Counted from the stretch's first letter, positions 1 to 64,000 are shown. The stretch: 64,000 nucleotides of DNA from Planctomycetota bacterium (GCA_027001995.1 JALTLO010000202.1:21102-85101), one strand, 5' to 3'. The notes: generated from the sequence alone by a model not told the origin. Numbers and translations: made by a program.

Positions 1-8
1 TCGGCCAT
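1..8 (-). CDS. Probable start of a minus-strand gene running off the left edge
   Basis: Minus-strand ATG at 8-6 preceded by GAGGAG Shine-Dalgarno (plus strand ctcctc 16-21); product unknowable. Confidence 0.45.
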
Positions 9-166
9 CTCGGCTCTCCTCAATGATTTAGGGCCGAAGTATAGCAGCGTTGGTCATGGACTTCATGCCTACTATGGACTTGTTAGGTGGGCTGATGATA
101 ATCTCTTGGTGTGCCTGGGGTATTTCGAGTTGAATACCTAACGATTAGAAATCGGAGACAAATACG

Positions 167-1540
167 GTGTCGAAACGAATCAATTGGATTTTGATCTTTG
201 TGATTGCTTGCGCCATTCTTGGCAATTCAGGCTACGCACAAGAGGGACTCAAAGAAGCACAAAAACTCCTTGAGAAGAAACAATGGGCCAAGGCACAGGA
301 TGCTTTTGACACTCTGTTAGAGGACCACGCGGACGTATTCGCTGTGCGTATGGGCATGGCCCAAGCTGCCTATTGGAACAATGACCCAGGCACCGGTGGT
401 TTTAATGCCGTTCGCGCTCTCAACATGAAGCCAGATTCTGCCCTTGCAGCAGAATACGTCGGCCGCTGCTTCTTGGCCCAAGGCCACCAGAAGCGGGGGA
501 ATCAAAAAGATCCCACGGGGCTTTACGAGCAAGCTGCCGAAGCATTCGAGAAAGCTATTGCTGGCTCAAAGAACAAGGCACCTCTCTATCTTGAGAGTGG
601 CCACTGCTACTACTGGCTGAATCAGCAAGACAAGGCCACGAAGATGTATGCTGCTGCTTTGGCGCACAAACTCAGTGCCAAATTTGAGGGGCAAGCGGTC
701 AACGCTCTTTGGCGTTACTACTCCCAGAGCAAAAACTGGGATGGTATGGTGAAAGACTTGGATGGTTGGCTCAAAGCCAAACCCAACAATGACGTGGCTC
801 TATGGTGGAAAGGGTATGTGCTTAACCTGCAACAGAACTACGCTGAAGCCATGAAAACATGGAAGAAGTTGGAGCAGGTCTCCCCGCGCTATCGTCCAGA
901 GGCTATTTATTTTCAGGGCGTTGCTGCCAATGGCATGGGAAAATTGGATGAAGCCATCGCTTTGTTCTCGAAGGCTGGCTCCATGCGTTATGGATGGACT
1001 GATCAAAAGCACCCTGGGCTTTCCTTGCACGCCATTGCCGGAAGTTTCTTTGGCCGAGGCGACTTGGCAAGAGCTTGCGAGATTGCCGAAAAATACGCTT
1101 TACCAGCCCTTCATGGAGAACGCCGCGTCAGCTTGCAGAGTGACTTGGGGCTCTTCTATCGGGACTATGGGACCAGCTTGGAGAGCCAAAAAAAGGACAA
1201 GGCTGCCAAAGAAGCTTATGCTAAGTCGAAAGCTTTCTATGCCGATGCTGTCAAGGGCATGGTGAAATACTCCAAATTCACCAGACCATGGCGAGCTCAA
1301 GTGCAAAATGATTACGCCTTGATGTACCACTACCATTTTGATGATCTCAATGAGGCTCTCAAAAACTACAAAATCGCTCTGAGCTACGACGAAACTAACA
1401 CGGATGCCTGTTTGAACTTCGCTCGTATCATGAAACGTCGTGGGAAATTCCGTGAAGCATTGCGGGTGGCCGAGAAGGGAAAAGCTCGAGGAGACTTGAA
1501 TATCCTCATCGCTTCTTTGAAGAGAGAGCTGGAAAAGTAA
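167..1540 (+). CDS. Secreted tetratricopeptide-repeat (TPR) protein
   Basis: 457 aa; N-terminal signal peptide (GYA-QE); repeated TPR-like helical pairs (e.g. AIYFQGVAANGMGKLDEAIALFSKA); GGAG upstream of GTG. Confidence 0.85.
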   Translation: MSKRINWILIFVIACAILGNSGYAQEGLKEAQKLLEKKQWAKAQDAFDTLLEDHADVFAVRMGMAQAAYWNNDPGTGGFNAVRALNMKPDSALAAEYVGRCFLAQGHQKRGNQKDPTGLYEQAAEAFEKAIAGSKNKAPLYLESGHCYYWLNQQDKATKMYAAALAHKLSAKFEGQAVNALWRYYSQSKNWDGMVKDLDGWLKAKPNNDVALWWKGYVLNLQQNYAEAMKTWKKLEQVSPRYRPEAIYFQGVAANGMGKLDEAIALFSKAGSMRYGWTDQKHPGLSLHAIAGSFFGRGDLARACEIAEKYALPALHGERRVSLQSDLGLFYRDYGTSLESQKKDKAAKEAYAKSKAFYADAVKGMVKYSKFTRPWRAQVQNDYALMYHYHFDDLNEALKNYKIALSYDETNTDACLNFARIMKRRGKFREALRVAEKGKARGDLNILIASLKRELEK

Positions 1541-1572
1541 GAGCCTTCTCTTTCGTTTTCTTGTTTCTATAG

Positions 1573-1608
1573 AAAACGGGCTCAAGCGAGGCTTGAGCCC
1601 TTTTTTTT
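1573..1608 (+). terminator. Intrinsic terminator, likely bidirectional, between the TPR gene and parA
   Basis: Perfect 10-bp stem GGGCTCAAGC-GAG-GCTTGAGCCC (1578-1600) followed by T8; short A-tract upstream. Confidence 0.9.
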
Positions 1609-1642
1609 GCAGTCGGCGAGGTCAGGTGAGAGGGGCGTTTCC

Positions 1643-2557
1643 CTATTCCGCAGCGCTCTGGCTGGTTGTCTCTTCGCTCTCTTCGACTTCTTCCAAGTCT
1701 TCTTCTTCGTCGATCTCTTCTAACTCGTCGGCGATTTTTGGCAGGACTTCTCCCAAATACTCTGCGGCCAAGCTTCGATAGTCTTCGGCGCCATTGGATT
1801 CGGGAGCGTATTCAAGGACCGTGCGGCCGAAGGAAGGAGACTCGGCCAATTTAACGTTTTGGCGAATGCGCGACTGGAATAGGAGGTCGGGGAAGTGATC
1901 CTTGATGTCCTCTAATACTTCGATGGCCAATCGTGTTCGGGTGTCCATGCGACAAGCGACGATGCCGCCCACCTTCAAGCGGGAGTTGATACGTTTTCTG
2001 ATGACCTCCACCACGTCCATGAGCTTACTCATGCCTTGGAGGGCAAAGAACTCAGTTTGCATGGGGACGATGATCTCATGGGCGGCGGCCAAGGCGTTCA
2101 CGCAGAGGAGCCCTAAGGAGGGCGGGCAATCGATGAGGACATAGTCGAAGGTTTGATCTTCGCCATTCTCAGCTTGCAGCTTGGCGAGCCGGTTGGCCCA
2201 TTCGTCAATCGCTTCCTTGAGGATTGTCTCACGGCCAACGGCGGCCACCATTTCGACTTCTGCCCCCGACAAATCGATGTTGCTGGGAGCGCAGAAGAGA
2301 CCTTCCATTCCGGTCTTTTGGATGACGTTAGCCAAAGGTTCATCTGCCACTAAGACGTCATACATCGACAATTCTAGATTGTAGATGTCGACTCCCAAAT
2401 GGGTCGAGCCGTTGCCCTGAGGATCGAGATCAACAATCAGGACACGTTTCCCGCGTTCGGCCATGGCCGCACCCAGGTTTACTGCCGTTGTTGTCTTTCC
2501 TACGCCACCCTTTTGGTTGGATATGGCGATTACCTTCATGTCTCTTATGTCATTCAC
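1643..2557 (-). CDS. parA: ParA/Soj family ATPase with acidic C-terminal tail
   Basis: [10 protein letters not shown] deviant Walker [24 protein letters not shown] motifs. Confidence 0.9.
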
Positions 2558-2657
2558 GATGTGATTATCGGTCTCCGGGGAGACACCTTTGCTTGATCAT
2601 AGGTCTGCGCTCCCTATTATGGCCCGTTGCCGACATGGTATTGGAGCAGGGATCAAG

Positions 2658-3374
2658 ATGACTGAAACCCGGGACAAAAAGACGGCCCTTTTGATGCTTT
2701 CCGGTGGATTGGATTCCACCGTGGCCTCGTATCTGGCCGCCGAAGAATATGACGTGCTCTTGGCTATGAGTTTCGACTATGGCCAAAGAGCCCGAAGACG
2801 TGAATTAGCCGCATCTTACGGCATTGCCTCAGGGATGGGGATTGAACATCGAACGGTGTTCCTACCCTTCTTTCGGGAGTTCACCAGTGGGCCGCTGACG
2901 GATGTTGCTCAAACGCTGCCAACGCCAAAAACAGCTGATTTGGACCAACCAGACTTGGCCCAAGAAAGCGCGAATCACGTTTGGGTGCCGAATCGCAATG
3001 GTATCTTTATCGCCATTGGTGCGGCATGGGCAGAAAAACTCAAGGCCGATGTCCTTGTCGTCGGTTTCAATGCGGAGGAAGCCCGGACTTTTCCGGACAA
3101 TTCCGCTGATTTTGTTTCGAAGCAGAATCAGGCTCTGCAGTATTCCACCGCCAATGGTGTTCAGGTGATAGCCCCAACTTTGGCGTGGACCAAAGAGCAG
3201 ATTGTCTCGGCCGCCAAAGAACGGGATTTACCGCTGGAATTGGCTTGGTCTTGCTATGACGGAGGCGACCAAGTTTGTGGCGAATGCGAGAGCTGTAAAC
3301 GATTCGACCGAGCCATTGATGCAGCGGATGCTCGTGCCTGGTATCAAGACCGTCGAAAGAGACTGAAACGATGA
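2658..3374 (+). CDS. queC: 7-cyano-7-deazaguanine synthase
   Basis: SGGLDS, FDYGQR, VPNRN, FPD, and SCY...CGECESC zinc motif; start moved to ATG 2658. Confidence 0.93.
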   Translation: MTETRDKKTALLMLSGGLDSTVASYLAAEEYDVLLAMSFDYGQRARRRELAASYGIASGMGIEHRTVFLPFFREFTSGPLTDVAQTLPTPKTADLDQPDLAQESANHVWVPNRNGIFIAIGAAWAEKLKADVLVVGFNAEEARTFPDNSADFVSKQNQALQYSTANGVQVIAPTLAWTKEQIVSAAKERDLPLELAWSCYDGGDQVCGECESCKRFDRAIDAADARAWYQDRRKRLKR

Positions 3375-3943
3375 AGATCCTCAAATCAACCACCCTCGCG
3401 ACCCTCGTGCTTTCCATATTCTTCCTAGGGGGCTGTCAGTCCACAGAGATCCGCCATTCTGACGAAGACTATCGGACCGGCGATGAGCTCGAAGGCCTCA
3501 ATGTCACGGAGATCGTAGTTGAGCCTGTGGATATGGGACCGGCTGTCATGGCTGAAAGCATTGAAGAAAGGCAACTTCCGGCCCGCAAAATGCGACGGAT
3601 GATCAGGCGGTATTTGATCGAGCGGAAAGACTACGCAGCCCCCCGCGAAAACTGGGTTGACGAGCGGTTGTCAGATCCTCGTTCCATGGACACGGATGCA
3701 CTTATGTCCGTATCGGTCTTGCAATGGGATACTTCGAGATTGGAACGCCGGGGCGTCATCTACGCCACCGCGACGTTTGAGTTGAAGTCTCCCGACAAGA
3801 GTACCTTGCTTTGGCGTTACACCTGCCGTGATTATCAACTGATTGTCGAAGCTCCCCATGGGGGCAAGGCTGTGAGCGGTAACAACATTGCCGCAGCTCG
3901 TCTCTTGGCGGAAACCGCCTTGTCCCGCTTGCCTCGAAAATAG
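3371..3943 (+). CDS. Hypothetical lipoprotein
   Basis: Basic N-terminus, hydrophobic stretch, lipobox LGGC; ATGA overlap with the queC stop. Confidence 0.75.
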   Translation: MKILKSTTLATLVLSIFFLGGCQSTEIRHSDEDYRTGDELEGLNVTEIVVEPVDMGPAVMAESIEERQLPARKMRRMIRRYLIERKDYAAPRENWVDERLSDPRSMDTDALMSVSVLQWDTSRLERRGVIYATATFELKSPDKSTLLWRYTCRDYQLIVEAPHGGKAVSGNNIAAARLLAETALSRLPRK

Positions 3944-3948
3944 GACCG

Positions 3949-6624
3949 CTACTTCCCGTTCAATTGTGGCACAGTCAGACTCTTTGAGCCTGACTGTGTT
4001 TTTTCTTGCCCAGCAATGAAGGCTTTGATGAAGTAGTCTCCAGGGGAAAGGGAAGATGGCAGCACTAGGTTGATGCTGAACTTACCGTCTTTCACTATTG
4101 TCTTTCCGTGAGCGACGACCTTGTGGTTCGCTGCTTGGTAGTTTTTCTTGATCAACTCGTCTTGGCCTTCTTGACCAGGTTTGACTTGGGCCAAGGGGAA
4201 GATGATGCGGTCTCGTTTGGCCTCGATGGTCACCCAGACGTCTTCATCTGCCTTCATCTCCGTTGCCCCTTGGATGATGATTGTGTCTCCGGGGTTGGCT
4301 GTCTCCTGGGCGTTGAGAGTGATGCTCGGAATGGGCTTCCTTAGTCTCGTTGCAGGATCGCCGAAGAGGACATACATGTGTTGGTGGTCTTTCATCAACC
4401 GGTCGATATCCAAGCCTTTGGTGAGGCTCCCCGCAATCTGCGACATGGGGTCTTTTCTCCAATCCGATACTATGAACTGCTGCGCTGACCTGAGAACCTC
4501 GCCAATAGTCCTTCCGTCTTCTTTGAACAGCCCGGCGAGGAGGGACTTGCTCAGCAGAGAGTTGGCGAAAGGGTGGGAGATCCTGGTGGAGCCGATGAGT
4601 GCTAGGGGACCATGGGTGCGCCGCATGAGCTCTTCACCGATGCTATCCCGGTCTGGGTTGTCAAAGTGTGCGGTGCTGCAGGCGACAATGGTCATCAGGG
4701 GTGAAGCAAAGCCCGCATCCACCTGTGGGACGTCCCGGATGTCTAAAATGGGGAAGCGCTTCTTGCCGATACGCAAGCGATCGAATCCTCGAGGATATCC
4801 ATGTCCCATGTAGGTGTAGACCAAAGAACCCTCGTTGAGGCGTTCGATAACCTTCTTGTTGAATTCTGCTGGGGGGTAGAGGTATTTGGAATTGCGATTC
4901 GCATAGGTCATGGTCACGTCGTAGCTTGCCGGAATCACATGGGTGAGTATCTTCCGTGCGTAGTTCTCAAGCAGGGCATCCACGACTGGGCCGAAACGAC
5001 CTTCACTGGCAATGAAGTTCAGCCTCTTGTTCCAGGGGCCGGTAATAGGTTTTGTTTCGTAGTCGACGGTGCGTTTGACCATTTTGAGGACTTCATCTTC
5101 TCGGCGAGCGGGGAAGCGGCCGATTGACATGCTCTGGGAATCTTTCGGCAGGAAGGCGGCATCACTGCTGGTTTCCCCATTGTAGTACGTCATGGTTTCC
5201 ATTGTTGGCAAAACGGGCTTTTCTGAGTGCCAATCCACATCTCGGTCAGCGTCGCCCACCAAGAGGATGTAGCGAGGCCTTGTTTTCCATGTGGCGGAGG
5301 CTGCGGTGAGGAAGTCGCGAATTGCCAGAGGCGAGAACACACCGTTGTTGAAGCTGTCGTAGATCTCTCGGTCTGTCACCACCATGGTTTTGAGACCCTG
5401 AGAGTGGCGAAGATCGACCAATGCTGATAGGTAGGGCTTGTGGCGTTCCAAGGTAATGCAAACCCAATCAGCTCCGGCTGTTTCACCTCTGAGATCGCGT
5501 TTTGTCCAAGCAGACAACTTGGCCGGTTTGAAATAACCGTCGAAACTGACGGCGATGATTTTCTTTATCTTCTGAGGGCTACAGTCGACCGTGGAGCCTT
5601 CAAGCCAAGCTCGACGATTGACGTCGTAGAATCGATTGCGTCTTGTCCCAACACCAACGAAATGAAGTCCAACTGAGGATGAGGCCTGAGGCACATGGAG
5701 TTGGTAGAGGATTTGGGGTTGTTTTGTTGTCGGACCGGTGAGAAGCGTTTTGTAGGTGAGGGAAACGGAATCGACCAAGAGGTCGTTTCTGCGAATTGGA
5801 TTGACTTGGTTTCCCTTGTCTTTCCAAGTGACTTGGCGAGAGACGTTGCGGATGGTCAATACGGTTGCACTCTTGACCAGCTCGGTAGGGACATCAAATG
5901 AAACTTCTATCTGGTTGCCGCCGACCCAGGTTTTACGACCGACGAATTTTCCGGCAAGTTCGCAAACCATTTCCTGTTTGGCGCTCTGTGATGCAGGGCC
6001 TCTGAGTCGAACAACGAGCTTCGCCTGGACCTTGTCCACCGGCCGCGGGCGGGGAGAGGTGTGCAGCAAGAAACTGGCAAAGTTCTTGGTCGGTGAGCCT
6101 GGCTTGTTTACCGCCGGGGGGATGCGGGCCCAAAACCAATGTGTGCGGTCTTCTCGTTTCAGGTCTAAGAGGTCGGCGCGCACGGTTTTCATGGGGTCAT
6201 AGATGAGGTCCTTCTCAAACTCTTGCTCTAAGAAACATTCTTTCAAGGTCTCAGCCGTGGGCCGGGGGCGATAAACGCGAATGCGGTTGGTTCTGGGTTT
6301 GAATTCCAGGTGGTAGACGCCGTTCTTGGAGTAAGGGCTGGCACTAGCTTCGCCGTAGAAAATGAAACTGCTTGAGCGATCAAAGCGCCCGCCGTTGAGA
6401 GAGCGAAACGTCATGGGCGTCTCCAATCGCCCTTTCATCAGACGCATGCGCTCAGAATTGAGGGGGCGACCATTCACCAGATGGGCGATGTCATTCCATG
6501 TGACTTCATAGAGACCGTCCCGATTTACCTCGATTCGGACACCTGGGCTGGTGGATTGAGCATGAATCGTCATGCCAAGAAAAAGAAAGCAGGCAAGTTT
6601 CAAAATCAATCGCGTGTGCGCCAT
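3949..6624 (-). CDS. Secreted C25 (gingipain-family) cysteine peptidase with PorU-like architecture
   Basis: Signal peptide; RYILLVGDA, IGRFPAR, catalytic His in YMGHG and Cys in VACS, YVLFGDPA; Ig-like C-terminus. Confidence 0.85.
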   Translation of the reverse strand: MAHTRLILKLACFLFLGMTIHAQSTSPGVRIEVNRDGLYEVTWNDIAHLVNGRPLNSERMRLMKGRLETPMTFRSLNGGRFDRSSSFIFYGEASASPYSKNGVYHLEFKPRTNRIRVYRPRPTAETLKECFLEQEFEKDLIYDPMKTVRADLLDLKREDRTHWFWARIPPAVNKPGSPTKNFASFLLHTSPRPRPVDKVQAKLVVRLRGPASQSAKQEMVCELAGKFVGRKTWVGGNQIEVSFDVPTELVKSATVLTIRNVSRQVTWKDKGNQVNPIRRNDLLVDSVSLTYKTLLTGPTTKQPQILYQLHVPQASSSVGLHFVGVGTRRNRFYDVNRRAWLEGSTVDCSPQKIKKIIAVSFDGYFKPAKLSAWTKRDLRGETAGADWVCITLERHKPYLSALVDLRHSQGLKTMVVTDREIYDSFNNGVFSPLAIRDFLTAASATWKTRPRYILLVGDADRDVDWHSEKPVLPTMETMTYYNGETSSDAAFLPKDSQSMSIGRFPARREDEVLKMVKRTVDYETKPITGPWNKRLNFIASEGRFGPVVDALLENYARKILTHVIPASYDVTMTYANRNSKYLYPPAEFNKKVIERLNEGSLVYTYMGHGYPRGFDRLRIGKKRFPILDIRDVPQVDAGFASPLMTIVACSTAHFDNPDRDSIGEELMRRTHGPLALIGSTRISHPFANSLLSKSLLAGLFKEDGRTIGEVLRSAQQFIVSDWRKDPMSQIAGSLTKGLDIDRLMKDHQHMYVLFGDPATRLRKPIPSITLNAQETANPGDTIIIQGATEMKADEDVWVTIEAKRDRIIFPLAQVKPGQEGQDELIKKNYQAANHKVVAHGKTIVKDGKFSINLVLPSSLSPGDYFIKAFIAGQEKTQSGSKSLTVPQLNGK

Positions 6625-6837
6625 GGTGTAGCCCTTCGTTGTATTAGGTGGTCAGTATTTATCCTGACCGTGGGCCTGAGTATAGCCTGATGGGCGAGGA
6701 GCCCATAGCCCGAAGTTCCCTCTGACTCTGTCTGATATGGGATTTGCTCCTGTCGCTTGGGTCGGCTACAACATGAGAACGAAGCCTCAATCTTGGGATT
6801 GGGCTCTTTGCTACGAATCTTGGAGTTTTGCGCCGAA

Positions 6838-8475
6838 ATGCGGGTCTTATTCGTTTATCCCAGCATTGATTGCCCTGCGGGCATTAACCACGGTTTGGCA
6901 GCGATCAGTGGGGTCTTAAAGGCCGCCGGTCACGAAACGAAACTCCTCCACGTCTGTGAGAAACTCTGGCCAATTCCCACCTACGATGAGTTGAAGGAAC
7001 TGGTCGAAGACTATGACCCAGGGGTCATCGGTTTTTCCGCTATGAGTCAGCAATATGACTGGTGTGTTGAGATGGCGGGTCGCCTTGATGCTGATTTCGA
7101 TATCACGACGGTTGTTGGTGGCGTGCACTGTACCATGGTTCCGGAAAAGGTTACCGAAGATGGGGCCTTTGACTTTGTCTGCGTTGGCGAAGGTGAGCTC
7201 GCCATGCTCGATTTGGTCGAGAAATTAGTGGCAGAGGAAGACCCCACGTCCGTTGCCAATATGCGCATTCCGGCGAATCGTATTGATCGGGTGTTGGGGC
7301 GGGTCACCTGTGCCCTTGGGTCAGAGCCGTTGAGCTATGGTGGCAGTGGTCCGATTGTCAACAAGGTCGGGGCTTTTCCTGAGTTGACAGAGCTTCCTGG
7401 CAAAGACTATGACCTCTTCGACTTGGACCACATCATTCGCGAACGCAATGGTTGGATGGGCATGCTCACATCCCGTGGATGTCCCTATAAATGCACCTAT
7501 TGCTTTAATCAAGAGATCGTTGATCGCTATTTGGAAGATGGTGCGGCGAGCAAAGGAAAAGAGTACCTGCGCCACTACGATTTTCGTCGGATTCTTGACG
7601 AAATCAAAGAGCTCAAACGTCGACATCCCCACATGACGACGCTTATTTTTGACGACGACCTATTTACTTTGAATCGTCAATACGTCAAAGAGTTTTGCCA
7701 AGCCTATATCGAAGCTGAGATCAATTTACCTTTTGTGGTGAATGCTCATGTGCAGAAATTCGACGAAGAGATGGCTGGGAACTTGGCCCGTGCTGGCTGT
7801 ATGATTGTCAAGTATGGTTTGGAGAGTGGTAGTCCTGAAATTCGGCGTCAAGTTCTTTGGCGTTATATGACCAACGACAAAATTGAAGCCTCTTTTCAAG
7901 CGGCCCACAAGTTCAACCTTCATACCTCAGCCTTTGTCATGTTCGCATTGCCCCATGAAAGCTGGGAACAAATCAAAGAGACGATTCGACTTTGCGCTCG
8001 GGTTAAGATGGGGCGCTTCCGATGGGCGATCTTTTTTCCATTCCCAGGAACGGCTGGCCATCGCATCACCATGGAAGCCGATCTCATCGACCCAGAAAAA
8101 GCGAAAGGGATGGGCAACTACTTCGATGGTTCTTGTCTCAAGTTCGGAGCTGAACACGATCTTTTGATTGAGAAATTGGGTAAGTGTTTCCACTGGTGGG
8201 TGAATGCTGAGACGGATTGGCCAACGGCACCCCGTTATCGGGAGCTGGTAGAAGAACTGGAAGCCATGGATCGCGTTCAGTGGGATCAGTGTAAAGACAA
8301 AATCCAAGACCGCGATCGCCAGGTGTCTGAGCAATTCATGAAGCAAGGTCTCCCTCATTATAGTGTGCGCTACAGCCATGTTATGGCGGTGCATTCCGAT
8401 TTCGTTGAATGGGAGCGACGCAAAATGGCCAGTAATGCTAGCCCAGATAATCTCGAACAGTACAGTCTTGATTGA
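6838..8475 (+). CDS. Cobalamin-binding radical SAM protein
   Basis: N-terminal B12-binding domain (VGGVHCT, VCVGEGE), SRGCPYKCTYC CxxxCxxC, FDDDLF, GLESGS; start moved to MRVLFVYP. Confidence 0.9.
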   Translation: MRVLFVYPSIDCPAGINHGLAAISGVLKAAGHETKLLHVCEKLWPIPTYDELKELVEDYDPGVIGFSAMSQQYDWCVEMAGRLDADFDITTVVGGVHCTMVPEKVTEDGAFDFVCVGEGELAMLDLVEKLVAEEDPTSVANMRIPANRIDRVLGRVTCALGSEPLSYGGSGPIVNKVGAFPELTELPGKDYDLFDLDHIIRERNGWMGMLTSRGCPYKCTYCFNQEIVDRYLEDGAASKGKEYLRHYDFRRILDEIKELKRRHPHMTTLIFDDDLFTLNRQYVKEFCQAYIEAEINLPFVVNAHVQKFDEEMAGNLARAGCMIVKYGLESGSPEIRRQVLWRYMTNDKIEASFQAAHKFNLHTSAFVMFALPHESWEQIKETIRLCARVKMGRFRWAIFFPFPGTAGHRITMEADLIDPEKAKGMGNYFDGSCLKFGAEHDLLIEKLGKCFHWWVNAETDWPTAPRYRELVEELEAMDRVQWDQCKDKIQDRDRQVSEQFMKQGLPHYSVRYSHVMAVHSDFVEWERRKMASNASPDNLEQYSLD

Positions 8476-8694
8476 GTCTCTAAACGAGATTCATGGTGCA
8501 TAGGGGCAGGAGGGGGCTACTTCCCCCAAGGTTTTGCTTTGCGCATTTGGCCAATCGCTCTATGATAATTTGAATCTTGGAATTCACCGTTTTGTTACTG
8601 CGGTGGGTTGGGCGTGCCAGCAGCTGTCACAGAGAGACTGTGCTTGCCCATTATTGTTGACCAAGAAGTCGATCCCCATTTTGAGGAGAGAAGG

Positions 8695-11403
8695 ATGCCT
8701 TCAAGTATCCCTGCCATTTTCCGTGTTGGCCTCGTGCTGTCGTTGATGATACTGGGTTCTTTCTTCCAGAACCGATTCTCCGAAGATATGGACGACCAGA
8801 ACTATGGTGTGGTGAAGGAGATTATCTCTCGGGAGGGATTCGATCGGATGGCTCCTATGCACCAAAAAATGCTGGTGCATATCGTCAAGAGAAATGAGGG
8901 ATCTGAGATGGCGCCCGTCGCCGCTTGTTGGGATACAGCCCCTACAGACCCGGAGACGATTGATGCATTCAATGCAGCGATTTCTCTGGGCCAGTCCAAT
9001 CTTCCCGAATATCAAACGGGCATTCGTTGGTCGAATACGGCCATCTCTGGCGGTGGCCTTGGGCAAGGAGATGTGACGACGTTGACTTATAGTTTTGTTC
9101 CCGACGGGACGTTTGTTCCCAATGGTGTGGGTGAACCCGGCGCCAACAGTAATCTCTTTGCTTGGCTCAATGGCATCTATGGTAGCCCAGCAGTTTGGCA
9201 ACAGATTTTCGCCGAAGAGTTTGCCCGCTGGAGTGATGCCACTGGAATCACCTATGTCTATGAGCCTAATGATGACGGGGTAACCCTGTCCACTGCCAAC
9301 GGCGTTGTGGGGGTTCGCGGTGACATTCGCATCAGCGGCAAGTTTATTGATGGGGCAGGTGGTGGGGGCGGCTCCATCCTTGCCTACAACTCTTTTCCAA
9401 ACGATGGTGACATGGTCCTTGATTCTGCGGACCCAAGTTACTCCTCTGCTGCCAATGATTCTCGGGCCTTACGCAATGTGGTGTCTCATGAGCATGGTCA
9501 TGGTTTGGGTTTTTCTCATGTCTGTCCTCAGGACGGTACCAAGCTTATGGAACCTTCTTTGGTAACCAGTTTTTTGGGCCCCCAGCATGACGAGATTTTG
9601 GGGGCTCAACGACAGTATGGCGATAACTCGGAGCCCAACGACACCGTGGGTAACGCGACGAATCTCGGGGCCTTGGGCGATGGTGTCACCACGGTGGCGA
9701 ACGTCTCTACCGATGATAATAGTGACTTGGATGTCTATCGTTTCACGATCAATTCCCCCAAGACCGTGAATCTCACTTTGCGGCCGATTGGCTTGACCTA
9801 TCTCGAGGGGCCTCAAGGTGGGGGTGGCGCTTGCTCTGCGGGGACGAGTTTTAATTCTCTGACAATCAGTGACCTCACTTTGGAATTTCTTGATTCCGAT
9901 GGTTTCACTATCTTGGGGTTGTCGAACGGGAACCCGGCTGGACAAAACGAATCTTTGAATAGCATCAATTTGCCTTTGGCCGGTACTTACTATGTGCGGG
10001 TTTCGCCAGATGCCACCAATAACGTTCAACTCTATGAACTCGATGTTGACTTGGCTTCTTATGTTCCCCAGCCCATAGCAATCGAGTTTCCCGACGGGAT
10101 TCCTGCGGCTATAGATGCCCAGTATGTCAATCATTTGCGGGTCGACACCAGTAATTCCTCCGTTACCCCGGACCCGGCCAATTCCTATGTTTATGTTCGT
10201 GTTGATGGTGGGCCCTTTATTCAGTTGCCCATGATTGATCAAACGAATGGTATTTTCTGGGCCAACTTGCCTCCGGCCCTCAATTTCTCGAAGGTCGACT
10301 TCTACATTGAGATGAACGCCATCGGTGGTGGGGGTAACAGTCTGAGCCCGGCGAATGCGCCCACATCTTTTCATACGGTTGATGTTCTCCAAAGAAACAC
10401 CGTGGTCGTATTCGAGGATGATTTCGAAACGGACAAAGGCTGGACTGTTGTGAGCGAAGCCTCGGTGACGGGGGGAGCTTGGGAAAGGGCCATGCCAAGT
10501 GGTGATGGAACTCGCGGTGATCCACTCGTCGACTTCGATGGTTCAGGGCGATGCTATGTCACAGAAAACGGGGCAGGCAACACGGACGTGGATGGTGGCA
10601 AGACTCGTTTGATTTCTCCCACCATGGATTTGTCTGGATATGCCACCGCAAGGATCAAGTACGCCTTTTGGTATAGCAATGATCATCCCAACGGATCTCC
10701 AGATGGAGACCCTTTTGATATCCATGTTCGGGAGTCAAATGGTTCGCCATGGGTATTGGTGGAGCGTGTCACGGCCAGCCCCAACTCTTGGTTGGAGAGG
10801 GAAGTGGTTGTCCCGTCCTTCATCAATTTGACTTCTACCTTCCAGATACGCTTCCGTGCCGAAGACAGGAATTCCCCCAGTGTGGTTGAGGCCGCAGTTG
10901 ATGCGGTGGTCGTTCATGGCTGCCCCTTGGACAACCCCATTGGGCCTTGTGCTGATGGCAGTGTTGGCTTGGGGCTTGGTCCTGCGGTACCTACTTTGTT
11001 GGTGCAGAATTCAGATGGTGGGCCAGACAAAGAGATTTTCGTGGCAGTGAACACGCCTTACGTAGTTGCTGTCTCCAATCCTCCTCTTCAGTCCAATGCC
11101 CAGTACGCGATGTTTGCTCGGATTGGCAAGCCATCCCCCGGGGAAGCATTTCCCATCTCTCTTGAGGCTGGGGATATGTGCTTCACACCGGCATTGGCTG
11201 ATCCTCTCAACCCCCTTCTATTCACTGTAGCATGGGCCGCACCGAACCCGCCTGCGGGTGTTCTTGATCCCACGGCCACCCCAGCGCCCTGGTTTTCTGC
11301 GAGTCAGGGGTTCCCATTTCCGATCACAGTCTCAGTGCAGTGTGCGATTTTCGAAGGGGTTGTGTTGAAGGTCTCAAATATGGTCTTCTTGACCATTTTC
11401 TAA
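8695..11403 (+). CDS. Secreted matrixin-like (M10/metzincin) metalloprotease with PPC and beta-rich accessory domains
   Basis: HEHGHGLGFSH zinc motif, Met-turn KLMEP, TLTYSFVPDGT, EPND/GTYYVRV pre-peptidase C-terminal domain; GAGGAG SD before ATG 8695. Confidence 0.88.
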   Translation: MPSSIPAIFRVGLVLSLMILGSFFQNRFSEDMDDQNYGVVKEIISREGFDRMAPMHQKMLVHIVKRNEGSEMAPVAACWDTAPTDPETIDAFNAAISLGQSNLPEYQTGIRWSNTAISGGGLGQGDVTTLTYSFVPDGTFVPNGVGEPGANSNLFAWLNGIYGSPAVWQQIFAEEFARWSDATGITYVYEPNDDGVTLSTANGVVGVRGDIRISGKFIDGAGGGGGSILAYNSFPNDGDMVLDSADPSYSSAANDSRALRNVVSHEHGHGLGFSHVCPQDGTKLMEPSLVTSFLGPQHDEILGAQRQYGDNSEPNDTVGNATNLGALGDGVTTVANVSTDDNSDLDVYRFTINSPKTVNLTLRPIGLTYLEGPQGGGGACSAGTSFNSLTISDLTLEFLDSDGFTILGLSNGNPAGQNESLNSINLPLAGTYYVRVSPDATNNVQLYELDVDLASYVPQPIAIEFPDGIPAAIDAQYVNHLRVDTSNSSVTPDPANSYVYVRVDGGPFIQLPMIDQTNGIFWANLPPALNFSKVDFYIEMNAIGGGGNSLSPANAPTSFHTVDVLQRNTVVVFEDDFETDKGWTVVSEASVTGGAWERAMPSGDGTRGDPLVDFDGSGRCYVTENGAGNTDVDGGKTRLISPTMDLSGYATARIKYAFWYSNDHPNGSPDGDPFDIHVRESNGSPWVLVERVTASPNSWLEREVVVPSFINLTSTFQIRFRAEDRNSPSVVEAAVDAVVVHGCPLDNPIGPCADGSVGLGLGPAVPTLLVQNSDGGPDKEIFVAVNTPYVVAVSNPPLQSNAQYAMFARIGKPSPGEAFPISLEAGDMCFTPALADPLNPLLFTVAWAAPNPPAGVLDPTATPAPWFSASQGFPFPITVSVQCAIFEGVVLKVSNMVFLTIF

Positions 11404-11426
11404 GGTAAATGGCAGAATGAAGAAAT

Positions 11427-11462
11427 GAGGCCCGTGGCCATTGGCTGGGGCCTTCTTTTCTT
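11427..11462 (+). terminator. Probable intrinsic terminator after the metalloprotease
   Basis: AGGCCC...GGGCCT stem with inner GGCC/GGCT pairing followed by TCTTTTCTT. Confidence 0.55.
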
Positions 11463-11479
11463 GGGGGAGAATCTCAGTT

Positions 11480-12031
11480 TTGAACACATCAGTCCAAGAA
11501 TTGAGCCGTTGGGCACCAGCTCGATCGTCGAAAATGGATTTTCCCTTGTATGCCTACATACCAGGGAGATTTCCCCATCCGAGGACAAATGTTGATGGCC
11601 ACAGTCATGGCAAAGCCCATCCCAGTGAAGGGGCCTTTGATCATCAAAACTGGCAAAAGGATGGGCGTTGGCTCTATGCTGTTGATCTCTACAACGCCGG
11701 GTTCTTTTGGGAAAGCCATGAATACTGGGAGGCACTTTGGCATTCCGAAGACCATGTCGGACCTGTAGCACTGTTACTCAAAGCGTTGATCCAAACTGCT
11801 GCGGCCCATATCAAAGCGATTGATGGAAACCTCAAGGGCGTTGAGATTCTGGCGGCACGTTCTGACCAAATGTTTGCTGACCTGAAAAAGGAAGGTCATG
11901 AACTCCTTTTGGGGCTTTCATTGGATGATTTTCGGCTGCGGCGTAACAATTGGTTTGCTCATGTCTTGCAAGAGGATTCTCTCAATGCAGCATTGTTTCC
12001 ATTCGTTCATCTCAATCAGAATGGAGGTTGA
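11480..12031 (+). CDS. DUF309 domain protein
   Basis: DLYNAGFFWESHEYWEALW and LIQTAAA motifs; YIPGRFPHP N-terminal motif; TTG start after GGGGGAG (start uncertain). Confidence 0.82.
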   Translation: MNTSVQELSRWAPARSSKMDFPLYAYIPGRFPHPRTNVDGHSHGKAHPSEGAFDHQNWQKDGRWLYAVDLYNAGFFWESHEYWEALWHSEDHVGPVALLLKALIQTAAAHIKAIDGNLKGVEILAARSDQMFADLKKEGHELLLGLSLDDFRLRRNNWFAHVLQEDSLNAALFPFVHLNQNGG

Positions 12032-12036
12032 CTTGG

Positions 12037-13071
12037 ATGCCCGAAGTACGATCGTTTGAGCAAGATTTGGATGGGCTCAATGTGCAGTGTTGGGAGATCA
12101 AAGATGAGTCATCTGGTCTTTTGGCCTTCCTTTCATTGGTGGAAAGATCGGAGCGTCCTGCCTTTGGCGGCATTCGGAGGCAGCGCTACCCAAATGCAGC
12201 TTCCGCATTCGTTGAATCTCAGATTCTAGCCATCCAAATGGCACAGAAGCTTGCCTTCGCAGATCTTGATCACGGTGGAGCAAAAATGGTCATCGTTGAT
12301 TCTGACGACTTTCGCCACAGGCAGGCCTATCCCATAGTCGGGGAGTTCATTCAGTCCTTGAATGGACGCTATTTTTGCGGCCCAGATGTGGGTACAGGTG
12401 AGGAAGAGTTGGCCTTACTGCGAACCGAGACGGTATTCGTCAATCATGTGAGTAACAATGCCGGAAGGGCAACGGCTGCCGGTGTGCTCGCTGGTATGAA
12501 AGCGGCGGTGAGGCATCTGGGTTGGGTCGAGGGACTGACGAATCGCCAGGTGTTGATTCAAGGACTGGGCTCCGTAGGAGGAGCTATAGCTCAAGAGCTT
12601 GCTGCTCTGGGGGCGCACATTCTACTCTTGGATTTAGATGAGAGGCGGGCTGAATCCTTGCTGCAAGAACTTTCTCAGCGTGGGAATAGGGGAGAGGTCA
12701 TCGCTCCTGACAAATTGCAGGATGTCGCCGCTGACGTTTTTTGTCCTTGTGCAGTGGGGGATGCTGTAGACGAAACTTGTGATCGCTTTGCTCTTGTTTG
12801 CGGCAGCGCCAACCTACAAATCATGTCGCCTGAAGTTGGGGCTCACCTATTTCGCCAGGGTTGTCTTTATGTCCCAGAGATTGCTGTGAATGCCGGGGCT
12901 GTGATTGAGGGGGTTATCCAGGTGAGGGCAAAGCGTGAGCCGCAGAATTCCAGCCAAAAACATATCACTGCCACTGAACAAAGAGTTCAAAACCTTCTAC
13001 GTCTTGCTCAGGAAAAAGGGCAATCACCTCACGCTTGGATCCAACAGTGGTGGCAGGATGTTCGCCCTTGA
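12037..13071 (+). CDS. Glu/Leu/Phe/Val dehydrogenase family protein (leucine dehydrogenase-like)
   Basis: AFGGIR, MAQK, GGAK, GPDVGT, TAAGV, QGLGSVG Rossmann motif, PCAVG, GSAN, NAGAVI; GGAGG SD. Confidence 0.85.
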   Translation: MPEVRSFEQDLDGLNVQCWEIKDESSGLLAFLSLVERSERPAFGGIRRQRYPNAASAFVESQILAIQMAQKLAFADLDHGGAKMVIVDSDDFRHRQAYPIVGEFIQSLNGRYFCGPDVGTGEEELALLRTETVFVNHVSNNAGRATAAGVLAGMKAAVRHLGWVEGLTNRQVLIQGLGSVGGAIAQELAALGAHILLLDLDERRAESLLQELSQRGNRGEVIAPDKLQDVAADVFCPCAVGDAVDETCDRFALVCGSANLQIMSPEVGAHLFRQGCLYVPEIAVNAGAVIEGVIQVRAKREPQNSSQKHITATEQRVQNLLRLAQEKGQSPHAWIQQWWQDVRP

Positions 13072-13124
13072 GAAAACGGCAGTGGGCGACTTCAGTCTGG
13101 CGCCGAGGTCAAAGAAGCGAGGGG

Positions 13125-13613
13125 CTAACCGACCTTGACTGTGACCCCAATGACCTGCCCCTCACACACCAAGCGGTCGTCCACCCAGCATTGCATGTCG
13201 AAGACGGCTCGCCTACTTCTTGCAGCAACAGCTTTGACAACGACGATGATGCGGTCCCCGGGTTTGACCGAGCCGCGGAATTTGATTTTCTCCAAGCCAC
13301 CAAAGGCGAAGATCTTGTCATCAAACTTGCCAAGCTTCTGTTGGAAACAAAACGATGACGCTTGAGCAGCAGCCTCGACCATGAGCACACCGGGAAACAT
13401 GGGGTTTCCCGGGAAATGAGCGCGCACCCAGAACTCGTCGTCGGTGACATCCCGGACAGCGACGGCCCCCAAAGGTTCTTCGTCGTAGTGAGCAATGTAA
13501 CTCAATTGCTCGAAATCGAATCGATGAGGATTGATGGCTCGCAAGTCTTCGCGGCTACAGTGGACGTGTTCTAGGTCAATTGACGAAAAATCGATGAGTG
13601 GTGCTGCAGGCAT
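13125..13613 (-). CDS. fabZ: 3-hydroxyacyl-ACP dehydratase (FabA/FabZ family)
   Basis: NPHRF, HFPGNPMFPGVLMVEAAAQ, KFRGSVKPGD; start moved to MPAAPLID after GGGAGA. Confidence 0.88.
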   Translation of the reverse strand: MPAAPLIDFSSIDLEHVHCSREDLRAINPHRFDFEQLSYIAHYDEEPLGAVAVRDVTDDEFWVRAHFPGNPMFPGVLMVEAAAQASSFCFQQKLGKFDDKIFAFGGLEKIKFRGSVKPGDRIIVVVKAVAARSRRAVFDMQCWVDDRLVCEGQVIGVTVKVG

Positions 13614-13755
13614 GACTCTTTCTCCCAGTTTGAAGGGCAGAGGATAAGAAGGAGAGCGCCTTTTGGCAAATTGGATTTCTACGGCAGGCTTGAGACGGCA
13701 AGTTGAGCCATCTGAGGCGCATTCACTGCTGCGACTCTCTATTATAGGTGCGTTT

Positions 13756-15618
13756 TCAATGTTGGAGGGGGGTTGCTTTCCCTTCTGCTTCCTGAATCCG
13801 ATACCAAGCATTGGGAAGAGGAACAGTTATGGTCTCAAGAAGACCGCTGGGCCAGAGGCATTGGATGTCCTTGAGGGATTCGTTCTTGGCCAAGGTCAAA
13901 TGGGCAAAGAGGTCGCTTTGGCATTGGTAGCTGCCACCGCCGTTGATCTCGCGAAGGATCTTGCGTCCGGTGGAAGTGGTGAATGTTAATCTCGCACCAA
14001 TGCCCTGGCGATTTTTCTTGTTTTTGGCTCCTAGTTTGAAACCCCACCATTTTCCCTTGATCTCACAGTCATTGCGAAGGAGTTGGGGGTAATCATCATT
14101 GTTCGTGATGATGACATCGATACGCCCGTCAAGATTGAAGTCGGCGCAAGCCAGGCTGCGGGACACCAACATACGCCCCAAGGCATGTCCAGCTTCGTCG
14201 GATCTTTCAACGAATCGCAGTGGACTTTTGGCTATGTAGAGTTGATTGGTTTGGGGATAGGAGGTGCCCACGTTGGATTTGATATTGGCTTGAGGATAGA
14301 CATGGCCCGAGGCTACGAAAATGTCAAGGAGACCATCGCAATTGAAATCGTGGATACCAATGCCCCAAGATAGATAAGGGAAGCTGGCAGTCCCCCCCAA
14401 GCCAACCTGGGAAGAACGATCATCAAAGTACATGTTGTCTTTTTGTCCGGCGTTGAGATAGAGGGTGTTGGTGTCGTGTGAAAAGTTTGTGACGAACAAA
14501 TCAGGCATCAAGTCGTCATTGAGGTCCGCTGCTGCCACACCCATGCCCGCCTGATCTTCCCCATCGACATTGCGAGCGGTTTGCCACTCTTGGCTCACCT
14601 CTTGGAACTGGCCATGGCCGTCGTTTTGAAACAACAGATTAGGCCTGGAATCGACAGCCACATAGACGTCCATGTCGCCATCATGATCTAAGTCTGAGGT
14701 GACCACGCCTAAGGAGTAAGCCCCATGTTTTACACCGCGGGAGTTCTTGGGGATGAAACCAAATTTTTCGGTGGCGTCCACATACTTGCCATCTTTCATT
14801 TCGTAGAAAACGTCATAGGCTTCCGGGAGGCCTCGAGGCCCACAGCAGACTGTCAGTTTGCGCCATTCACAAGGGGCCCCGTTGTGAGGTGGATTTTTGA
14901 CATCGAAATTGACGTAGTTACAGACGTAGAGATCTAAGTCGCCGTCTTGGTCGGCATCAAAAAAGGCTGCACTTGTACTCCAACCGGCGAAGCCACCGCC
15001 AACCTCATCGGTGACATCGCGAAACTTCCCGCTCCCCTTTATATTCCTAAAGAGACGGTTCTTGCCAAATTGAGTGAGATAGATGTCAACATAACCATCT
15101 CCATCGTAGTCGGCAGCGTAGGTGCCGCAGGTCCATTCTGGGCAAGCTAACCCGCTATCCTTGGTGATGTCGGTGAAATGCCAATTGCCGTCATTGCGCC
15201 AAAGGGAATTCTCATAGACGTGGGTGTCCTTTGGGTTTCTCAGTTGTCCACCATTGGCGAAATAGAGATCCAAATCACCGTCATTGTCGAAATCGAAGAT
15301 GGCCACCCCTTGGCCCATGGTTTCCGGAATCCACATCTTGTCTTGGGTGCCTGCTTTGACACGAAATGTGATACCGCCATGATGGGCCATGTCGGAGAAG
15401 TGGATCGGGCCGATGGGATCGTCTTTCGGAGGTTCTGGGGCCATGGTTGTCACCACGGCCTCTTCGGTTGCGGGCTTTCCTGAGGGAGAAACAGTGTCAC
15501 TGCCACCACAGCCAAGGAGCAGCAACGTCAAGAGAGTCAGTGCCGAAAGATCAAGAGATGGTCGCAATGAGTGCACGGTTTTATTTATCCTGTTCGAGCT
15601 CACGTGGGATCTCGCCAT
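13756..15618 (-). CDS. CRTAC1/ASPIC-UnbV family lipoprotein with FG-GAP repeats
   Basis: Repeated DFDNDGDLDLY-type motifs, lipobox LLLGC, C-terminal GIGAR...GGGSYQCQS...WPSG; true start may be slightly downstream. Confidence 0.88.
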   Translation of the reverse strand: MARSHVSSNRINKTVHSLRPSLDLSALTLLTLLLLGCGGSDTVSPSGKPATEEAVVTTMAPEPPKDDPIGPIHFSDMAHHGGITFRVKAGTQDKMWIPETMGQGVAIFDFDNDGDLDLYFANGGQLRNPKDTHVYENSLWRNDGNWHFTDITKDSGLACPEWTCGTYAADYDGDGYVDIYLTQFGKNRLFRNIKGSGKFRDVTDEVGGGFAGWSTSAAFFDADQDGDLDLYVCNYVNFDVKNPPHNGAPCEWRKLTVCCGPRGLPEAYDVFYEMKDGKYVDATEKFGFIPKNSRGVKHGAYSLGVVTSDLDHDGDMDVYVAVDSRPNLLFQNDGHGQFQEVSQEWQTARNVDGEDQAGMGVAAADLNDDLMPDLFVTNFSHDTNTLYLNAGQKDNMYFDDRSSQVGLGGTASFPYLSWGIGIHDFNCDGLLDIFVASGHVYPQANIKSNVGTSYPQTNQLYIAKSPLRFVERSDEAGHALGRMLVSRSLACADFNLDGRIDVIITNNDDYPQLLRNDCEIKGKWWGFKLGAKNKKNRQGIGARLTFTTSTGRKILREINGGGSYQCQSDLFAHLTLAKNESLKDIQCLWPSGLLETITVPLPNAWYRIQEAEGKATPLQH

Positions 15619-15647
15619 TATGGGGCTGAAGCGGTACAATCACCACC

Positions 15648-17174
15648 ATGAAACCAAGTATGACCTCTGTCTTTATAACATATGAAGCGGTTCCATTCGC
15701 CAAAGTTGGTGGTCTCGCTGATGTCGCAGGTGCGCTGCCCGATGCCTTGGGCAGGGTCGGATGCGAAACCACCGTGATTATGCCTCGCTTTGGTGACATC
15801 GGAATCGAAGAGTTTGGCCTGAAGGAAGTGGAGATTCCCGGGGATTGGTATGTGGGAATCGACTATGAGCATCATCCCTTTCGAGTCTGGGAGTCCCGTC
15901 TGCCCGGGGATACAAGGGTTCTCTTGCTCGGCGATGATCATTTCTACAAGCGCCAGGGAATCTATAGTGACCAGAATGGAAAACCCTTTGCAGACGAGTT
16001 GGAACGCTGTGTTTTCTTCGCCAAAGGTGCAGTTGAATTGATCAAGTGCCTTGGGTTGGATCCAGATGTGATCCACATCAATGACTACCAAACGGCTCTC
16101 GTGGCTGCCTATGTGCGGGAGACCTATGCAGATGAAGAACGTTTGAAGTCTGCGGCTCTCGTTTATTCCATTCATAACTTGGCTTACCAAGGGGTTTACG
16201 GGGCAGAGGCCCTTGGGACCATGGGTTTTGATCCGGAACGCTGCAAACCTTTTGATCCCTTTGAATGCCACTCCCATGTCAACCTCATGAAGCTGGGCAT
16301 TCATTTTTCTGATCAAGTCAACACCGTGAGTCCTACTTACGCTGAAGAGATTCTTACCCCCGCATGTGGGGCTGGTTTAGAAGGTGTTTTAGGTTTTGCT
16401 CAAGAGAAACTGCGGGGAATCTTGAATGGGATTGACGATCAAATCTGGAACCCGGCGACGGATCGTTTGATCCCTTACAATTACACCGCCAAGAAACTTT
16501 CCGGCAAGAGAGGTTGCAAAGGGGCATTGCTCAAGAAATTGGAGATCTCTCTCGATCGCTTAGACTCTCCTTTGATTGGCATGGTTGGCAGGCTGGTGGC
16601 GCAGAAAGGACTGGACATCATGGCCCCAGTTTTTGACGACATCGTCTCCATGGGAGCCACCATGGTCATTCTGGGTTCAGGGGCAGAAGAGTTTGAAGAA
16701 TTTCTGGCCAGAAAAGCCGCCGAAAACCCTGGCTGCGTTTCAGCTACCATCGGATTTGACAATGAACTTGCTCATCAGATTACCGCCGCCAGTGACTTTT
16801 TCTTGATGCCTTCTCGCTATGAGCCCTGTGGACTCAATCAACTTTATTCTCTGCGTTACGGGACCATCCCCTTGGTTCGAAAAACAGGAGGCTTAGCGGA
16901 CACGGTGGAAGAGTGGCGAGCCCAAGACGGAAAGGGGGTTGGCTTCTCCTTCTCCGGTTTTGAACCGTCAGACTTGGCCAGCACTGTTTTTCGTGGCATT
17001 CAAGCTTGGAAAGACAAAAGGCAACGAAGTCTGCTGATTCAGAACGGCATGGCCTGTGATTTTTCATGGAAAAAGAGCGCATTGGGCTACAAGTCCATGT
17101 ACGAAGATGCCATAGCCGCGCGACATAAATGGCTCGCGGGAGAAGCGGATGAGAGAGCGAAGTCGGAAACGTAG
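15648..17174 (+). CDS. glgA: Glycogen synthase
   Basis: EAVPFAKVGGLADV, HINDYQTAL, IHNLAYQG, GILNGID, MPSRYEPCGLNQ, TGGLADTV. Confidence 0.95.
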   Translation: MKPSMTSVFITYEAVPFAKVGGLADVAGALPDALGRVGCETTVIMPRFGDIGIEEFGLKEVEIPGDWYVGIDYEHHPFRVWESRLPGDTRVLLLGDDHFYKRQGIYSDQNGKPFADELERCVFFAKGAVELIKCLGLDPDVIHINDYQTALVAAYVRETYADEERLKSAALVYSIHNLAYQGVYGAEALGTMGFDPERCKPFDPFECHSHVNLMKLGIHFSDQVNTVSPTYAEEILTPACGAGLEGVLGFAQEKLRGILNGIDDQIWNPATDRLIPYNYTAKKLSGKRGCKGALLKKLEISLDRLDSPLIGMVGRLVAQKGLDIMAPVFDDIVSMGATMVILGSGAEEFEEFLARKAAENPGCVSATIGFDNELAHQITAASDFFLMPSRYEPCGLNQLYSLRYGTIPLVRKTGGLADTVEEWRAQDGKGVGFSFSGFEPSDLASTVFRGIQAWKDKRQRSLLIQNGMACDFSWKKSALGYKSMYEDAIAARHKWLAGEADERAKSET

Positions 17175-17260
17175 AAAGAGTCAATGGGCCATGGCTGAGG
17201 TCTCTGGTGGTGGAGAGAAAGCAAGGGTGTTTGCCGGGTTGTTTTGTGTCATTCCGTTGG

Positions 17261-18265
17261 CTAGTCCAAAGTCTTCCAATTGACCATGGCCCGAACGGGA
17301 AGATCGAGACCTGAGAATTCTTGGCGCTTGAAGTCTTCGTGGGCGATGCCCGCAACCATGGCGGCGTTGTCGGTGCAGAGGGGGATGGAAGGGTAGTAGA
17401 TCTCGATTCCCATTTTCTCTCCTTCTTCCTCGAAGGCCTGTCTGATCTGCTTGTTGGCGGCGGCTCCCCCGCAGAGAAGGACCTTCTTGTGGCCCAGTTT
17501 CGCTGCGGCAGGCATGGTTTTTTTGACCAAGACCTCAGAGATAGCCAACAATAAAGAGGCGGCGACGTCGGCTTTCTTGAGTTCGGGGTTGTCGCGTAGG
17601 GCATAGAGCACAGCGGTCTTAAGCCCTGAGAAGGAGAAGCGCAACTCGGGCTTTCTGAGCATGGGGCGGGGCAATTTGAGGCCCTTGGGGTCGCCCGTGA
17701 GTGCTAGCTCCTGCAATGCTGGGCCCGCTGGCATGGGAAGCCCCAGAAATCGACCGCACTTGTCAATACACTCGCCCACAGCATCGTCCAAAGTTCCACC
17801 CAGAACCACATACTCTCGATGTGCCTGGCAATCCATGACCATGGTGTTGGCCCCAGAAATGAGGAGGCTGGTAAAAGGATAGTGCAATGCCTTATGTTCC
17901 ATAAGACCGGCATGAATGTGGGCCTCAAGGTGATTGACACCAATCAGTGGTTTCCCGAGTGCTTGAGATAGGGCCTTGGCGACGGTGACCCCTATGAGCA
18001 AGGATCCAACGAGCCCCGGTTTGTGAGAAACCGCCACATAGTCGATGTCTTCGAATCGCTTTCCCATGCTTCCCAGAGCTTCTCGGACCAAGGGAAAAAT
18101 CATTTCAACGTGGAGACGAGAAGCACGCTCCGGAATTACACCACCAAACTCGGCGTGTTCGGCAAACTGGCTGACCGTCAAGTTGGCATCGATCTGAACA
18201 CCATCGGTCACTAAAGCCACGGCGGTGTCGTCGAAGGACGTGTCAATTCCTAACCCCAGGGTCAT
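17261..18265 (-). CDS. tsaD: tRNA N6-threonylcarbamoyltransferase
   Basis: GIDTSFDDT, GGVIPERASRLH, HLEAH, TLDDAVGE, FSFSGLKTA, CTDNAAM. Confidence 0.95.
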   Translation of the reverse strand: MTLGLGIDTSFDDTAVALVTDGVQIDANLTVSQFAEHAEFGGVIPERASRLHVEMIFPLVREALGSMGKRFEDIDYVAVSHKPGLVGSLLIGVTVAKALSQALGKPLIGVNHLEAHIHAGLMEHKALHYPFTSLLISGANTMVMDCQAHREYVVLGGTLDDAVGECIDKCGRFLGLPMPAGPALQELALTGDPKGLKLPRPMLRKPELRFSFSGLKTAVLYALRDNPELKKADVAASLLLAISEVLVKKTMPAAAKLGHKKVLLCGGAAANKQIRQAFEEEGEKMGIEIYYPSIPLCTDNAAMVAGIAHEDFKRQEFSGLDLPVRAMVNWKTLD

Positions 18266-18948
18266 CGAAGATCCTCCGGTTTTTTGGCTTTCCGCCCCAC
18301 GTTAAAAGCACGCAAGTAGAGGGGCTGCACTTCATTGAATTGAGGGATCTCATCAATTTCTGCCAGTCGGTATGCGTGTCGAGCCAGGCAAATAGCGGCT
18401 GAGTCGTGGTTCGTGATCATCGACGCGCCGGCAACAGGCGTCTTGAGGTTGGGGTCGACGAATATTCGTGGTGTGTCGGCGCACCATGTCGCCAGTTCAT
18501 CAGCGCCCTCAGCCACTTCTAATGAACCCTGAAGAACCGGCCTGCCACTCACATTCTGAAACCGACCCAAGAATGTACTTTCCTTAAAGCCCTGCACCAC
18601 CACTGAGAACGCGCCGGAGAGATCTGGTTTTGTCGCCAATGCTCGAACGGCCATAATGGTGACGGCATCAATGCCGATAACGGGTTGGTTGAGGGCCATG
18701 GCAAATGTCTTCATCATGCTCAGGCCAATGCGAAGACCAGTGAACGACCCAGGCCCCGCGCAAGTAGCAAAAAGGTCGATATCCGCCAGGGCGAAGCCAT
18801 GGCTTGATAGAAGCTCTTCCAGAAGGCCAAATACGGCGTCGCTGGGTGGATGCTCGTGGGCTTCGTGATAGGTCGCCAAGACTTCTTGGTTGCAGAGAAC
18901 GGCCAAGCTTGTGGCGGGGGACGATGTGTCGACGCCTAAGATGAGCAT
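18262..18948 (-). CDS. tsaB: t6A37 biosynthesis protein TsaB
   Basis: ILGVDTS, GPGSFTGLRIG, PLYLR; overlaps the tsaD start. Confidence 0.93.
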   Translation of the reverse strand: MLILGVDTSSPATSLAVLCNQEVLATYHEAHEHPPSDAVFGLLEELLSSHGFALADIDLFATCAGPGSFTGLRIGLSMMKTFAMALNQPVIGIDAVTIMAVRALATKPDLSGAFSVVVQGFKESTFLGRFQNVSGRPVLQGSLEVAEGADELATWCADTPRIFVDPNLKTPVAGASMITNHDSAAICLARHAYRLAEIDEIPQFNEVQPLYLRAFNVGRKAKKPEDLR

Positions 18949-19424
18949 GAGCTTCTTACCTCAGTGAGGACCTTGTGGTATTGTTGGCCACCGGCGGTCA
19001 AAACAATCTTGCGATTCTCCGGGTTTTCTCCTGGGAAGAACTCAATGTGAAGATATTCCTCTGGCTTCAATAGATCCTTGGCGCCACGGGGCCACTCCAA
19101 AACGGTGACACCATTTTCCTGGAATAGGAATTCCTCAAAGTCCAAGCTGTAGATGGCGTCTGGTTTTTCCAAGCGATAGAGGTCAACGTGAAAAATGGGG
19201 CAACGAGCGTCGTCGTAGTGGTGGACGAGGGTGTAGGAGGGGGACAGAACTTGCTCCTCATCACGTCCATCCAAGCCCAAGTAGACCCCCTTGGTCAAAA
19301 GAGTTTTGCCTGAACCCAATTCGCCTTCCAAGAGAAGGACACTGGGCACGTCCAGATGTTTGCCGATACGCACACCCAACTCGTGGGTGTCACTTGGGGA
19401 ATGAGATTGTAGTTCGATCCTCAT
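18936..19424 (-). CDS. tsaE: t6A37 biosynthesis ATPase TsaE
   Basis: GELGSGKT, SPSYTL, HVDLYRL, LEW; start moved to MRIELQ. Confidence 0.93.
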   Translation of the reverse strand: MRIELQSHSPSDTHELGVRIGKHLDVPSVLLLEGELGSGKTLLTKGVYLGLDGRDEEQVLSPSYTLVHHYDDARCPIFHVDLYRLEKPDAIYSLDFEEFLFQENGVTVLEWPRGAKDLLKPEEYLHIEFFPGENPENRKIVLTAGGQQYHKVLTEVRSSCSS

Positions 19425-19519
19425 GGGGAGGATTTTGTTGCCTTGGCGGGAGGGGCTCAAGGCTTTTTTCTCCCTCATTGTTCAAACATGTCGGCCCTGG
19501 AGGCAGAATTCACTTTTCT

Positions 19520-21061
19520 CTATCGTGCCGAGCCAATCTCGACAAATTTTCCACCGGTGATGCGGGCGATTTCTGCCATGAGTTGGCGGCCAACACCATT
19601 CAGCTCATAGGCAATCGTGTGAATCACAACTTGTCCATTGGAGTGGTAGCGCTCGATTTGATCGGTGATCTCTTCGAGCGCGACTAAGTAGCCCGTTGAC
19701 GGGTCTCCATCTGAGAGAAAGAAAACAGTGTCAGCGATAGGCTTCAATTTGCCGGTAAAAGTCGAGACCTTGCCGTCTTTGAAGCCGTAAATGTAACGCA
19801 GGGCGCCGAAGGTGTTAGTCTCGCCTCTTCGCCAACCTTCCTTGGTGTATTCAGAACTGCCCGTCGGAGAAGAATAGGGTTCTAACTTCTCGATCCATTT
19901 TACCGCTTCAGCGATTGATCCTGGACCCCAACGGACAGGGCTTTTCTTGAACGCCTTGATGCGGGTTTCGAAGGCGACGATGTTAAAATAGGTCTTCTTG
20001 TCTAGGGTTTTGACGATGCGAATCAACTCCTCTTTAGCTAAGTCAATTCGTCGGGCGGTGCGCCACTTTTGTGAACGTCCTTTGCGGTTCTTCACTTTAT
20101 AGCGCATGACGTTAGCCATGCTTGCTGAGACATCGACAATGAAAGAGATGTGTTTCGATCTGGTTTTGATCTCATGAAAAGAAGGCGTGTCGTCTAAGCC
20201 GTACTTCTTCGCATCTGCGGAATTGTCAATGACTTCATCTGGGACCTTCCATCTCCTCTTGACCCTCTCCCACCAGTTGATCCAAGTCGTTGGGTTGTGG
20301 CTGAACTGGCGATTGGTGATTTTCATCAGGCAATCGCGACAGTCCGTTTGGAGGCGACCTTGAGCGCTTGAAAAGAAATCGAGGACGAAGGGAATTGATT
20401 CTTTCGATCGCAGCTGACCAAGGGCTTGCAAGGCGCTGGTTTGAACTTCTCGTTTACTGTGTTGGAGAAGACCCCAGATTGGTTTGGCAAACTTGGGGTC
20501 TTCAGTGGCACCAGCCATATAGATGGCAGCACAGATGACACCCTGTTTCTTATGGGTGTAATATTGTTCGACGAAAGCCATGGCTTTTTTCGAGTGAGTC
20601 CGGGCCAGGGCGCGGAAAGCGGCAATGAGGACCAAGGGTTTCTTTTCGTCTTGGATCAATGCAACGATGGCATCTTCGTTCTTTTCATCCTCCATCCGCC
20701 CAATGGCTCGGACGCATCCTTCCCGAACATGGGGGTTCTTGCTGTTGAATCCGACGGTTGTGATGAGGGCAATAGCTTGCGGATCTTCCTTGGTGGCCAA
20801 GGCCCAAGTGGCGCGGGCTCGAACCCGGAGCGCCTTGTCGGTCAGCCCCTTCTCGATGATGAGGCGTGCGGACTCCACCCCGTCAATATGCTCGAGGAAT
20901 CCTACCTGAGCAGTTCTTTCCCCTACATCTTTTGACTTGATGTATTTGCTGAAATCTTTCAATTGCTCTTGTTGTTGAGCAGTTAAGGAAGACGATTCTT
21001 GAGCGCAAATTGAACTCAGGAGCAAGCAGGTAGAAAAAATCAGAGCTCGTAGGGCTGGCAT
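19520..21061 (-). CDS. Secreted HEAT-repeat protein with C-terminal VWA domain
   Basis: Signal peptide, HEAT repeats, MIDAS DVSAS...T...LSDG, LMAEIARITGGKFV terminus. Confidence 0.85.
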   Translation of the reverse strand: MPALRALIFSTCLLLSSICAQESSSLTAQQQEQLKDFSKYIKSKDVGERTAQVGFLEHIDGVESARLIIEKGLTDKALRVRARATWALATKEDPQAIALITTVGFNSKNPHVREGCVRAIGRMEDEKNEDAIVALIQDEKKPLVLIAAFRALARTHSKKAMAFVEQYYTHKKQGVICAAIYMAGATEDPKFAKPIWGLLQHSKREVQTSALQALGQLRSKESIPFVLDFFSSAQGRLQTDCRDCLMKITNRQFSHNPTTWINWWERVKRRWKVPDEVIDNSADAKKYGLDDTPSFHEIKTRSKHISFIVDVSASMANVMRYKVKNRKGRSQKWRTARRIDLAKEELIRIVKTLDKKTYFNIVAFETRIKAFKKSPVRWGPGSIAEAVKWIEKLEPYSSPTGSSEYTKEGWRRGETNTFGALRYIYGFKDGKVSTFTGKLKPIADTVFFLSDGDPSTGYLVALEEITDQIERYHSNGQVVIHTIAYELNGVGRQLMAEIARITGGKFVEIGSAR

Positions 21062-21155
21062 TCACATTCTCCAATAGGGAACAAGAGTATAGTGAATTCC
21101 TATGTCATGGCAGGCATGGCAACCACATTTTCCAGAACTTCGGAGGATTGTGCGT

Positions 21156-23234
21156 TCAAGTGCGGAGGACACAGCTTCCATACAAGCTGTCGATAGCATT
21201 GAGCAGAGTTTCTGGGCGGACCGGTTTGCGCAGGCATTTCCTGATGTTCCAACGATCTCTTTCTTCTTGACTTACACTGATTCCCGTGGGCAACAAGAGG
21301 ATGAGGTTGGGGAGGAGATCATGTTCTTGGCCAACAATGGACCTAAGAAATTCATCTAAATCCAAGTGCTTTCGGCTCAGGTCGATGATGACATCGAAAG
21401 ATTGCTCTGTGCTTGTGACCTGAGTCTTGTCCAGTTGAGAAACAGTCTCGATGGTTGCACCCCAAGAGCTGAGCTGCTGAGAAAGCAAGGAGTTTATGGC
21501 TTCGGTGTCTGTCCATAAACTGATGTGCCGTGAGGCCAGCCGGCTTGCCAATTTCGGTGCTCGGATTCGCCGTTCTGTCTTGAAGCGGATGGAAGCCCAG
21601 AAAGTGCTTCCTCTTTCTAATTCACTGCTGACACCAACTTCGCCATCCATGAGTTCGATGAGACGCTTGGCAATCGTCAAGCCCAATCCTGTGCCGCCGA
21701 AATTTCTCGTGACGGAAGAATCCGATTGGGTAAAAGCGGTGAAGAGGCCTCGGAGCTTCTCTGCTGGGATTCCGATTCCCTCATCGTGGACGGACATCTT
21801 AATTAAGCACGATTCTTCGTCTTGCTCCAATGTTTCCAGCCGCAAGTCGATTTTTCCTTGTGAGGTAAATTTCACTGCATTGGAAATGAAGTTGCAAAGA
21901 ATTTGCCGGACACGGCTTGGATCGCCCAATACCTGAAAGGGGAGATCTTGACTGGGATGAACCAAGAGATCGATGTTCTTTTCGTGGGCTTTGGCGGCTG
22001 AAAGTTCCACGGCGTCGAAAGCGATCTCGGTGAGGTCGAAGGGCACGGTTTCCAGGTCAACCTGACGGGCTTCAATCTTGGAGAAGTCAAGGATGTCGTT
22101 AATGACATTGAGGAGAGCATCGCCACTGATCTCGATAGTATTGACGTAATCTCTTTGTTCGTCGTCAAGGGAGGTCTCTCGAAGTAAATCGGCCATACCA
22201 AGGACACCGTTGAGGGGCGTTCTGATTTCATGGCTCATGTTAGCCAAGAACTCTCCCTTGGCTTGGTTTGCATCAACAGCTCGAGCTTGGGCAACAGTGA
22301 GGGATTCGTTCAACCTCTCTAAGTGCTCTGTTTTTTCTTCGACTCGAAGTCTTAGGGTTTCGTTCTGTTGTTGAATCGCTGCCTTTTGGCTCTTGAGTTT
22401 GAACCCCATGTCAGTCAGGGACCAAGCCAAGAGACCAATGATGTCATGGGCATCGTCTGTAGGGACCCAATCTGAGTCAATGTCGGCGGAGAGCTCGTCC
22501 ATTGATTTCGACAGATTCTTGAGGCGTTTACTAACCAAGATCCTAAAACTCAGGATTAGTACCAGGGATGTGATGAGGAATGTGGCAAGAGCAGCGACAG
22601 CGAAGCCCAAGTTGGATTCTGCCTGCATGGCCCGAAGAGACTCGGTGGGAGCGGTCACCACTAGCATGCTGGTAACGTCGCCGATTTGCCAACCGAAACC
22701 TTTGGTGTTGCCGTAGTGTGATAGCAAACTCTCTGGCGCATCCTTTGGATTGCCGTGGCACTGCAAACAGCTTTCTTCAACCACAATGGGTGTGGCGACG
22801 AAGAACTGTTCTTGGCCGTCTCTTTCCCGAAGGCCACTCTTCGATTTGATCTCAGGGGAGGCGGCGAAGGCCGATAGCATGAGTAACTCGTCTTCGCTCG
22901 CTTGGTTCTTGGGGTTGAGGGGGTTTCTTGTGGGCTGGCGGTAAGTGTAACCCGGTCTTCGTTTGCTGAGGGCATCAAAGATGTGACCGGTGACAAATGT
23001 ACTTGACTGACCTTCCATCACAAATTCGTCGGTGAGTTCTTTGAGCCGCGGTCGGAGGGTTGTCGTCACGTACGCCCGAGATGATTCGCCGAAACTTGAC
23101 AACAAGTTGGCTTCATCTTCGAGCTTTTGCAGCAGTTGTGCATCTTGCCGTTGGGAGATGACATAGAGGCTAATGCCAATGCCAGTTCCCAAAACGGTCA
23201 GAGCAATGAGCGCAAATTTGTATGTGAGCTTCAT
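21156..23234 (-). CDS. Hybrid sensor histidine kinase with periplasmic c-type heme (DUF3365/Tll0287-like) domain
   Basis: Two TM segments flanking a domain with PLNPKN and [21 protein letters not shown]-box; [19 protein letters not shown]; degenerate C-terminal receiver. Confidence 0.9.
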
Positions 23235-23352
23235 GTACCTATTTTCGGAGAGATGCACGGTCAATCTGAAAAGTAAGGTCTGGGGGTATTCACCTACGAA
23301 TGCGAAGGCACCGTTTATTTTTTGGGTTTTCAGTCATGTTTGCCCTCTGGGA

Positions 23353-24345
23353 CTAAGGTTGAATTTTCTCTAAGAGATCTTCTAACACCCGGTCCGTAGT
23401 CATGCCTTCAGCCTCCCCTTCGAAATTCAGAATGAGGCGATGACGGAGACTGGGAATTGCAGAACGGCGTATGTCATCGAAGGCGACATTCTGACGACCA
23501 TCCATGAGGGCTCGAACTTTTGCTGTCAGGATCATGGATTGGCCGCCTCGGGGGCTGGCACCGAAACGAACAAATTTGCGGACGTTGTCTGTGGCTTTGG
23601 GGCTTTCCGGGTGGGTAGCCATGATGAGAGATGCGACGAATTCATGGACAGCATCAGCCACCAAAATTTCTCGGGCTAAGGCGCGCATGTCCAAGATGCG
23701 TTTGCCGTTGAGGACGGGGGTTAGCGAGGCTTCTTCGTTGGTGGTTGTGCGGCTGAAAATCGCTACGAGTGTTTCTTGACTCGGAAAATCTACCGACAGT
23801 TTGAATAGGAAACGATCAAGCTGGGCTTCTGGCAGGGGGTAAGTGCCTTCCATTTCAATGGGGTTTTGGGTGGCCAAGACAAAGAAAGGTTGGGGCAATT
23901 GATGTTGGACACCGCTGACGGTGCATGTGGCCTCTTGCATGGATTCCAATAGTGCACTTTGGGTCTTGGGGGTGGCTCGATTGATTTCATCTGCCAGAAC
24001 GATGCTGGCGAAGATGGGCCCTTTTTGAAACTTAAAATTGCGGGTGCCAGATTCGTCCTCAACAACAATGTTGGTCCCCGTGATGTCTGCGGGCATGAGG
24101 TCTGGGGTAAACTGGACTCGGGAGAAGGGGAGGTCAACGGCCTGGGCCAAAGTCTTGACCAAGAGGGTTTTTCCCAATCCGGGTACACCTTCCAAGAGGA
24201 TGTGACCGCCGGCAAAAACCCCCACAATGACATCTTCCACCAAGTTGTCTTGGCCCACGATCATTTTGCCGATTTCAGTTTTCAGAGCGGCAACGTCCTG
24301 GTGAAAGGATTCGATTTGGGCGGCGATCTCGTTTGTGTCTGTCAT
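23353..24345 (-). CDS. MoxR family AAA+ ATPase
   Basis: EGVPGLGKT, QFTPDLMPAD, LADEINRA, ATQNPIEMEGTYPLPEAQLDRF, GASPR. Confidence 0.95.
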   Translation of the reverse strand: MTDTNEIAAQIESFHQDVAALKTEIGKMIVGQDNLVEDVIVGVFAGGHILLEGVPGLGKTLLVKTLAQAVDLPFSRVQFTPDLMPADITGTNIVVEDESGTRNFKFQKGPIFASIVLADEINRATPKTQSALLESMQEATCTVSGVQHQLPQPFFVLATQNPIEMEGTYPLPEAQLDRFLFKLSVDFPSQETLVAIFSRTTTNEEASLTPVLNGKRILDMRALAREILVADAVHEFVASLIMATHPESPKATDNVRKFVRFGASPRGGQSMILTAKVRALMDGRQNVAFDDIRRSAIPSLRHRLILNFEGEAEGMTTDRVLEDLLEKIQP

Positions 24346-24380
24346 GGGTTTTCCTTCTTGGACTCAGTCTAAGCCCTAAT

Positions 24381-25781
24381 CTAACCTCTTCCTGAGAAAT
24401 CCTCTACTGGTAGAAGTTGTTGGCGGACTGCTCCCGCCAAATACACTGAGCCAGTGACGACGAGTAGATCGATATGGGCCAGATCCTCGGTGACAATCTG
24501 TCGCCAATCATCGAGAGGAATGACGGGGGGGGCATCGTTCCAAGTCCGACCCAATCTCTCAGCCAGTTGATGGCGCGGCATGGCGCGAGGAGATTCGGGT
24601 TCAACAACGAAGACCAAGTCAAAGAGCCCTTTCAAAGGCGGGAAACAGTTTTCCACGTCTTTGTCCCTTAGAAGTCCAACGAGAAGGGCTCGCTTTTGGT
24701 TCGGGAATTCTTCTGTGAGACTGACAGCAAGAGCCTCCATGCTCCGGGGGGTGTGAGCCGAGTCGAGAAGCAGGGGGAAGGGAAATTGCCATGATCCACT
24801 GTTGGCCGGAAAATGCTCCACTCTGGCAGGCAGCGTGATCTGGCCCAGGGCTAAGCGAGCGAGATCGGCATTGAAATTGAATACGCCTTGTGCTGCTGTG
24901 GTGATGCAAGCTGCTAAAGCCAAAGCAGCATTGCGGATTTGGTGAGTGCCCAAGAGCTTGAGACGAATGTCCGTCAGTTCATGGCCTTGGAAGGCAAAGT
25001 CAAAAATCTGAAAAAGGCCATCCTTCTTGATGTTTGTTATTTGGATCTCTTCCTCCAGCCAAGAAACTGGGGCAGCACGTTGTTTGGCGATCTTTTCTAT
25101 GGTTTCCCCTGCGGCAGAATTATGGCAATGCCCACAGACGACCGGGCGCCCCTCCTTGATGATGCCGGCTTTCTCTCCAGCGATTTGCGCTTCCGTATGG
25201 CCCAGGACGCGGGTGTGTTCTAAGTCGATCATGGTGATGATGCTCACCCGCGGGTTGACGATATTGGTGGCATCCAATCTGCCCCCCAATCCCGTCTCGA
25301 TGATGGCTAAGTCAATGCCGGCTTCGGCGAATGCTAGAAAAGCCATCAGGGTGATAGACTCGAAAAAGGAGGGGAGTTTCTCTGGCTTAGATCGCAGGAC
25401 GGTGACAAGAGGTTTGAGTTTGTCCACCAGTCGAGAAAATTCTCGGGGGGAAACGTCCCTACCTGAAATAGCAATGCGCTCAGTGGGGCTAATGAGGTGA
25501 GGGGAGAGGAAGCGGCCCGTCTTGACCCCATGCTGCAAAAGGATGGATTCTACAATGAGTGTTGTTGACCCTTTCCCCTTGGACCCGGCGATGTGGATGC
25601 TGGGGAAGGCGTCTTGAGGGTTATCCAAATGTGTCGCTAGGTCCCACATGCGCCCCAAGTCCAGGCTATCTCTTTTGAGTGAGTCAGCATTTTTCTGCTC
25701 ATAGTCGGTGAATTCGCTTAGAAAGGCCAAAGCTCTCGCCAAATGATTATGATGTTGAGATGACTTGTCGTCGCTATTCAT
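24381..25781 (-). CDS. folC: Folylpolyglutamate synthase/dihydrofolate synthase
   Basis: HIAGSKGKGS, SPHL, ETGLGGRLDATN, EKAGIIK, LDSAH, TGSVYLAG. Confidence 0.93.
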   Translation of the reverse strand: MNSDDKSSQHHNHLARALAFLSEFTDYEQKNADSLKRDSLDLGRMWDLATHLDNPQDAFPSIHIAGSKGKGSTTLIVESILLQHGVKTGRFLSPHLISPTERIAISGRDVSPREFSRLVDKLKPLVTVLRSKPEKLPSFFESITLMAFLAFAEAGIDLAIIETGLGGRLDATNIVNPRVSIITMIDLEHTRVLGHTEAQIAGEKAGIIKEGRPVVCGHCHNSAAGETIEKIAKQRAAPVSWLEEEIQITNIKKDGLFQIFDFAFQGHELTDIRLKLLGTHQIRNAALALAACITTAAQGVFNFNADLARLALGQITLPARVEHFPANSGSWQFPFPLLLDSAHTPRSMEALAVSLTEEFPNQKRALLVGLLRDKDVENCFPPLKGLFDLVFVVEPESPRAMPRHQLAERLGRTWNDAPPVIPLDDWRQIVTEDLAHIDLLVVTGSVYLAGAVRQQLLPVEDFSGRG

Positions 25782-25903
25782 TGATCCACTGTCCTTCGGG
25801 GATACAATCCTTAAGCCGATAGATGTGCCGATTTGAACCGTTCGGCGATTCGACCGTTTGAAAGGTAAGTTCGCAAGACTGACGACCCAAGAGAAGAGAT
25901 CTT

Positions 25904-27343
25904 ATGAGACCTATGTTTCAAAGCGGGATGACAACGACAAAAAATGGCCTGGGGCCATTCTTGTTCATGGGAATTATTCTGGCTGTCATGGTGGCTGGGC
26001 TGATATTTACCACCAATGTGGCGGAAGAGACGGATCAAGAGGTGGAGCGCCAAGAGAAGGGGAAGATCAGCTCTGAAATCACCTTCATTCGGACAGACTT
26101 TGATCCTAAAGTCGAAACCTGGGGCCCCATAAACGACACAACACTTCAGGGACAGCAGGATATTCCGGTTGAAGCATTCAAGAAAGCCGCAGATGTTGTG
26201 GCGTTGCGGCCATGGAATCGCATGTTTGCCGCAGGCAATGTGGTGGACAAGGAGGTCCAAGGGTTCGCGACTTTGGACGTGGAAAAGGCCTTTGCTGACC
26301 CAGACTCCATCCGCGGTTTACCGGTGGAGGTCTTAGGGCGCTTGGAAACATTGGAGCCCTTTGATCTTTTTGACGCATACACCCACAAACTTCCTGACGG
26401 ACGTTACAAAGTGCAGCAGGGGTCTTTGCGTTGCCGCAAAGGAAAACACAAAAGTGCTGCCTTTGTGCACTTCACCTTATTAGACGAAAGGGATGAAGAT
26501 GCCCCTATTTTGGTTCCTGGGGCCGAAGTGAAATTACAAGGGATATTCTTCAAGCTTCAGAGGTATGACACGGAGAAGGGTGTTGAAACCGGCATTTGGA
26601 TTTTGGCCAAACGCATCCACCAGAGCTATAAGTTGCCGCAGGGTGACGAAATAGACCTGCGAACACTCTATGGGGTCCATGATGCGGTGACCGCTGTTGA
26701 TGCTGAACGAGATCCTTTGGAAGAACGGGCCCTCTACCATCTCCTCGGGTGGACCTACGAAGGCCACAAGCCCAAACCAGAGAACGTGCTGAAGATGAAG
26801 GGGAAGGAGCTGCGGCGTCTTCTCAATGAGCCTGAGCGCTACCGGGGCAAGACTATTGAGTTTGCCGCCCGAATTATGCGGGTGGACCATCATGCTATGA
26901 AAACCTGGTTCCCGGAGCATGATGAAGAAGACAACCCGGTCAATGAATTCTGGATTACCTACATCACACCAGATGACAATATCCCCATGACTGTCTTGTG
27001 GTTAAAGGAGCCCCCCAAGAATCTCAAGAAACGTGATCAAGTCCGGATGAAAGCGACTTTTTACCGTGTTTGGGGCTTCAAGTCTCAGAAAGGCCGCGCT
27101 AAGTCACCATTTTTGGTGGGGTTAGGGGAGATGGAAGTCTTTTCGGTGGAGCAAGAGACTGGTTTGGATGATCCTCTCACCTTGGGCTTGATTGTCTTCT
27201 CTGTCCTGGTTCTGATCCTCGTTATCGTGGTGCTTCGGTTCGACCGCCGCCGCGCCGCAGTCTTTGCGGACACAATGAAGGCCAAGAAGCAAATGCACCG
27301 TAAGAGCCGTATATTGGGCTCCAAGGGCCATTCGAAAGAATAA
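25904..27343 (+). CDS. Hypothetical membrane protein with N- and C-terminal TM helices and two related extracytoplasmic domains
   Basis: 479 aa; hydrophobic segments at both ends; internal repeat PDSIRGLPVEVLGRL / PERYRGKTIEFAARI. Confidence 0.75.
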   Translation: MRPMFQSGMTTTKNGLGPFLFMGIILAVMVAGLIFTTNVAEETDQEVERQEKGKISSEITFIRTDFDPKVETWGPINDTTLQGQQDIPVEAFKKAADVVALRPWNRMFAAGNVVDKEVQGFATLDVEKAFADPDSIRGLPVEVLGRLETLEPFDLFDAYTHKLPDGRYKVQQGSLRCRKGKHKSAAFVHFTLLDERDEDAPILVPGAEVKLQGIFFKLQRYDTEKGVETGIWILAKRIHQSYKLPQGDEIDLRTLYGVHDAVTAVDAERDPLEERALYHLLGWTYEGHKPKPENVLKMKGKELRRLLNEPERYRGKTIEFAARIMRVDHHAMKTWFPEHDEEDNPVNEFWITYITPDDNIPMTVLWLKEPPKNLKKRDQVRMKATFYRVWGFKSQKGRAKSPFLVGLGEMEVFSVEQETGLDDPLTLGLIVFSVLVLILVIVVLRFDRRRAAVFADTMKAKKQMHRKSRILGSKGHSKE

Positions 27344-27422
27344 TTGGAGTCGAATTGCCGGGATAAAAGGGGGATCCAAGGGGGAAATTGCAAGAAATAT
27401 ATCTTTTTCTATATAATTCGTA

Positions 27423-27449
27423 TAAAGCGAACCCTTTCTCTCCCGATAA
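27423..27449 (+). promoter_or_regulatory. Sigma-28 (FliA) promoter of flagellin
   Basis: TAAA (27423-27426), exactly 15 nt, then CCCGATAA (27442-27449), versus consensus TAAA-N15-GCCGATAA; AT-rich tract upstream. Confidence 0.85.
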
Positions 27450-27455
27450 GTGCGG

Positions 27456-27577
27456 TGGAGTTCAGCTTGTCAGCGAAAGGAAACTTTCAACGGCTGCTGT
27501 CAGGACGGTGAACCTTTCCCGAGGTGAGTCGGCCGCCCCAGCGGGGCTGTGGTTTTTTGAATTGAGAGAGGTATCTG
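27456..27577 (+). promoter_or_regulatory. Structured 5' leader of flagellin (candidate attenuator/riboswitch with GGA motifs)
   Basis: GAAAG-GAAA-CTTTC tetraloop hairpin inside a GTTCA/TGAAC-closed fold; GCCCC-AGC-GGGGC hairpin followed by T6 before the SD. Confidence 0.45.
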
Positions 27578-28399
27578 ATGGGACTGAGAATCAATAGCAA
27601 CATCTTTTCGCTGAATGCGCAAAGGAACTTGAAGAACAGCACCAACAAGCTTGGGAAGTCCTTCCAAAGACTTTCAACTGGTCTCCGCATCAATAGTGCA
27701 TCTGACGATGCTGCGGGGCTGGCCATTTCGGAGCGCTTGCGCTCCCAAGTTCGTTCGCTGGAGCAAGCTGGACGAAATGCCAACGATGGTATTTCCTTGG
27801 TACAGACGGGTGAAGGAGCCCTTGATGAGACCAGTGCAAACCTCGTGCGTCTGCGCGAGCTGGCCGTTCAAGCATCGAACGGCACGCTGTCTACTACCGA
27901 CAAGACAACACTGAACGATGAGTTCACCGCCATTGTGAACGAGATCGACCGGACTGCGAACAGCACGTCGTTCAATAACGTGAACTTGTTGAGTTCGGCC
28001 AGTAACACAATCACCATTCAGGTGGGCTCTGGCACAACTTCTGGAACAGACACGATCGATATCACTTTTGGATCGTCAACAGCTTCCTCTTTGGGCTTGT
28101 CTACTTTGGACATTAGCTCCGCAGCTTCTACGGCGATCACCGCCATTGACACCGCTATCAATAGTGTGGCCAGTCTTCGTGGTGATTTGGGCGCGGCTCA
28201 AAACCGTCTGTCTTCCAGTATTAGAAACTTGGATGTTCAAGTCGAAAACTTGAGCGCTGCTGAGTCACGTATTCGTGACGTGGATGTAGCCCGGGAATCT
28301 GCCAACTTGACCAAGAATAGTATTTTGCAACAAGCTGGTTTGAGTGTCTTGTCGCAAGCCAACTTGGCCCCACAAAGCGCGCTTTCTTTGATTCAATAG
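27578..28399 (+). CDS. fliC: Flagellin (minimal, D0/D1 only)
   Basis: LRINSN, RLSTGLRINSASDDAAGLAISE, RLRELAVQASN, RGDLGAAQNRL, SRIRDVD, QANLAPQ. Confidence 0.96.
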   Translation: MGLRINSNIFSLNAQRNLKNSTNKLGKSFQRLSTGLRINSASDDAAGLAISERLRSQVRSLEQAGRNANDGISLVQTGEGALDETSANLVRLRELAVQASNGTLSTTDKTTLNDEFTAIVNEIDRTANSTSFNNVNLLSSASNTITIQVGSGTTSGTDTIDITFGSSTASSLGLSTLDISSAASTAITAIDTAINSVASLRGDLGAAQNRLSSSIRNLDVQVENLSAAESRIRDVDVARESANLTKNSILQQAGLSVLSQANLAPQSALSLIQ

Positions 28400-28436
28400 G
28401 AAAACGCCAGCTTCGGTTGGGTTAAAACAAGTTCTT

Positions 28437-28468
28437 AAAACGCACTTCTTCGGAAGTGCGTTTTTTTT
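28437..28468 (+). terminator. Intrinsic terminator after flagellin
   Basis: AAAA-CGCACTTC-TTCG-GAAGTGCG-T8, a perfect stem with a UUCG tetraloop. Confidence 0.93.
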
Positions 28469-28550
28469 ATGGGGCTGGGACCGTCGAAACCGACGTCTTT
28501 GTCTGAAAATTCTCAGTCCACATGGGACATTGTTGACGTCCATACCTGCA

Positions 28551-29705
28551 ATGACGAATGAAAAGAAAACTCATCTGTGGCGTGAGACGATATTGGGTCT
28601 CAATGACACAGGGCGGGCGGGAAGCCGCGAGCTTGGTGAAATCGAAAAGGCGCTGGGGTCAGTTTTGGCCCTGCGACAACCGACCTCCTTTGTTCTTCGG
28701 CAGATCTCCACTCTGTCTGGGGGATTGGCACGGGCATTACGTAAAGAATCTTTAGAACCTCGAGGCCAAAGAGTCCTCCAAATGTTAGATCGCCATGGCC
28801 TTCATGCCTCAATTTTCGGTGACCAAGACTACCCCCAAGGCCTTTACGCCTTAGCGAATCCCCCCTTGGTCCTTTTCTACAAAGGAAAACTACCTGTTGA
28901 AGGTCAGCGGCGTGTGGCCATTGTCGGAGCCCGTGCTTGCTCTCGCTACGGTAAACGCATGGCCCGAACCCTGGGCCGTGATCTGGCCTTGCGTGGCATC
29001 GAAGTAACCAGTGGTTTGGCCCGTGGAGTCGACCGAGAGGCTCACTTGGGGGCCCTGGAGGGTGGTGGAGTCACTCACGGTATACTGGGCTGTGGTCTAC
29101 CGCGCATCTATCCATCCGAGCATAGGGGATTGGTCGATCAGATGATGCAGAATGGCTCTGTTATCTGCGAGTTCTCTCCCAATACAGCACCACTTCCAGG
29201 GAACTTTCCGAGAAGAAACCGCATCATCGCCGCCTTGTGTGACGGATTGATTTTGGTGGAGGCCAAAGAGAAGAGCGGTGGGTTGATCACGGTTCGTTGG
29301 GCCGCTGACTTGGGGAGAAATGTGTTTGTGCTGCCAGGGCAGATAGACAACCCTCTCAGTGCTGGATGCTTGGGTCTGATGCGAGATGGAGTGGGAATGG
29401 TTCGCCATGTTGACGACCTGATGTCTGATATGCGTTGGCCCTCAGATGGATTGGAGTCTCATGCCCAGTTGCTGCCTCAGTCCGGCCTAGAAACCATGAA
29501 GATTCATTTGACCGCCAATGAAGAACGTCTCTTAGCCTGCTTAGACCATGAGGCCCTGTCCCTGGACGCTCTGCTTCCAGCTTTGGACCAAACACCGGGA
29601 CAAGTCTTGACGGGGCTTTTGTCGTTGGAGCTCAAAGGATTGGTTGAACAAGAAGCGGGAATGCGCTTTCGCAGGAAGGGGAGGGGCGAAATCGAGGGGC
29701 ACTAA
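28551..29705 (+). CDS. dprA: DNA-processing protein DprA
   Basis: YP...PPLVLFYKG, VAIVGAR, SGLARGVDREAH, FPRRNRIIAAL, VEAKEKSG, C-terminal winged helix LLSLELKGLV. Confidence 0.93.
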   Translation: MTNEKKTHLWRETILGLNDTGRAGSRELGEIEKALGSVLALRQPTSFVLRQISTLSGGLARALRKESLEPRGQRVLQMLDRHGLHASIFGDQDYPQGLYALANPPLVLFYKGKLPVEGQRRVAIVGARACSRYGKRMARTLGRDLALRGIEVTSGLARGVDREAHLGALEGGGVTHGILGCGLPRIYPSEHRGLVDQMMQNGSVICEFSPNTAPLPGNFPRRNRIIAALCDGLILVEAKEKSGGLITVRWAADLGRNVFVLPGQIDNPLSAGCLGLMRDGVGMVRHVDDLMSDMRWPSDGLESHAQLLPQSGLETMKIHLTANEERLLACLDHEALSLDALLPALDQTPGQVLTGLLSLELKGLVEQEAGMRFRRKGRGEIEGH

Positions 29706-29778
29706 AGGACAGGACTGTTCGCGACTTCGATTTCAGCGGATATTTTGCAAGAAAACGAGCTCTCGCCTGCCTTTTACA

Positions 29779-29973
29779 TCAGTGATCTAATGTGTATTCC
29801 ATGACCCAAAAAATGATGGCGCAGATGCCAATGATAGAGATGCTCATGGTGGCGAACAAACGCAACCCCTGGCGCATGACGTCTTTTAGATCGTCGCGGC
29901 CGAGGCTGGAGGAGACCAGGCAAATGACCAAGCACAGGGGTAAGAAAAGGGCGATGTTTTCAAGCAAGCTCAT
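29779..29973 (-). CDS. Small two-TM membrane protein
   Basis: 64 aa, two hydrophobic helices; ATGA overlap with the upstream gene and GGAGG SD. Confidence 0.7.
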   Translation of the reverse strand: MSLLENIALFLPLCLVICLVSSSLGRDDLKDVMRQGLRLFATMSISIIGICAIIFWVMEYTLDH

Positions 29974-30425
29974 GCGACTTCCTCCTGAGTCGTGGCTGAA
30001 TTTTCTTCCGATTTCTTAGAGGCGATGTCATAGGCGTCGATAGCCACCAAGACATTCAAGAGAGCGCCAATCCCAGAGTAAAGGCAACCAACATGGTAGT
30101 AGGAACTGTCCCGAACAATCATGAGATTGGACGTGGCTGCGGTGGCGATGGCTGTCATCAAGCCGCCAAAGAGATGAGCGATTCCCCAGATGGGATGCCG
30201 AGTCAGAGGAGCGATATTACGAAAATCCGCCAGCACCATGCCGACGAGGAAGACCAAAATGACCATGCTGCCCAAGAAGATCCCACGGCGCTTTTGGCCC
30301 AAGTAAAAGTGGCCACCACCTGGGATAAGCCATGCCAAGACAACGGCGATTCGTTGTCGTTTCTCAGCTCGCAGGCAAAACCAGGCAAGGAGCGCCGCGC
30401 AGAGGATGAAGGCTTTTTCGAACAT
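29970..30425 (-). CDS. Membrane protein, DUF6677-like
   Basis: LAWLIPGGGHFYLG and GALLNVLVAIDAY motifs, several TM helices; start moved to MFEKAF. Confidence 0.7.
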   Translation of the reverse strand: MFEKAFILCAALLAWFCLRAEKRQRIAVVLAWLIPGGGHFYLGQKRRGIFLGSMVILVFLVGMVLADFRNIAPLTRHPIWGIAHLFGGLMTAIATAATSNLMIVRDSSYYHVGCLYSGIGALLNVLVAIDAYDIASKKSEENSATTQEEVA

Positions 30426-30578
30426 AATTGCTACTCGCGAGCCAAATTGCTGTTTCGATGACTGTGGCACCCTATGGAAATGACGGCAAACCGACAAGAG
30501 AGGCAAAGATCACATCTTTTGTCCCTGTCGAGGTTTACCTATATTTTGCGAGAGCGAATTTTTCTTTTGGGGATTCTT

Positions 30579-30977
30579 TTGGCCAGTCACAAAACCGAAT
30601 TGCGGGTTCGATACGCTGATACGGATCAAGGTGGGGTGGTCTACAACTCCAATTATCTGATTTTCTTTGAGGTTGGAAGAACAGAAATGATGCGCCAATT
30701 GGGCATCCCCTACGCTCAAGTCGAATCAGAGGGTACAATCCTCCCGGTGGTGGAGGCGCATGTTAACTACATCGCTCCAGCACGTTATGATGATCTCTTG
30801 GTCATCGAGTCTTGCTTTGCTGAAGTCCGGCGGGTGAGGCTAAAAATCGAAACAAAGATTTACCATCAAGAATCTGGTCAGCTCTTGGCGACCGGCTGGG
30901 TTTGGTTGGCTTCCATAGATGCCAACGGAAACCTCAAGCGGTTGCCAGGTGATCTCAGGAAAGCGATTGGCCATTGA
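30579..30977 (+). CDS. YbgC/FadM family acyl-CoA thioesterase
   Basis: RVRYADTDQGGVVYNSNYLIFFEVGRTE, PARYDD; TTG start inferred. Confidence 0.9.
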   Translation: MASHKTELRVRYADTDQGGVVYNSNYLIFFEVGRTEMMRQLGIPYAQVESEGTILPVVEAHVNYIAPARYDDLLVIESCFAEVRRVRLKIETKIYHQESGQLLATGWVWLASIDANGNLKRLPGDLRKAIGH

Positions 30978-31066
30978 GAAATTTGGAATTTGAGGGCAAT
31001 GGGATCGTCCACCCCCAAGGAGCGGCGTTGACCGCAAACATGTCCGGCGGGACCAAGGAGATATCA

Positions 31067-31963
31067 ATGAAAGCGTCTATTTGGACGATCGTTCTTGCAT
31101 TAGTTCTATTGGGTGGCTGCGCTTCAAAGGAGGCCATGGACACCCATGAAGAACCCAAAGACGGCATGCAAGCCCAAGTTATTTCCGAGACGGAAGAAGA
31201 TAGCCGGGTTCGGACTGAGCGCCGCCTCCAGCTTGAACGCTCCATGGAGCAATGGTGGGCCGCTTTTCAACGGCAAGAATATGGCAAAGCCGACGGTGTG
31301 GCGGCAGCCTTAGAGACATACGTCAACAAGAACTTTGATGGGGTCCTGAAAGACCTCAAGACTGCCAGTCCCCGGTTTCGTAAAGTAGCAGCAGCTACTC
31401 TTGGTTTTAGCGGCAAACAAGAAGCAGTACCTGCACTCTTGGATGCCCTAGGCGATCCCTTCTCCGATGTGCTTTTTGGTTCCCTCTTGTCCCTTTGGCG
31501 TTTGAGCTTACAGCCAGGAAAAATCGACATTCCTGCCAATGAGATCACTCCCTACCTCATTCACGGCGATCCAGGAATTCGGAGCAATGCGGCTATGGTC
31601 TTGGCCCACACCACCAAGAAGGGCGAAGGCGTCCTCTTCTTGCCATTGACGGCAGCCATGGAAGATAGCAGTCCTCAAGTTCGCGTTCATGCAGCAGCTG
31701 CTTTGGGTGCTTTGGGAGACCCGGATGCGGTTCCTTTCTTGAAGAAAGGGTTGGACGACAAATTGCCTCTGGTTCGTATTCGCTCGGCTTTGGCTTTGGG
31801 CAGAATCGAAAGTCGACGAGCCTTGCGCCCACTCATTGACCACATGGACGATCCAGACAAAGATGTGGCTAAGGCAATTCATAAGTCTTTGATGCGCATC
31901 TCCGGTCAAAAAATCGACCGGATTCAGAAAGAGTGGATGAACTACTTACGCAACTCAGATTAG
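31067..31963 (+). CDS. HEAT-repeat lipoprotein
   Basis: AAGGAG SD, lipobox LGGC, HEAT/PBS repeats (VRVHAAAALGALGD, VRIRSALALG). Confidence 0.85.
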   Translation: MKASIWTIVLALVLLGGCASKEAMDTHEEPKDGMQAQVISETEEDSRVRTERRLQLERSMEQWWAAFQRQEYGKADGVAAALETYVNKNFDGVLKDLKTASPRFRKVAAATLGFSGKQEAVPALLDALGDPFSDVLFGSLLSLWRLSLQPGKIDIPANEITPYLIHGDPGIRSNAAMVLAHTTKKGEGVLFLPLTAAMEDSSPQVRVHAAAALGALGDPDAVPFLKKGLDDKLPLVRIRSALALGRIESRRALRPLIDHMDDPDKDVAKAIHKSLMRISGQKIDRIQKEWMNYLRNSD

Positions 31964-31972
31964 CTCAAGTTC

Positions 31973-34183
31973 CTACATCATCGAAGTTGGATCGCGGTCA
32001 ATGAGAACCTGAATTCTCTTGTCGCTCCGAATGTTCCGGTGGTTTTCTTGGAACAACGCTTCGAGTTGTTCTCCATTATCTGCCCGTAGCAATATGTGGT
32101 AACGATGCTGTTTGCGAATGAAGGCCAAGGGACAAGGACTCGGGCCCAAGAGCGCGATGTTGCTGGTGAAACAAAGTGGCCTCAAGGCGTCTGCGACCTT
32201 GTCTGCGCGCTCGATGACTTTCTTCTCATCCATTCCCTGAATCACCAGGCGGAGAAGGGCTCCAAATGGAGGGTAGCGAGCATCTCGCCGGTAAGGAAGT
32301 TCCTTTTCCGCGAAGCTGAGGAAATCGTGACTGGCGGCACATTTGTAAGCATAGTGTTCAGGAGTATAGGTCTGGATCAAGACCCGGCCGGGCTTGGATC
32401 CTCGACCAGCTCGTCCGCTCACCTGAGTCATGAGTTGGAAGGTGCGTTCAGCGGCACGAAAGTCTGGGATCAAGAGGGACGTGTCCGCTGAGATGACACC
32501 AATCAGGGTGATGCCTGGAAAGTCGAGACCTTTGGCGGCCATTTGTGTGCCAATGAGGATTTGGACAGCTCCTGATTTGAGGTCGCGAAACAACTCTTCA
32601 TGGGCATGACGTTTACGCATGGTCTCGCTATCCATCCGCGCAATTTGAACATGGGGAAAGAATGACCGAGCAGCATGCTCGATCATCTCAGTCCCAAATC
32701 CTTTGAAGTAGATGTCGTGGTGCTTGCACTCAGGGCATTTCTTCGGTGGGTGGCCGATGTGCCCGCAGTGATGGCATTGAAGTCGATTCTGGGCCTTGTA
32801 GAAAGTAAGAGCGACATCGCATGAAGGGCATTTTAGGACAAAGCCACAGAGCTTGCATAAGACGTTGGTGTGAAATCCCCGGCGGTTGAGAAACAGAAGA
32901 ACCTGTTCGCCACGGTCAAGGGTATGTCGGATCATACTCACCAAGAGGGGGGAGAATACCCCTCCAGGCCCGGTTGGGCGTTGGGATCTCATGTCAATAA
33001 CACTGACTTCTGGAAGGGGAATCTCTCGAACGCGTGATGGCATAGAAAGGAGAGCGAATTCCCCTCGCTGTGCGGCATCGTATGACTCTAAGCTGGGAGT
33101 GGCTGACCCGAGAATGACAACAGCTTCTTTAAGTTTGGCGCGCATGATGGCAACTTCCCGAGCGTGGTAGCGGGGAACATTCTGTTGTTTGAAAGTGTTC
33201 TCATGCTCTTCGTCGAGAATGATCAATCCCAAATCGACGACGGGAGCGAAAACAGCACTTCTTGGTCCAATGGCGATCTTCTTCTTTCCTTTCCGAAGTT
33301 CTTGCCATTGGTTGGCTCGCTCTGCATCGGTGAGATGGCTATGCAAGACGGCCACCGACCCAAATCGTGACTCGAAGCGTTCGAGAGTTTGAGGGGTAAG
33401 GGAAATCTCAGGGACGAGGACGATGGCACCCTTTCCTTGGGATAGCGATTTCTCAATTGCCGCCAGATAGACTTCTGTCTTGCCGCTGCCTGTTACGCCG
33501 TGGAGAAGAAACGTCTCTTGCCGTTGTTGGTCAAGGGCTTTGCAAATCTTTTCAACACAGGTTTCTTGCTCTGGCATGAGCCTGGGAGCCCCGGTTTTCT
33601 GGATGTCCAGTCGGGAGAAAACATCCTCTCTTTGGAGGCTTTGCTCCAATCGAACCAAGCCTTTCTTGACCAAGGTTTTGAGGGGAGAATCGCTGGTATT
33701 GGTCACTCTCAGAAGAACTTGGCGGGGGATGCCTTGCTGGCTTTCGACGACACAAGCGAGGACGTCTCGTTGCCTTTGTTCTCTGGGTGTTTTGAGGCCG
33801 GTTGTCAGTGCTTCTTGGGCATTGGGTTCGATGGCATGGACCACAGTTGTGAGCTTGCCTCGAGCCCCTTTCTTGACACCTGCAGGGAGAAAGGCCGCCA
33901 AAACCTCCCCAGGGCCGCAGACGTAGCGCTTAGCCATCTCCATGGCCATGGTGATTTGATGTTGGTCTAGGAGCGCGATGGGATCGATGATGCGATCGAT
34001 AGGCTTCAAGCCCTCAACATCGTCGGTCTCATGAAAGCCGACAACGAAACCGATGAGCTTTCTTGGCCCAAAGGAAACTTGGACCCTTGCTCCGAGAGCA
34101 ATATCGGCAAGCTCCATGGGGGCGACGTAGCTATAGGCTTGTCTGAGAGGGAGAGGCACACAGACCTCAAGAATGAGCCTCAT
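31973..34183 (-). CDS. priA: Primosomal protein N' (replication restart helicase)
   Basis: GVTGSGKTEVY, LVPEISLTPQ, DEEHE, SATPS, FLNRRG, four CxxC motifs, QVSGRAGR; ATGA overlap with the upstream gene. Confidence 0.96.
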   Translation of the reverse strand: MRLILEVCVPLPLRQAYSYVAPMELADIALGARVQVSFGPRKLIGFVVGFHETDDVEGLKPIDRIIDPIALLDQHQITMAMEMAKRYVCGPGEVLAAFLPAGVKKGARGKLTTVVHAIEPNAQEALTTGLKTPREQRQRDVLACVVESQQGIPRQVLLRVTNTSDSPLKTLVKKGLVRLEQSLQREDVFSRLDIQKTGAPRLMPEQETCVEKICKALDQQRQETFLLHGVTGSGKTEVYLAAIEKSLSQGKGAIVLVPEISLTPQTLERFESRFGSVAVLHSHLTDAERANQWQELRKGKKKIAIGPRSAVFAPVVDLGLIILDEEHENTFKQQNVPRYHAREVAIMRAKLKEAVVILGSATPSLESYDAAQRGEFALLSMPSRVREIPLPEVSVIDMRSQRPTGPGGVFSPLLVSMIRHTLDRGEQVLLFLNRRGFHTNVLCKLCGFVLKCPSCDVALTFYKAQNRLQCHHCGHIGHPPKKCPECKHHDIYFKGFGTEMIEHAARSFFPHVQIARMDSETMRKRHAHEELFRDLKSGAVQILIGTQMAAKGLDFPGITLIGVISADTSLLIPDFRAAERTFQLMTQVSGRAGRGSKPGRVLIQTYTPEHYAYKCAASHDFLSFAEKELPYRRDARYPPFGALLRLVIQGMDEKKVIERADKVADALRPLCFTSNIALLGPSPCPLAFIRKQHRYHILLRADNGEQLEALFQENHRNIRSDKRIQVLIDRDPTSMM

Positions 34184-34506
34184 GAGTCTTGGGTGATTCC
34201 GTTCTCTTGGGTGAGACGATTTTCTTCGTGGCAGGTGCAGGGTGTTGCCAAGCACTTGGGGCAGCCCTGGGCATACTTCTTGGCGGCCTGTTCCAGATCA
34301 ACATGAGTTAAGCTGGCCAAAGTGGAGAGCCAGGCAAAAACATCTGCGAACTCTTCTTCTAAGTTAGCACGATCGTTCCCTTTGATGGCTCGGGCGAGTT
34401 CACCCACTTCTTCCACGAACCAGACGAACGTTCCGGACACGCCGCGGCTGGAGTCCTTGACGAGATAGATGTCTTCGATTCTTTTTTGAAAATCGGAAAC
34501 TTTCAT
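34180..34506 (-). CDS. MazG-like nucleotide pyrophosphohydrolase
   Basis: EEVGELARA and EEEFADVFAW motifs; C-terminal CPKC..PCTC. Confidence 0.88.
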   Translation of the reverse strand: MKVSDFQKRIEDIYLVKDSSRGVSGTFVWFVEEVGELARAIKGNDRANLEEEFADVFAWLSTLASLTHVDLEQAAKKYAQGCPKCLATPCTCHEENRLTQENGITQDS

Positions 34507-36065
34507 GCGGTACGCCTCAGGCTGATAATGGTGATGTCAAACTCGCCTGGCTCTTCTGACAAGTTTGCGTCGATTTTGGCAGCTAACTTGGATGCCACTG
34601 CAATCTCGTCTGATTTCGCCACCGCCATGGTCGCTTTGAAGAATCGGGTTTCTCCTAACTCCTCGCCACTTTTGAGTTTCAATTGAGTTAGACCTGCGGC
34701 AGAAAGTAGGAGGAGATCGTCCTTCTTCAAGATGAATTCTTCCTCCTCCAAGCTGCGGTCGAAAACCGGCCCTTTGTCCAAGCCCATGGCGATCCCTGCC
34801 GGATGGTGGTTCATGAGTTCGCTGCTTTCGGCCAGCCACCTCAGTGTTGGCATCTTGTGGCCAGCGCAAGCGATCTTGACCTCATGGGTCTGGTGATCGT
34901 AGACAGCATAGATGGCGGTCACATACATGCCTCTTCGCAGATCGGGGGAGAAAAGAGCGTTCATGCGCTTGAGAGTTGCAGCGGGACTTGAGTTCTCTGG
35001 AGCGACGGCCCGAAAAGTCGAGCGGGCCATGGCCAAGATGACCGCTGCGGGGACTCCCCGGCCACTGGCAGAAAGAAGGAGCAGGCCGGTCTTCTCACCG
35101 GGTAGATCAATGAAGTCAAAGAGGTCGCTCGAAAGATCTCCTCCGGCTTCGAATACTGCGTCGACTTGAGAATTCGGAATCTGGGGCAAGGTTGAAGGGC
35201 AGAGCTTCTCTTGGATTTCTTGGGTGATTTGCTCTTGGTGTTCCTTATCTGATAAATCCGCCTTTAGGTCTTGGGCCTCTTCCAAGCCTTGAGTCATCTC
35301 ATCGATCGACTGAGCTAAGACGCCGATTTCGTCTCGCGAGTTGACCTGGCTTCGGTGGCTTAGGTTCCCTTTCGAGATGATTGCGATGTCATGGAGCAGG
35401 GTGTCTAAGGGCTTGGTCACACTCTTAGCAACAGCAAAGGAAACAAAAACTCCCACCAAGATTCCGATGATCGAAAAAAGGATGATGCTGGTGAGAAGAC
35501 TGTCCAACTCGGCTTCGAGACTTTCTTCCGAGATGAAGACCTCAACTGCTGCGATCGTCTGATTTCGATTCGTCGGCTTGACAATGGCGTGCCAGAACGA
35601 ACGAACTGGAATCTCTTTGTCCCGCGAGTTCATCAGCGTACCGCGCCGAATGCGTACGGCACCGACATTCTCTAATTCTTCATTGACCCGCAGTTTGAGT
35701 TCGTTGCGCCCGGTGGCACTGATAACGAAGTCGTATTTATTCTCGCCGTTGAGTTCGTAAATGGCGACTTCTTCAACATCGTCTGTCAGCAAATCCTGCA
35801 TTCGTTTGACGTTGTCTTTGTTGTGCCAGTCGGGAGCCGCCAAGGCCTTGGCAGAGAAAAGGCCAGCTGTGTTAATCTGAGCCTCCAAGGCTTCTCTTGA
35901 AGAGCCATAGAGGGAATATCCCAGAGCCAAGAGGAGGAGAGCAATCACCACACTGATGGGAATGGCGAATTTCAGCCCGAGCCCCAGCCCACGTTTTTTC
36001 TTATGGCTGTCATCATGTGAAACTCCTGTCGTATTCTCTCGGGAGCGTGCTTTTCGCTTTGGCAT
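34503..36065 (-). CDS. Membrane HAMP + SpoIIE/PP2C-like domain protein (probable pseudophosphatase)
   Basis: Two TM helices, HAMP (SRDEIGVLA), SpoIIE fold motifs (SGRGVPAA, GMYVT, AGH, DITII) with catalytic Asp substitutions. Confidence 0.85.
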   Translation of the reverse strand: MPKRKARSRENTTGVSHDDSHKKKRGLGLGLKFAIPISVVIALLLLALGYSLYGSSREALEAQINTAGLFSAKALAAPDWHNKDNVKRMQDLLTDDVEEVAIYELNGENKYDFVISATGRNELKLRVNEELENVGAVRIRRGTLMNSRDKEIPVRSFWHAIVKPTNRNQTIAAVEVFISEESLEAELDSLLTSIILFSIIGILVGVFVSFAVAKSVTKPLDTLLHDIAIISKGNLSHRSQVNSRDEIGVLAQSIDEMTQGLEEAQDLKADLSDKEHQEQITQEIQEKLCPSTLPQIPNSQVDAVFEAGGDLSSDLFDFIDLPGEKTGLLLLSASGRGVPAAVILAMARSTFRAVAPENSSPAATLKRMNALFSPDLRRGMYVTAIYAVYDHQTHEVKIACAGHKMPTLRWLAESSELMNHHPAGIAMGLDKGPVFDRSLEEEEFILKKDDLLLLSAAGLTQLKLKSGEELGETRFFKATMAVAKSDEIAVASKLAAKIDANLSEEPGEFDITIISLRRTA

Positions 36066-36077
36066 TTTCTCTCGGCC

Positions 36078-36524
36078 CTAATTTAAGACGGACTCGATTG
36101 CCCAACTCAAGATGAGAGCTAGGATCCCTGCTAGAACATCATCATAGACCACGCCATAACCATTCGTCCACTTTTCCACTCTTCGAATTGGTCCAGGTTT
36201 CCACATGTCGAATAAACGGAAGAGGAGGAAGCCCAAAAGGAGTGTGTGGGGACCAGCGGCAAAAGGCCGCCAGATCGCGATCCACAGGCCAGCCGCTTCA
36301 TCGTAGACGAAGTCCTGAGGATCTTTTCCTCCGGTCTTGGTCATGAAACGGCGAGCCAGGGGCGGACCTGTAAGGGTGGCGAATACGGCGAGGAAACCGA
36401 TGGATGTTGAGTAGAACTCGATGGGAATGAGGTAGGCGATCAGAAGAGCCACCATGGAACCACATGTTCCGGGCATGATTGGAGAGTTTCCTGAGCCAAA
36501 CATGGTCCCAATGAATCGTACCAT
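36078..36524 (-). CDS. pgpA: Phosphatidylglycerophosphatase A
   Basis: GSG..P..PGT.GS, DPQDFVYDE, FRLFDMWKPGPI, GVVYDDVLAG. Confidence 0.92.
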   Translation of the reverse strand: MVRFIGTMFGSGNSPIMPGTCGSMVALLIAYLIPIEFYSTSIGFLAVFATLTGPPLARRFMTKTGGKDPQDFVYDEAAGLWIAIWRPFAAGPHTLLLGFLLFRLFDMWKPGPIRRVEKWTNGYGVVYDDVLAGILALILSWAIESVLN

Positions 36525-36548
36525 CTGCCGTGTGCCTCTGAATAAGCG

Positions 36549-37157
36549 TCAAATATCGTTGGCACCAATATGTCGTGAAGCTTTCACGATATAGAGGCCG
36601 CCGGAGTAAATTGTCAGAAGGACGGTGATCCAGACCAGGGCATGGGAGGAGTAGTGGATCCATCCAGGAGTTTGGGGACTTGTGGCTACGACGCCGATCA
36701 AGAAACCGATCGCCAAGCTTTGAGCGACCATCTTAATTTTGCCGGCCATTTCGGCACCAAAATCGATCCCTTGGCTTTCCATATATCCGCGAATACCATT
36801 CACTAAGAACTCGCGAAAGAGGACAACAGCCACCATCCACGGGTGTAAATAGCTCGTGGTCTCAGGGATCGAAGCCAAGAATACCAAGCTACTGCAAATG
36901 ACAACTTTGTCTACGAATGGATCGGCGATCCTGCCAAAAGCGGTTACGGTGTTGTCCCGCCTGGCGATGTAACCGTCCAAGGCATCACTGGCTGTAGCGG
37001 CAATGAAGAAAAACAGAGCGATCCATGCAGCCTCACTTCGCCAACTATCCACCCAAAAGTCTTCTTGTATCAGCAAGAGGAAGGCGAAGGATACCATAGC
37101 GAGAAGCAGCCGGAACATGGTGACCCGGTTCGCCAAATTGAATTTGGGAATCAGCAC
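36549..37157 (-). CDS. pgsA: CDP-diacylglycerol--glycerol-3-phosphate 3-phosphatidyltransferase
   Basis: NLANRVTMFR, DALDGYIARR..T.FG...DP..DK CDP-alcohol motif, GKIKM. Confidence 0.92.
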   Translation of the reverse strand: MLIPKFNLANRVTMFRLLLAMVSFAFLLLIQEDFWVDSWRSEAAWIALFFFIAATASDALDGYIARRDNTVTAFGRIADPFVDKVVICSSLVFLASIPETTSYLHPWMVAVVLFREFLVNGIRGYMESQGIDFGAEMAGKIKMVAQSLAIGFLIGVVATSPQTPGWIHYSSHALVWITVLLTIYSGGLYIVKASRHIGANDI

Positions 37158-38485
37158 GTTCCACAGCCCTCACTCAGTTGACCGTAAAGATCGTAAGCTT
37201 CCGCTTTCTCCACCTTTACCTGGACGATATCACCAGCCTTCACCGCAGGGCCTTTGACGAAGACTTTTCCGTCGATTTCTGGGGCGTCTGACTTGCTCCT
37301 CCCAATGGATGTCTCGGAGCCTTCTCCTGGATCTTCGATCAAGACATCAATGGTTCGACCGACGAATCTTTGGTTTCTCTTCTTTGAGATTTCTTGTTGC
37401 AATGACATCAAGCGGTCTAAGCGCTCTTGTTTGAGCTCTGGTGAAACTTGGTCCGGCAAGTCGATTGCCGGGCTCCCTTCTTCTGGGGAGTACATGAAGG
37501 CCCCAAGGCGGTCAAACTGATGACGTTCAGCGAAAGAGAGTAGATGTTCGAAATCGGCGTCGGTCTCTCCGGGGAAGCCAACGATCATGGTCGTCCGGAG
37601 GGTCATATCAGGGTTCCTTGATCGTAGCTTGTCGACCATGGATTCCACGTCCTTCTCCCGAGTCTTGCGCTTCATCAGCTCCAACATGTGATTGGAGCTA
37701 TGCTGGAGTGGCACATCAATGTAAGGGAGGACTTTTCTTCCATTTGAAAGTAAAGTGGCTAGTTCGTCACTCACTTCAGTGGGGTAGGCGTAGAGCAGGC
37801 GAACCCAAGAAATCTCGTCTACTTTTTCTAAATTCTCGAGAAGTTCTACGATCCTGAAACGGCCGTAAAGGTCGACCCCATACATGGTGGAATCTTGGGC
37901 CACGACATTGATTTCTTTGGCGCCCATCTGTCCCAAACGTCGGGCTTTCTCGACCAGCTCTTCTAATGGAAAACTCTTGAGGCGACCGCGGATCTGGGGG
38001 ATGACGCAGAATGTGCAGGTGTGGTTGCAGCCTTCAGCGATCTTGAGATAAGAGAAGTGGGCCGGTGTCAGTCGGGCTTGAACATAGCGCCCAGGAGTCA
38101 CGAATCCGGGGGTAGTGACTTCGGCCTGAGGCAAGTATTCATTGACATAGTCGTTGATACGATTGTAGTCAGCGAAATCTATGAGGCGGTCGACCTCGGG
38201 CACCGCTGCAATGAGCTGCTCTTTGTAGTTGCCCACCATGCATCCGGTTACGAAGAGGGCCTTGAGGCCAGACTTCTTGAGGGCGGCAGCTTCCCGAATG
38301 GTCTGAATAGACTCTTCCCGAGCAGAGCCCAAGAAACCGCAGGTATTCACCACGACCACATCCGCCTCGGCTGGGTCGATCACGATCTCAGCATTATTAG
38401 TAATCAGATCGGAAACAAGTCCTTCTGAATCGACCAGATTCTTGGGGCACCCCAAGCTGATCAATGAGATCCTGCGGTTTCTCAA
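37151..38485 (-). CDS. rimO: Ribosomal protein S12 methylthiotransferase
   Basis: SLGCPKNLVDSE, VNTCGF, GCNHTCTFC, LLYAYP, DAPEIDG, TRAM domain. Confidence 0.95.
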   Translation of the reverse strand: MRNRRISLISLGCPKNLVDSEGLVSDLITNNAEIVIDPAEADVVVVNTCGFLGSAREESIQTIREAAALKKSGLKALFVTGCMVGNYKEQLIAAVPEVDRLIDFADYNRINDYVNEYLPQAEVTTPGFVTPGRYVQARLTPAHFSYLKIAEGCNHTCTFCVIPQIRGRLKSFPLEELVEKARRLGQMGAKEINVVAQDSTMYGVDLYGRFRIVELLENLEKVDEISWVRLLYAYPTEVSDELATLLSNGRKVLPYIDVPLQHSSNHMLELMKRKTREKDVESMVDKLRSRNPDMTLRTTMIVGFPGETDADFEHLLSFAERHQFDRLGAFMYSPEEGSPAIDLPDQVSPELKQERLDRLMSLQQEISKKRNQRFVGRTIDVLIEDPGEGSETSIGRSKSDAPEIDGKVFVKGPAVKAGDIVQVKVEKAEAYDLYGQLSEGCGTC

Positions 38486-38491
38486 CTTTGG

Positions 38492-40936
38492 CTATATCCT
38501 GCCGGCTTGCCAATCGTCATGATCGACAAGAATCTCGTGACTTCCGCTGCCTGAATAGGGTCCTACTAAACCCTCGGATTCCATGCGTTCAATAATGGCA
38601 GCGGCCTGGGCAAAGTCTACGCGCAGATTTCGTTGTAGAAAAGAGATCCGGCAAGTGTCTTGCTCAAGGCAAAGGGATACCGCCTCCTGATAGAAGGTTT
38701 CCGCTAAGGCGTCAAAAGGGGATTCTGGGGCACCAGCTTGAACCGGGGCGGGCATTTCTTCCGTCAGGGGAGCTTCGAAAGGAGCCGATTCTCCTACCGC
38801 ATCAGGAGTTAGGGAACTTTCAGATTCTGAGCCAGACTCTTGGTCGCCTTCAGAAGGGCTATTGGCTATTTCTCCAATCTCCGATTTTTCCAGGGCCTTT
38901 TTCGTTTCTTCGGCTTCGATTATTCCCAGTAAATTCTCATCTTCTGGGAGGAATTCTTCGTCGAAGGGGTCGCTCTCTTCGACCTGGGCAAAAGCGTCGT
39001 CAATGGAACCTCCAGAGAATTGCTCTTCATCTTCAATGAATTCTCCAGCTTCATCCTCCCTTTTGGAAACCTGCGATTCGGCCTCCACCTTCTCAACCTC
39101 CATCACCGAGTCCTGTTTGACTTCTTCCAAGGCTGCGGGGCGAGGTGGTGCGGAGTCTTCCCCCCATGGGGCCCAATCATCATCAAGCTCCCTGACTTCC
39201 CCTTTGGTGGGGGCTGGGATGCTTGGGGTTTCGGCCGTGATCGAAGCCGGTGCCGCATAGCGAGCCAAGTCTAGGGCTGAGCTTTCTTCTTCTTCGGCGG
39301 CGGGGTCAAGAACGTCGATCTGGTCTATGGCGCCCCATTCCATGTCGTCATTTTCGTGACTAAAGAGCAGTTGTTGGAATTCGACTTCTTCTGGTTCGTC
39401 CACGAGTTCACCTTCAATGTTGTCCATTTCGTCGTCATGGAATGCTCTTGGGGGAGCGGTTTCGTAGTCAATCTCTTCTAAGTCTGATGCTTCATCATAG
39501 GCGTCGGCTTCGATGACTTTGTTTTCATAGTCTTGAACTTCGTAGACCGGATTCTCTTCTTCTTCGAAGAGTTCATCTAAGTCGGAATCCAAGAGTGCTT
39601 GGGTGTCGGGGCCAAAGCTCTCAATGTTAGAATTCGAGGCCGCGAGTTCTTCCTCTTCTTCCAGTTCTTCGAGCTCTTCGAATTCTTGCCCCAACGAGGA
39701 ATCTTCTTCCTCAAGTTCGACGATGGAAGCCTCCAAATCAGTTTCATCTTCTCCATCATCATCTTCGAATTCTAACTCTTCCGTGTCTTCTTCTAAGAAG
39801 TCTTCTTCTTCGAATTCTGCAACGGCTTCCTCTTCTTCCTGTTCTGCGTTTTCATCCACAGGTTCAAGCACTTCGCCAAAGAGATCAAAGTCATTTTCTG
39901 CAGAAATCGGCTGTGACCAATCTAACTGAGGAATACCGTCATCTTCTTCTCGTTCTTCGTCTACAGCTTCCTCGTGCTGGGGCCTGCTTGTTTCGGGTTC
40001 GTCAAAAGTCAGCTCTTGATTCGTGGAATCATGGGGTTCTGCCAACTCCTGGGCTTCTCTGTCGGGGAGTTGAGTGGGGACTATGCTTTCGACCGAGTCT
40101 TTTGAAGTTGTCGCACCCACACCATCGTCCTCTCTTGGGGAGGGAGCTTCTGCGTCGATGGAAACGTCCGTGATTGCATTCTCAGTCTCCAAAGGGTCCA
40201 GGTCATCGAGAATGGTCCCATCGCTTCCCAAGGAAGAGATCGGTGTGCTGAGTTCTAAACGGCCGTCTTCTGAGTCAAGAGAAATGGGGTTGCCCAAGTC
40301 AAAAGCGGGTCTCTCCAGGGTGGTTGTTCGTCGCGATGAAGATTTGAGCTCCTGGACGTGAGTGTTTTCAGATTCCTCTGACTCTCCGCCGATGCCTAAT
40401 GCGAAAGCTGGTGCGGCGGGCTGATTGCTCAGGAGTCTGCGTACTTCCTCGAAGAAGAACCAATCTCTGGCCATGTAGGCACCAAACACCACAAGAGTCG
40501 CAGCCACAAAGTAGGCCAGTGTCTGAGGGAGTGCAAACTGGAATGCGTCACGAAGCATTTCTCCAAACTGTCCACCCCAAATAGAACCGTTTCCTTCGAT
40601 CAGAGCCACCAGGCTTGACAGGGCTAAGATTAGCAGGGGGAGCCCCACCGCCCTTCGAGGAAGATCGTTAAGAGTGTGCTTCATCCACAAAACCAATGCC
40701 ATGCCACTCAGACATGCAGTGGCTAAGTAGGCTCCTAAGAGACCAAATGCCCGGGCTGGAATCAGGGCTAAATTGAGCACTGTGCTTTCGTGGGGCAATG
40801 TCATGGCAGCGCCACCTTCCCGCAAATGGGTGGCGATCAGGAAGATCATATATGTGATGCACAGGCCAAAACCTGCCAAGGTAGTCCATTCCGATGCAGC
40901 TGCTGACTTCTTGTCGTTGTCTTCAGGGCTCGTCAT
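38492..40936 (-). CDS. FtsK-like protein lacking the ATPase motor (TM domain + acidic IDR + gamma domain)
   Basis: N-terminal TM region with WGGQFG motif resembling FtsK 4TM; about 570 aa of D/E-rich low-complexity sequence; C-terminal YQEAV...ISFLQRNL...MESEGLVGP gamma winged helix; no Walker motifs. Confidence 0.82.
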   Translation of the reverse strand: MTSPEDNDKKSAAASEWTTLAGFGLCITYMIFLIATHLREGGAAMTLPHESTVLNLALIPARAFGLLGAYLATACLSGMALVLWMKHTLNDLPRRAVGLPLLILALSSLVALIEGNGSIWGGQFGEMLRDAFQFALPQTLAYFVAATLVVFGAYMARDWFFFEEVRRLLSNQPAAPAFALGIGGESEESENTHVQELKSSSRRTTTLERPAFDLGNPISLDSEDGRLELSTPISSLGSDGTILDDLDPLETENAITDVSIDAEAPSPREDDGVGATTSKDSVESIVPTQLPDREAQELAEPHDSTNQELTFDEPETSRPQHEEAVDEEREEDDGIPQLDWSQPISAENDFDLFGEVLEPVDENAEQEEEEAVAEFEEEDFLEEDTEELEFEDDDGEDETDLEASIVELEEEDSSLGQEFEELEELEEEEELAASNSNIESFGPDTQALLDSDLDELFEEEENPVYEVQDYENKVIEADAYDEASDLEEIDYETAPPRAFHDDEMDNIEGELVDEPEEVEFQQLLFSHENDDMEWGAIDQIDVLDPAAEEEESSALDLARYAAPASITAETPSIPAPTKGEVRELDDDWAPWGEDSAPPRPAALEEVKQDSVMEVEKVEAESQVSKREDEAGEFIEDEEQFSGGSIDDAFAQVEESDPFDEEFLPEDENLLGIIEAEETKKALEKSEIGEIANSPSEGDQESGSESESSLTPDAVGESAPFEAPLTEEMPAPVQAGAPESPFDALAETFYQEAVSLCLEQDTCRISFLQRNLRVDFAQAAAIIERMESEGLVGPYSGSGSHEILVDHDDWQAGRI

Positions 40937-40968
40937 GATTTAGTCTCCTCAAAACGCCTACTTCGTTA

Positions 40969-43470
40969 CTAGGCCGTCTGTTGCTTTTCCCAATCTTCCA
41001 GCGTCAACATCACTTCACGAGCTTTACTGCCTTTGAAGTTGCCAACGATGCCATCTTCAGCCATGAAATCCACTAAGCGCGCGGCTCTGGTATAGCCAAC
41101 ACCTAATTTTCGCTGAAGCATGGAGACCGAACCTCTTTGGCTGGCCAAAACGGCTCGAACCGCATCATTGTAAAGGGCATCGCGATCTTGAAAACCTTCT
41201 TCCGACTTCTCTGACGAGGTCGGGACTTGGGTGAGTTCGCGACTGTATTCTGGTTGCGCCACGTCTTTGATGTAGCGCACAATGGATTTGATTTCTTCGT
41301 CACTGACCAAGGCAGCTTGACAGCGGATTGGACCACCACCAGAACGAGGAGACATGAACAACATGTCACCACGGCCCAGGAGACGTTCGGCTCCCATGGC
41401 ATCAAGAATTGTCCGAGAGTCAATCTTACTGGCTGTTCTGAATGACAAACGGGAGGGCATGTTGGACTTAATGAGGCCAGTGATAACATCGACACTTGAC
41501 CGTTGAGTCGCCAAAATGACATGCACACCAACAGCCCGAGACTTCTGGGCCAAACGACAAATACTCTGCTCAACTTCCTTGGCAGAGGTCATCATCAGGT
41601 CAGCCAGCTCATCGACAATCAAAACAACATAGGGCAGATGCTTCTGCATCGTTTCTATTTCTTCGATGGTATAGTGTTCGGCCAATCGTTCTTCGACCTC
41701 TTCTTGGCCAAGGCTATTGAAGCCCTTGATGTCACGGACACCGACGGCGGAAAGAAGTTCGTAACGATGTTCCATTTCATTGACGGCCCACTCCAAGATT
41801 TTCGGTGCCTTACGCATGTCTGTGACAACAGGTGTGAGCAGATGGGGTACGTCGCGGAAAGCTTGTAATTCGACCATCTTAGGGTCGATTAGGATGAGAC
41901 GAACTTCTTCGGGATACTTTGTCAGAAGCAGACTAGCAATAATGGTGTTGATACAGACCGATTTGCCCGCCCCGGTTTGGCCAGCGATCAGCAAATGGGG
42001 CATGGAGGTGAGATCTTCGATCAAAGCATTGCCAGAGGCATCCATGCCTAAGAGCAGAGGGATATTGAAGTGCTTTTTTTGCAGTACTTCGCTGCAGGCA
42101 AGTGTCTTCAGGAAGACCGTTTCGCGGATGTCGTTCGGTACCTCAATACCCACCGCAGCCTTCCCTGGAATGGGTGCGACGATGCGAATTGTCTTGGCTT
42201 TAAGAGCCAAAGAAATGTCATCGGGGAGGGAGGTGATTCGCTTGACCTTGGTGCCGGCTGCCAATTCAAGTTCGTAAACGGTGATGGTCGGACCACGGGA
42301 TATTTCGACCACTTGGGCGGTGATCCCAAAGGTCTCCAAAGTCTCTTCCAATTTTCGTGCTTTTCGCCGGATTTCCCCATCTCTCTCCTCCACATCCCGA
42401 ACAATCGGGTCTTCAAGGAGGCTCAAAGGAGGCAAGACATAAGTTTCCTTACCTTGGAGATGTTTTTCTCGAGATAGCTTGAGGATTTCAACGCCCTCAG
42501 ACGCTGTGCTCACACCTCCCCTTCGGATGATGGGATCGCTTCGTGGAGCGGGGGCGACTTCCTCATCGTCTTCCAGCCACGCGTCTTCTGGTTCTGGAGC
42601 TTCGCTGGCGTCTTCCAAAAGTAGAGATGAATCATCTTCTTCATCTAAGTCCGCGTCGAACATGAAGTCGTCTGTGGGCTCCATGATGCCTGTTTCGTCT
42701 TCTATCTCGTATTCCACCTCTTCCTCTTCTGCTTCTTCTGCGGCATCACTGAGAGCTTCCTCTTCGTCGTCCTCAGCCGCGATGTCGTCTTCTTCCTCCA
42801 GTTCCTCCAAGACGACGGCTTTCTTCTTGGCCGCTTTTTTCTTGGCAGTTTTCTTCTTGGACTTTTTCTTCTTGGATTTGGGGGTCTTGATCTCCACCCC
42901 AGCTCCGTCTCCAGGGACAAAGGCGAAAGTCGGGAGCTTCCATTTGGCCAAAGAGCCTTGGAAAAACTCGGGGATGCCCAAGGCTATGTCGACGAGAAAT
43001 CGATCCGTGGCAAGGATCAGGCTCGACGTGCCAAGGAGAAGGAGGATCAAAGTGGCGCCGATTCCGCCGAACCAATGGATGAGCATGGCTGCTCCTTGAT
43101 CCCCGGCAATACCACCAAAAGGATAGGGACTGTTGCCGTACCCAGCGGTGGGATCCAGAGCTTGTACCATAGTCGACAAAACAATGGTAAACACAACGGC
43201 CCCCACGCATTTGATGAGAGGGGAGGTGATGGGCCTGGAGACAAGGATGGAGTAGCCAATAAACATGCAGAAGAAGGAAAGCGCGAAAGCCCCTGCGCCG
43301 AATGTCTTAAGGAGCGCAGCCGCAATGAATTTGCCGAAAGCTCCGCACAGATTGGCAGCTCCATTCAGTTCGCTCGTCGGCGTGATGCCGTCGAAGGAAA
43401 CAAAACTGACTGACAGAAACAGCGCCAAAGCAAAAAATGCGGCGGCTGTCAGTCCTCTTTTTGCGGCCAT
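40969..43470 (-). CDS. ftsK: DNA translocase FtsK
   Basis: TM domain, RIVAPIPGK, PHLLIAGQTGAGKS, IDPK, IVDELADLM, ATQR, GAERLLGRGDML, gamma SVSMLQRKLGVGYTRAARL; GGAGG SD before ATG 43470. Confidence 0.96.
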   Translation of the reverse strand: MAAKRGLTAAAFFALALFLSVSFVSFDGITPTSELNGAANLCGAFGKFIAAALLKTFGAGAFALSFFCMFIGYSILVSRPITSPLIKCVGAVVFTIVLSTMVQALDPTAGYGNSPYPFGGIAGDQGAAMLIHWFGGIGATLILLLLGTSSLILATDRFLVDIALGIPEFFQGSLAKWKLPTFAFVPGDGAGVEIKTPKSKKKKSKKKTAKKKAAKKKAVVLEELEEEDDIAAEDDEEEALSDAAEEAEEEEVEYEIEDETGIMEPTDDFMFDADLDEEDDSSLLLEDASEAPEPEDAWLEDDEEVAPAPRSDPIIRRGGVSTASEGVEILKLSREKHLQGKETYVLPPLSLLEDPIVRDVEERDGEIRRKARKLEETLETFGITAQVVEISRGPTITVYELELAAGTKVKRITSLPDDISLALKAKTIRIVAPIPGKAAVGIEVPNDIRETVFLKTLACSEVLQKKHFNIPLLLGMDASGNALIEDLTSMPHLLIAGQTGAGKSVCINTIIASLLLTKYPEEVRLILIDPKMVELQAFRDVPHLLTPVVTDMRKAPKILEWAVNEMEHRYELLSAVGVRDIKGFNSLGQEEVEERLAEHYTIEEIETMQKHLPYVVLIVDELADLMMTSAKEVEQSICRLAQKSRAVGVHVILATQRSSVDVITGLIKSNMPSRLSFRTASKIDSRTILDAMGAERLLGRGDMLFMSPRSGGGPIRCQAALVSDEEIKSIVRYIKDVAQPEYSRELTQVPTSSEKSEEGFQDRDALYNDAVRAVLASQRGSVSMLQRKLGVGYTRAARLVDFMAEDGIVGNFKGSKAREVMLTLEDWEKQQTA

Positions 43471-43599
43471 GCTTTCCTCCAAGGGTTGACTAGAGCGGCT
43501 GCTGCAGCAGTCAGCCTGACGTTCGGCCACCACCGGGACGCCTCAGTCGATTCTTGCCCAAGGAGTGTTCTGGCCAAACATCTCCTGAGGCGTTTTTCG

Positions 43600-44097
43600 T
43601 CAGACACCGGTGTGCCCAAACCCGCCACTACCCCGTTGCGTTGCGGGTAGCGTGTCTACTTCACGAAACTGTGCGTGGTAGACCGGTGCAAAGACAAGTT
43701 GTGCGATACGTTCCCCTCGACGAATGAGGAAAGGCTCATTCGCAAGAGTTGTCATGATGACGCCGATCTCTCCACGGTAGTCAGCATCAATGGTGCCCGG
43801 TGCGTTGACCAAGGTGATACCATGCTTTAGCGCCAAACCACTTCGGGCCCGAACTTGAGCCTCTGTGCCGAAGGGCAGGGCGATTGAAATCCCTGTAGGA
43901 ACTAAGGTGATCTCACCTGCTTTAAGGGTTATTGGCTCTATATTAGCGGCCCGAAGGTCAACACCACTTGACCCAGGGGTGGCGTAAGCGGGGTAGGGAA
44001 GGTCTGCCGCTTGGGCAGACTTCCTGATTTGCACTTCGACTTGATGGGGGCCAGGTGCTTCCTGCTTGGCCTTCGCTGAGATGGGATCTTCGTTCAT
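43600..44097 (-). CDS. dut: dUTP diphosphatase
   Basis: [39 protein letters not shown]. Confidence 0.95.
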
Positions 44098-44166
44098 GAT
44101 GGGGCCGATAATACAGACAGGAGGAGACGTTTTTGACAGGCCTATCCGATTCTCAAAGCCCGTTTT

Positions 44167-44787
44167 CTACCTGCGGTGGAGAGCTTCCGCTTCTTGGACC
44201 AAGATGCGTCCCAGTGCGTCTTTTGACGCTCTTTGGACTTCGCCGATGCTTTGGGCGGTGACCAAACGGAAAGAGGATTCATGGGATCCGAAGTTGGCGG
44301 GGCCATTGAGGACGATGATGTCGGCGCTCTTGCGCTTGAGTTTGCTGATGGCATTCACTTCCGCATTTTGGACTTCCAGAGCAAAGCCGATGAGGATTTG
44401 ATGGCCTTTGGCTTCACCCATGTCAGCAAGGATGTCCCGGGTGCGAGTCAACGGCAACATGAGGTCACCAGGGGATTTCTTCATTTTGCCAACTGTCGGG
44501 GATGCCGGGGTGTAGTCGGCAACAGCGGCGGTCATGAACACGGCGTCTACATCGGGGAAGATCTCAAGGCATGCTTGGTGCATATCTGCAGCCGAGATCA
44601 CAGAGCGAAATTCGATGTCATGAGGGGGCGACAGGTTTACCGGGCCCGATACAAGAGTCACTGCGTGTCCCAGGTCTCGGGCAGCTTGGGCCACAGCATA
44701 TCCAGTTTTTCCTGAGGACAAGTTGGACAAGAACCGCACGTCGTCCAGCATTTCCCGGGTTGGTCCAGCAGTCACCAAGACCTTCAT
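44167..44787 (-). CDS. coaB: Phosphopantothenate--cysteine ligase (standalone CoaB)
   Basis: VLVTAGPTRE.LDDVRFLSNLSSGK, AAVADY, GFALE. Confidence 0.92.
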   Translation of the reverse strand: MKVLVTAGPTREMLDDVRFLSNLSSGKTGYAVAQAARDLGHAVTLVSGPVNLSPPHDIEFRSVISAADMHQACLEIFPDVDAVFMTAAVADYTPASPTVGKMKKSPGDLMLPLTRTRDILADMGEAKGHQILIGFALEVQNAEVNAISKLKRKSADIIVLNGPANFGSHESSFRLVTAQSIGEVQRASKDALGRILVQEAEALHRR

Positions 44788-45320
44788 GGCCGCAGTTTGT
44801 CCACAGCTCCAAGTATGTCGCTCACCTCAGCCAATCTTCCTGGCCCAGATTCTCCACAAGCAAGCTCGCCCACTGTGGGGGGGATCATTTGCCAGCCCTG
44901 CTGTTCTAAACGGGCGCAATTCTCTTGGACTACAGAGTTGGCCCACATCCGCCAATTCATCGCTGGGGCAAAGAGTCTGGGGCCAGTAAATGCGAATGCT
45001 GTGGTCAGAACGACATTGTCGACGATTCCGTGGGCCAATTTGGCGATGGTGCAGGCGGTGGCTGGTGCTAAGAGCATGAGATCTCCATCCTGCGCCAAGC
45101 GAATGTGATCGTGGTCCATGTCAGGACTGATTTGCCACATGTCGTGGTAGACGGTCTCTAAGCTCATAGCTTGGAATGCCACTGGGGAAATCAGTTTTTG
45201 GGATTCAGGGGTCATAAGCACCGAAACACGGTCGCCCTTCTTGCGTAGGGCGGAAGTGATGTCGAGGGCACGATGGAGGGCGATGGATGCGCTCACTCCC
45301 AATATGATCTGCCTACTCAT
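44784..45320 (-). CDS. coaC: Phosphopantothenoylcysteine decarboxylase (standalone CoaC flavoprotein)
   Basis: LGVSASIA, HIRLA, APATA, PAMN..MW, GELACGESGPGRL; ATGA overlap with coaB. Confidence 0.9.
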   Translation of the reverse strand: MSRQIILGVSASIALHRALDITSALRKKGDRVSVLMTPESQKLISPVAFQAMSLETVYHDMWQISPDMDHDHIRLAQDGDLMLLAPATACTIAKLAHGIVDNVVLTTAFAFTGPRLFAPAMNWRMWANSVVQENCARLEQQGWQMIPPTVGELACGESGPGRLAEVSDILGAVDKLRP

Positions 45321-45344
45321 GTGTTCTTCCCGGGTCGGGTTTGG

Positions 45345-45439
45345 AGCCTGGTTATTCTTAACGTTCCTGTCCTTCCCATGTTTCCAGGGCAACTGGCACG
45401 GTGCTAAGGAGTTGGTGGGCTGTTAAGAATAACCAGGCT
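45345..45439. repeat. Perfect 18-bp inverted repeat enclosing a 59-nt structured core
   Basis: AGCCTGGTTATTCTTAAC (45345-45362) and GTTAAGAATAACCAGGCT (45422-45439) in the rpoZ-coaC intergenic region. Confidence 0.9.
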
Positions 45440-45444
45440 TCGTC

Positions 45445-45789
45445 TTAGGAGCTGCGTTCTCTTGCCAAGGCCGACATAATACGGCGTTCGAGCTCGTCTT
45501 CTGCTGACGTGTCCGTTGGCACTTCTGCCTGAGGAACTTGGGGTTGAGGGTTGAGCCGCTCGATTTCTTGGCGCATCGCTTCCCGGTTTTCTTCCGTGTC
45601 AGCAATCAACTCAATCTTACCTTGCTCAATTTCTTCAACAGCAACATCTATGGGGTTCTTGAATTTGCCTTCAACGAGACGCTTGGCTCCCCGATTGAGC
45701 TCGCGAATTCGTTTCTGGATCAGAACGGTTGTCCGAAAAACGCCGCCAACTTTTTCGTAGAGACCTTCCAGCCTGCCTTGGTCAATCAT
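45445..45789 (-). CDS. rpoZ: RNA polymerase omega subunit
   Basis: KVGGVFRTTVLIQKRIREL..GA...V...NPIDVAVEEIEQGKI; position after gmk. Confidence 0.88.
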   Translation of the reverse strand: MIDQGRLEGLYEKVGGVFRTTVLIQKRIRELNRGAKRLVEGKFKNPIDVAVEEIEQGKIELIADTEENREAMRQEIERLNPQPQVPQAEVPTDTSAEDELERRIMSALARERSS

Positions 45790-45808
45790 GCCGGTTTCCT
45801 CATTTCTG

Positions 45809-46384
45809 CTAATCGAGTTTCTCGGCCAAAGTGGCTGAGAGAATCTCTTTTATGGTCTGAGTCGCAATCGCGAGGTCATCATTGACGACCGCGTGATCAT
45901 ATTTGTCTTTCTTTGAGAGCTCCCAACGGGCTGTTTCCAACCTGCGCTCGAGTTCATCTTCGCTTTCGCTTCCACGAGAGCGCAATCTTTCTTCCAGCAC
46001 TTCGAAGCGCAAAGGCTCCACGAAGATGCTGGTCATTTCAATGGATGTATCTAAGTCCAAGAAACCTTGGACATCGATATCCAAAACCACGACGCGCCCC
46101 ATGTCTGTGAGCTTGTCTACTTCTGTTCTCAGCGTTCCGTAGCGGTGCTCCTTGTGTACCGTTGCGAACTCCAAGAATTCTCCATTGGCGATCTTGGCAT
46201 CGAATTCCGCTTCCGAAAGAAAATGGTAGTCGATTCCATTTTTTTCCCCATCCCGTGGCGGGCGAGTCGTCGCTGAAACACTCAAGGCAAACCGTTCGTC
46301 CTGGAGGAGTTCCCTGATGATGGTGCTCTTGCCAACACCCGAAGGACCTGAAAGGACGGTTAAGATACCTGTGTGTTTTGCCAT
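45809..46384 (-). CDS. gmk: Guanylate kinase
   Basis: SGPSGVGKS, SVSATTRPPRDGE..G.DYHF, YGT, LDIDVQG. Confidence 0.96.
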   Translation of the reverse strand: MAKHTGILTVLSGPSGVGKSTIIRELLQDERFALSVSATTRPPRDGEKNGIDYHFLSEAEFDAKIANGEFLEFATVHKEHRYGTLRTEVDKLTDMGRVVVLDIDVQGFLDLDTSIEMTSIFVEPLRFEVLEERLRSRGSESEDELERRLETARWELSKKDKYDHAVVNDDLAIATQTIKEILSATLAEKLD

Positions 46385-46389
46385 CTTCC

Positions 46390-47241
46390 CTATTCGATGT
46401 TGTGCGATTGCTCACGCAAGCGCTCTAAATCTGTCTTGACCTCGATGACGCAGCGAGCGATTTCACTGTCAGATGCCTTCGAGGCTACCGTGTTTGTTTC
46501 CCGCAGCATTTCCTGAAGGAGGAAATCGAGCTTGCGACCAATCTCTTGACCTTGCAGAAGTTCGTCGAACTGCTCTAAGTGGCTTTCCAAGCGCTGTAGC
46601 TCTTCTGAAATATCTGCCTTGTCGGCGAACAAAGCGACATCTCGCAAGAATTCTTTGTCATACACAGCTACCTTCTTTAGTTTTTCGCCATACTCTTCCA
46701 CCACCCCGGGGGCCCGCGATTTGATCGTTTCGACTTGGACGCGAATCCTGGCGGCGATTGCGCGAAGCTCTTCAGCGAGTTTTTCGCCTTCAAACCTTCG
46801 CATATCCGACAACCCTTTGAGGGCCTCGTTGACCCCAGACAAAATGGCCGCCTTGCGTTCAGTCCCAACACTGTCCGAATTCTCCCCTGGACGTACCACC
46901 CCAGGAAGGGAGAACAATGTTTCGATGGACAGGGACTTGTCTTCTAAGCCCAAGTCGGTCGCGAGCTTCTCAGCTTCGGCACTGAGTTGGCGAGCCAAAG
47001 TGTGATCAACAGTGACCGCTCTTTCATCTGACAATTCTTCATTGCGAATGGTGACGTTGATCGATCCCCTGATGAGGACTTTCTTGATCTGCCCTTCGAT
47101 TTCCGGCTCCAAGCGCGAAAGATCTCGGGGCAAACGAATTTGCAGTTTTAAGAACCTGTGGTTCACCGAACGGACTTCGACCTCGAGGGTGCGCTTATCA
47201 TCCGCAGTCTGGAACCGACCAAATCCTGTCATACTTTGCAC
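46390..47241 (-). CDS. yicC: YicC/YloC family endoribonuclease
   Basis: SMTGFG, SVNHRFL, DISEELQRLESH, GRKLDFLLQEMLRETNTVASK, REQSHNIE. Confidence 0.93.
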   Translation of the reverse strand: MQSMTGFGRFQTADDKRTLEVEVRSVNHRFLKLQIRLPRDLSRLEPEIEGQIKKVLIRGSINVTIRNEELSDERAVTVDHTLARQLSAEAEKLATDLGLEDKSLSIETLFSLPGVVRPGENSDSVGTERKAAILSGVNEALKGLSDMRRFEGEKLAEELRAIAARIRVQVETIKSRAPGVVEEYGEKLKKVAVYDKEFLRDVALFADKADISEELQRLESHLEQFDELLQGQEIGRKLDFLLQEMLRETNTVASKASDSEIARCVIEVKTDLERLREQSHNIE

Positions 47242-47254
47242 AAAGACGTCTCGA

Positions 47255-47494
47255 CTAACCGATAAGACTTGGAGTTGGTTTGCTCAAGATGGCGATGAGC
47301 AATGCCACGACCAAAAGAGAGGTTGCCAAGATCGAAGTGAAGCGATTGATGCCGCCGGATCCGTGGCCGAATGCTTCGCCACCGACGCCGCCAAATGCAG
47401 CACCCATACCGCCACCTTGTCCTTCTTGCAGCAAAATGATGCCACTGAGGATGACGGATAGAATAGTAAAGAGGATGTAGAGAATAGTTGTCAT
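47255..47494 (-). CDS. secG: Preprotein translocase subunit SecG
   Basis: Two TM helices around ILLQEGQGGGMGAAFGG; follows tpiA. Confidence 0.9.
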   Translation of the reverse strand: MTTILYILFTILSVILSGIILLQEGQGGGMGAAFGGVGGEAFGHGSGGINRFTSILATSLLVVALLIAILSKPTPSLIG

Positions 47495-47522
47495 TTTTTA
47501 TTCCTAGCCAACTGGGCTTCTA

Positions 47523-48281
47523 TTACTTTTGTTCGAATTTGACGATGCGTGCGAAACTCTCAGCGTTCATGCTGGCACCACCTACGAGGGCACCGTCGAT
47601 GTCTTCCATGGACATGAGTTGGTCCACATTCTCTGGTTTTACGCTGCCGCCGTACTGAATACGCAGGTCTTCGGCCACGCTGCGGTCGAAAAGCTCGAGA
47701 ACCACACCACGAATCAAGGCGTGTGTTTCTTGGGCCATTTCAGGGGTGGCCGTTTTTCCGGTTCCGATGGCCCACACGGGCTCATAAGCGATGGTGCAGT
47801 GGGCCATGTTTTCTTTTGTGATCCCCTGAAGTCCTTCGGTGACTTGGCAGGTGATGACGTCAGCGGTTGTGCCGCCTTCTCTTTCTTGCAGCGTTTCGCC
47901 AACGCAAAGGATCGGTGAGAGCCCAGCCCCCAATGCCGCCTTCATCTTGCGGTTCACTGTGGCATTGTCCTCGCCCATGATGTGGCGTCGCTCGCTGTGT
48001 CCTAAAATGACGTAGGTAGCCCCAGCGCTCCTGAGGATCTGGGCACTGATTTCACCGGTGAAGGCACCCTCATTTTCGAAGTAGATGTTTTGTCCGCCGA
48101 CCTTGACATGGCTGCCATCCATGGCTTCTGCCATGGAAGCTATGGAAATAAATGTCGGAAAAAGAGCAATATCCCGGTCAGTCACTCCGGAGACGGCTTC
48201 TCGAATGTCCTCGGACAAGCTTTTTGCCTGTCGAAGATCTAAATTCATCTTCCAATTACCGGCTAAGAATGGTTTTCGCAT
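47523..48281 (-). CDS. tpiA: Triosephosphate isomerase
   Basis: AGNWKMN, GAFTGE, GHSERR, AYEPVWAIGTG, YGGSV, LVGGAS; start MRKPFLAG. Confidence 0.97.
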   Translation of the reverse strand: MRKPFLAGNWKMNLDLRQAKSLSEDIREAVSGVTDRDIALFPTFISIASMAEAMDGSHVKVGGQNIYFENEGAFTGEISAQILRSAGATYVILGHSERRHIMGEDNATVNRKMKAALGAGLSPILCVGETLQEREGGTTADVITCQVTEGLQGITKENMAHCTIAYEPVWAIGTGKTATPEMAQETHALIRGVVLELFDRSVAEDLRIQYGGSVKPENVDQLMSMEDIDGALVGGASMNAESFARIVKFEQK

Positions 48282-48448
48282 CTTATTTCGCACAAAGGAC
48301 TTATGTCGTTTAATTCTGGTTATTCTCAGAATCTGCGTTGAAGGCGCACCTTCTCCGCGCAGTCTGGTCAACCGAAGGAGCATATTGGCAATCTGAGCGC
48401 CCCAAAGCAAGAGCCTGCTGGGCTTTCAGAGGGAGTGCCTGGGCGGTC

Positions 48449-48484
48449 AAAAAAAAACGGGGCCTGGGCGTGAACCCAGGCCCC
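48449..48484 (-). terminator. Intrinsic terminator after groEL
   Basis: Minus strand GGGGCCTGGG-TTCACG-CCCAGGCCCC-G-T9. Confidence 0.93.
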
Positions 48485-48513
48485 ATCATTCACGAAAAGT
48501 CTTCGATCGGAGT

Positions 48514-50130
48514 TTAGTACATGTCCCCAGGGCCAGCGGCACTGGTCTTGTTTTCATCTGGGAGATCAGCAATCAGGGCCTCTGTGGTCAGAAGCAAGGA
48601 TGCGATGGATCCAGCGTTTTGCAGAGCTGTACGGGTGACCTTCGTGGGATCGATAATACCGGCTTTGATGAGATCGCAGTATTCGCCGTTAGCAGCATTG
48701 AAGCCATGAGCGCCTTTGCCGTCGGCGACATTTTGGACCACAACATCACCTTTGAAGCCAGCGTTTTCCGCGATGTGGAAGAGAGGGGCGGTAAGAGCGC
48801 GCTTGACGATCTCCAGTCCGACTCTTTCGTCGCCTTCGATGTCGGATTTGTCGATCGCGGTGCAAGCGCGAATCAGGGCGCATCCGCCGCCGGGCAAGAC
48901 GCCTTCTTCCACAGCAGCACGTGTGGCATTGAGGGCATCCTCAACACGGGCTTTCTTTTCCTTCATCTCGGTTTCGGTGGCTGCGCCGACGTTGATCTGG
49001 CCAACACCACCGGAGAGTTTTGCCAGTCGCTCTTGCAGTTTCTCGGCATCATATTCGCTGCTAGTGGCTTCGATCTCGTTGCGAATCTGAGTGATTCTTG
49101 CGGAGATGTCTGTCTTCTTACCACTGCCTTCAACGATCGTCGTGCTGTCTTTGTCGATGATGACGCGCTTGGCGGAACCCAGATCTTTGATGGTCAACTC
49201 TTCAACATTGATACCCAAGTCTTCGAATACGGCAGTTGCACCGGTCAGGACGGCCAGGTCTTCCAACATGGCCTTGCGGCGGTCACCAAAGCCAGGAGCT
49301 TTGACGGCACAGCAGGTCATGATGCCGCGGATTTTGTTGACAACCAGGGTTGCCAGGGCTTCCCCTTCAATGTCTTCGGCAATGATGAGGATAGGCCGAC
49401 CAGCCTGAGCGACCTTCTCGAGAACAGGAATCAAATCTTTGATGCTTGTGAGTTTCTTCTCGTGCACCAAAATGAATGGATTGTCCAGGACAACTTCCAT
49501 GCTCTTTGGATCTGTGACGAAGTAAGGCGACAAGTAGCCCTTGTCGAACTGCATACCTTCGACCCAAGTGACTTCAGTATTCAGGCTCTTGCCTTCTTCA
49601 ACGGTGATGACACCGTCGTTGCCAACCTTTTCCATAGCTTCGGCGATTTTGTCACCTACGGCTTGGTCGTTGTTAGCGGCAATACAAGCGACCTGAGCGA
49701 TCTCTTGGGCTGTCTTGACTTTCTTAGAAGTCTTGTGGAGTTGCTCCACAACCAAGTTGATGGCGCTTTCGATGCCCCGCTTAATGCCAATGGGGGAGGC
49801 ACCTGCAATGACGTTCTTGAGGCCTTCTTCGAAGATAGCTTCTGCCAAGACTGTGGCTGTGGTTGTGCCGTCTCCGGCTACATCATTCGTCTTGCTGGCA
49901 ACCTCTTTCACCATCTGGGCGCCCATGTTTTCGTAGGCGTCTTCGATTTCGACTTCCTTAGCAACGGTGACACCGTCTTTGGTGACGGTGGGGCTGCCGA
50001 AGCTCTTAGCGATGACGACATTTCGGCCCCGTGGACCTAATGTCACTTTTACCGCTTGGGCCAGTTTCCTGACACCAGTACGGAGTGAGCTGTAGACCTC
50101 TTGGTCAAATGCGATTTTCTTTGCACCCAT
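48514..50130 (-). CDS. groEL: Chaperonin GroEL
   Basis: [57 protein letters not shown]. Confidence 0.98.
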
Positions 50131-50163
50131 GGGATCATTCCTTTCGGGCTATGAGATTTGTAA

Positions 50164-50460
50164 TTACTTGCCGACGACAGCGAGAATGTCGTCTTCGCCC
50201 ATGATCAAGAGAGCTTGACCGTCGACTTTGATTTCGGTGCCGGCGTAGGAGCTGAAGATGACCCGATCTTTCGTTTTCACCTGGAGGGGAGAACGGTCGC
50301 CATTCTTGTTGAGGCGGCCTTCACCGATTGCCATGATGATGCCTTCTTGTGGTTTCTCTTTTGCTGAGTCTGGCAAAATGATGCCACCAGCGGTTTTGGA
50401 TTCTGCCTCGACGCGCTTCACAATGACTCGGTCGTTTAGTGGTTGCAGTTTAGTAGCCAT
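50164..50460 (-). CDS. groES: Co-chaperonin GroES
   Basis: [37 protein letters not shown] before ATG 50460. Confidence 0.97.
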
Positions 50461-50552
50461 TCGCTTCAATCTCCTATTTGCCGGTTTTCCGGCTCTGTCC
50501 ATCTGTCGTTCAATCGTCCGGCTCGTCGAAACCGGAATGTTCTTATTTGGTT

Positions 50553-50918
50553 TCAAACCCGGAGGCTCGAAACGGATTGCCTTAAATTGGCAAGCTCAAT
50601 CGGCTTGTCCAAGAGGCAATCAACTTCCATGCGTTGGGCTTCTGCACGAATTTCTTCGGTCAAATGCCCAGACATCAAAATGGCCGCCATTTCGTGATGA
50701 ATTTCACGCAATTGGGCCAAGGTTTGTAATCCCGTACGGCTACCCAAGAACATGTCCAGGATGGTGGCATCCATGTGATGTTCTTTCACGAGTTCCAAGG
50801 CCTCCAGGGGGCAGGTCGCGCGGAAACAGTCCAGCCCATCTCTTTCCAGTGCTTCCTTCAACGTAGCAAGCAGTTGGATGTCGTCATCGACAAGCAAGAT
50901 AGAGCGAACTGGCCTCAT
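50553..50918 (-). CDS. Single-domain response regulator (CheY-like)
   Basis: [11 protein letters not shown] phosphoacceptor, LMSG, LDKP; AGGAG SD. Confidence 0.88.
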
Positions 50919-51037
50919 GACCGGTCTCCTGGACGAGATAATCACCTTGAATACGCAAGAAGCGGACCAACCTTGGTTCTCGGGCGGGAAGTCCCTAATC
51001 TATGGGCAGAGAACGGGTTTACGCTCTATTCATGTCC

Positions 51038-51112
51038 CAAGGATGCGTGACAGGATGGCAGCTACTCCGAGGACGCTGAATGGTGGCTGTCAAACTGTCA
51101 GCCACGAAGGAG
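51038..51112 (+). promoter_or_regulatory. Cluster of AGGA motifs (candidate CsrA/RsmA sites) in a 5' leader
   Basis: CAAGGATG, ACAGGATG, CGAGGACG and GAAGGAG (SD) within 75 nt. Confidence 0.4.
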
Positions 51113-51122
51113 AATTGGATCA

Positions 51123-52310
51123 ATGAAGTGGCTTATTCCCCTGGTTGCCGGCATGTTGGCCGCCTTCTTGGCCTACGCTATCTGGACTGGTTTTATCGAG
51201 GACTCCGGGACCAAAGGAACGTCTCCAAATACGACTGAAGGTCAGGATGACACCAACGGCAAGGACGGAGATTCGGCCAAAAAGCCCAAAAAGCCCAAGA
51301 AGAACACGACCAAGAATAATCAGCTTCCTGCTTGGTTGCAGCGGGGCCCCATCACCATGACTGACAATCGCAGCAAGCGCTGGGACGGTTTACCTTTGGT
51401 GATCGGAGAGCTGGAGGCTCTCACCCGTGGGCGGGACAAGTACTCAGTCAACAACATCACGCTGAAGATCAAGCTCAATGAACTTCGTCTCGCCATGGCG
51501 GCTATGTCCAAAGAGGAGCAGGTGCAGCTAGCTGAGTATTTTCGGGCATCAGAGGATCCCACTCTCAAGTACTACTTGATGGCTTCTTTTCGCAATTGGG
51601 GTGGAGAGGCTTACGTCGATGCCATCGCGGAATATTACGAAGCCGAGCCAGAGATGGTTGGCGAGTCTTTGATGCACTTGATGGGGCGAACCCCCAAAGC
51701 TGTCGAGGCCATGGAGAGGCTCATTGATGACGAAATTGATCCCTTTCGCAAAGCCAAGCTGGTGGCGCGAGCAGCTTACTTGGGGGCACCAGGAACTGAG
51801 CCTTTGATGTTGAAATTGTTCAACAAGAAGAATTCCGTGGGGCGGCGCCAAGCGATCCCAGGGTTGGCAAAGCTGAGTTCTCCTGAAGGGCATCAGAAAT
51901 TGTTGAATCTCATCGACGGGAAGTATGAGAAGGCAGTTTATTTGCCTGAAGAATCCGCGGCCATCAGCGAAGAAATGAATGATCTTCGTTGCCACGCTGT
52001 CCTGGCATTGCTCCAAAACGGGAGCGATCGTGAAATCGAATCACTTCTTGATCGCGCTTTGAGGGAAGATGCAGACCAATCCGTTGCCAGTTACGTCGAT
52101 CAGTACTTCCCCACAGTCAAAAGCTCCCTCTGGATTCCCAAAGTAATCGACAACATTGTTGCCAAGGGAAAAGCATCGCCCTCGATGTTGATGTATCTGT
52201 CAAGACGGGCAGAATCGAAGGATATTCCTCAGTTAGAACGTCTTTTGGCCTCGAAGATATCGAAAAAAGACCTGCGTCTCGTTCAAGAGACTCTTGATCG
52301 TTTGCGTTAA
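51123..52310 (+). CDS. Hypothetical membrane-anchored alpha-helical (HEAT-like) protein
   Basis: N-terminal TM helix, low-complexity T/D/K linker, helical repeat-like body; AAGGAG SD. Confidence 0.72.
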   Translation: MKWLIPLVAGMLAAFLAYAIWTGFIEDSGTKGTSPNTTEGQDDTNGKDGDSAKKPKKPKKNTTKNNQLPAWLQRGPITMTDNRSKRWDGLPLVIGELEALTRGRDKYSVNNITLKIKLNELRLAMAAMSKEEQVQLAEYFRASEDPTLKYYLMASFRNWGGEAYVDAIAEYYEAEPEMVGESLMHLMGRTPKAVEAMERLIDDEIDPFRKAKLVARAAYLGAPGTEPLMLKLFNKKNSVGRRQAIPGLAKLSSPEGHQKLLNLIDGKYEKAVYLPEESAAISEEMNDLRCHAVLALLQNGSDREIESLLDRALREDADQSVASYVDQYFPTVKSSLWIPKVIDNIVAKGKASPSMLMYLSRRAESKDIPQLERLLASKISKKDLRLVQETLDRLR

Positions 52311-52327
52311 AGATCTTTCTGGGTTGG

Positions 52328-52873
52328 CTACATACGTTCTCGAGTGACCTCAATCTCCCGTTTGAGGTCTTCGTGCCAGTAGTCGGAAGTGGCAGTTTTG
52401 AGACCGCGCCGAAAAGTGCTGAGAGCTTTCTTAAGGTCCCCTGATTCCCGTTGGACCATTCCTAAGACCATAAGAGCACTGGAGTCCAGTGGGTCTGTGC
52501 GAATCATCCTTTGGGCCTGTTTGGCAGCGGCTTCATATTCCCCGCGGAGAAAGAGAACCAAGCTGCGCCGATATTGGCCCCGTCGTCGCTTGGCGACGGT
52601 CTTGCCCTTAAGCCAGACTGTGAGGCGAATGATGTCGACGAAAGTGAAAACGTATAACCCCGCAATGGCCGCCAAGCAGGCATTATAGAGTAAGTTGTAT
52701 TCGACCTCGGCAGCATTGAGATAGAGGAGAATGCGGGCGTTTGCGATGGCGCAAGTGAGAATGAAGATCGAAAGCCCACGATTATAACGGTGAACCCAAA
52801 TGTGACCCCATCCGGGCACAATGGACAGGGTAAGAGGAACAAGGACGCGAAATAGTGCTGCAATTCTTCCCAT
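52328..52873 (-). CDS. Membrane protein with C-terminal TPR
   Basis: PGWGHIW motif plus TM helices, then TPR-like GEYEAA...ALMVLGMVQRESGDLKKAL. Confidence 0.72.
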   Translation of the reverse strand: MGRIAALFRVLVPLTLSIVPGWGHIWVHRYNRGLSIFILTCAIANARILLYLNAAEVEYNLLYNACLAAIAGLYVFTFVDIIRLTVWLKGKTVAKRRRGQYRRSLVLFLRGEYEAAAKQAQRMIRTDPLDSSALMVLGMVQRESGDLKKALSTFRRGLKTATSDYWHEDLKREIEVTRERM

Positions 52874-52909
52874 GAAAGAACTTTACCACCAGAACTTCAG
52901 GAGGCAAAG

Positions 52910-53581
52910 ATGAAACAAAGTCCGCTCAATTCTCTTATGGATCAAGCATTTGCGAATACAAGCAGCCTCTATCTCATTGCCTCTCAAGGAAATCGTTCTC
53001 TAAGCGCGTATTTGGCCCATGTGGAGGCGGCGATTCTTGGGGGCGTCGATCTGGTGCAAATGCGTGAGAAAGAGAGAGTACCCCAAGATCTTCTTGTTCT
53101 GGGTGAGGAACTTGTGGCTCTCTGCCATAGCTACCATGTACCCCTGATTGTCAATGACCTTGTTCAAGTGGCTGCGGCGATCCAGGCTGACGGAGTTCAT
53201 CTAGGGCAAGATGATATGAGTCCCAAGGAAGCAGCACAATTCATGGGGCCAACGAGAAAGGTTGGCTGGTCAACTCATTCCCTTGACCAAGTTGGCTTGG
53301 CAATAAGAAACGAAGCTGTCGCCATGGTGGGTTTTGGTCCCATCTTTGCCACCCAGACGAAGGACGCTGGTCCCGCCCTGGGGCCAAGACTATTGCAAAA
53401 AGCTCTCGACTTGGGTGATAGCCTTCCCCTCTGGGCTATTGGTGGCATTTCTTTGGACAACCTTCCTCAAGTGTTGGGCTCCGGGTGCCATCGGATTGCT
53501 GTTTCCTCTCTCATCATGGAAGCCAAAAATCCCCAAGAGATCGCGCAGCGAGCAAAATCTCTTTTGGCTTCTTCTTCATGA
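52910..53581 (+). CDS. thiE: Thiamine phosphate synthase
   Basis: VQMREK, LIVND, DGVHLGQDD, GWSTHS, GPIFATQTK, AIGGI. Confidence 0.93.
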   Translation: MKQSPLNSLMDQAFANTSSLYLIASQGNRSLSAYLAHVEAAILGGVDLVQMREKERVPQDLLVLGEELVALCHSYHVPLIVNDLVQVAAAIQADGVHLGQDDMSPKEAAQFMGPTRKVGWSTHSLDQVGLAIRNEAVAMVGFGPIFATQTKDAGPALGPRLLQKALDLGDSLPLWAIGGISLDNLPQVLGSGCHRIAVSSLIMEAKNPQEIAQRAKSLLASSS

Positions 53582-53595
53582 TGGCCCTGCCAGGC

Positions 53596-55464
53596 TCACG
53601 GTTGACGGTTGAGTTTTGCTACCGCGATCATGAGGTCTTCCTCGCGGAAGGGTTTTCCCAAGAACCCGCAGATCTTCCGGTCTTCCAAGCGTCCTAAGAC
53701 TTCGACCTCAGCGAATCCGCTGGTGATCAGAACAGGCACATCTGGGTTGATTTCTGCCAAATGATCGAGGACCTCCTCTCCATCCATTTGAGGCATCGTC
53801 AGGTCAAGAATCACACCATGCAAGTTTTCATGCTCTTGGCGAAACAACTCAATCCCCACGACCCCTTCAGCTGCTTCCAATGGTGTGAAACCATTGAACC
53901 CTAACATGGCTCCAATGAATTCTCGGACTCCAGCTTCATCGTCAATGATGAGGATGATCCTTTGTCCCGGACTTGCGGCGGTTTCTGATTCGTTCTTAGA
54001 AATAGGGATGACAGGTGTTTGCTTTTCGAGGGAAAACACAATCGACATGGTTGTTCCCCCAGGAGTTTGGCTCTTGAGAAGCAATCCGCCTCCCAAGTTT
54101 CTGATGATTCCAGCTGTGGCTGCCAAACCTAAGCCTCTGCCTTTGAACCTTGTGGTAAAAAACGGATCAAGAACACGGGCTATGTTTTCTTCTGAGATAC
54201 CTTCACCATTGTCTTCCACTTCGACAAAGGCCAAAAGGCCGGGCTGGAGGCCGTCGCCCAAATGAATCCCCTGTAATTCGTCTGCGCTGAAGTTACGGCG
54301 GCCACAACGAATGGTAATGAGGCCATTTGTTTCGGGCATCGCTTCGATGGCGTTGTCAACCATGTTCATGAGCGCTTGGCGCAACTGCACCTCATTGGAG
54401 GAGAGGGGCAAGGTTGGTGGCCCTTCTACTTCGTAGCGAATGGTGAAGCGGTTGCGATTCGCTACCTCAATTGTCTCTTTCGTTCCTGTTACACATGCGA
54501 TCAAATCGATGTTGTCGAGCCCGGTGTACATGGTGCCAGAGTAGGCCAGCATTTGTGCCGAAAGATCGGCCGCTCCTTTGGCTGAGTTTGCCAATTCCGA
54601 TGCCAGTTTCTTGAGGTTCTCATCGTCGGGAAGTTCTCTTGCCAATCGATCAGCACCCCCAAGAATAGGTACCAAGAGATTATTGAAGTCGTGTGCAATG
54701 CCAGAGGTGAGAACGCTGAGGCTTTCGTAGCGATCAGCTCGCCTGGTTTGCTCTTCAAGTTGCTTGTTTGCCTGATCTCTTTGTTTTCTTTCGGTGACAT
54801 CCATGAACATGCCAACGTGGCCGGCGTAAATGCCGTTGACGAAGCGGGGATGACTGAGGCAGACGACCCAGATTGGATCTCTGTTTTCGCCAACAAAGCG
54901 AAAGACTCGCTCGAAAATCGTTTGATCGGTGAGAGCCGTCTCCCAGGCAAGTTGGACATCTACTCGATCGTCTGGATGGATGGCTTCGCGAAATCCCTCT
55001 TTTCGTGTCCGCCTTGCTCCAAGCCCTGTCATTTCACCCATGAGCTTGTTGACGTAAACAAGGCGCTTTTCGATGTCAGATTCGAAGATCCCAACGGGTA
55101 CCACAGCAGCCAAATCGCGGAATCTGGATTCCCCTGAAGCGATCTTGGAGGTGGCCGAGTCGTCCAAACGGTCAATGTTTCTGGCCAAGTCCTGAGCGTG
55201 CTGGCGTAAGAAGTTACGTTGTCCTTGGAGCTTGAGGATCGATCTTGTGACCAGAAGGTAGGACGCCGCAATGAGGCCCATGGCAATCTCTGTGGTTTGT
55301 GTCTGAGAGCTCAAGGAACAGGCAGCCAAGCCGAAAGCGATAAGCCCAGCCAAGAGTAATACGCTACGACAGTTACGTTTGTCGTCTTGATCGAGAAGAC
55401 CGTAGAAGCGGATAGTCTCCGCCACAACAGCGAGGAGCGAGATTAAGCAAACGATTCGGGTCAT
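53596..55464 (-). CDS. Membrane PAS-domain hybrid histidine kinase (CckA-like architecture)
   Basis: N-terminal TMs, PAS (IHPDD...DVTERK), GIAHDFNNLL, DNGEG, PFFTT..GRGLGL, intact receiver (IIDDE, LDLTMP, KPF). Confidence 0.92.
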   Translation of the reverse strand: MTRIVCLISLLAVVAETIRFYGLLDQDDKRNCRSVLLLAGLIAFGLAACSLSSQTQTTEIAMGLIAASYLLVTRSILKLQGQRNFLRQHAQDLARNIDRLDDSATSKIASGESRFRDLAAVVPVGIFESDIEKRLVYVNKLMGEMTGLGARRTRKEGFREAIHPDDRVDVQLAWETALTDQTIFERVFRFVGENRDPIWVVCLSHPRFVNGIYAGHVGMFMDVTERKQRDQANKQLEEQTRRADRYESLSVLTSGIAHDFNNLLVPILGGADRLARELPDDENLKKLASELANSAKGAADLSAQMLAYSGTMYTGLDNIDLIACVTGTKETIEVANRNRFTIRYEVEGPPTLPLSSNEVQLRQALMNMVDNAIEAMPETNGLITIRCGRRNFSADELQGIHLGDGLQPGLLAFVEVEDNGEGISEENIARVLDPFFTTRFKGRGLGLAATAGIIRNLGGGLLLKSQTPGGTTMSIVFSLEKQTPVIPISKNESETAASPGQRIILIIDDEAGVREFIGAMLGFNGFTPLEAAEGVVGIELFRQEHENLHGVILDLTMPQMDGEEVLDHLAEINPDVPVLITSGFAEVEVLGRLEDRKICGFLGKPFREEDLMIAVAKLNRQP

Positions 55465-55477
55465 TGTTGCTCAAGTT

Positions 55478-58582
<3,105 letters not shown>

Positions 58583-58586
<4 letters not shown>

Positions 58587-60364
58587 TGTCTTACTCTCTT
58601 CATTTGCTTCATTCTTCCCAACAGTTCAGTGGCCATGGTCAACACGACTGGCCCGAAGATGAGAGCCTCGGCGAAGTCATAGGTGTCTGATAGGTGCATG
58701 GCAAGACCGGAATAAGTCAGCACCAAGGGCACTTTGGATCGGCAAAATGGCAAGAACGGAACCAGCCAGAGGAGATACCAAGGGTAGACCGCAGGTGTGG
58801 AGATCCAGAGCGCAAAGAAAAGCCAAACAGAAACCGTAGGGAGAAGCGTTTTCTTGACTGCGAATATGAGGGCGAAGATCAGAAGGAGGGCGGCAACGAT
58901 CTTCTGAGCTTGTTTTCTCTTGATATCGTATTCACCGGGCCCAGGCATGAAACTTTCCAAGGTGCGAAATATCGGGGCATTGGCGACCCAGCGGCTGCCA
59001 TAGTGACGAAATCCCATGCCTATTTTTTCTCCCACCTTGACCAAGAAAAGACCTAATTCTTGGTCTTGAGGTGCGCAGAGGAGAAAGTCTTCGGACAAGA
59101 AAAACTTGCCAACCACTTGGTCACCATGGCTCAATGCAAGTGTCTGAGGGGAATCGATCCAGTATCGGCCTTCGAAAGCTCCCTTGAGCCTTCCTTGTCC
59201 ATCGAAACGCAAGGACTTGCCGTCCAGCTGTTTCCAAGCATCTGAGAAGGCGACAATACGGTATTGGCCGAGCAAGTCGTTCCACTGAATGTTGTCACAA
59301 GCTTTGAGGTTGGAGTGATGCAGGAGGCTTTGACTCCTCGGGGGCTCCGCTGACTGCTCAAGAATGACCATGGCCCGTCCAGATGCGGTCACAAGGGGTG
59401 GGATATCGTTACTTCTGGTGCCGTCTTTGACCGGGAACCGAAGGGTCTTGCCTTGGTCTATGCCCCCAATGATCTTCCATGTGCCGTCTTGAGGTTGGGC
59501 CACGATTTTTCCTGGTAAGTAACACCAGGCAACTGCGCCAAAGACGATGAAGCCCGCTACAATCATGCCTTTCCAACCAGCTTTGACGAGTAGCGAGAAA
59601 CCGACGATGAGGGTGACGACCTTGCTGAGGGCGGACAAAGCGAAGAACACCCAGGCTGAGGTCTTGTCCCCTTTTTTCAGGGCCAAGATCGAAAAGACCA
59701 AGAAAGTCACGGCAACCAGGTCAACGTGCCCGCCGCCGATACCATCGAGCAAGACCAAGGGATGAAAGGCATAAACCACAATCCATCTGGGGTCTTTGTC
59801 GTACAGGGCTAAGAGTTTGGGCAAGAGCAGGATTAGAAGGGTGTCAAATACCAGTGTGACGAAAATCCAGCCCCCTAAGTCAGGGGAAACCTGGGAGCCG
59901 AGGGCAAAAAGGAACTCGGCGACCGGGGGATAGATGGTGGCAATACGACTATTGTTGACGCCTTGCCTAATTGTCTCGAGGGCAGAATCTTGGCTGAGCT
60001 CGTCGAAAAGAGGAGAAGCCGGTGCCTCGCGGTAAGGGTTCCCGCCTGCAGACACCACATGACCTTCGAAGACGTAGCGATTGATGTCATCAGAAGTGTA
60101 GAGATGATTGGCCACCAAGCCGGTAAACAAATGAGCAAGAATGCCTGCTGCGATGATTCCCTTTAGGTGTTGGGATTTCGCTGGATCAGCGTTGCGCCAC
60201 CAAAGCCATTGCAGGAGTCCCATGATGGGAACGGTGAGAAGGTAGGCAGGAAAGGGAAGGCCAAATCGTGTTACCCAAGCCATGACCCCGGCAGCAACCA
60301 CAAGTAGGGTCGCCGCCAAGAGGGGCCTCTTCTTTGGCTTCGTTCTTGGCGTCAACGTCGCCAT
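58583..60364 (-). CDS. Polytopic GT-C fold glycosyltransferase (GT87-like) with an inserted soluble domain
   Basis: SDDINRY..EG, NPY, TIYPP, HPL...GHVD, YPWYLLWL motifs; many TM helices. Confidence 0.78.
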
Positions 60365-60369
60365 GGATC

Positions 60370-61197
60370 CTAATCCGCAGCGGCTTCGCGAATAGCCAGG
60401 AGCTTCTTCACCAAAGGTCCGAAGTCTGCCAGGGGCAAGGCATTGTCCGCATCACTCTTGGCCAATTCTGGGTTCTCGTGGACTTCAAAGAAAAGCCCAT
60501 CCACACCCACGGCCACGGCGGCTTTTGCCAAGTATGGGACCATTGTACGATCGCCGCCTGTACGGTTGCCATGACCCCCAGGTTGTTGAACGCTGTGAGT
60601 GGCATCGAAAATCACGGGAACTCCCAAGCGTCTCATGATGGGAAGCCCACGGAAATCGTTCACCAATGTGTTGTAGCCGAAGGAGTTGCCACGCTCGGTC
60701 AGAGTGATTTTCTCACTACCCGCTTCCTCAATTTTCGTTACCACGTTTTTCATGTCGTGGGGGGAGAGGAATTGCCCTTTCTTGACGTTGACGATACGGC
60801 CGGTTTTCGCCGCCGCCACCAAGAGGTCTGTTTGGCGACAAAGAAATGCTGGGATCTGGATGATATCCGCCACCTCAGCAACGGCGTCCATTTGAGCGCT
60901 CTCGTGAACATCGGTGACCAAGGGCAGGCCAGTCTTTGCTTTCACTTCGGAAAGAATTCTGAGACCTTCTGTCATTCCTGGGCCCCGATAGCTGGAGATG
61001 GCTGATCTGTTGGCTTTGTCAAATGAACTCTTAAACACCAAGGTGATGGGGAGATCAGCGGCCATCTCAGCCAACTTTTCCGCGTGGCGAAGTGTGGTAT
61101 CCAAGTCTTCAACAATGCAAAGTCCGGCTAGGACCACCAGGTTTGATTCTGGTCCGATGGACAAGGTGCCTGATGTAACTGTGCGTGGCGTTTCCAT
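60370..61197 (-). CDS. kdsA: KDO8P synthase
   Basis: FKSSFDKANRS, QIPAFLCRQTDL, NVKKGQF, ERGNSFGY, FDATHSVQ.PG. Confidence 0.96.
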   Translation of the reverse strand: METPRTVTSGTLSIGPESNLVVLAGLCIVEDLDTTLRHAEKLAEMAADLPITLVFKSSFDKANRSAISSYRGPGMTEGLRILSEVKAKTGLPLVTDVHESAQMDAVAEVADIIQIPAFLCRQTDLLVAAAKTGRIVNVKKGQFLSPHDMKNVVTKIEEAGSEKITLTERGNSFGYNTLVNDFRGLPIMRRLGVPVIFDATHSVQQPGGHGNRTGGDRTMVPYLAKAAVAVGVDGLFFEVHENPELAKSDADNALPLADFGPLVKKLLAIREAAAD

Positions 61198-61211
61198 TTA
61201 TCCCTGAGTCC

Positions 61212-62114
61212 TTAATGTTGCAGCGGTGTCAGAACCTTGATGGTTCTGAGTGCCAAATGGATGTGAACTGGCGTTTGCCCCGCCGGATCACCGTCTACTT
61301 GGACATGGGCTTCATTCTTCTGAGATTCGATTTTGATGTCGTTTCCGCGCAAACGGGTGACGACGCCCTGATCTTTCCACCGAAAGACCCCAGAAGCAAG
61401 GTGTCGTAAAATACCGAAGCGACCTCGGCGATGACGAAGATAGATATCCAGTGAGCCGTCATGGGGGAGGGCGTCGGGTGTCAAACTCAGTACGCCGCCG
61501 TAGTTAGCCGTATTGCAGACGATGACGTCGGCAAAAGTGTCAGGGATTTCATGGCCATCGACACAGACCTTTAAGTGAGCAGGGTGGTGCTTTCGAATCA
61601 CGCCCAATCCGATGGGGATATAGCTGGCCATGGAAATGGAACGGTCGGAAGCTAGCTTGAGGCGGTGGGCGTGAATGGCGGAAACCACATCGGCGTCGAA
61701 TCCGACACCTACATTGGCAAGAAAAGGTCGGCCATTCACTGTCGGGAGATCAAAGTTTTCCGGCTCTCCGCTCAGGGCAGCATCGATAGCTTTTTCTGGG
61801 GATGTCAGCGGTATCCCCAACTCCCGGGCTACCACATTGGCTGTCCCCACAGGGATGATGCCTAAGGGGGGAGGGTGGCCATCAGTAAAGCCGGAAACAA
61901 CTTCGGTGACGGTTCCATCGCCGCCGACAGCGAAAACGGCATCCAAACCAGTGGGCAATTCTCGGGCGATCTCAGTGGCTTCCCCAGCGGCCTTGGTTTG
62001 GTGGTAATCGACATGGAATCCCAGAGATTCCAAGTAGTGCTTAGCAGCAATGCCAATGGTTTGACCCCGGTTCTTGCCGGCGCAAGGATTCACGATAAGG
62101 CAGACAGATTTCAC
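61212..62114 (-). CDS. Diacylglycerol/lipid kinase family protein (YegS/DgkB-like)
   Basis: IVNPCAG, VGGDGT, PVGTANVVARELG, GVGFDA, QVDGD. Confidence 0.9.
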   Translation of the reverse strand: MKSVCLIVNPCAGKNRGQTIGIAAKHYLESLGFHVDYHQTKAAGEATEIARELPTGLDAVFAVGGDGTVTEVVSGFTDGHPPPLGIIPVGTANVVARELGIPLTSPEKAIDAALSGEPENFDLPTVNGRPFLANVGVGFDADVVSAIHAHRLKLASDRSISMASYIPIGLGVIRKHHPAHLKVCVDGHEIPDTFADVIVCNTANYGGVLSLTPDALPHDGSLDIYLRHRRGRFGILRHLASGVFRWKDQGVVTRLRGNDIKIESQKNEAHVQVDGDPAGQTPVHIHLALRTIKVLTPLQH

Positions 62115-62155
62115 CGGTGTCTCTTGAGTGGGAGAGTTCGATCTTCCTTTGGAAG

Positions 62156-64000
62156 TTATTTGAAGCCCTTGAGTTTGCCTTTGGCGACTTTCAAACTCAA
62201 TTCGACTACGGCTTTTTTTCCAGTTCGTCCGATGTCGAAGACCCAGGTGAGCTCTAACTTGTCGTAGGTTGAAGTGTCCCCACCGATCAAGATAGGTGTT
62301 ACTTGGGTTTGGAATGAAGCAGCGTTCTTTTTGCTTTGAGTTGTGATTTCGGTGCCACTGTAATCGACTCGAATAGCAGGCTCTCCCGACTTAAAAGGGA
62401 CGAACATGATGGCGTCTTTGAGTACCTTTTTCTTCTTCGTTTCTGGGTCACGGAACTTACGCCCTTTCTTGAAGGAGACGAACCAGGTTCCGGCCTTGAG
62501 AGGAGGGTCCATGATGTCGACATCTGTTTCTAAAATGCCAACAAGGAAACTATCATTGATGTCGTTTTCGCCCTTGCTGAACTTCTTGGCCCACTTCTCG
62601 CTGGTTAGTTCATTGGTGTCCCGGTTGGCGATGAGAATCTTGTGTCCCTTTCCAGGAACTTGCAATTCTTCGTTGAAGTCGAATTTCTCGGCAATGGCGA
62701 AGTAGTTCTTGCGGGTGTCGAGCTTGGGGAAGATTCGTTTGGCTTTCTTGTCGCTGCGGGTCAACTTGAAGTCTAAGAGGCGAGAGTCCAAGCGGTTGTT
62801 GCGCATCAAGTAGCGCAGTTGGTCAGTCCCAGCGTGCCCTGAACGGGCCCGGCGAAAACCAACGAATTCTTTGCGGCGATTTGCATGGGCAATAGGTGCT
62901 CTGAAGACGGATGAAACAATGACGTCGCGATTGTCACAATGGCCACCGCGCACAACGATTTTTTGTTCATTGAAGTCGTTGGGGGCACTGACAACGCCTT
63001 CTTCAGTTTTCATTTTGCCTTGGTAGCCCGGGTAGGCCAAGAATGGCGACGCCGTCAATTCGGCCACGCTGCCCGCCATGTCATAGATGCCCAATGGGTT
63101 ACGACTATCGGGGAAAGCCCCTCCAGGCGCGACCCCTGGGACGTAGTTGCCTTCTGGAAGACCCTTCCCAGCATCCTTACGTGCATCATGGTCGATGGCG
63201 GTGGCGTCATTGCAGGCTTGTTGTCTGTAATCGTTACCCCAAGGCCAAATACGGCCATCATAGCCGTTGGGCCCGGAGCGACTGGCGACCTCCCATTCGA
63301 ATTCTGTGGGCAGCCGTGATTGTGTCCAGCGGCAATAGGCCATGGCGTCGTTGTAGCTGACCCAAGTCACTGGAAGTCGTTTCATGGACTCAGGAACTTT
63401 ACCGTCAGGCCAGACATCGTTCCAGATTGCCTTACGCTTCTTCTTGCCGTCATCGTCAACCCCCGGGAGTTCTTCGTATCCGGCGAACCACTTAGGCATA
63501 GGGTGCTCAGTCTGTTGGCAAAAGTACCAATAGGCCAAGTGGGTCACTTCAAAGGCTTCGATCATGAAGGCGTCAACGGAGATAGTCCTGGGAGGCGTTG
63601 ACCAGAGCAGGAGGAAGTTACGTTTTGCTGGATCGTTTAGATCGTGAGAGAGACGATCTATTTCGGAGTAAGAGATGCCGATCTGGACACCTTTTGCTTC
63701 GGGTACAGGGACCATGCCAGCCGGGATTACAGCGCTGAGGGATGCGGTTTGCTGGCGGCGCAAGGTCTCGATCTTGATGGTGAGCGTGTCTAAATTCTTC
63801 TGCTCTTTCTCCAAGCGTACCCACTCTCGCGTTTGCTTGCGTAAGACTTTGTCAAAGGCAATGGCGAAATCGGTTCCCAAGGTTTGATCAAAAGCATCAC
63901 GTAATCCACGAGCGACTCGGTTTTGCTCGGTCGGGGCTTTGCTTTTTTGTTTTTCGGTAATGATGGCGGCATAGAGATCCAGGCACTGAGTCTTGGAGCA
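62156..64000 (-). CDS. SUMF1/EgtB/PvdO (FGE-sulfatase domain) family protein, 5' end outside the window
   Basis: FEVT, PVTWVSYNDAMAYCRW...RLPTEFEWEVA, WPWG, GIYDMAGSVAE, VVRGG, VGFR; the frame stays open from 63880 to the window edge. Confidence 0.85.
   Translation of the reverse strand, partial: CSKTQCLDLYAAIITEKQKSKAPTEQNRVARGLRDAFDQTLGTDFAIAFDKVLRKQTREWVRLEKEQKNLDTLTIKIETLRRQQTASLSAVIPAGMVPVPEAKGVQIGISYSEIDRLSHDLNDPAKRNFLLLWSTPPRTISVDAFMIEAFEVTHLAYWYFCQQTEHPMPKWFAGYEELPGVDDDGKKKRKAIWNDVWPDGKVPESMKRLPVTWVSYNDAMAYCRWTQSRLPTEFEWEVASRSGPNGYDGRIWPWGNDYRQQACNDATAIDHDARKDAGKGLPEGNYVPGVAPGGAFPDSRNPLGIYDMAGSVAELTASPFLAYPGYQGKMKTEEGVVSAPNDFNEQKIVVRGGHCDNRDVIVSSVFRAPIAHANRRKEFVGFRRARSGHAGTDQLRYLMRNNRLDSRLLDFKLTRSDKKAKRIFPKLDTRKNYFAIAEKFDFNEELQVPGKGHKILIANRDTNELTSEKWAKKFSKGENDINDSFLVGILETDVDIMDPPLKAGTWFVSFKKGRKFRDPETKKKKVLKDAIMFVPFKSGEPAIRVDYSGTEITTQSKKNAASFQTQVTPILIGGDTSTYDKLELTWVFDIGRTGKKAVVELSLKVAKGKLKGFK

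Follow-up and report, generated by a model that had tools for sequence, protein, structure and literature searches.

A 64,000-nucleotide stretch of DNA from a Planctomycetota bacterium (the window) contains, directly after a canonical ftsK, a paralog in which an FtsK-type membrane domain (4TM) and an FtsK gamma domain are joined by a long acidic linker and the alpha/beta ATPase is missing. Lacking a motor, the paralog falls outside the FtsK translocases; it represents a new motor-less variant of the FtsK family, possibly with a new function. It is probably functional, as an accessory without catalytic activity in FtsK-dependent division or segregation. A narrower reading, in which it would be a non-catalytic partner of FtsK anchoring clamp-bearing DNA at the membrane, draws on short linker motifs and is given slightly less than an even chance.

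The genes of the locus and the parts of the paralog are listed in Table 1. The initial annotation had reported an intact 814-aa ORF with its own AGGAG Shine-Dalgarno sequence 32 bp after the canonical ftsK, and all of this was confirmed from the sequence; both genes lie in tandem on the minus strand, and the paralog is presumably co-expressed with ftsK. A promoter and terminator scan between the genes gave nothing informative. The canonical FtsK carried FtsK_4TM, alpha, FtsK_SpoIIIE and gamma, all above the Pfam cut-offs. The gene on the 3' side of the paralog was taken to be rimO from its domain architecture (UPF0004, radical SAM and TRAM). In the upstream block, dut was identified by Pfam, and yicC, gmk, rpoZ, coaC and coaB are presumed labels.

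Table 1. Features of the ftsK locus; positions are counted from the first letter of the window.
Feature	Position	Strand	Basis
Motor-less FtsK paralog, 814 aa (4TM, acidic linker, gamma)	38492..40936	-	Intact ORF
Shine-Dalgarno-like AGGAG of the paralog, 8 nt 5' of ATG	40945..40949	-	Read from sequence
FtsK-type membrane domain, residues 1-171, four hydrophobic segments, invariant G65, G122 and G125	40424..40936	-	Hydropathy, alignments, hhalign
Acidic, probably disordered linker, residues 171-740	38717..40426	-	Composition; single-sequence model
QQLLF, residues 521-525, Q-x-x-L-F resembling the beta-clamp motif	39362..39376	-	Enrichment; native DnaE/MutS motifs
WAPW, residues 588-591, class-conserved acidic W-x-x-W	39164..39175	-	Enrichment versus shuffles
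FtsK gamma winged helix, residues 747-804, recognition helix altered	38525..38698	-	PF09397, E 2.9e-16
Canonical ftsK, 833 aa from ATG; Walker A GQTGAGKS; GYTRAAR helix intact	40969..43470	-	Pfam
Presumed rimO, 6 bp 3' of the paralog	37151..38485	-	Pfam UPF0004, radical SAM and TRAM
pgsA-like and pgpA genes, conserved downstream neighbours	36078..37157	-	Pfam, neighbourhood comparison
Membrane HAMP-SpoIIE protein, degenerate phosphatase motifs, conserved neighbour	34503..36065	-	
Upstream block yicC-gmk-rpoZ-coaC-coaB-dut (labels partly presumed), kept in relatives	43600..47241	-	

The absence of the alpha/beta motor, as first proposed, held. FtsK_gamma was the only Pfam domain in the paralog, with no match to PF01580 or PF17854, and a P-loop-like string occurred in just 2 of 58 paralog ORFs. 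A motor hidden in another frame, as a sign of an assembly error, had been named as something that would refute the proposal; a tblastn query with the FtsK motor found a single matching place in the whole 5.2-Mb assembly, so no second motor lies in another frame. Of the Pfam pattern expected (4TM and gamma without FtsK_SpoIIIE), the gamma match and the missing motor were found, and the 4TM of the window paralog stayed below the cut-off (E 0.066).

The likeness of the N-terminus to FtsK had been seen by eye. Pairwise it was not significant (local score 33, reached by 1046 of 2000 shuffles), whereas profile-profile comparison of paralog with canonical N-termini using hhalign gave Prob 97.5 and E 6.2e-12 for 23 versus 23 rows, and Prob 99.2 and E 2.6e-19 for 42 versus 42 rows; it took profiles to reveal the homology. 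FtsK_4TM (PF13491) was matched at E<=0.1 by 12 of 23 homolog N-termini, the best at 5.7e-14. An AlphaFold model of the 4TM was all helical (pLDDT 78.7), and a PDB fold search with it returned no match at E<=0.001. Complex prediction of the paralog 4TM with the FtsK 4TM (42-row alignments each) scored 0.00 with controls that did not fold, and speaks neither for nor against an interaction.

The C-terminal gamma winged helix was confirmed by Pfam, and its PDB matches were 2ve8 (E 1.9e-18 with the family profile), 2j5p and 5dcf. Residues were numbered as in E. coli FtsK via the PDB chain and the peptide 1289-1297 (PMC5052618), and 71 canonical were compared with 53 paralog domains. Four helix residues were kept far less often in the paralogs: G1294 (70/71 canonical, 17/53 paralogs), Y1295 (69/71 and 18/53, with F in 24), R1297 (68/71 and 12/53) and R1300 (65/71 and 12/53). 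The window paralog has D, F, Q and A at these positions, so the reported change of the recognition helix from GYTRAAR to DFAQAAA is real there. R1300 is a KOPS-recognition residue in the available text of PMC2680272, and KOPS-reading residues are mostly lost across the paralog lineages, with 15 of the 53 retaining at least three of the four. The accompanying claim that basic residues had gone from both helix and wing stood for the helix; the wing change from SKARE to SGSHE is mostly local, since R1320 was kept in 42/53 paralogs (64/71 canonical). Also kept were Q1288 (69/71 canonical, 48/53 paralogs), R1289 (66/71 and 42/53, plus 8 K) and A1298 (67/71 and 48/53); the window paralog keeps Q1288 and R1289 while N1296 is not kept. 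The net charge of the gamma segment was -2 in the window paralog versus +4 in the canonical protein. Among 130 homologs of one family the gamma domain hardly varied and its helix began with an acidic D-F-D, and by this alignment it is a conserved surface that is not of the KOPS type.

The kept residues bear on an alternative in which the paralog would be a direct DNA anchor or Xer regulator, its gamma domain binding a new sequence, or binding XerD so as to switch dimer resolution on or prevent it without translocation. Q1288 and R1289 are reported as the main XerD contacts, touching E184 (available text of PMC5052618), and their retention, together with that of R1320, with the 15 paralogs that keep most of the helix and with two XerC/D-like genes in the genome, speaks for it. 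The depleted helix positions, the reversed net charge and the D-F-D start of the 130 homologs speak against it. Moreover, the XerD-like protein that was aligned has QQ where E. coli has E183/E184, so the kept Q and R provide no evidence for XerD activation. This alternative is judged improbable.

The linker of the window paralog (residues 166-740, 575 aa) contained 32.5% D/E and 4.3% K/R, and residues 341-470 reached 45% D/E with zero K or R. In a full-length single-sequence model (mean pLDDT 40.8), which is weak as no alignment was used, residues 225-737 were coil with pLDDT <50, and the linker is probably disordered. Among 40 complete paralogs the linker measured 205-780 aa (median 411) with 9-56% D/E, and it was net acidic in 38; the two others, both f28 members, were not. 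The canonical FtsK linkers of carriers had a median of 157 aa, about 2.6 times shorter, at a similar D/E fraction (median 0.23), and residues 226-340 of the neighbouring canonical FtsK contained 41% D/E. Acidity is therefore common to the canonical linker, and the paralog has an expanded linker and not a replacement domain. Of the proposal that some 570 D/E-rich residues replace the motor, the long acidic stretch stood and the replacement did not.

The same data weaken the earlier suggestion of an acidic DNA mimic, or electrostatic brush, that would sequester DNA-binding proteins or keep the nucleoid off the division site. The prevalence of net acidic linkers and the K/R-free stretch of the window paralog agree with such a role; the wide range of length and acidity, the two f28 exceptions, the similar acidity of canonical linkers and the fact that the DNA mimics known so far are folded, with carboxylates set at intervals, do not, and the idea is regarded as highly improbable.

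Two short linker motifs, overlooked in the initial annotation, offer the best functional clue; apart from them the acidic linker is unconserved. Enrichment was judged against 200 shuffles in three sets that overlap and include kin: Q-x-x-[LM]-F was found in 21 of 56 locus linkers (shuffle mean 0.7, maximum 3), in 64 of 116 diverse representatives (mean 1.0, maximum 4) and in 50 of 130 further homologs (mean 1.5, maximum 6), but in a single one of 66 linkers from canonical FtsK. With the control spacing, QxxxLF, there was no enrichment, and Q stood three residues ahead of LF in 26-39% of cases versus a background of 2-3%. Across the 3557 ORFs of the genome the motif was under-represented (211 versus 301-323 shuffled). 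Its position differs between lineages and is often just ahead of gamma.

The motif resembles that of beta-clamp binders, QL[S/D]LF, revised to Q-aliphatic-x-[LM]-[FL] (available text of bioRxiv 2025.08.20.671105). In five of five carrier genomes it was present in the main DnaE (QFSLF, QLGLF, QISLF, QKMLF, QANLF) and in MutS (QRELF, QLNLF, QLDLF, QLGLF, QLSLF), and DnaN was found in all five; three second DnaE copies in carrier genomes were without it. In the paralogs, the second position of the motif is usually P, Q, S or G, where the revised consensus has an aliphatic residue; in the DnaE and MutS motifs it was K, R, A or F in 4 of 10. According to the same preprint text, QALRF, a RecB candidate with a weaker consensus match, did not bind the clamp as a peptide. 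Of the 56 locus linkers, 35 had no such motif, among them those of all members examined in families f6, f25, f36, f37, f46, f55, f73, f76, f78 and f87 and those of two members of the window's own family, so it cannot be a universal function of the paralog family. It occurred in 1 of 15 paralogs keeping at least three of the four helix residues versus 19 of 38 that lost them, and in 3 of 24 helix-keeping versus 61 of 92 helix-losing representatives, a pattern with few independent lineages underneath. W-x-x-W was present in 20 of 56 linkers (shuffle mean 1.3), one of them a membrane-edge artefact; the 19 true cases all belong to families f1-f4 and make up 19 of 22 class members.

The many families without QxxLF are what would be expected if the paralog were a divisome scaffold or a regulator of FtsK assembly, in which the membrane domain does the work, by co-oligomerising with FtsK or recruiting division proteins, and the motifs bind proteins other than the clamp. 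The 4TM with its invariant glycines is retained in all complete paralogs. As reported in the available portions of the sources, the N-domains of E. coli FtsK form hexamers without the motor (PMC3870252), FtsK nucleates the divisome of FtsZ-less Chlamydia (PMC11975371), and in Planctopirus it alone among the dcw genes is essential (PMC12283558). The paralog 4TM is, however, more divergent than the canonical one (mean column identity 24% versus 34%), and a scaffold alone leaves unexplained both a gamma domain under selection on a leash of 200-800 aa and the DnaE/MutS-like spacing of the motif. On its own this role is considered unlikely, although it is compatible with a clamp tether and neither excludes the other.

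The paralog is spread widely within the phylum. In its class (23 genomes, G000-G022) it was found in 22; the remaining genome, G005 (88% complete), had no ftsK match at all, so its locus is probably unassembled. A phylum sample of 251 genomes contained 76 with at least two gamma matches (counted by eye), of which 66 fell in 17 families (69 sampled genomes), where three single-match genomes also showed the paralog. Classes and families are known by codes only, and since the 17 families were picked by the feature, these counts demonstrate clustering and not a rate. The other 10 second gamma matches, outside these families, were different proteins where resolved. G010 and G126 had Fic proteins, G144 a fusion with an APS kinase, G035 and G048 short ORFs standing alone, and G109 a copy at a contig end; the matches resolved are those apart from G071, G082, G095, G192 and G209.

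Synteny in relatives was also borne out: among 56 paralog genomes, across 17 families, the paralog immediately followed ftsK in 49, stood at a contig break in 4 and was unlinked in 3, a count biased by the fact that loci were fetched mainly for having a second gamma match. A rimO, pgsA or pgpA gene was inside the fetched locus in 38 of the 56, and in three non-carriers ftsK was directly beside rimO with nothing between.

Searching 1.84 billion representatives with the N-terminal profile gave 652 matches. Among the best 150 of these, 149 were classified: 117 had the membrane domain and gamma without a motor, 30 were without gamma (many of them short fragments) and 2 had a motor. A whole-protein search of named genomes gave 128 pattern matches, none of which was confirmed. 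In a search with the gamma alignment, most of the matches listed (at least 600) came from other phyla at 35-53% identity and are probably canonical FtsKs, as at the two loci checked; the best match to the paralog gamma among those listed had 78% identity and was labelled Planctomycetota. Named homologs of the paralog carried Planctomycetota, Planctomycetes or Planctomycetia labels, and no cultured strain was among them. Database names, including those of ESM Atlas clusters, were hypothetical protein, 'DNA translocase FtsK', 'FtsK/SpoIIIE-like' and 'Ftsk gamma domain', none of which sets the motor-less family apart; Planctomycetota 'hypothetical protein' clusters with FtsK_gamma only belong to the same family as the paralog.

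In a FastTree phylogeny of 4TM plus gamma (111 rows), 43 of 43 paralogs fell into a single clade (0.977) whose subgroups in part follow those seen among the canonical genes. An IQ-TREE subset grouped 14 of 15 paralogs (89/84) and one long branch strayed; forcing all 15 together gave a tree 5.6 log-likelihood units better (p-AU 0.57), which fits one duplication and is no proof of a clade. Judged by these trees, the paralogs appear to share one origin. The degenerate FtsK of G059 could not be placed. Between the window and two same-genus genomes, pN/pS of the 4TM was 0.25-0.29, that of gamma 0.21-0.24 and that of the linker 0.46-0.49, compared with 0.16-0.21 for rimO and 0.01-0.05 for the canonical gamma, the ratios being rough because synonymous sites are near saturation. 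The 4TM and gamma of the paralog are under purifying selection; their values resemble those of rimO and contradict neutral decay.

A decaying duplicate or an assembly artefact would account for the copy of G001, one of the two same-genus genomes compared, whose linker is interrupted by an in-frame TAA that may have arisen recently or through faulty assembly, and for two split copies (G013, at an N gap, and G214). Against this stand the 56 genomes of 17 families, 40 of them with a complete single ORF in which both ends were detected, the selection on both ends and the single motor of the genome, and this explanation carries almost no weight. With 22 of 23 class genomes, 17 families, one clade and selection behind it, the original view of a dedicated non-translocating FtsK paralog is upheld.

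A connection with the absence of FtsZ or RodZ, also put forward earlier, was not borne out. RodZ is a membrane-anchored helix-turn-helix protein that binds MreB, and its gene can occupy the slot between ftsK and rimO-pgsA. The paralog shares with it the membrane anchor, the cytoplasmic helix-turn-helix and this slot, and differs in being FtsK-derived, with four helices and a C-terminal gamma-type winged helix-turn-helix. No ftsZ was found above the cut-off in any of 61 genomes, carriers and non-carriers alike; a RodZ-type domain (HTH_25, PF13413) was found in 1 of 64 genomes irrespective of the paralog, with no match in the window genome; and mreB was matched in all 64, carriers and non-carriers. 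The paralog co-varied with none of the three, and it is therefore no specific substitute for ftsZ, rodZ or mreB. The available text of PMC12283558 and PMC12288469 names FtsK as the one conserved essential division gene known in Planctomycetota.

In the clamp-tether reading, an ancient tandem ftsK duplicate would have lost its alpha/beta ATPase and become a membrane-to-chromosome tether working with FtsK. Homology and gene order suggest that the FtsK-type 4TM would take the paralog to the membrane site of FtsK, and the acidic linker would serve as a long leash, flexible and not adhering to DNA. The Q-x-x-L-F motif would bind the DnaN sliding clamp in its peptide pocket and so keep replisomes, or new DNA loaded with clamps, close to the FtsK site. 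In motif-bearing lineages the gamma domain may have turned mainly into a protein-binding surface; motif-less lineages, which more often keep the DNA-reading helix, may hold DNA directly via gamma.

FtsK/SpoIIIE and CrfC are, with RodZ, among the closest known systems. The paralog shares with FtsK/SpoIIIE, and with the adjacent gene as its evident parent, a 4TM and a gamma domain joined by a disordered linker; it differs in having no alpha/beta ATPase, a mostly lost KOPS helix and a longer linker with QxxLF and WxxW. E. coli CrfC, described in the available text of PMC6374313 as a clamp-binding nucleoid partition and positioning factor, resembles it in a proposed principle only, namely that a positioning protein can hold new DNA loaded with clamps by means of a clamp-binding motif. 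CrfC itself, a dynamin-like GTPase, has the motif QLALP and no typical membrane-binding motif (same source), and no homology is claimed. No published description of a motor-less FtsK paralog was found by title and abstract, supplements being outside the search and a gene-table mention possible. The available portions of PMC12283558, PMC12288469, PMC3954628, PMC3384302 and PMC11253446 contained none, FtsK was unmentioned in the available main text of bioRxiv 817700, and the combination of a membrane-embedded clamp partner was not found described.

It follows from the missing motor that, in these genomes, the name 'FtsK' is attached to some database entries that do not encode translocases. For Planctomycetota, which divide without FtsZ, a motor-less FtsK in at least 17 families provides a concrete candidate. 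That the paralog is an unrecognised part of FtsZ-independent division or segregation, coupling the replisome or clamp-marked DNA to the FtsK membrane site, is put forward tentatively, with the balance leaning somewhat against it. If the clamp link is true, a division protein would have given rise to a direct link between membrane and replisome.

The linker of the canonical FtsK is divided into two blocks of opposite charge, a lysine-rich one at residues 166-225 (28% K/R) and an acidic one at residues 226-340 (41% D/E), and the basic block is absent from the motor-less paralog. The features discussed are listed in the table.

Coordinates of the features in the window and in other loci
Feature	Location	Strand	Remarks
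Canonical FtsK linker	window 42450-42975	-	lysine-rich block, then acidic block
HAMP-SpoIIE membrane protein	window 34503-36065	-	conserved, downstream of paralog; orthologs aligned
Two XerC/XerD-like genes	L191, L192 (window's own genome, G000, contigs C170 and C88)		scores slightly below XerD cut-off
FtsK with degenerate motor, 613 aa	L067:5068-6909 (genome G059)		same slot before rimO
Two short stand-alone gamma-like ORFs	L053:6682-7458 (genome G035)		directly downstream of ftsK
Adenylylsulphate kinase with C-terminal gamma-like helix-turn-helix	L186:1637-2491 (genome G144)

The gamma wing was truncated or unalignable in a large paralog subfamily (such as representatives P0110 and P0121, and loci L171, L173 and L181), and the position of R1320 (E. 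coli FtsK numbering) was a gap in 44 of the 116 paralog representatives. Family f47 carried the QxxLF motif immediately N-terminal of gamma. The stand-alone gamma-like ORFs are apparently distinct from the motor-less paralog family. R1289 was retained in the canonical gamma, although the one XerC/XerD-like protein that was aligned lacks the E183/E184 contact of E. coli XerD for FtsK gamma.

The HAMP-SpoIIE gene accompanied the paralog at many loci. Among 26 aligned copies of its product, the aspartate was retained in 3 for the DVSGHG-type motif and in 5 for the TDG-type one; the protein thus looks like a pseudo-phosphatase.

At G034:C123:1032-1979 there was a match of FtsZ/tubulin type with E 4.7e-59, which falls short of the ftsZ cut-off; that genome contained one gamma match only. 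Rank 4 in the ESM Atlas was a cluster of 483-aa proteins, most commonly from Bacillota, with FtsK_4TM in 34% and a score of 0.80, which as a lead only hints at motor-less FtsK-type anchors elsewhere.

Genome G030 (9.3 Mb, single contig) gave only a weak and partial FtsK match and zero matches for FtsK_gamma, and possibly represents a Planctomycetota lineage lacking canonical FtsK. The 613-aa protein was the sole FtsK found in G059 (89% complete); its motor is degenerate, with no Walker A, and its gamma helix is altered. The tree did not place this protein, which may represent an intermediate stage in the loss of the motor.
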